From contig CAVUKB010000016.1 in NCBI GenBank assembly GCA_963741955.1, forward strand, positions 1-10,834: a DNA stretch of 10,834 nucleotides, written 5' to 3'. Under the pieces are notes generated by a model. The model was not told the origin of the DNA and did not search any database. It saw only the letters and a program-made list of their open reading frames with translations. Within the stretch, counting starts at the first letter, position 1, and every line of letters starts with the position of its first letter. This stretch comes from an uncultured Acidobacteriota bacterium (GTDB lineage: Bacteria > Acidobacteriota > Thermoanaerobaculia > Gp7-AA8). Of this stretch, positions 1 to 10,834 are shown one piece after another. The position numbers were made by a program, and so were the translations under genes.

Positions 1-103
1 ACCCCCCCCACCAGTCCCCGCGTCCCGAAGGGCCTTGATCGAGATCGAGACCTCGAGTATTCCGATAGTGCCTCGCCACGACTGATCATTTATCCTTTCG
101 CAC

Positions 104-280
104 GTGGCAGCCGCGAACCGCTTCGATCACTACTTCACCTCGGCCATCCGGCAGCGAGGCGAGGAGTACGCCGAAGGGTGCGTGACCCTTCTGGATCCTG
201 GCCCCGGTGAGATTGCGGCGACGGTGGAAGGGACGCTCGAGTATCTGGTCGTCTGCGAACACCGGGATGGCAGCGTCTCC
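104..280 (+). pseudogene. Probable N-terminal remnant of a SWIM zinc-finger / SNF2-associated protein, ending before any SWIM Cys/His motif
   Basis: GTG start 7 nt after TATCCT (91-96). FTSAIRQRGEEYAEGCV...IAATVEGTLEYLV resembles the RGxxY...A.V.G..Y.V pattern that precedes SWIM domains. No CxC...CxH follows, and the ORF then runs out of frame through higB. The 3' end is approximate. Confidence 0.45.
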
Positions 281-359
281 GCGGGCGTACTCGTGTTGCG
301 GATCCAGCCCGAGCGGGCGAGCCCGTCGGTAGTTGAAATCCTCAAACTCCTTCCCGCGT

Positions 360-383
360 TTAGCATGGTATCCGTGCTAACAT
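360..383 (+). promoter_or_regulatory. higBA promoter/operator: inverted repeat overlapping an extended -10
   Basis: TTAGCATGG (360-368) / CCGTGCTAA (372-380) is a 9-bp inverted repeat with one mismatch. TG-c-TAACAT (375-383) lies 6 nt before the GTG at 390. Confidence 0.6.
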
Positions 384-389
384 GCTGTG

Positions 390-683
390 GTGATCCGGTC
401 ATTCGCAGATGGGGGCACAGAGGATCTTTTTCACGGCCGGAACAGCAGGGCAGCGCGCCGCAGGTGTCCCAGGACCTTATGGGCGATCGTCGCGAGGAAA
501 CTCGATCTTCTGGACTCGGCGGCAGATGTGATCGATCTCCGGATCCCACCAGGCAACCGTCTCGAGACGCTGAAGGGAGATCGCGCAGGAATGTGGAGTA
601 TCCGTATCAATGAGCAGTACCGAATCTCTTTTCGCTGGACCGAAGATGGTCCGCGCGATGTCGAAGTCGTCGATTACCACTGA
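390..683 (+). CDS. higB: HigB (RelE/ParE superfamily) type II toxin, about 97 aa
   Basis: MIRSF...TEDLF, RKLDLL, DLRIPPGNRLETLKGDRAGMWSIRINEQYRISFRW...VEVVDYH is the typical HigB signature. Toxin-first order. Alternative GTG at 387. Confidence 0.95.
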   Translation: MIRSFADGGTEDLFHGRNSRAARRRCPRTLWAIVARKLDLLDSAADVIDLRIPPGNRLETLKGDRAGMWSIRINEQYRISFRWTEDGPRDVEVVDYH

Positions 684-695
684 GGGGAGGCGTCG

Positions 696-995
696 ATGGT
701 GAACATTCCGTCCAACCGCACACCGACACATCCGGGAGAGATGTTGCTCGAGGAGTTTCTCGGACCGCTCGAGATCTCCCAGACGGAGCTTGCCCGAGGA
801 ATCCGCGTCCCGTACCAGAGGGTCAACGAACTGATCAATGGCCGTCGGGGTATCACCCCCAGTACTGCTCTTCGCCTCGCCAGATACCTCGGCACGACCC
901 CCTTCTTCTGGATGAACCTCCAGCAGCGCTGGGATCTCTACCACGCCGGCAAACAGGAAGCCTCCGAGCTCCGCCGCATCCGCACCCCGCGATAG
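696..995 (+). CDS. higA: HigA family antitoxin (Xre HTH), 99 aa
   Basis: PTHPGEMLLEEFL, SQTELARGIRV, RVNELINGRRGITPSTALRLARYLGTTPFFWMNLQ. GGGGAGG RBS at 684-690, directly downstream of higB. Confidence 0.95.
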   Translation: MVNIPSNRTPTHPGEMLLEEFLGPLEISQTELARGIRVPYQRVNELINGRRGITPSTALRLARYLGTTPFFWMNLQQRWDLYHAGKQEASELRRIRTPR

Positions 996-999
996 CCGT

Positions 1000-1050
1000 G
1001 TGTGGGTCGGGCCTCCGGCCCGATCTCCTCGGCCGTCCCGGCCGAGCGAG
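1000..1050 (+). repeat. Hairpin repeat family A copy 1 (51 bp, REP-like double hairpin)
   Basis: GTGTGGG-TCGGGCC-TCC-GGCCCGA-TCTC-CTCGGCCG-TCC-CGGCCGAG-CGAG. Identical to 7514-7564; one mismatch to 10396-10446. Confidence 0.9.
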
Positions 1051-1090
1051 CAGTGCAATGATGATTGACGACTGCGCGACGTCCGAGTCG

Positions 1091-1270
1091 AGCCCGCATT
1101 TCTCACCAGCCTTCTACTGCGGCGACGGATAGCGGCGCGGCTGCTGCGTTGCGCTCGATTCGGCTCCTCGACATAGTGTCGACTATGCCTGCGGGGCCGA
1201 ACCTTCGCGCGCCTTGCATCCGCACCACTCTCCGCCGCCTCGCTACGATATCTGGTGAGAAATGCGGGCT
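1091..1270. mobile_element. MITE-like non-autonomous palindromic element, 180 bp, perfect 19-bp terminal inverted repeats
   Basis: AGCCCGCATTTCTCACCAG (1091-1109) / CTGGTGAGAAATGCGGGCT (1252-1270). Nested inner arms TTCGGCTCC/GGGGCCGAA and CATAGT/ACTATG share the same centre (about 1180). No credible coding capacity. Confidence 0.7.
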
Positions 1271-1273
1271 AGA

Positions 1274-1309
1274 CAGCGTAGCGCCGATTGCCAATCGGCC
1301 GGGCCGCAC
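1274..1309 (+). repeat. Hairpin repeat family B copy 1 (GTAG-type REP-like)
   Basis: CAGC-GTAG-C-GCCGATT-GCC-AATCGGC-CGGGCCGCAC. Related copies at 9685-9717 and 10452-10487. Confidence 0.85.
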
Positions 1310-1457
1310 CGGCCCCCGCTGACGTGTGTCCGTGTGGGTGAAGGAACGCTGAAATCTCGCCCCCGGCGAGTGTCGGCCGATTCGGCTGAGCTCAGGGCAG
1401 GCTTCGTGAGGGCTTCCAGCCCTCGCCTCGATCAGCCGGCCGTGATGAGCGCGATCC

Positions 1458-1844
1458 TCACACCTTCCGAATCGGCCCCGAGTACTCCGCAACGCGGCGA
1501 TCAGCAGTCAACAGCGTGACTCCCTCGGCCATCACCTGAGCGATCAGGATGCGATCGAAGGGATCTCTGTGAATCGCAGGAAGAGAATCGACGTTGACGG
1601 CGTGCTCGCTCGTGACCGGGAGCTCCTGGTATCCATTATCCAGGAGTGCGCGACGAAGGACGCGCGGCTCGACGCGGAAGTCCTTCCTGCCGAGAGAGCT
1701 CTTGATCGTGATTTCCCAGATGCTGGCCGCACTGAACAGAAGGTCATTCTTCTGGTCCAGAATCAGCTTGCGTGCAGCAGTAGAAAGGCGTTTCGGCTCA
1801 CCCGCGGCCCAGAGAATGAGCTGTGTGTCGAGCAGGAGTTTCAC
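1458..1844 (-). CDS. vapC: VapC family PIN-domain toxin, 128 aa
   Basis: MKLLLDTQLILW, SAASIWEITIK, HRDPFDRILIAQ, LLTAD carry the conserved PIN acidic residues. GTGA overlap with the upstream antitoxin. Confidence 0.95.
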   Translation of the reverse strand: MKLLLDTQLILWAAGEPKRLSTAARKLILDQKNDLLFSAASIWEITIKSSLGRKDFRVEPRVLRRALLDNGYQELPVTSEHAVNVDSLPAIHRDPFDRILIAQVMAEGVTLLTADRRVAEYSGPIRKV

Positions 1845-2080
1845 TCCGCGCCACCGAACATCGCTTCGATCTCATCCTTGCCCATTTCGTTGAAATCCTC
1901 CGGGACCTCGATCTCACCGAGCAGGAACCCGACCCGCTTCGGCTCGAGCGGTTGATCGACCGGCACGACTCTGACCATCGGCTTTCCCGCCTTCGCAATC
2001 ACCACGGATTCCCCCCCGGCTGCCTTCTCGACCAGCCGTGACAGATGGGTCTTCGCCTCGTGCATATTCACCGTAACCAT
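1841..2080 (-). CDS. Phd/YefM family antitoxin cognate to VapC, 79 aa
   Basis: TVNMHEAKTHLSRLVEKAAGGESVVIAKAGKPMVRVVP is the Phd/YefM fold signature. Acidic C-terminal tail; coupled to vapC. Confidence 0.93.
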   Translation of the reverse strand: MVTVNMHEAKTHLSRLVEKAAGGESVVIAKAGKPMVRVVPVDQPLEPKRVGFLLGEIEVPEDFNEMGKDEIEAMFGGAE

Positions 2081-2106
2081 GACTAGACTAAGTGAGTCGG
2101 ACTAAG
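2081..2106 (-). promoter_or_regulatory. Putative autoregulatory operator region of the phd-vapC operon
   Basis: GACTA at 2081, GACTAAG at 2086-2092 and 2100-2106, plus GACT-N5-AGTC symmetry (2086-2098) immediately upstream of the ATG. No Shine-Dalgarno visible. Confidence 0.4.
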
Positions 2107-2191
2107 CTTTATTTCCCTTCAGACAGGTCCGTGTGAAACCAGGTGCCCAATCCATTCTGGTGGCTCCGGCTCCTGTCGTACAATCCTCGCC

Positions 2192-3913
2192 ATGTCCCGA
2201 TCGAGCCGACGCGAGCGTGCCGTGCTTCTCATCGACAGTCTCGTCGACGATCCCTCCGACATCTACGAACAAGACGTCGGGGAACTCCTCGAAGGCGCGG
2301 ATGTCGTGTCGGTTCGTGAAGAGGTCTTCGAGCGCCTGCTGAAGGTCTGGAGCGGCATCGAGATCTCGATCCTGACGGCGCTGCTCGACAAGATCGGGAT
2401 CGGCGGTATGAAGGGAGAGCTCGCACGCGTCGTCACCGATCGTGGCCGCACGGGCGCTCTGCGATCCGCGGTCGCCGCGCTCCTGCTCACGCACGAACCG
2501 CAACTCGCGAAGAGAGTTCTTGCGAAGCTGAGCGCGGAAGAACGAGCGATGTTCGCGCAGGCACCGATCCGCGCCCTGCTCTCAGTCGTGATCGAGGATC
2601 CCGGCTCGATCGGCTCGGTCTCGAGCTTTCTGAAAGGTGCGGACGGAACGGACCCTCTCGACACGTTCGCGCTTCTCGAGGAGGTCCGGCGCGGGATGGG
2701 ACTGTATCCGTTGCAGGTCTACGAGGACGCTCTCTTCCACGACTCTCTGGAATCGCTGATCGAGCCTGTGGTCGATCTCATCATCGAGGAGCGCGACCCG
2801 CGCGGGGTCGAAGTCCTGCGTTTCATCGCGCAGAACGAGGAGGGGGAGCGTCAGCCGTTCTGGAAAGCTCTCGCCGAGCGCGCGGAGCGGGAGATCGGCG
2901 GCAAGCCGGCGGCCGCCGTGCTGGAGGCGGAGGCGTGGCTCGGATACCCGCTCCCGCCGTTTCCGCCGCCGGTCGTCCTCCTGGTCGAGAACCCCGACGG
3001 CACCCGCACCTTCGGCCTGCTGGAGCTGGGGCGGGGTCCTGTGGCCGATCGAAAGGGATCGGTCATCTATGATCCCGCCCCGGAACTGATCGAGCAGATC
3101 CCGCGCCCTCCCGATTCCGTCCGTGTCCCCTCCGGCATCGCCCGGGAGCTCTTCGAGAGCTACTGGGAGGCGCTCGGTGATGATGAGAGCGAGGAGATCT
3201 CGATCGCATTCGCGGAGCTGACGCAGCATCTTCCGCTCGCCGAGCTCCCGCGGATTCCAGAGCGTCGGGATCCGCACGAGGACGAGGTTCGTGAGCTTCT
3301 CGAAGAGCATCCGTATGCGAAGTGGCTTCTCGATTTCCGGGAGATGATTGCGGAGATGGAGGTCCCGGATTTACTGGAGGATCCGACGGAGGAGTGGCTC
3401 GCACGCGGAACCGGTCTGGTCGACGATTCCCGGCAGGCGGGATTGATCGCCGATGCGTTTCGCATGATGTCGCTGCTCCACCAGATCAAGGGGCAGGAGG
3501 ATCGTGCCTCGGTTGCGGCCACGCTCGCCAGGCGGATCGCAGAAGAGGGCCTGTCGTTTCTGGGGATCGGTCCAATTCTGTTGGAGCGCACGGTGAACGA
3601 GGTTCGTGTCCATGCGGCGACGGTCGCCAGGAAGCCGTCCGATCCTTGGGCGGTGGAGCCGCACGAGGAAGCAGAGATGCTGAGGCTCTTCCTGCCGGTC
3701 GCGAAGAAGCAACTGAAGGACTGGCGCGTGCCGTTTGTCCGCGAGACGTACGACCGGCTCCGTTCCGAGGGGATGAGCTCGCAGGATGCGGTGCGCGCGA
3801 TCGCGCTCGCAATCGCGGCCGACGCAAAGCGGATGACGATCCTCGACGCAGATTACGACGATGACATCTACATTGCCCGCCTCGATGCTCTGACGGGAGA
3901 AGCTTCCGCGTAA
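2192..3913 (+). CDS. Hypothetical acidic, largely alpha-helical protein (573 aa); possible HEAT-like N-terminal part and DUF1841-like C-terminal domain
   Basis: Long ORF with natural composition. TACAAT (2179-2184) sits 7 nt before the ATG. The C-terminus VRETYDRLRSEGMSSQDAVRAIA...YDDDIYIARLDAL resembles DUF1841-type helical domains (by eye only). Confidence 0.75.
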   Translation: MSRSSRRERAVLLIDSLVDDPSDIYEQDVGELLEGADVVSVREEVFERLLKVWSGIEISILTALLDKIGIGGMKGELARVVTDRGRTGALRSAVAALLLTHEPQLAKRVLAKLSAEERAMFAQAPIRALLSVVIEDPGSIGSVSSFLKGADGTDPLDTFALLEEVRRGMGLYPLQVYEDALFHDSLESLIEPVVDLIIEERDPRGVEVLRFIAQNEEGERQPFWKALAERAEREIGGKPAAAVLEAEAWLGYPLPPFPPPVVLLVENPDGTRTFGLLELGRGPVADRKGSVIYDPAPELIEQIPRPPDSVRVPSGIARELFESYWEALGDDESEEISIAFAELTQHLPLAELPRIPERRDPHEDEVRELLEEHPYAKWLLDFREMIAEMEVPDLLEDPTEEWLARGTGLVDDSRQAGLIADAFRMMSLLHQIKGQEDRASVAATLARRIAEEGLSFLGIGPILLERTVNEVRVHAATVARKPSDPWAVEPHEEAEMLRLFLPVAKKQLKDWRVPFVRETYDRLRSEGMSSQDAVRAIALAIAADAKRMTILDADYDDDIYIARLDALTGEASA

Positions 3914-3982
3914 CGAGCTCGATCGTCACGACACCGGTACCTCTGAGCAATGTCCTCGAGCTCCTGAAAAAAGGCCCCATCT

Positions 3983-3999
3983 GCGGCTGAGAAAGCCGC
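3983..3999. terminator. Possible weak terminator hairpin between convergent genes
   Basis: GCGGCT-GAGAA-AGCCGC stem. An A7 run at 3967-3973 gives a displaced U-tract on the minus strand. Confidence 0.25.
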
Positions 4000-4019
4000 T
4001 GCACCCGTGCTCCCGCGTC

Positions 4020-4733
4020 TCAGTCGAGCCAGGCGTCGAACTCTGATGGCAGGAGCTCGGCGATCTGCTCGCCCGTCATCCCGTAGAGATCGTAATTCAG
4101 CCCGAGCTGATCGACCACGCGGATGAGCCGGCGCAGATTGCCCGGTCGATCTCCGGTCGTGGAGCCCCGCTTCGGCCTCGACGTCGCCTCGTCCCAGTAC
4201 AGCCGGTCGATCGCCTGCATCAGTCCGCGGTTCGAGATCAACTCCCGCCGGTGGGCGAGATCGTAGATGAACTGCCCGTGCTGATGCGCCGGGGGATAGA
4301 GGAGAAGCCGCGAATACTCGCCGTGCATCTGATAGAGACGGTACGGTCCCTCGAGCAAGTGCCGTGCGCGGGTCCAGCCGCTCGACCAGTCCGGGATGTA
4401 GTGGTAATCCTCACGCGGGCGCCGGAGTCCCCGCTCATCCGGCGGAGCCAGTTGCTCGAAATAGAACAGCGCGAGCCAGCTCCAGAGCCCCTGCTCTTTT
4501 GCATCGCCGCGCATCACGATCGTTCGAAGAAGACCCGACAGATACGCCGCTGCCTCGAACTTCGTCTCGAACGAGCGCTGCTCGATGCGAACGCGATCGC
4601 TCACCGGCTCCGATGTCGTCTCGACGAACAGGAGTGCCGGCGTCCCCTCGAACGGCCGCCCCTTCCGGATGAGCTCCAGGAAGCGCCGAAACTCATCGAT
4701 CCCCTTCGGCGTCAGTGCGCGGAGCTGCGGCAT
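4020..4733 (-). CDS. Hypothetical protein, gene 3 of the GHKL-ATPase operon (237 aa)
   Basis: ATG overlaps the stop of gene 2 (TGATG at 4735-4731). Aromatic/basic motifs GLWSWLALFYFEQL, RHLLEGPY, GNLRRLIRVVDQL. No family recognised. Confidence 0.85.
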   Translation of the reverse strand: MPQLRALTPKGIDEFRRFLELIRKGRPFEGTPALLFVETTSEPVSDRVRIEQRSFETKFEAAAYLSGLLRTIVMRGDAKEQGLWSWLALFYFEQLAPPDERGLRRPREDYHYIPDWSSGWTRARHLLEGPYRLYQMHGEYSRLLLYPPAHQHGQFIYDLAHRRELISNRGLMQAIDRLYWDEATSRPKRGSTTGDRPGNLRRLIRVVDQLGLNYDLYGMTGEQIAELLPSEFDAWLD

Positions 4734-5491
4734 CAGAGACTCGTCTCCGAGCGCATCCTGTCCAGGAGTGCATGTCTCGCGGCGAATTCACGTGCGAGCT
4801 GCTCGATCCACATCCGCTTCAGACCCGGATCGGCCTCCCGCTCCGGAACCGGCTCGGTCGTCAACCCATGGGCCCAGCGGAGCCACAGATGCCACCAGTC
4901 CTCTCCCTCCTCGTGTGGATCGACCTCCTCGACGAGCAGCATCTCGGTGAAGATCTCCCGCACGGCGGCCGGATAGACGGCTGCGAGAAAGAGCGGATCG
5001 AGCTTCGAGATCTGCTCGATCGACTCGAGTCGCTGGTTCAACTCGAGCAGTGGACCGTCGGACTCGAATTGCACGTTCCAGAGCATCTCGCCGAGCCCCT
5101 CGGAAAATGACACGGGGAGAAGAGGGATCGACGCACCACGTGAGGGGTCGCCATCGGTAATCCTGATTCCGTCCGCCACGCCCACGATCCGATGGTGCCG
5201 GTCGCTTTCGTCGACGACTTTCAGCCGGAAGTGAACGACATTCCTGCTGTCGATCTCCGTCAGCCTCCGGTCTTCCGGAATCGCAGGGTTGCCCACGTTG
5301 CCGCAAGCGAAGCGCATGTACGAGGTGCGATACCACGCTTCGAGATAGACGCGAGCCTCGGACGGCAGCTCGAGCCCGTCGAGGTTGAGTGAGAGATCGA
5401 ACGCGAGCTGATCTCGCGTCCGGCTGAGCTGAATCCGGACGCGGTTGCGCGGGATCTTCTTCCGCTGCGTGTAATTGAACTTCCGGATCAC
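4733..5491 (-). CDS. Hypothetical protein, gene 2 of the GHKL-ATPase operon (252 aa, starts MIRKFNYTQRKKI)
   Basis: GTG at 5491 overlaps the stop of gene 1 (GTGA), with GGAGG 7 nt upstream (5503-5499). The ORF track start at 5548 lies inside gene 1 and is less plausible. Confidence 0.85.
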   Translation of the reverse strand: MIRKFNYTQRKKIPRNRVRIQLSRTRDQLAFDLSLNLDGLELPSEARVYLEAWYRTSYMRFACGNVGNPAIPEDRRLTEIDSRNVVHFRLKVVDESDRHHRIVGVADGIRITDGDPSRGASIPLLPVSFSEGLGEMLWNVQFESDGPLLELNQRLESIEQISKLDPLFLAAVYPAAVREIFTEMLLVEEVDPHEEGEDWWHLWLRWAHGLTTEPVPEREADPGLKRMWIEQLAREFAARHALLDRMRSETSL

Positions 5492-7371
5492 GATTCGACC
5501 TCCGTCACGCGCACGACCAGATCGCGCCGCGAATCGAAGCCGCCACACGTGACGCGAAACGTTTCCGACTCCGTTTCGAGCTCGACCACGTTCTCTGCGC
5601 GCGACAGAATGCGCGCTCCCTCGACCTCGAGAGTGACATCGGCGCCGGAGAGGTCGAAGTCGAGCGGATCGTGCTTGCGGAACGGATTTCCATTCGGCGT
5701 CCGGTATGCGAGCTCCGCCCGCATCCGTGCACCCTCGCGCGGGGCCTGGCCCTCGATCACGAACCCGCCGCTGATCCGCCGGAGCTCGAGCGCGCTTCCG
5801 CCCGTCGCCGCAGGCGTTGATCCATCCGCAACCGTCTCGCCCTCGGAAGCGGGCTTTCGTCCTGGTGCTGGCGCATCACCGTCGTGCGGCAGCTCGATTG
5901 AAAAAAAGTCTCCGAGAAAATCGCGGACGCGTCCTTCTGGAGGACGGAGAAGAATCGACGCCAGGTGTCCCAGCGCCGTCTTCACGAAGCGCACCGTCGT
6001 CGCGCCGTGATCGTAATGTGCCCGGACGCGGTCGGCGCGCTCGGACCAGTCGGAATGCGCCGGGTTTTCCGCATCCCCGAGAAGCGTCGAGAGCTTGTCA
6101 TCGTCGACGACGAGGAGTGCGCGCACCGGCTTCTCTCGCGGCGTGCGGATCTCCGGGATCGTGATCCCGCGCCGGATGAAGTGGTGCTCTCCGCGCCGGA
6201 GGCTCTCGTCCTTCTCCATGAAGACGTCGAAGTGCGCATGCGCGGGGCGTGACCGGAGCCGCTTCACTGCGACCGGAACACGCACCGCGATTCGGTCACC
6301 CCGCTCGAGCCGCTCGCGCAGCCGTTCGACCCGCTGCGCCCCCACGATCTCGGCATCCCACTTCGGTGCGCGTGTCGGATCCTGCAGCTCGATCTCTTCG
6401 ATCTCCGCGGCTCCCGAGGTCACTGCCCATCTCGTCAGCGTGCACAGCTTCGCGATCTCCTCCGCCTCGGAGTCGATCGTGCGCGCGGCCACGGCCTCGA
6501 TCGAGCGACCGTCGATCGTCTCCGAGCGCGTGCCGTTTTCCACCTGTACCACGAGATCTCCTCGGATCACCGGGTAGAAATATTGCCGGACCACGGCGGC
6601 AGCGATCGAGGCAAACGGAATGTCGCCCTGGCGGAACCACGGGATGACGACCGAGAGGCCCGGTTCCTCACGCTGAAGCCCGAAGTCCTCACAGAAGCGT
6701 GCGATCAGCTCCGGATCCTCGATCGGCAATGGGAAGCCGCGCTCGTCATGCAGCGCGAAAAAGCCGTAAGGCGAGTAGCGCTCGGATGCGCGAACGTGAG
6801 TCTTGAGAACCGATTGTCCGAGGAGCAGTCGTCGGTTGTCGTCGGCCCGGTGGGTGAGACCGAGGATCGTGTGGATCTGGGATGCGATGGGGAAGACCGC
6901 CTTGCCGAGTCCCCATCGTCCGCGGTCGAGCTCTCCTTTGAGCGTGCGGCCGATGTTCCGCCAGAAGAAATAGAAATCGTTCTTGCCGGCGTCCTCCGGT
7001 TCGAGCTCCGGGTCTACGTCGGGACGGCCGGAGAGCCCGCGTGTCCCCGCGTCCTCGATGACGAGGAACGGCATCGGCTCGTCGAGCGGTGGCAGCCCTT
7101 CCGGCAGATCGTTCTCGAGCGACGCGAGGTGCGGGGCGAGTCCGTGAAGGTAGGCAGCCGCGCGCTCGGCCGGAAGCCGGTCGTTGCCGTCGGCGAAACG
7201 GAAACGGACGCGCACCTTCGAGTTGCCGCGCCGCGCGTCGAGCGAGTTCTGGATCACTTCGCGTACGAGTGCATCCGAGAGATCCTGCGCTTTGAAGAAC
7301 TCGTCGTGAACCGGATCGACGTTGATCTCTCCCGGCCCCATCCGCCGGAAGTCCCATTTCGGAAACCCCAT
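5488..7371 (-). CDS. GHKL (Hsp90/MutL/MORC-like) ATPase-domain protein, 627 aa, gene 1 of operon
   Basis: N-box LVREVIQNSLDA (REVIQNSLDA at 7263-7234), G1-like LVIEDAGTRGL, G2-like GRWGLGKAV and G3-like PGLSVVI occur in the expected order. ATG at 7371 is 7 nt after TAGAAT. The upstream ORF extension translates a tandem repeat. Confidence 0.8.
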   Translation of the reverse strand: MGFPKWDFRRMGPGEINVDPVHDEFFKAQDLSDALVREVIQNSLDARRGNSKVRVRFRFADGNDRLPAERAAAYLHGLAPHLASLENDLPEGLPPLDEPMPFLVIEDAGTRGLSGRPDVDPELEPEDAGKNDFYFFWRNIGRTLKGELDRGRWGLGKAVFPIASQIHTILGLTHRADDNRRLLLGQSVLKTHVRASERYSPYGFFALHDERGFPLPIEDPELIARFCEDFGLQREEPGLSVVIPWFRQGDIPFASIAAAVVRQYFYPVIRGDLVVQVENGTRSETIDGRSIEAVAARTIDSEAEEIAKLCTLTRWAVTSGAAEIEEIELQDPTRAPKWDAEIVGAQRVERLRERLERGDRIAVRVPVAVKRLRSRPAHAHFDVFMEKDESLRRGEHHFIRRGITIPEIRTPREKPVRALLVVDDDKLSTLLGDAENPAHSDWSERADRVRAHYDHGATTVRFVKTALGHLASILLRPPEGRVRDFLGDFFSIELPHDGDAPAPGRKPASEGETVADGSTPAATGGSALELRRISGGFVIEGQAPREGARMRAELAYRTPNGNPFRKHDPLDFDLSGADVTLEVEGARILSRAENVVELETESETFRVTCGGFDSRRDLVVRVTEVES

Positions 7372-7378
7372 CACCCCG

Positions 7379-7384
7379 ATTCTA
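7379..7384 (-). promoter_or_regulatory. -10 element TAGAAT for a probably leaderless GHKL operon transcript
   Basis: Minus strand reads TAGAAT-CGGGGTG-ATG. Confidence 0.5.
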
Positions 7385-7399
7385 TGATGGATGGGGAAG

Positions 7400-7434
7400 G
7401 AACGATGAAAGATGAACGATGAAAGATGAACGAG
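7400..7434. repeat. Heptamer tandem repeat (GAAMGAT) x5
   Basis: GAACGAT GAAAGAT GAACGAT GAAAGAT GAACGAG. Confidence 0.9.
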
Positions 7435-7513
7435 GAGCTCTCGCATTCGAAAGCAGCCACCCGTGGGAAGATCTCGACCGGCAACCTCTACGGAAGGGCA
7501 AGTTCATCCAGCC

Positions 7514-7564
7514 GTGTGGGTCGGGCCTCCGGCCCGATCTCCTCGGCCGTCCCGGCCGAGCGAG
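7514..7564 (+). repeat. Hairpin repeat family A copy 2
   Basis: 51/51 identical to 1000-1050. Confidence 0.9.
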
Positions 7565-7612
7565 GAGCTCCAGTTGCAGCGGCCTGTCACCGCTCAATTC
7601 TCGGGATGACCG

Positions 7613-7672
7613 CTCATGCCGCAAAACGACAGCTCATGCCGAAAACCGACACCTCATGCCGTAGAGCGACAA
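7613..7672 (+). repeat. Three 20-bp-period direct repeats CTCATGCCG-N5-CGACA-N
   Basis: CTCATGCCGcaaaaCGACAg / CTCATGCCGaaaacCGACAc / CTCATGCCGtagagCGACAa, with a degenerate fourth unit at 7593-7612. Confidence 0.85.
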
Positions 7673-7695
7673 ACGCACCGGCTTCGTCAACCTCA

Positions 7696-7794
7696 GAAAG
7701 GCCGCAAAGCGGCCGACAGCCATGTAGCCCCCGGCTTCAGCCGGGGGTAAATGCGCCCACCCCATTCCACGAAAGCCCGCGAAGCGGGCGACAG
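7696..7794 (+). repeat. REP/IS200-IS605-end-like hairpin cluster
   Basis: GAAA-GGCCGC-AAA-GCGGCC-GACAG (7696-7719), GTAG-CCCCCGGC-TTCA-GCCGGGGG (7724-7747), GAAA-GCCCGC-GAA-GCGGGC-GACAG (7771-7794). Confidence 0.7.
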
Positions 7795-7896
7795 AACGGT
7801 GGTTGGGTCACGAATAGAGTGAGCGTCCATAGAGTCCGCCGAGGTCTGCACAATGTTCCGCTGACTCGCTATGATGCCACCTCGGAGGCCCTATTC

Positions 7897-9063
7897 ATGA
7901 GCGAGTATCAATACTACGAATTTCTGGCCATCGATCAGCGTCTCACTGACGATGAGATCGACGAGCTGCGGAGCTACTCGAGCCGCGCCACGATCACGCC
8001 TTCGAGCTTCGTCAACGAATACAACTGGGGAGATTTCAAAGGGGACGTCGACCAGTGGATGGAGGACTACTTCGACGCCTTCCTCTACTTCGCGAACTGG
8101 GGGACCCGCATCCTGAAACTGCGGATCCCGGCTATGGCGATCGACGAAGAGACGCTCGCCGAGTACGCGGTCTCGGAGTCGTTCTGGTTCGAGCGGCACG
8201 GAGAGAAGTTGGTCCTCAGTTTCGTCGCCGAGGAGGTGGACATGGATGAATGGCCGGAGGAGCAGGACGCGCTCGCATCCCTCTTCACGTTGCGTGAGGA
8301 TCTCGCCAGGGGAGACTTTCGAGCGCTCTATCTCGGATGGCTTCTCTCTCAGCAGGGGTGGGAAGGCGAGGATGAAGATCTCGAGCCGCCGGTCCCGCCC
8401 GGCCTCGGGGAGCTCAACGGGGCGCTCAGCCGGTTTATCGATTTTCTCGGGATCGATCTCGACCTCGTCGAGGCAGCTGCGGCTGCGAGTCCGCCGCGGC
8501 GTGCTGTCGAGCTGACTGACGACGCGATCCGCGAATGGGTATCGCGACTGCCGCCCATCGAGCGCGACGACTATCTCGCCAGACTCATCGTCGACGACGA
8601 GCCGATGCTCGCGGTGCAATTGCAGCGGCAAGTTGCCGGAGAGGGTGAGACTCCCGCCGCTGAGCGCCGTACAGCCCAGGAACTACGTACAGCAGCAAGG
8701 ACGGCAGCGACCGAGCGCGAGCGAGCGATCGCCGAGCGCAGGGCAAGGCAAAGAGAGGAGGCGGCGCGGAAAGCAGCCGAGGAACGCGTCAGATATCTGG
8801 AGTCTCTCTCCGGACGCGAGCCCGAGCTGTGGGACACGATCGAGAATCTCATCGCGCTCACGCAGCCGAAGCATTACGACGAGGCGATCAGACTCCTTCT
8901 CGATCTTCGGGAACTGTCGATCAGCCGGGGTACTGAGAACCAATTCCTCGAGCTTCTGGACGATCTCCAGGTTCGACACTCGCGCAAGCCGTCGCTACTC
9001 CGCCGGCTGAACAAGGCTGGCCTCACGGCGCCATTCACCGGAACCCTCCGCCTCATTCATTGA
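7897..9063 (+). CDS. Conserved hypothetical protein of the MSEYQYYEF-start type (388 aa) with a C-terminal coiled coil
   Basis: GGAGG at 7884-7888 and TATGAT at 7870-7875 precede the ATG at 7897. MSEYQYYEFLAID...SSRATITPSSFVNEYNWGDFKGD...YFDAFLYFANWGTR is a recognisable uncharacterised family N-terminus. The ORF track's extra 157 codons cross repeats. Confidence 0.85.
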   Translation: MSEYQYYEFLAIDQRLTDDEIDELRSYSSRATITPSSFVNEYNWGDFKGDVDQWMEDYFDAFLYFANWGTRILKLRIPAMAIDEETLAEYAVSESFWFERHGEKLVLSFVAEEVDMDEWPEEQDALASLFTLREDLARGDFRALYLGWLLSQQGWEGEDEDLEPPVPPGLGELNGALSRFIDFLGIDLDLVEAAAAASPPRRAVELTDDAIREWVSRLPPIERDDYLARLIVDDEPMLAVQLQRQVAGEGETPAAERRTAQELRTAARTAATERERAIAERRARQREEAARKAAEERVRYLESLSGREPELWDTIENLIALTQPKHYDEAIRLLLDLRELSISRGTENQFLELLDDLQVRHSRKPSLLRRLNKAGLTAPFTGTLRLIH

Positions 9064-9087
9064 CTCTATAGATACAGCTCGCCAGGA

Positions 9088-9134
9088 TTGAAATCTCTCC
9101 GTTTTACGTTAGGCTCATCGATGAGAAAACGGGG
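9088..9134 (+). promoter_or_regulatory. Promoter/operator of the AbrB-like antitoxin operon
   Basis: TTGAAA (9088-9093) - 16 nt - TAGGCT (9110-9115). Perfect palindrome CTCATCGATGAG (9114-9125). Flanking inverted repeat CTCCGTTTT (9097-9105) / AAAACGGGG (9126-9134). Confidence 0.55.
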
Positions 9135-9140
9135 GACGTT

Positions 9141-9350
9141 ATGGCGAGGACGACGATCTCGAGCAAATATCAGGTTGTGATTCCGAAGGTGATTCGGGAG
9201 CGGCACGGGCTGAAGGCGGGTCAGCAGATGCAGGTCATCAGCAAGGGAAGTGTGATCGCACTGGTGCCGGACCGGCCGGTCAAAGCATACCGAGGCATCC
9301 TGGGCGACGTTCCGCGGGAAGGCTACCGTGAGAAAAAGGATCGGATTTGA
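9141..9350 (+). CDS. AbrB/MazE/SpoVT family antitoxin (VapB-like), 69 aa
   Basis: TTISSKYQVVIPKVIRERHGLKAGQQM is the swapped-hairpin signature. Its stop overlaps a TTG that starts a PIN-like stub. Confidence 0.92.
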   Translation: MARTTISSKYQVVIPKVIRERHGLKAGQQMQVISKGSVIALVPDRPVKAYRGILGDVPREGYREKKDRI

Positions 9351-9382
9351 TTGTCATCGATTCCTCGGGCTGGATCGAGTAC
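9347..9382 (+). pseudogene. vapC: Truncated VapC/PIN toxin (first 12 codons only)
   Basis: TTGA overlap with the antitoxin. MIVIDSSGWIEY is a typical PIN N-terminus. Homology stops at 9382 and the frame closes at TGA 9455-9457. Confidence 0.75.
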
Positions 9383-9460
9383 TCGAAGGACGCTCAAGTT
9401 CCGCAAATCGATCAGAACCTCATACTCCGCATACAGCGCGTGGAAGTGCGGAGGTGAGTG
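9382..9460 (-). pseudogene. Inverted internal fragment of a DUF4160 (DhiT-like) toxin gene
   Basis: Reverse complement encodes HSPPHFHALYAEYEVLIDLRNLSVLR and matches 9886-9964 at 71 of 79 nt. Confidence 0.9.
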
Positions 9461-9465
9461 GACTA

Positions 9466-9507
9466 TTACCTAATTCATTACCCTCTATCCGAGTTGTTAC
9501 CTAATTC
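9466..9507. repeat. AT-rich 11-bp direct repeat TTACCTAATTC x2, 31-bp period
   Basis: Exact copies at 9466-9476 and 9497-9507. Confidence 0.7.
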
Positions 9508-9528
9508 CGGTTCGCCGGCGCCAGCGGG

Positions 9529-9660
9529 GATCAGGCGCTCGATGCTGATGTAGCGGCCAACCTCCAGTCCCTCGTGGTAACACTGAAGCAGAAGGAGCAG
9601 CCGGGAGACCCGGCCGTTTCCATCACGAAAGGGATGAACGCAGAGAAAATCGAGATCAAA
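9529..9660 (-). pseudogene. Fic/Doc family protein fragment containing the catalytic motif
   Basis: Minus frame reads FDLDFLCVHPFRDGNGRVSRLLLLLQCYHEGLEVGRYISIERLI. HPFRDGNGR lies at 9636-9610. There is an in-frame TGA upstream (9669-9667) and no start codon before the motif. Confidence 0.9.
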
Positions 9661-9684
9661 GCCAGTTCATCATCGAGCTGGATG

Positions 9685-9717
9685 AGCGTAGCGCCGATGA
9701 TCAATCGGCCGGGTCGC
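9685..9717 (+). repeat. Hairpin repeat family B copy 2
   Basis: AGCGTAGCGCCGATgatcAATCGGCCGGGtCGC; differences from copy 1 are mostly in or next to the loop. Confidence 0.8.
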
Positions 9718-9737
9718 CGGTTTTCGGCATCAAGACC

Positions 9738-9783
9738 CCGCAGGGCGAATCGCCCTGCGCACCAGCGCGCACGTTGCGCGCAC
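9738..9783 (+). repeat. Hairpin repeat family C copy 1 (46-bp double hairpin)
   Basis: CGCAGGGCGA-A-TCGCCCTGCG then GCGCGCA-CGT-TGCGCGC. Homologous to 10701-10746. Confidence 0.8.
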
Positions 9784-9833
9784 CCCTGCGTCGAGATGAC
9801 AGATGTTCCCGTCCGAGGGAGAATGGCGGGTCG

Positions 9834-10092
9834 ATGCCGACGATCAGCTGTTCTATGGTGTAGTCATTCAGATGTACTGGCACGACACGCGCCTCCGCAC
9901 TTTCACGCGCTGTATGCGGAGTACGAGGTTCTGATTGATTTGCGGGACTTGAGTGTGCTTCGAGGTTCACTACCTCGCAGGGCGATGAATCTCGTTCTGG
10001 AGTGGGCGGAGAGTCATCGAGACGAGTTGATGGAGGACTGGGAGCGATGCAGCAATCTACAGACACCAAAGCCGATCCCGCCGCTGACGTAG
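9834..10092 (+). pseudogene. dhiT: DUF4160 (DhiT-like) toxin with two single-base deletions (near 9849 and 9886); repaired product about 86 aa
   Basis: Restoring one base at each site gives MPTISxFYGVVIQMYWH(D)HAPPHFHALYAEYEVLIDL...GSLPRRAMNLVLEWAESHRDELMEDW...PKPIPPLT. Could be real decay or sequencing indels. Confidence 0.8.
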
Positions 10093-10382
10093 TTCCGGAG
10101 ATCGCCCCCGTCGCTCCGTGGAGGATGAGTGATCTCGTCGTGATCGAGCATGGCCGGCTGCGGGTGACATTCAATGACGGCTCGAGTGGAGAAGTCGATG
10201 TTCGCTCGCTGCTCGAGAGTCTTCGCGTTGACGGAACGGTCTTCGAGGATCTGCGCGATCCGGAGGTCTTCTCAAAGGTGACGCTGTGTCTCGGCGCTCC
10301 CTGCTGGCCTAACGGCGCCGACCTGGCTCCCGATGCCATCCACGAGTCAATCCAGCACACCGGCGTCTGGACTGCCGACTGA
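10047..10382 (+). CDS. dhiA: DUF2442 (DhiA-like) antitoxin, about 111 aa
   Basis: LRVTFNDGSSGEVD...VFEDLRDPEVFSKV...WPNGADLAPDAI is the DUF2442 pattern. GGAGGA at 10032-10037; overlaps the end of the DUF4160 gene. Confidence 0.85.
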   Translation: MQQSTDTKADPAADVVPEIAPVAPWRMSDLVVIEHGRLRVTFNDGSSGEVDVRSLLESLRVDGTVFEDLRDPEVFSKVTLCLGAPCWPNGADLAPDAIHESIQHTGVWTAD

Positions 10383-10395
10383 GCCGCTCAGCCTC

Positions 10396-10446
10396 GTGTG
10401 GGTCGGGCCTCCGGCCTGATCTCCTCGGCCGTCCCGGCCGAGCGAG
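10396..10446 (+). repeat. Hairpin repeat family A copy 3
   Basis: 50/51 identical to copy 1. The C>T change at 10417 leaves a G-T/G-U pair in stem 1. Confidence 0.9.
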
Positions 10447-10451
10447 GAGTG

Positions 10452-10487
10452 CAGCGTAGCGCCGATTACCAATCGGCCGTGCCGCAC
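10452..10487 (+). repeat. Hairpin repeat family B copy 3, directly abutting family A
   Basis: 34/36 identical to 1274-1309. Confidence 0.85.
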
Positions 10488-10490
10488 TCC

Positions 10491-10583
10491 TGCGCCGGAG
10501 GCGCAGCGTCCATTAGCCGGCGGTAGCGCCGGAGGCGCAACCGCCGGTCCCCGCCGACCACAAATCCCGCGCCCCGAAGGGCC
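10491..10583 (+). repeat. Additional hairpin cluster (family D)
   Basis: GCGCCGGAGGCGCA occurs twice (10492-10505, 10526-10539), the second enclosed by CCGGCGGT/ACCGCCGG. CCCGCGCCCCGAAGGGCC (10566-10583) matches 17-34 at 17/18. Confidence 0.6.
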
Positions 10584-10700
10584 GCCGGAAACTCCACCAT
10601 CGAAAAAGATCTCGCCCCCGATGATAAGAAAACCCCTCCTCGCGCAACTCTATCCATAGACGATGCTCGACGACTCCGATCGCCACCCCGACCACCCGCA

Positions 10701-10746
10701 CCGCGGGGCGAGTCGCCCCGCGGACCAGCGCGCAGGGTGCACGCAC
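10701..10746 (+). repeat. Hairpin repeat family C copy 2
   Basis: CCGCGGGGCGA-G-TCGCCCCGCGG-ACCA-GCGCGCA-GGG-TGCACGC. Compensatory G-C pair where copy 1 has A-T. Confidence 0.8.
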
Positions 10747-10834
10747 TCCCATCTCCCCCAAATGGAGGAGATCCATTTTTCACTCATCATGGTAAGGTTC
10801 AGCCCCGAATGATGCCGCGCGTCCAACGCCATCA

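Follow-up and report, generated by a model that had tools for sequence, protein, structure and literature searches.

The three minus-strand genes g1, g2 and g3 that occupy the middle of the window (the whole 10,834-nucleotide stretch of Acidobacteriota DNA analysed here) are a conserved, translationally coupled unit found across bacterial and archaeal phyla, and sequence comparison places this system as a diverged sister branch of the phage defence candidate PDC-M33. Our preferred reading, to which we give a probability of roughly one half, is that the trio forms an ATP-driven GHKL clamp complex that restricts foreign DNA, with a methylase as partner in some lineages and standing alone in this one. 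A restriction-like system directed against foreign DNA seems to us the most likely explanation because the family often adjoins cytosine DNA methylases; the defence role of any family member is something that we infer from sequence.

The g1-g2-g3 operon

The first-pass annotation of the window described three intact co-oriented genes of 627, 252 and 237 amino acids joined by GTGA and TGATG overlaps, and our analysis of the open reading frames and of the homologue alignments agrees with it (Table 1). The raw minus-strand ORFs are 5488..7446 (652 amino acids to the first ATG), 4733..5548 and 4020..4733; the g1 stop and g2 start share the GTGA at 5491-5488, and the g2 stop and g3 start share the TGATG at 4735-4731. 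All three proteins cover 98–100% of their nearest homologues, so the genes are taken to be intact. A scan of the window gave no Rfam families or tRNAs, and promoter and terminator scans gave no operon signals above chance.

Table 1. Features of the g1-g2-g3 operon and its upstream region (window coordinates; residues are those of g1)
Feature	Position	Strand	Remarks
g1 (A subunit)	7371..5488	minus	627 aa; start supported by homologues
g2 (B subunit)	5491..4733	minus	GTG start; 252 aa; start supported by homologues
g3 (C subunit)	4733..4020	minus	ATG start; 237 aa; start supported by homologues
N box REVIQNSLDA, residues 37-46	7234..7263	minus	ATP/Mg site of Bergerat fold
G1 box IEDAGTRGLSG, residues 105-115	7027..7059	minus	
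G2 box RGRWGLGK, residues 150-157	6901..6924	minus	
ExxxH motif (E435, H439) in LGDAENPAHSDW, residues 431-442	6046..6081	minus	C-terminal part of S5/transducer domain
g1 C-terminal β domain, residues 527-627	5491..5793	minus	strands in predicted model
64-nt repeat copy, g1 upstream region	7508..7571		possibly unrelated to operon

The GHKL ATPase and S5/transducer region of g1 (residues 12-480) is joined by a disordered linker (495-525) to the C-terminal β domain (527-627). The GHKL superfamily boxes (ExxxNxxD, DxGxG and GxxGxG) are all present, in columns that are invariant or nearly so when 60 sequences are aligned. These are R37, Q41, N42 and D45 (invariant) and E38 (at least 90% conserved) in the N box, D107, G112, L113 and G115 (invariant) in the G1 box, and G151, G154 and G156 (invariant) and R152, W153 and K157 (at least 90% conserved) in the G2 box. 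E435, H439 and W442 are likewise invariant, and the ExxxH motif falls within residues 12-480, the stretch that aligns to GHKL plus transducer structures; in the C-terminal domain the invariant columns are D571, F572, G611, F612 and R616. In structure comparison the g1 model matches a Bergerat fold with an S5/transducer domain behind it, in agreement with the boxes, and the original identification of g1 as a GHKL/MORC-like ATPase is thus upheld. MORC, SMCHD1, Hsp90, Topo VI-B and MutL all have this two-domain fold in common with g1, but their sequence identity to it is only about 10%, and g1 differs from them in having another C-terminal domain and two dedicated small partner genes. No match of g1 to Pfam HATPase_c, HATPase_c_3 or any other Pfam family was obtained even at E 10 (the same tool detected genuine HATPase_c_3 neighbours in loci L062 and L079), and a single-sequence search of solved structures with g1 found none.

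Homologues are numerous for g3 (289 found) and fewer for g2 (44 found), and across the wide family invariant polar residues are few in both. Protein g2 matches no known family in Pfam, NCBIfam or PADLOC, NCBIfam contains no family for the five window proteins scanned, and searches of solved structures with g1, g2 and g3 profiles gave at best E 0.012. In the ESM Atlas g2 hits solely unnamed clusters of its own kind, and among the named hits of g3 none is usable. The predicted g3 model is helical (pLDDT 87.7); Foldseek found no match for it in the PDB (best E 4.2, from which fold novelty does not follow) or in BFVD (best E 2.5). Binding predictions for g2 with g3 scored 0.57, 0.57 and 0.65, with one control at 0.43, and so speak neither for nor against the stoichiometric complex proposed in the first-pass annotation. 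Nuclease, helicase and methylase domains were found neither in g1-g3 (Pfam, NCBIfam and PADLOC) nor among the other window ORFs scanned, and the earlier statement that the window holds no methyltransferase or recognisable nuclease thus stands for the 9 long and 5 small ORFs covered.

In the clamp reading a g1 dimer would close around DNA as a clamp operated by ATP, with g2 and g3 as its adaptor or effector subunits, and a DNA-damaging or DNA-blocking activity might come from g2, from g3, or from the ExxxH site or C-terminal domain of g1. It is rather unlikely, in our estimate, that the trio is a DNA-restricting machine of a new kind without a classical nuclease, in which the GHKL clamp activates a new nuclease fold in g3 or g2, or in which invading DNA that lacks the 5-methylcytosine mark of the host is clamped and undergoes MORC/SMCHD1-like silencing; the latter would give prokaryotes an equivalent of methylation-guided chromatin silencing. 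We regard as quite improbable a nuclease-free MORC/SMCHD1-like clamp that compacts or silences foreign DNA (in the mobile versions) or the nucleoid (in versions where Planctomycetaceae have g1 alone), since the absence of a recognisable nuclease is weak evidence, the folds of g2, g3 and the g1 C-terminal domain could be catalytic, and the structural ranking of the GHKL families against g1 is almost tied.

Relationship to PDC-M33 and other GHKL systems

The operon had been thought to match no named system, and this does not hold as worded: g1 matches PADLOC PDC-M33A, and its ATPase fits the description of paraMORC2. PDC-M33 is listed in PADLOC-DB v2 as a phage defence candidate with genes A-B-C (Payne et al., bioRxiv 10.1101/2024.01.29.577857); a literature search on it found no paper. 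Its layout is like that of the trio, with a GHKL ATPase of about 630 amino acids, a B protein of 250–340 and a C protein of 225–270, all coupled (A/B/C sizes are 627/252/237 in the window, 628/295/252 in locus L099 and 639/288/262 in L098). The A subunits are homologous, PDC-M33A being the sole PADLOC family matched by g1 and by 60/60 of its relatives (the Mza, Tiamat and Shedu (SduA) models gave no match), and E and H of the ExxxH motif are kept in 9/9 sister-branch A proteins, PDC-M33A among them. Linkage to Dcm and Vsr is a feature of both groups, and so is an optional 75-amino-acid upstream gene (E 1.2e-22); ORF 7382..7624 of the window was considered as this small gene and ruled out, having no similarity to that family.

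The divergence is nevertheless considerable. Window g1 matches PDC-M33A at E 7.9e-17 over residues 24-296 (profile 24-282 of 627), unlike the bona fide PDC-M33A of L099, which matches at E 3.5e-82 over profile 4-622 of 627. The PDC-M33B and PDC-M33C models match neither g2 and g3 (E <= 10) nor any of 73 relatives (E <= 1); the B and C proteins of L099 match them at 6e-30 and 1e-31. PADLOC, which on the window operon gives a weak N-terminal g1 match alone, would not call the locus because the g1 match is partial and g2 and g3 are unmatched, and the window's branch is absent from the Pfam and NCBIfam models. Single-sequence hhalign comparisons with L099 B and C were not significant and were replaced by multi-sequence ones. 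With these, g2 compared with PDC-M33 B gives P 9e-4 to 5e-3, which is only suggestive of homology.

For g3 the case is better. The DUF6339 (PF19866) Pfam model does not match g3 and matches just 1/45 of its relatives (E 0.11), and sister-branch C proteins match it at E 1.3e-39 to 1.6e-7. An hhalign comparison of 45 g3 with 9 DUF6339 sequences gives a probability of 77% locally (P 2e-5) and 89.5% globally (P 2.3e-7), over 203-221 colinear columns, with cross controls at P 0.25-0.98. Protein g3 is thus probably a remote DUF6339 relative, and PDC-M33C (DUF6339) is probably its homologue. A literature search on DUF6339 found no paper, and neither hmmscan nor a search of the window's own genome bore out a precomputed PF19866 database tag on g3.

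The paraMORC GHKL ATPases were predicted to work in restriction-modification systems with cytosine methylases and Vsr, and the hallmark given for paraMORC2 is an ExxxH conserved in the C-terminal portion of the S5 domain (Iyer, Abhiman and Aravind 2008, PMC2292703). The g1 ATPase fits this published description and may belong to paraMORC2: it has the GHKL plus S5 architecture and an ExxxH in the corresponding position, and the trio family, like paraMORC2, is sporadic in bacteria and archaea in neighbourhoods with cytosine methylases and Vsr. On the other hand paraMORC2 is described there as mainly from cyanobacteria and Gram-positives, the sampled trio loci being mainly from other phyla, and the partners that PMC2292703 stresses, SFII helicases and RE-fold nucleases, are not part of the trio. 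Two other systems join a GHKL ATPase to a PD-(D/E)xK nuclease in one chain, namely Shedu type I-D/paraMORC3 (VcSduA, nuclease DUF4263; PMC12137116) and Tiamat (nuclease DUF3883; bioRxiv 10.64898/2026.09.30.754977). These sources propose or show that the ATPase governs the attack on DNA, and defence needs the ATPase site in both; each acts as a single gene, and in contrast to them no nuclease domain is found in g1-g3. In its main text the DefensePredictor preprint says nothing of GHKL, HATPase, MORC or Hsp90, and the embedded-defence preprint, again in its main text, says nothing of GHKL, HATPase, MORC, MutL or Dcm.

Distribution and linkage to cytosine methylases

Our survey took in 80 related loci drawn from no fewer than 12 phyla of bacteria and archaea; most belong to Acidobacteriota, Pseudomonadota, Planctomycetota, Bacteroidota, Verrucomicrobiota and Chloroflexota. 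The three-gene synteny is borne out: g2 directly follows g1 in 71 loci and g3 is present in 67, with order and strand kept. The ATPase family comprises 2685 clusters at 50% identity, a large family in bacteria and archaea that Pfam and NCBIfam miss altogether and PADLOC almost does. Its spread is patchy (g1 in 6/40 related genomes, a PDC-M33A-type match in 17/401 Acidobacteriota genomes) and points to horizontal transfer; phyla are mixed on the g1 tree. No copy of the system was found in 50,697 phage records. Housekeeping genes surround many of the 80 loci, and a Planctomycetaceae clade has g1 alone or g1 and g2 in a conserved housekeeping context. Several relatives do lie among restriction and toxin-antitoxin genes, as the suggested clustering with defence islands implied; among the genes nearby are HsdM, McrBC, a type III Mod/Res pair, SNF2-PLD and Eco57I-like genes, as well as transposases and toxin-antitoxin genes.

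The suggested link with cytosine methyltransferase and vsr genes is real in the relatives. Dcm (C5-cytosine methylase, PF00145) directly flanks the trio in 21 of the 80 loci, usually together with Vsr, which flanks it in 16, and they abut it tightly, the density of Dcm per 100 kb being 8.1 within 2 kb of the trio, 0.9 at 2–4 kb and 0 at 4–6.5 kb. In 14 of the 21 linked loci Dcm is on the trio strand, in 9 of these <200 nt away; the sister-branch loci L121 and L129 have the order A-B-C-Dcm, and on an Arthrobacter plasmid a PDC-M33 trio is flanked by dcm-vsr-REase and Shedu. Dcm linkage has been gained at least 5–8 times on the g1 tree (at least 8 changes, of which well-supported branches force at least 5). 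In loci that also encode Dcm, self DNA might be marked by 5-methylcytosine in a logic like that of restriction-modification. In the window itself neither a methyltransferase nor a recognisable endonuclease was found among the ORFs scanned, the methyltransferase occurring in relatives, and members of the Acidobacteriota window clade, with no linked methylase, probably recognise foreign DNA in some other way.

Could the trio instead act without any methylase of its own, as modification-dependent (type IV-like) or methylation-independent restriction of modified or aberrant incoming DNA, with Dcm nearby through island clustering? In its favour are the 59/80 loci with no Dcm within the flanks examined, the window clade, in which none of 9 tree rows has a linked Dcm, and the related genomes, since PF00145 occurs in only 2/5 of those with full-length g1 (and in 10/34 without g1), and was not found in g1 genomes G005 (99% complete), G021 (98%) and G025 (78%). 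These three genomes also weaken the idea of a methylase partner lost or unlinked from the operon; in the genome that carries the window, other contigs hold three Dcm-Vsr pairs, of which one is broken. Moreover, 6/21 Dcm-linked loci encode an ordinary type II endonuclease (EcoRII-C in 5, MvaI/BcnI in 1), because of which Dcm may belong to that enzyme there. We still think this explanation unlikely: the same-strand Dcm genes at <200 nt in 9 loci and the two A-B-C-Dcm loci look co-expressed with the trio, a 5mC-dependent nuclease co-expressed with Dcm would endanger its own host, and a Dcm density of zero beyond 4 kb is tighter than loose island clustering.

The presence of Vsr brings to mind a role in DNA repair, with the trio as a MutL-like clamp that assists Vsr in very-short-patch repair of T:G mismatches arising from 5mC deamination. 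Vsr generally accompanies Dcm genes, however, so its linkage to the trio adds little beyond that of Dcm; both are absent from 59/80 loci, g1 has no match to Pfam MutL families, and the patchy, apparently horizontally transferred distribution and the plasmid copies located between Shedu and a restriction-modification system also speak against a repair accessory, for which we see little likelihood. If the restricting clamp is indeed a defence system, a widespread GHKL-clamp mechanism with two subunits without known fold would be gained, as would a first experimental handle on the 2008 prediction of paraMORC ATPases in cytosine-methylation-linked restriction. The Dcm-linked and Dcm-free versions are a natural test of self/foreign DNA discrimination, and how the trio makes this discrimination bears on the origin of DNA methylation reading by eukaryotic MORC and SMCHD1.

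Surroundings of the operon in the window

The picture of an intact operon among decayed toxin genes holds in part. After the MazE/AbrB antitoxin (9141-9350) there is no more than a 36-amino-acid PIN-like start, which was identified by eye and has no match in Pfam, and a DUF4160 gene adjoining DUF2442 is broken across two frames, but the Phd/YefM antitoxin (1841-2080) and PIN toxin (1458-1844) look like an intact pair. This 10.8-kb contig, rich in toxin-antitoxin genes and short repeats, together with the transposases beside some relatives, might suggest that the trio is selfish or addiction-type cargo carried by mobile elements, or a remnant in decay, without benefit to the host. Such an origin is very improbable in our view, as g1-g3 are full length with their conserved motifs intact, the conservation of this large family extends over several phyla, and none of the three proteins has a toxin-like domain. 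The neighbouring genes 2192..3913 (573 amino acids) and 7897..9063 (388 amino acids) were rejected as members of the system; neither turns up again in any other locus. A search of sequencing runs listed no RNA run and a single DNA run, from soil, in which the share of words was 0.05. The 64-nt repeat upstream of g1 has further copies at 994-1057 and 10390-10453.

Layout and surroundings of the operon

The window is the entire contig C16 (10,834 bases) of a 16-contig, 5.44-Mb genome that is 99.1% complete, and three long open reading frames, g1, g2 and g3, run head to tail on its minus strand. The first-pass annotation described three co-oriented genes joined by overlapping codons, and this is borne out: the g2 start overlaps the g1 stop in GTGA, the g3 start overlaps the g2 stop in TGATG, and each protein covers 98–100% of its nearest homologues. 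No Pfam family (even at E = 10) or NCBIfam family was found for any of the three, and neither sequence nor profile searches matched a PDB entry. The sole PADLOC match in the trio is between residues 24–296 of g1 and PDC-M33A (E = 8e-17), and no nuclease, helicase or methylase signatures were found in the three proteins.

Features of the window and of the g1 protein (nucleotide positions unless marked as residues)
Feature	Position	Strand	Remarks
64-nt direct repeat, three copies	994–1057, 7508–7571, 10390–10453		84–100% identity
36-nt direct repeat, three copies	1274–1309, 9684–9719, 10452–10487
Phd/YefM antitoxin and PIN toxin	1458–2080	-	intact
573-aa ORF	2192–3913	+	flanks the operon
g3	4733..4020	-	237 aa; start chosen by homologue support
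g2	5491..4733	-	252 aa; GTG start; start chosen by homologue support
g1	7371..5488	-	627 aa; start chosen by homologue support
g1, disordered linker	residues 495–525		after the transducer domain
g1, C-terminal beta domain	residues 527–627		conserved D571, F572, G611, F612, R616
388-aa ORF	7897–9063	+	flanks the operon
MazE/AbrB antitoxin, then truncated PIN-like start	9141–9457	+
79-nt inverted repeat	9382–9460 and 9886–9964		90% complementary; arms 425 nt apart
DUF4160, then DUF2442	9574–10382	+	DUF4160 split over two frames

Neither flanking ORF (573 and 388 aa) matches a Pfam, NCBIfam or PADLOC model, and neither has a counterpart beside the trio in any other of the best 80 of 411 loci (below). 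One copy of the 64-nt repeat is situated just upstream of g1. The inverted repeat brackets the stop of the PIN-like gene after 36 codons and the out-of-frame DUF4160, and it may have been left behind by an insertion or rearrangement. Megablast comparison of the whole window with the rest of the genome gave no match beyond the window's contig. Beside its large contigs the genome includes seven of 8.6–12.8 kb, which suggests that the small contigs are variable or repeat-bounded islands.

Structure of g1 and relationship of the trio to PDC-M33 and paraMORC2

An AlphaFold2 model of g1 from an alignment of 60 diverse homologues reaches a confident pLDDT of 88.7 and matches 237 PDB chains at E ≤ 0.001 in Foldseek, with topoisomerase VI-B at the top (2.4e-10). 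Because of these matches and a VIA-align comparison that spans residues 12–480, g1 is a GHKL ATPase that carries an S5/transducer domain; the GHKL families rank almost level as its structural matches. Its N, G1 and G2 boxes fall on invariant alignment columns. Also conserved across the family are R400 and, towards the end of the transducer domain, an invariant E435-x-x-x-H439 (LGDAENPAHSDW). One homologue, P0300 (724 aa), has an HTH_3 domain fused at its N-terminus. Only G11, W84, H125, G198, R202, Q209, D215 and P229 are invariant in g3 among 45 diverse relatives, and g2 has few invariant residues, with no known catalytic pattern among them. Two Chloroflexota loci, L060 (10681–13256) and L081 (9937–13653), each have two enlarged g3-like ORFs at the g3 position, of about 384 and 472 aa and about 524 and 395 aa, respectively, none with a Pfam match.

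The PDC set comprises 145 candidate systems identified from BREX, DISARM and type I RM loci through "guilt by embedding" (Payne et al., bioRxiv 10.1101/2024.01.29.577857). Distant g1 relatives turned up on plasmids by tblastn. An Arthrobacter agilis plasmid (L099) carries, in order, a 75-aa ORF, a 628-aa PDC-M33A (3.5e-82, full length), a 295-aa PDC-M33B (6e-30) and a 252-aa PDC-M33C named "DUF6339 family" (1e-31); a dcm-vsr-type II REase group flanks the set on one side and a Shedu gene on the other. The same three genes plus AIPR are present on an Enterococcus faecalis plasmid. Further A-type genes came from 13 regions of Acidobacteriota genomes and a Rhizobium plasmid; each is followed by a 250–340-aa gene and then, where the sequence extended that far, by a 225–270-aa gene. 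The last gene is DUF6339 in all four sister-branch loci tested, and in two of these four (L121 and L129) a Dcm gene follows directly after A-B-C.

Four observations tie the window's branch to PDC-M33. All 60 of 60 g1 relatives match PDC-M33A, weakly (best 1.5e-27). The ExxxH motif is retained in 9/9 sister A proteins. A 75-aa gene upstream of g1 in nine of the best 80 of 411 loci recurs ahead of the bona fide PDC-M33A of L099 (E = 1.2e-22). Finally, and as a more tentative link, g3 aligns colinearly with a nine-sequence DUF6339 alignment, with probabilities of 77% (local) and 89.5% (global) and P values of 2e-5 and 2.3e-7, respectively (cross controls gave P = 0.25–0.98). The A-B-C layout, the ExxxH motif and the optional 75-aa upstream gene are common to the window's family and bona fide PDC-M33 members. 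The small upstream gene is absent from the window; its product has no Pfam match and may be a regulator. Comparison of g2 with the B subunits (P = 9e-4 to 5e-3) is only suggestive of a relationship. PADLOC models match neither g2 and g3 nor 73 of their relatives, so PADLOC would miss the window's locus.

Iyer, Abhiman and Aravind 2008 (PMC2292703) define paraMORC2 as a family of GHKL+S5 proteins, sporadic across bacteria and archaea, in which ExxxH is strongly conserved within the C-terminal portion of the S5 domain and whose gene neighbourhoods contain cytosine methylases and Vsr. The g1 sequence fits this account, the comparison being one of described traits; the taxa named in that paper differ from those of the g1 family. 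The trio is not described in the examined passages of the paraMORC literature, namely PMC2292703, PMC8011034, the Tiamat preprint and PMC12137116, and literature searches found no paper under "PDC-M33" or "DUF6339". We place the window's trio among the PDC-M33 / paraMORC2-like GHKL trios, as a branch that has diverged strongly, the likeness to paraMORC2 again being one of description. What makes it worth attention is a large family with two unexplained subunits, g2 and g3, and a natural split into Dcm-linked and Dcm-free versions.

Size, synteny and spread of the family

The g1 family has at least 1450 members in the 90% collection, a lower bound since scoring was limited to the 8000 candidates with the most words in common. 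The 50% library holds 2685 representative clusters at E ≤ 0.001 (1057 at ≤ 1e-30), and the named entries are all "hypothetical". One genome per species was scanned, which yielded 411 confirmed stretches, of which the best 80 (L008–L087) represent Acidobacteriota, Pseudomonadota, Thermodesulfobacteriota, Myxococcota, Nitrospirota, Planctomycetota, Bacteroidota, Verrucomicrobiota, Chloroflexota, Gemmatimonadota and Bacillota, as well as three archaeal genomes. When g2 and g3 HMMs were run against all six-frame ORFs of these best 80 loci, g2 was found immediately after g1 in 71 and g3 after g2 in 67, and the three-gene synteny that the first-pass annotation had proposed to score holds in most of these homologues. 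The 13 loci of this set that lack g3 include five that end at a contig end, one with a truncated g1, two that retain only g2 (L066, L078) and five with a lone g1 (L072, L073, L074, L080, L083).

The genes flanking the trio vary between loci, so it travels as a unit. Its distribution is patchy (g1 is present in 6/40 relatives of the window's genome, and a PDC-M33A-type match in 17/401 Acidobacteriota genomes), and phyla are intermixed on the g1 tree, a quick FastTree of 72 g1 proteins without bootstraps. The trio spreads horizontally, in a unit-like manner; that it is nothing but selfish cargo strikes us as very improbable.

A Planctomycetaceae clade of g1 (L066, L073, L074, L078, L080, L083, L084, L085), partly beside a conserved AP_endonuc_2 gene, lacks g3 and then g2 while g1 is still full length, which may reflect domestication or stepwise decay.

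Methylase linkage and candidate role

Neighbouring genes were clustered, Pfam was run on 149 + 82 of them, and the 80 loci were searched with local HMMs made from the recurrent clusters. The first-pass annotation had raised linkage to cytosine methyltransferase or vsr genes, and for the family this stands: among the best 80 of 411 loci a PF00145 C5-cytosine methylase (Dcm) lies beside the trio in 21 and Vsr (PF03852) in 16. It fails for the window's own clade, where 0/9 Acidobacteriota tree rows have a linked Dcm. EcoRII-C endonuclease occurs in five loci of the same best 80, MvaI/BcnI in one and an HTH_3 controller-like protein in four. Across the best 80 loci Dcm is concentrated at 0–2 kb from the trio borders (21 in 258 kb, or 8.1 per 100 kb), with two in 222 kb at 2–4 kb and none in 244 kb at 4–6.5 kb. 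It is co-directional with the trio in 14 of the 21 Dcm-linked loci, lying within 200 nt in nine of these, and its linkage requires at least eight changes on the g1 tree, at least five of them forced by well-supported branches. In part of the family, Dcm linkage is tight and recurrent, and the genes often share a direction. A MutL-like helper in Vsr repair is a reading that we find quite doubtful.

Three Dcm-Vsr pairs are present in the window's genome, all on other contigs, one of them broken, on the 9-kb C12. At the very end of that contig (7614–8806 of 9043 bases), the Dcm has an internal stop and split frames, and the adjoining Vsr is split over two frames. PF00145 was found in only two of the five related genomes with full-length g1 (it was not found in G005, G021 or G025, which are 99%, 98% and 78% complete, respectively), so a Dcm partner is non-obligatory; it is present in 10/34 related genomes without g1. 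Restriction of a type IV-like or methylation-independent kind is a conceivable reading, and an unlikely one.

Further neighbours of the trio include HsdM, a type III Mod/Res pair, McrBC, SNF2-PLD, Eco57I/MmeI-like enzymes, toxin-antitoxin genes and transposases, and plainly housekeeping genes are also numerous. The g1 protein is an intact GHKL-transducer ATPase with a family-specific ExxxH site, and g2 and g3 are two small, obligate-looking partners. By analogy with other GHKL proteins, g1 would form an ATP-gated dimeric clamp on DNA, with g2 and g3 as putative adaptor and/or effector. In the Dcm-linked versions 5mC could be the mark of self DNA, and the window's version would operate without a linked methylase. 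We put the probability that the candidate role of the trio is restriction of foreign DNA at roughly one half. This reading is weakened by the failure to find a nuclease, the absence of Dcm from the flanks of 59 of the best 80 of 411 loci, the numerous housekeeping contexts and the Planctomycetaceae clade in which g1 stands alone. A MORC-like silencing clamp would be nuclease-free, and we regard it as rather improbable.

In L062 (6138–7991) and L079 (4684–7988) a second, distinct GHKL gene (HATPase_c_3, and in L079 also HATPase_c) and a 380-aa gene lie between Dcm/Vsr/HTH and the trio, and there are therefore two GHKL systems beside one methylase. These two-gene insertions resemble the HEF_HK/Response_reg_2 paraMORC-like pairs of Bellieny-Rabelo et al. 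2021.
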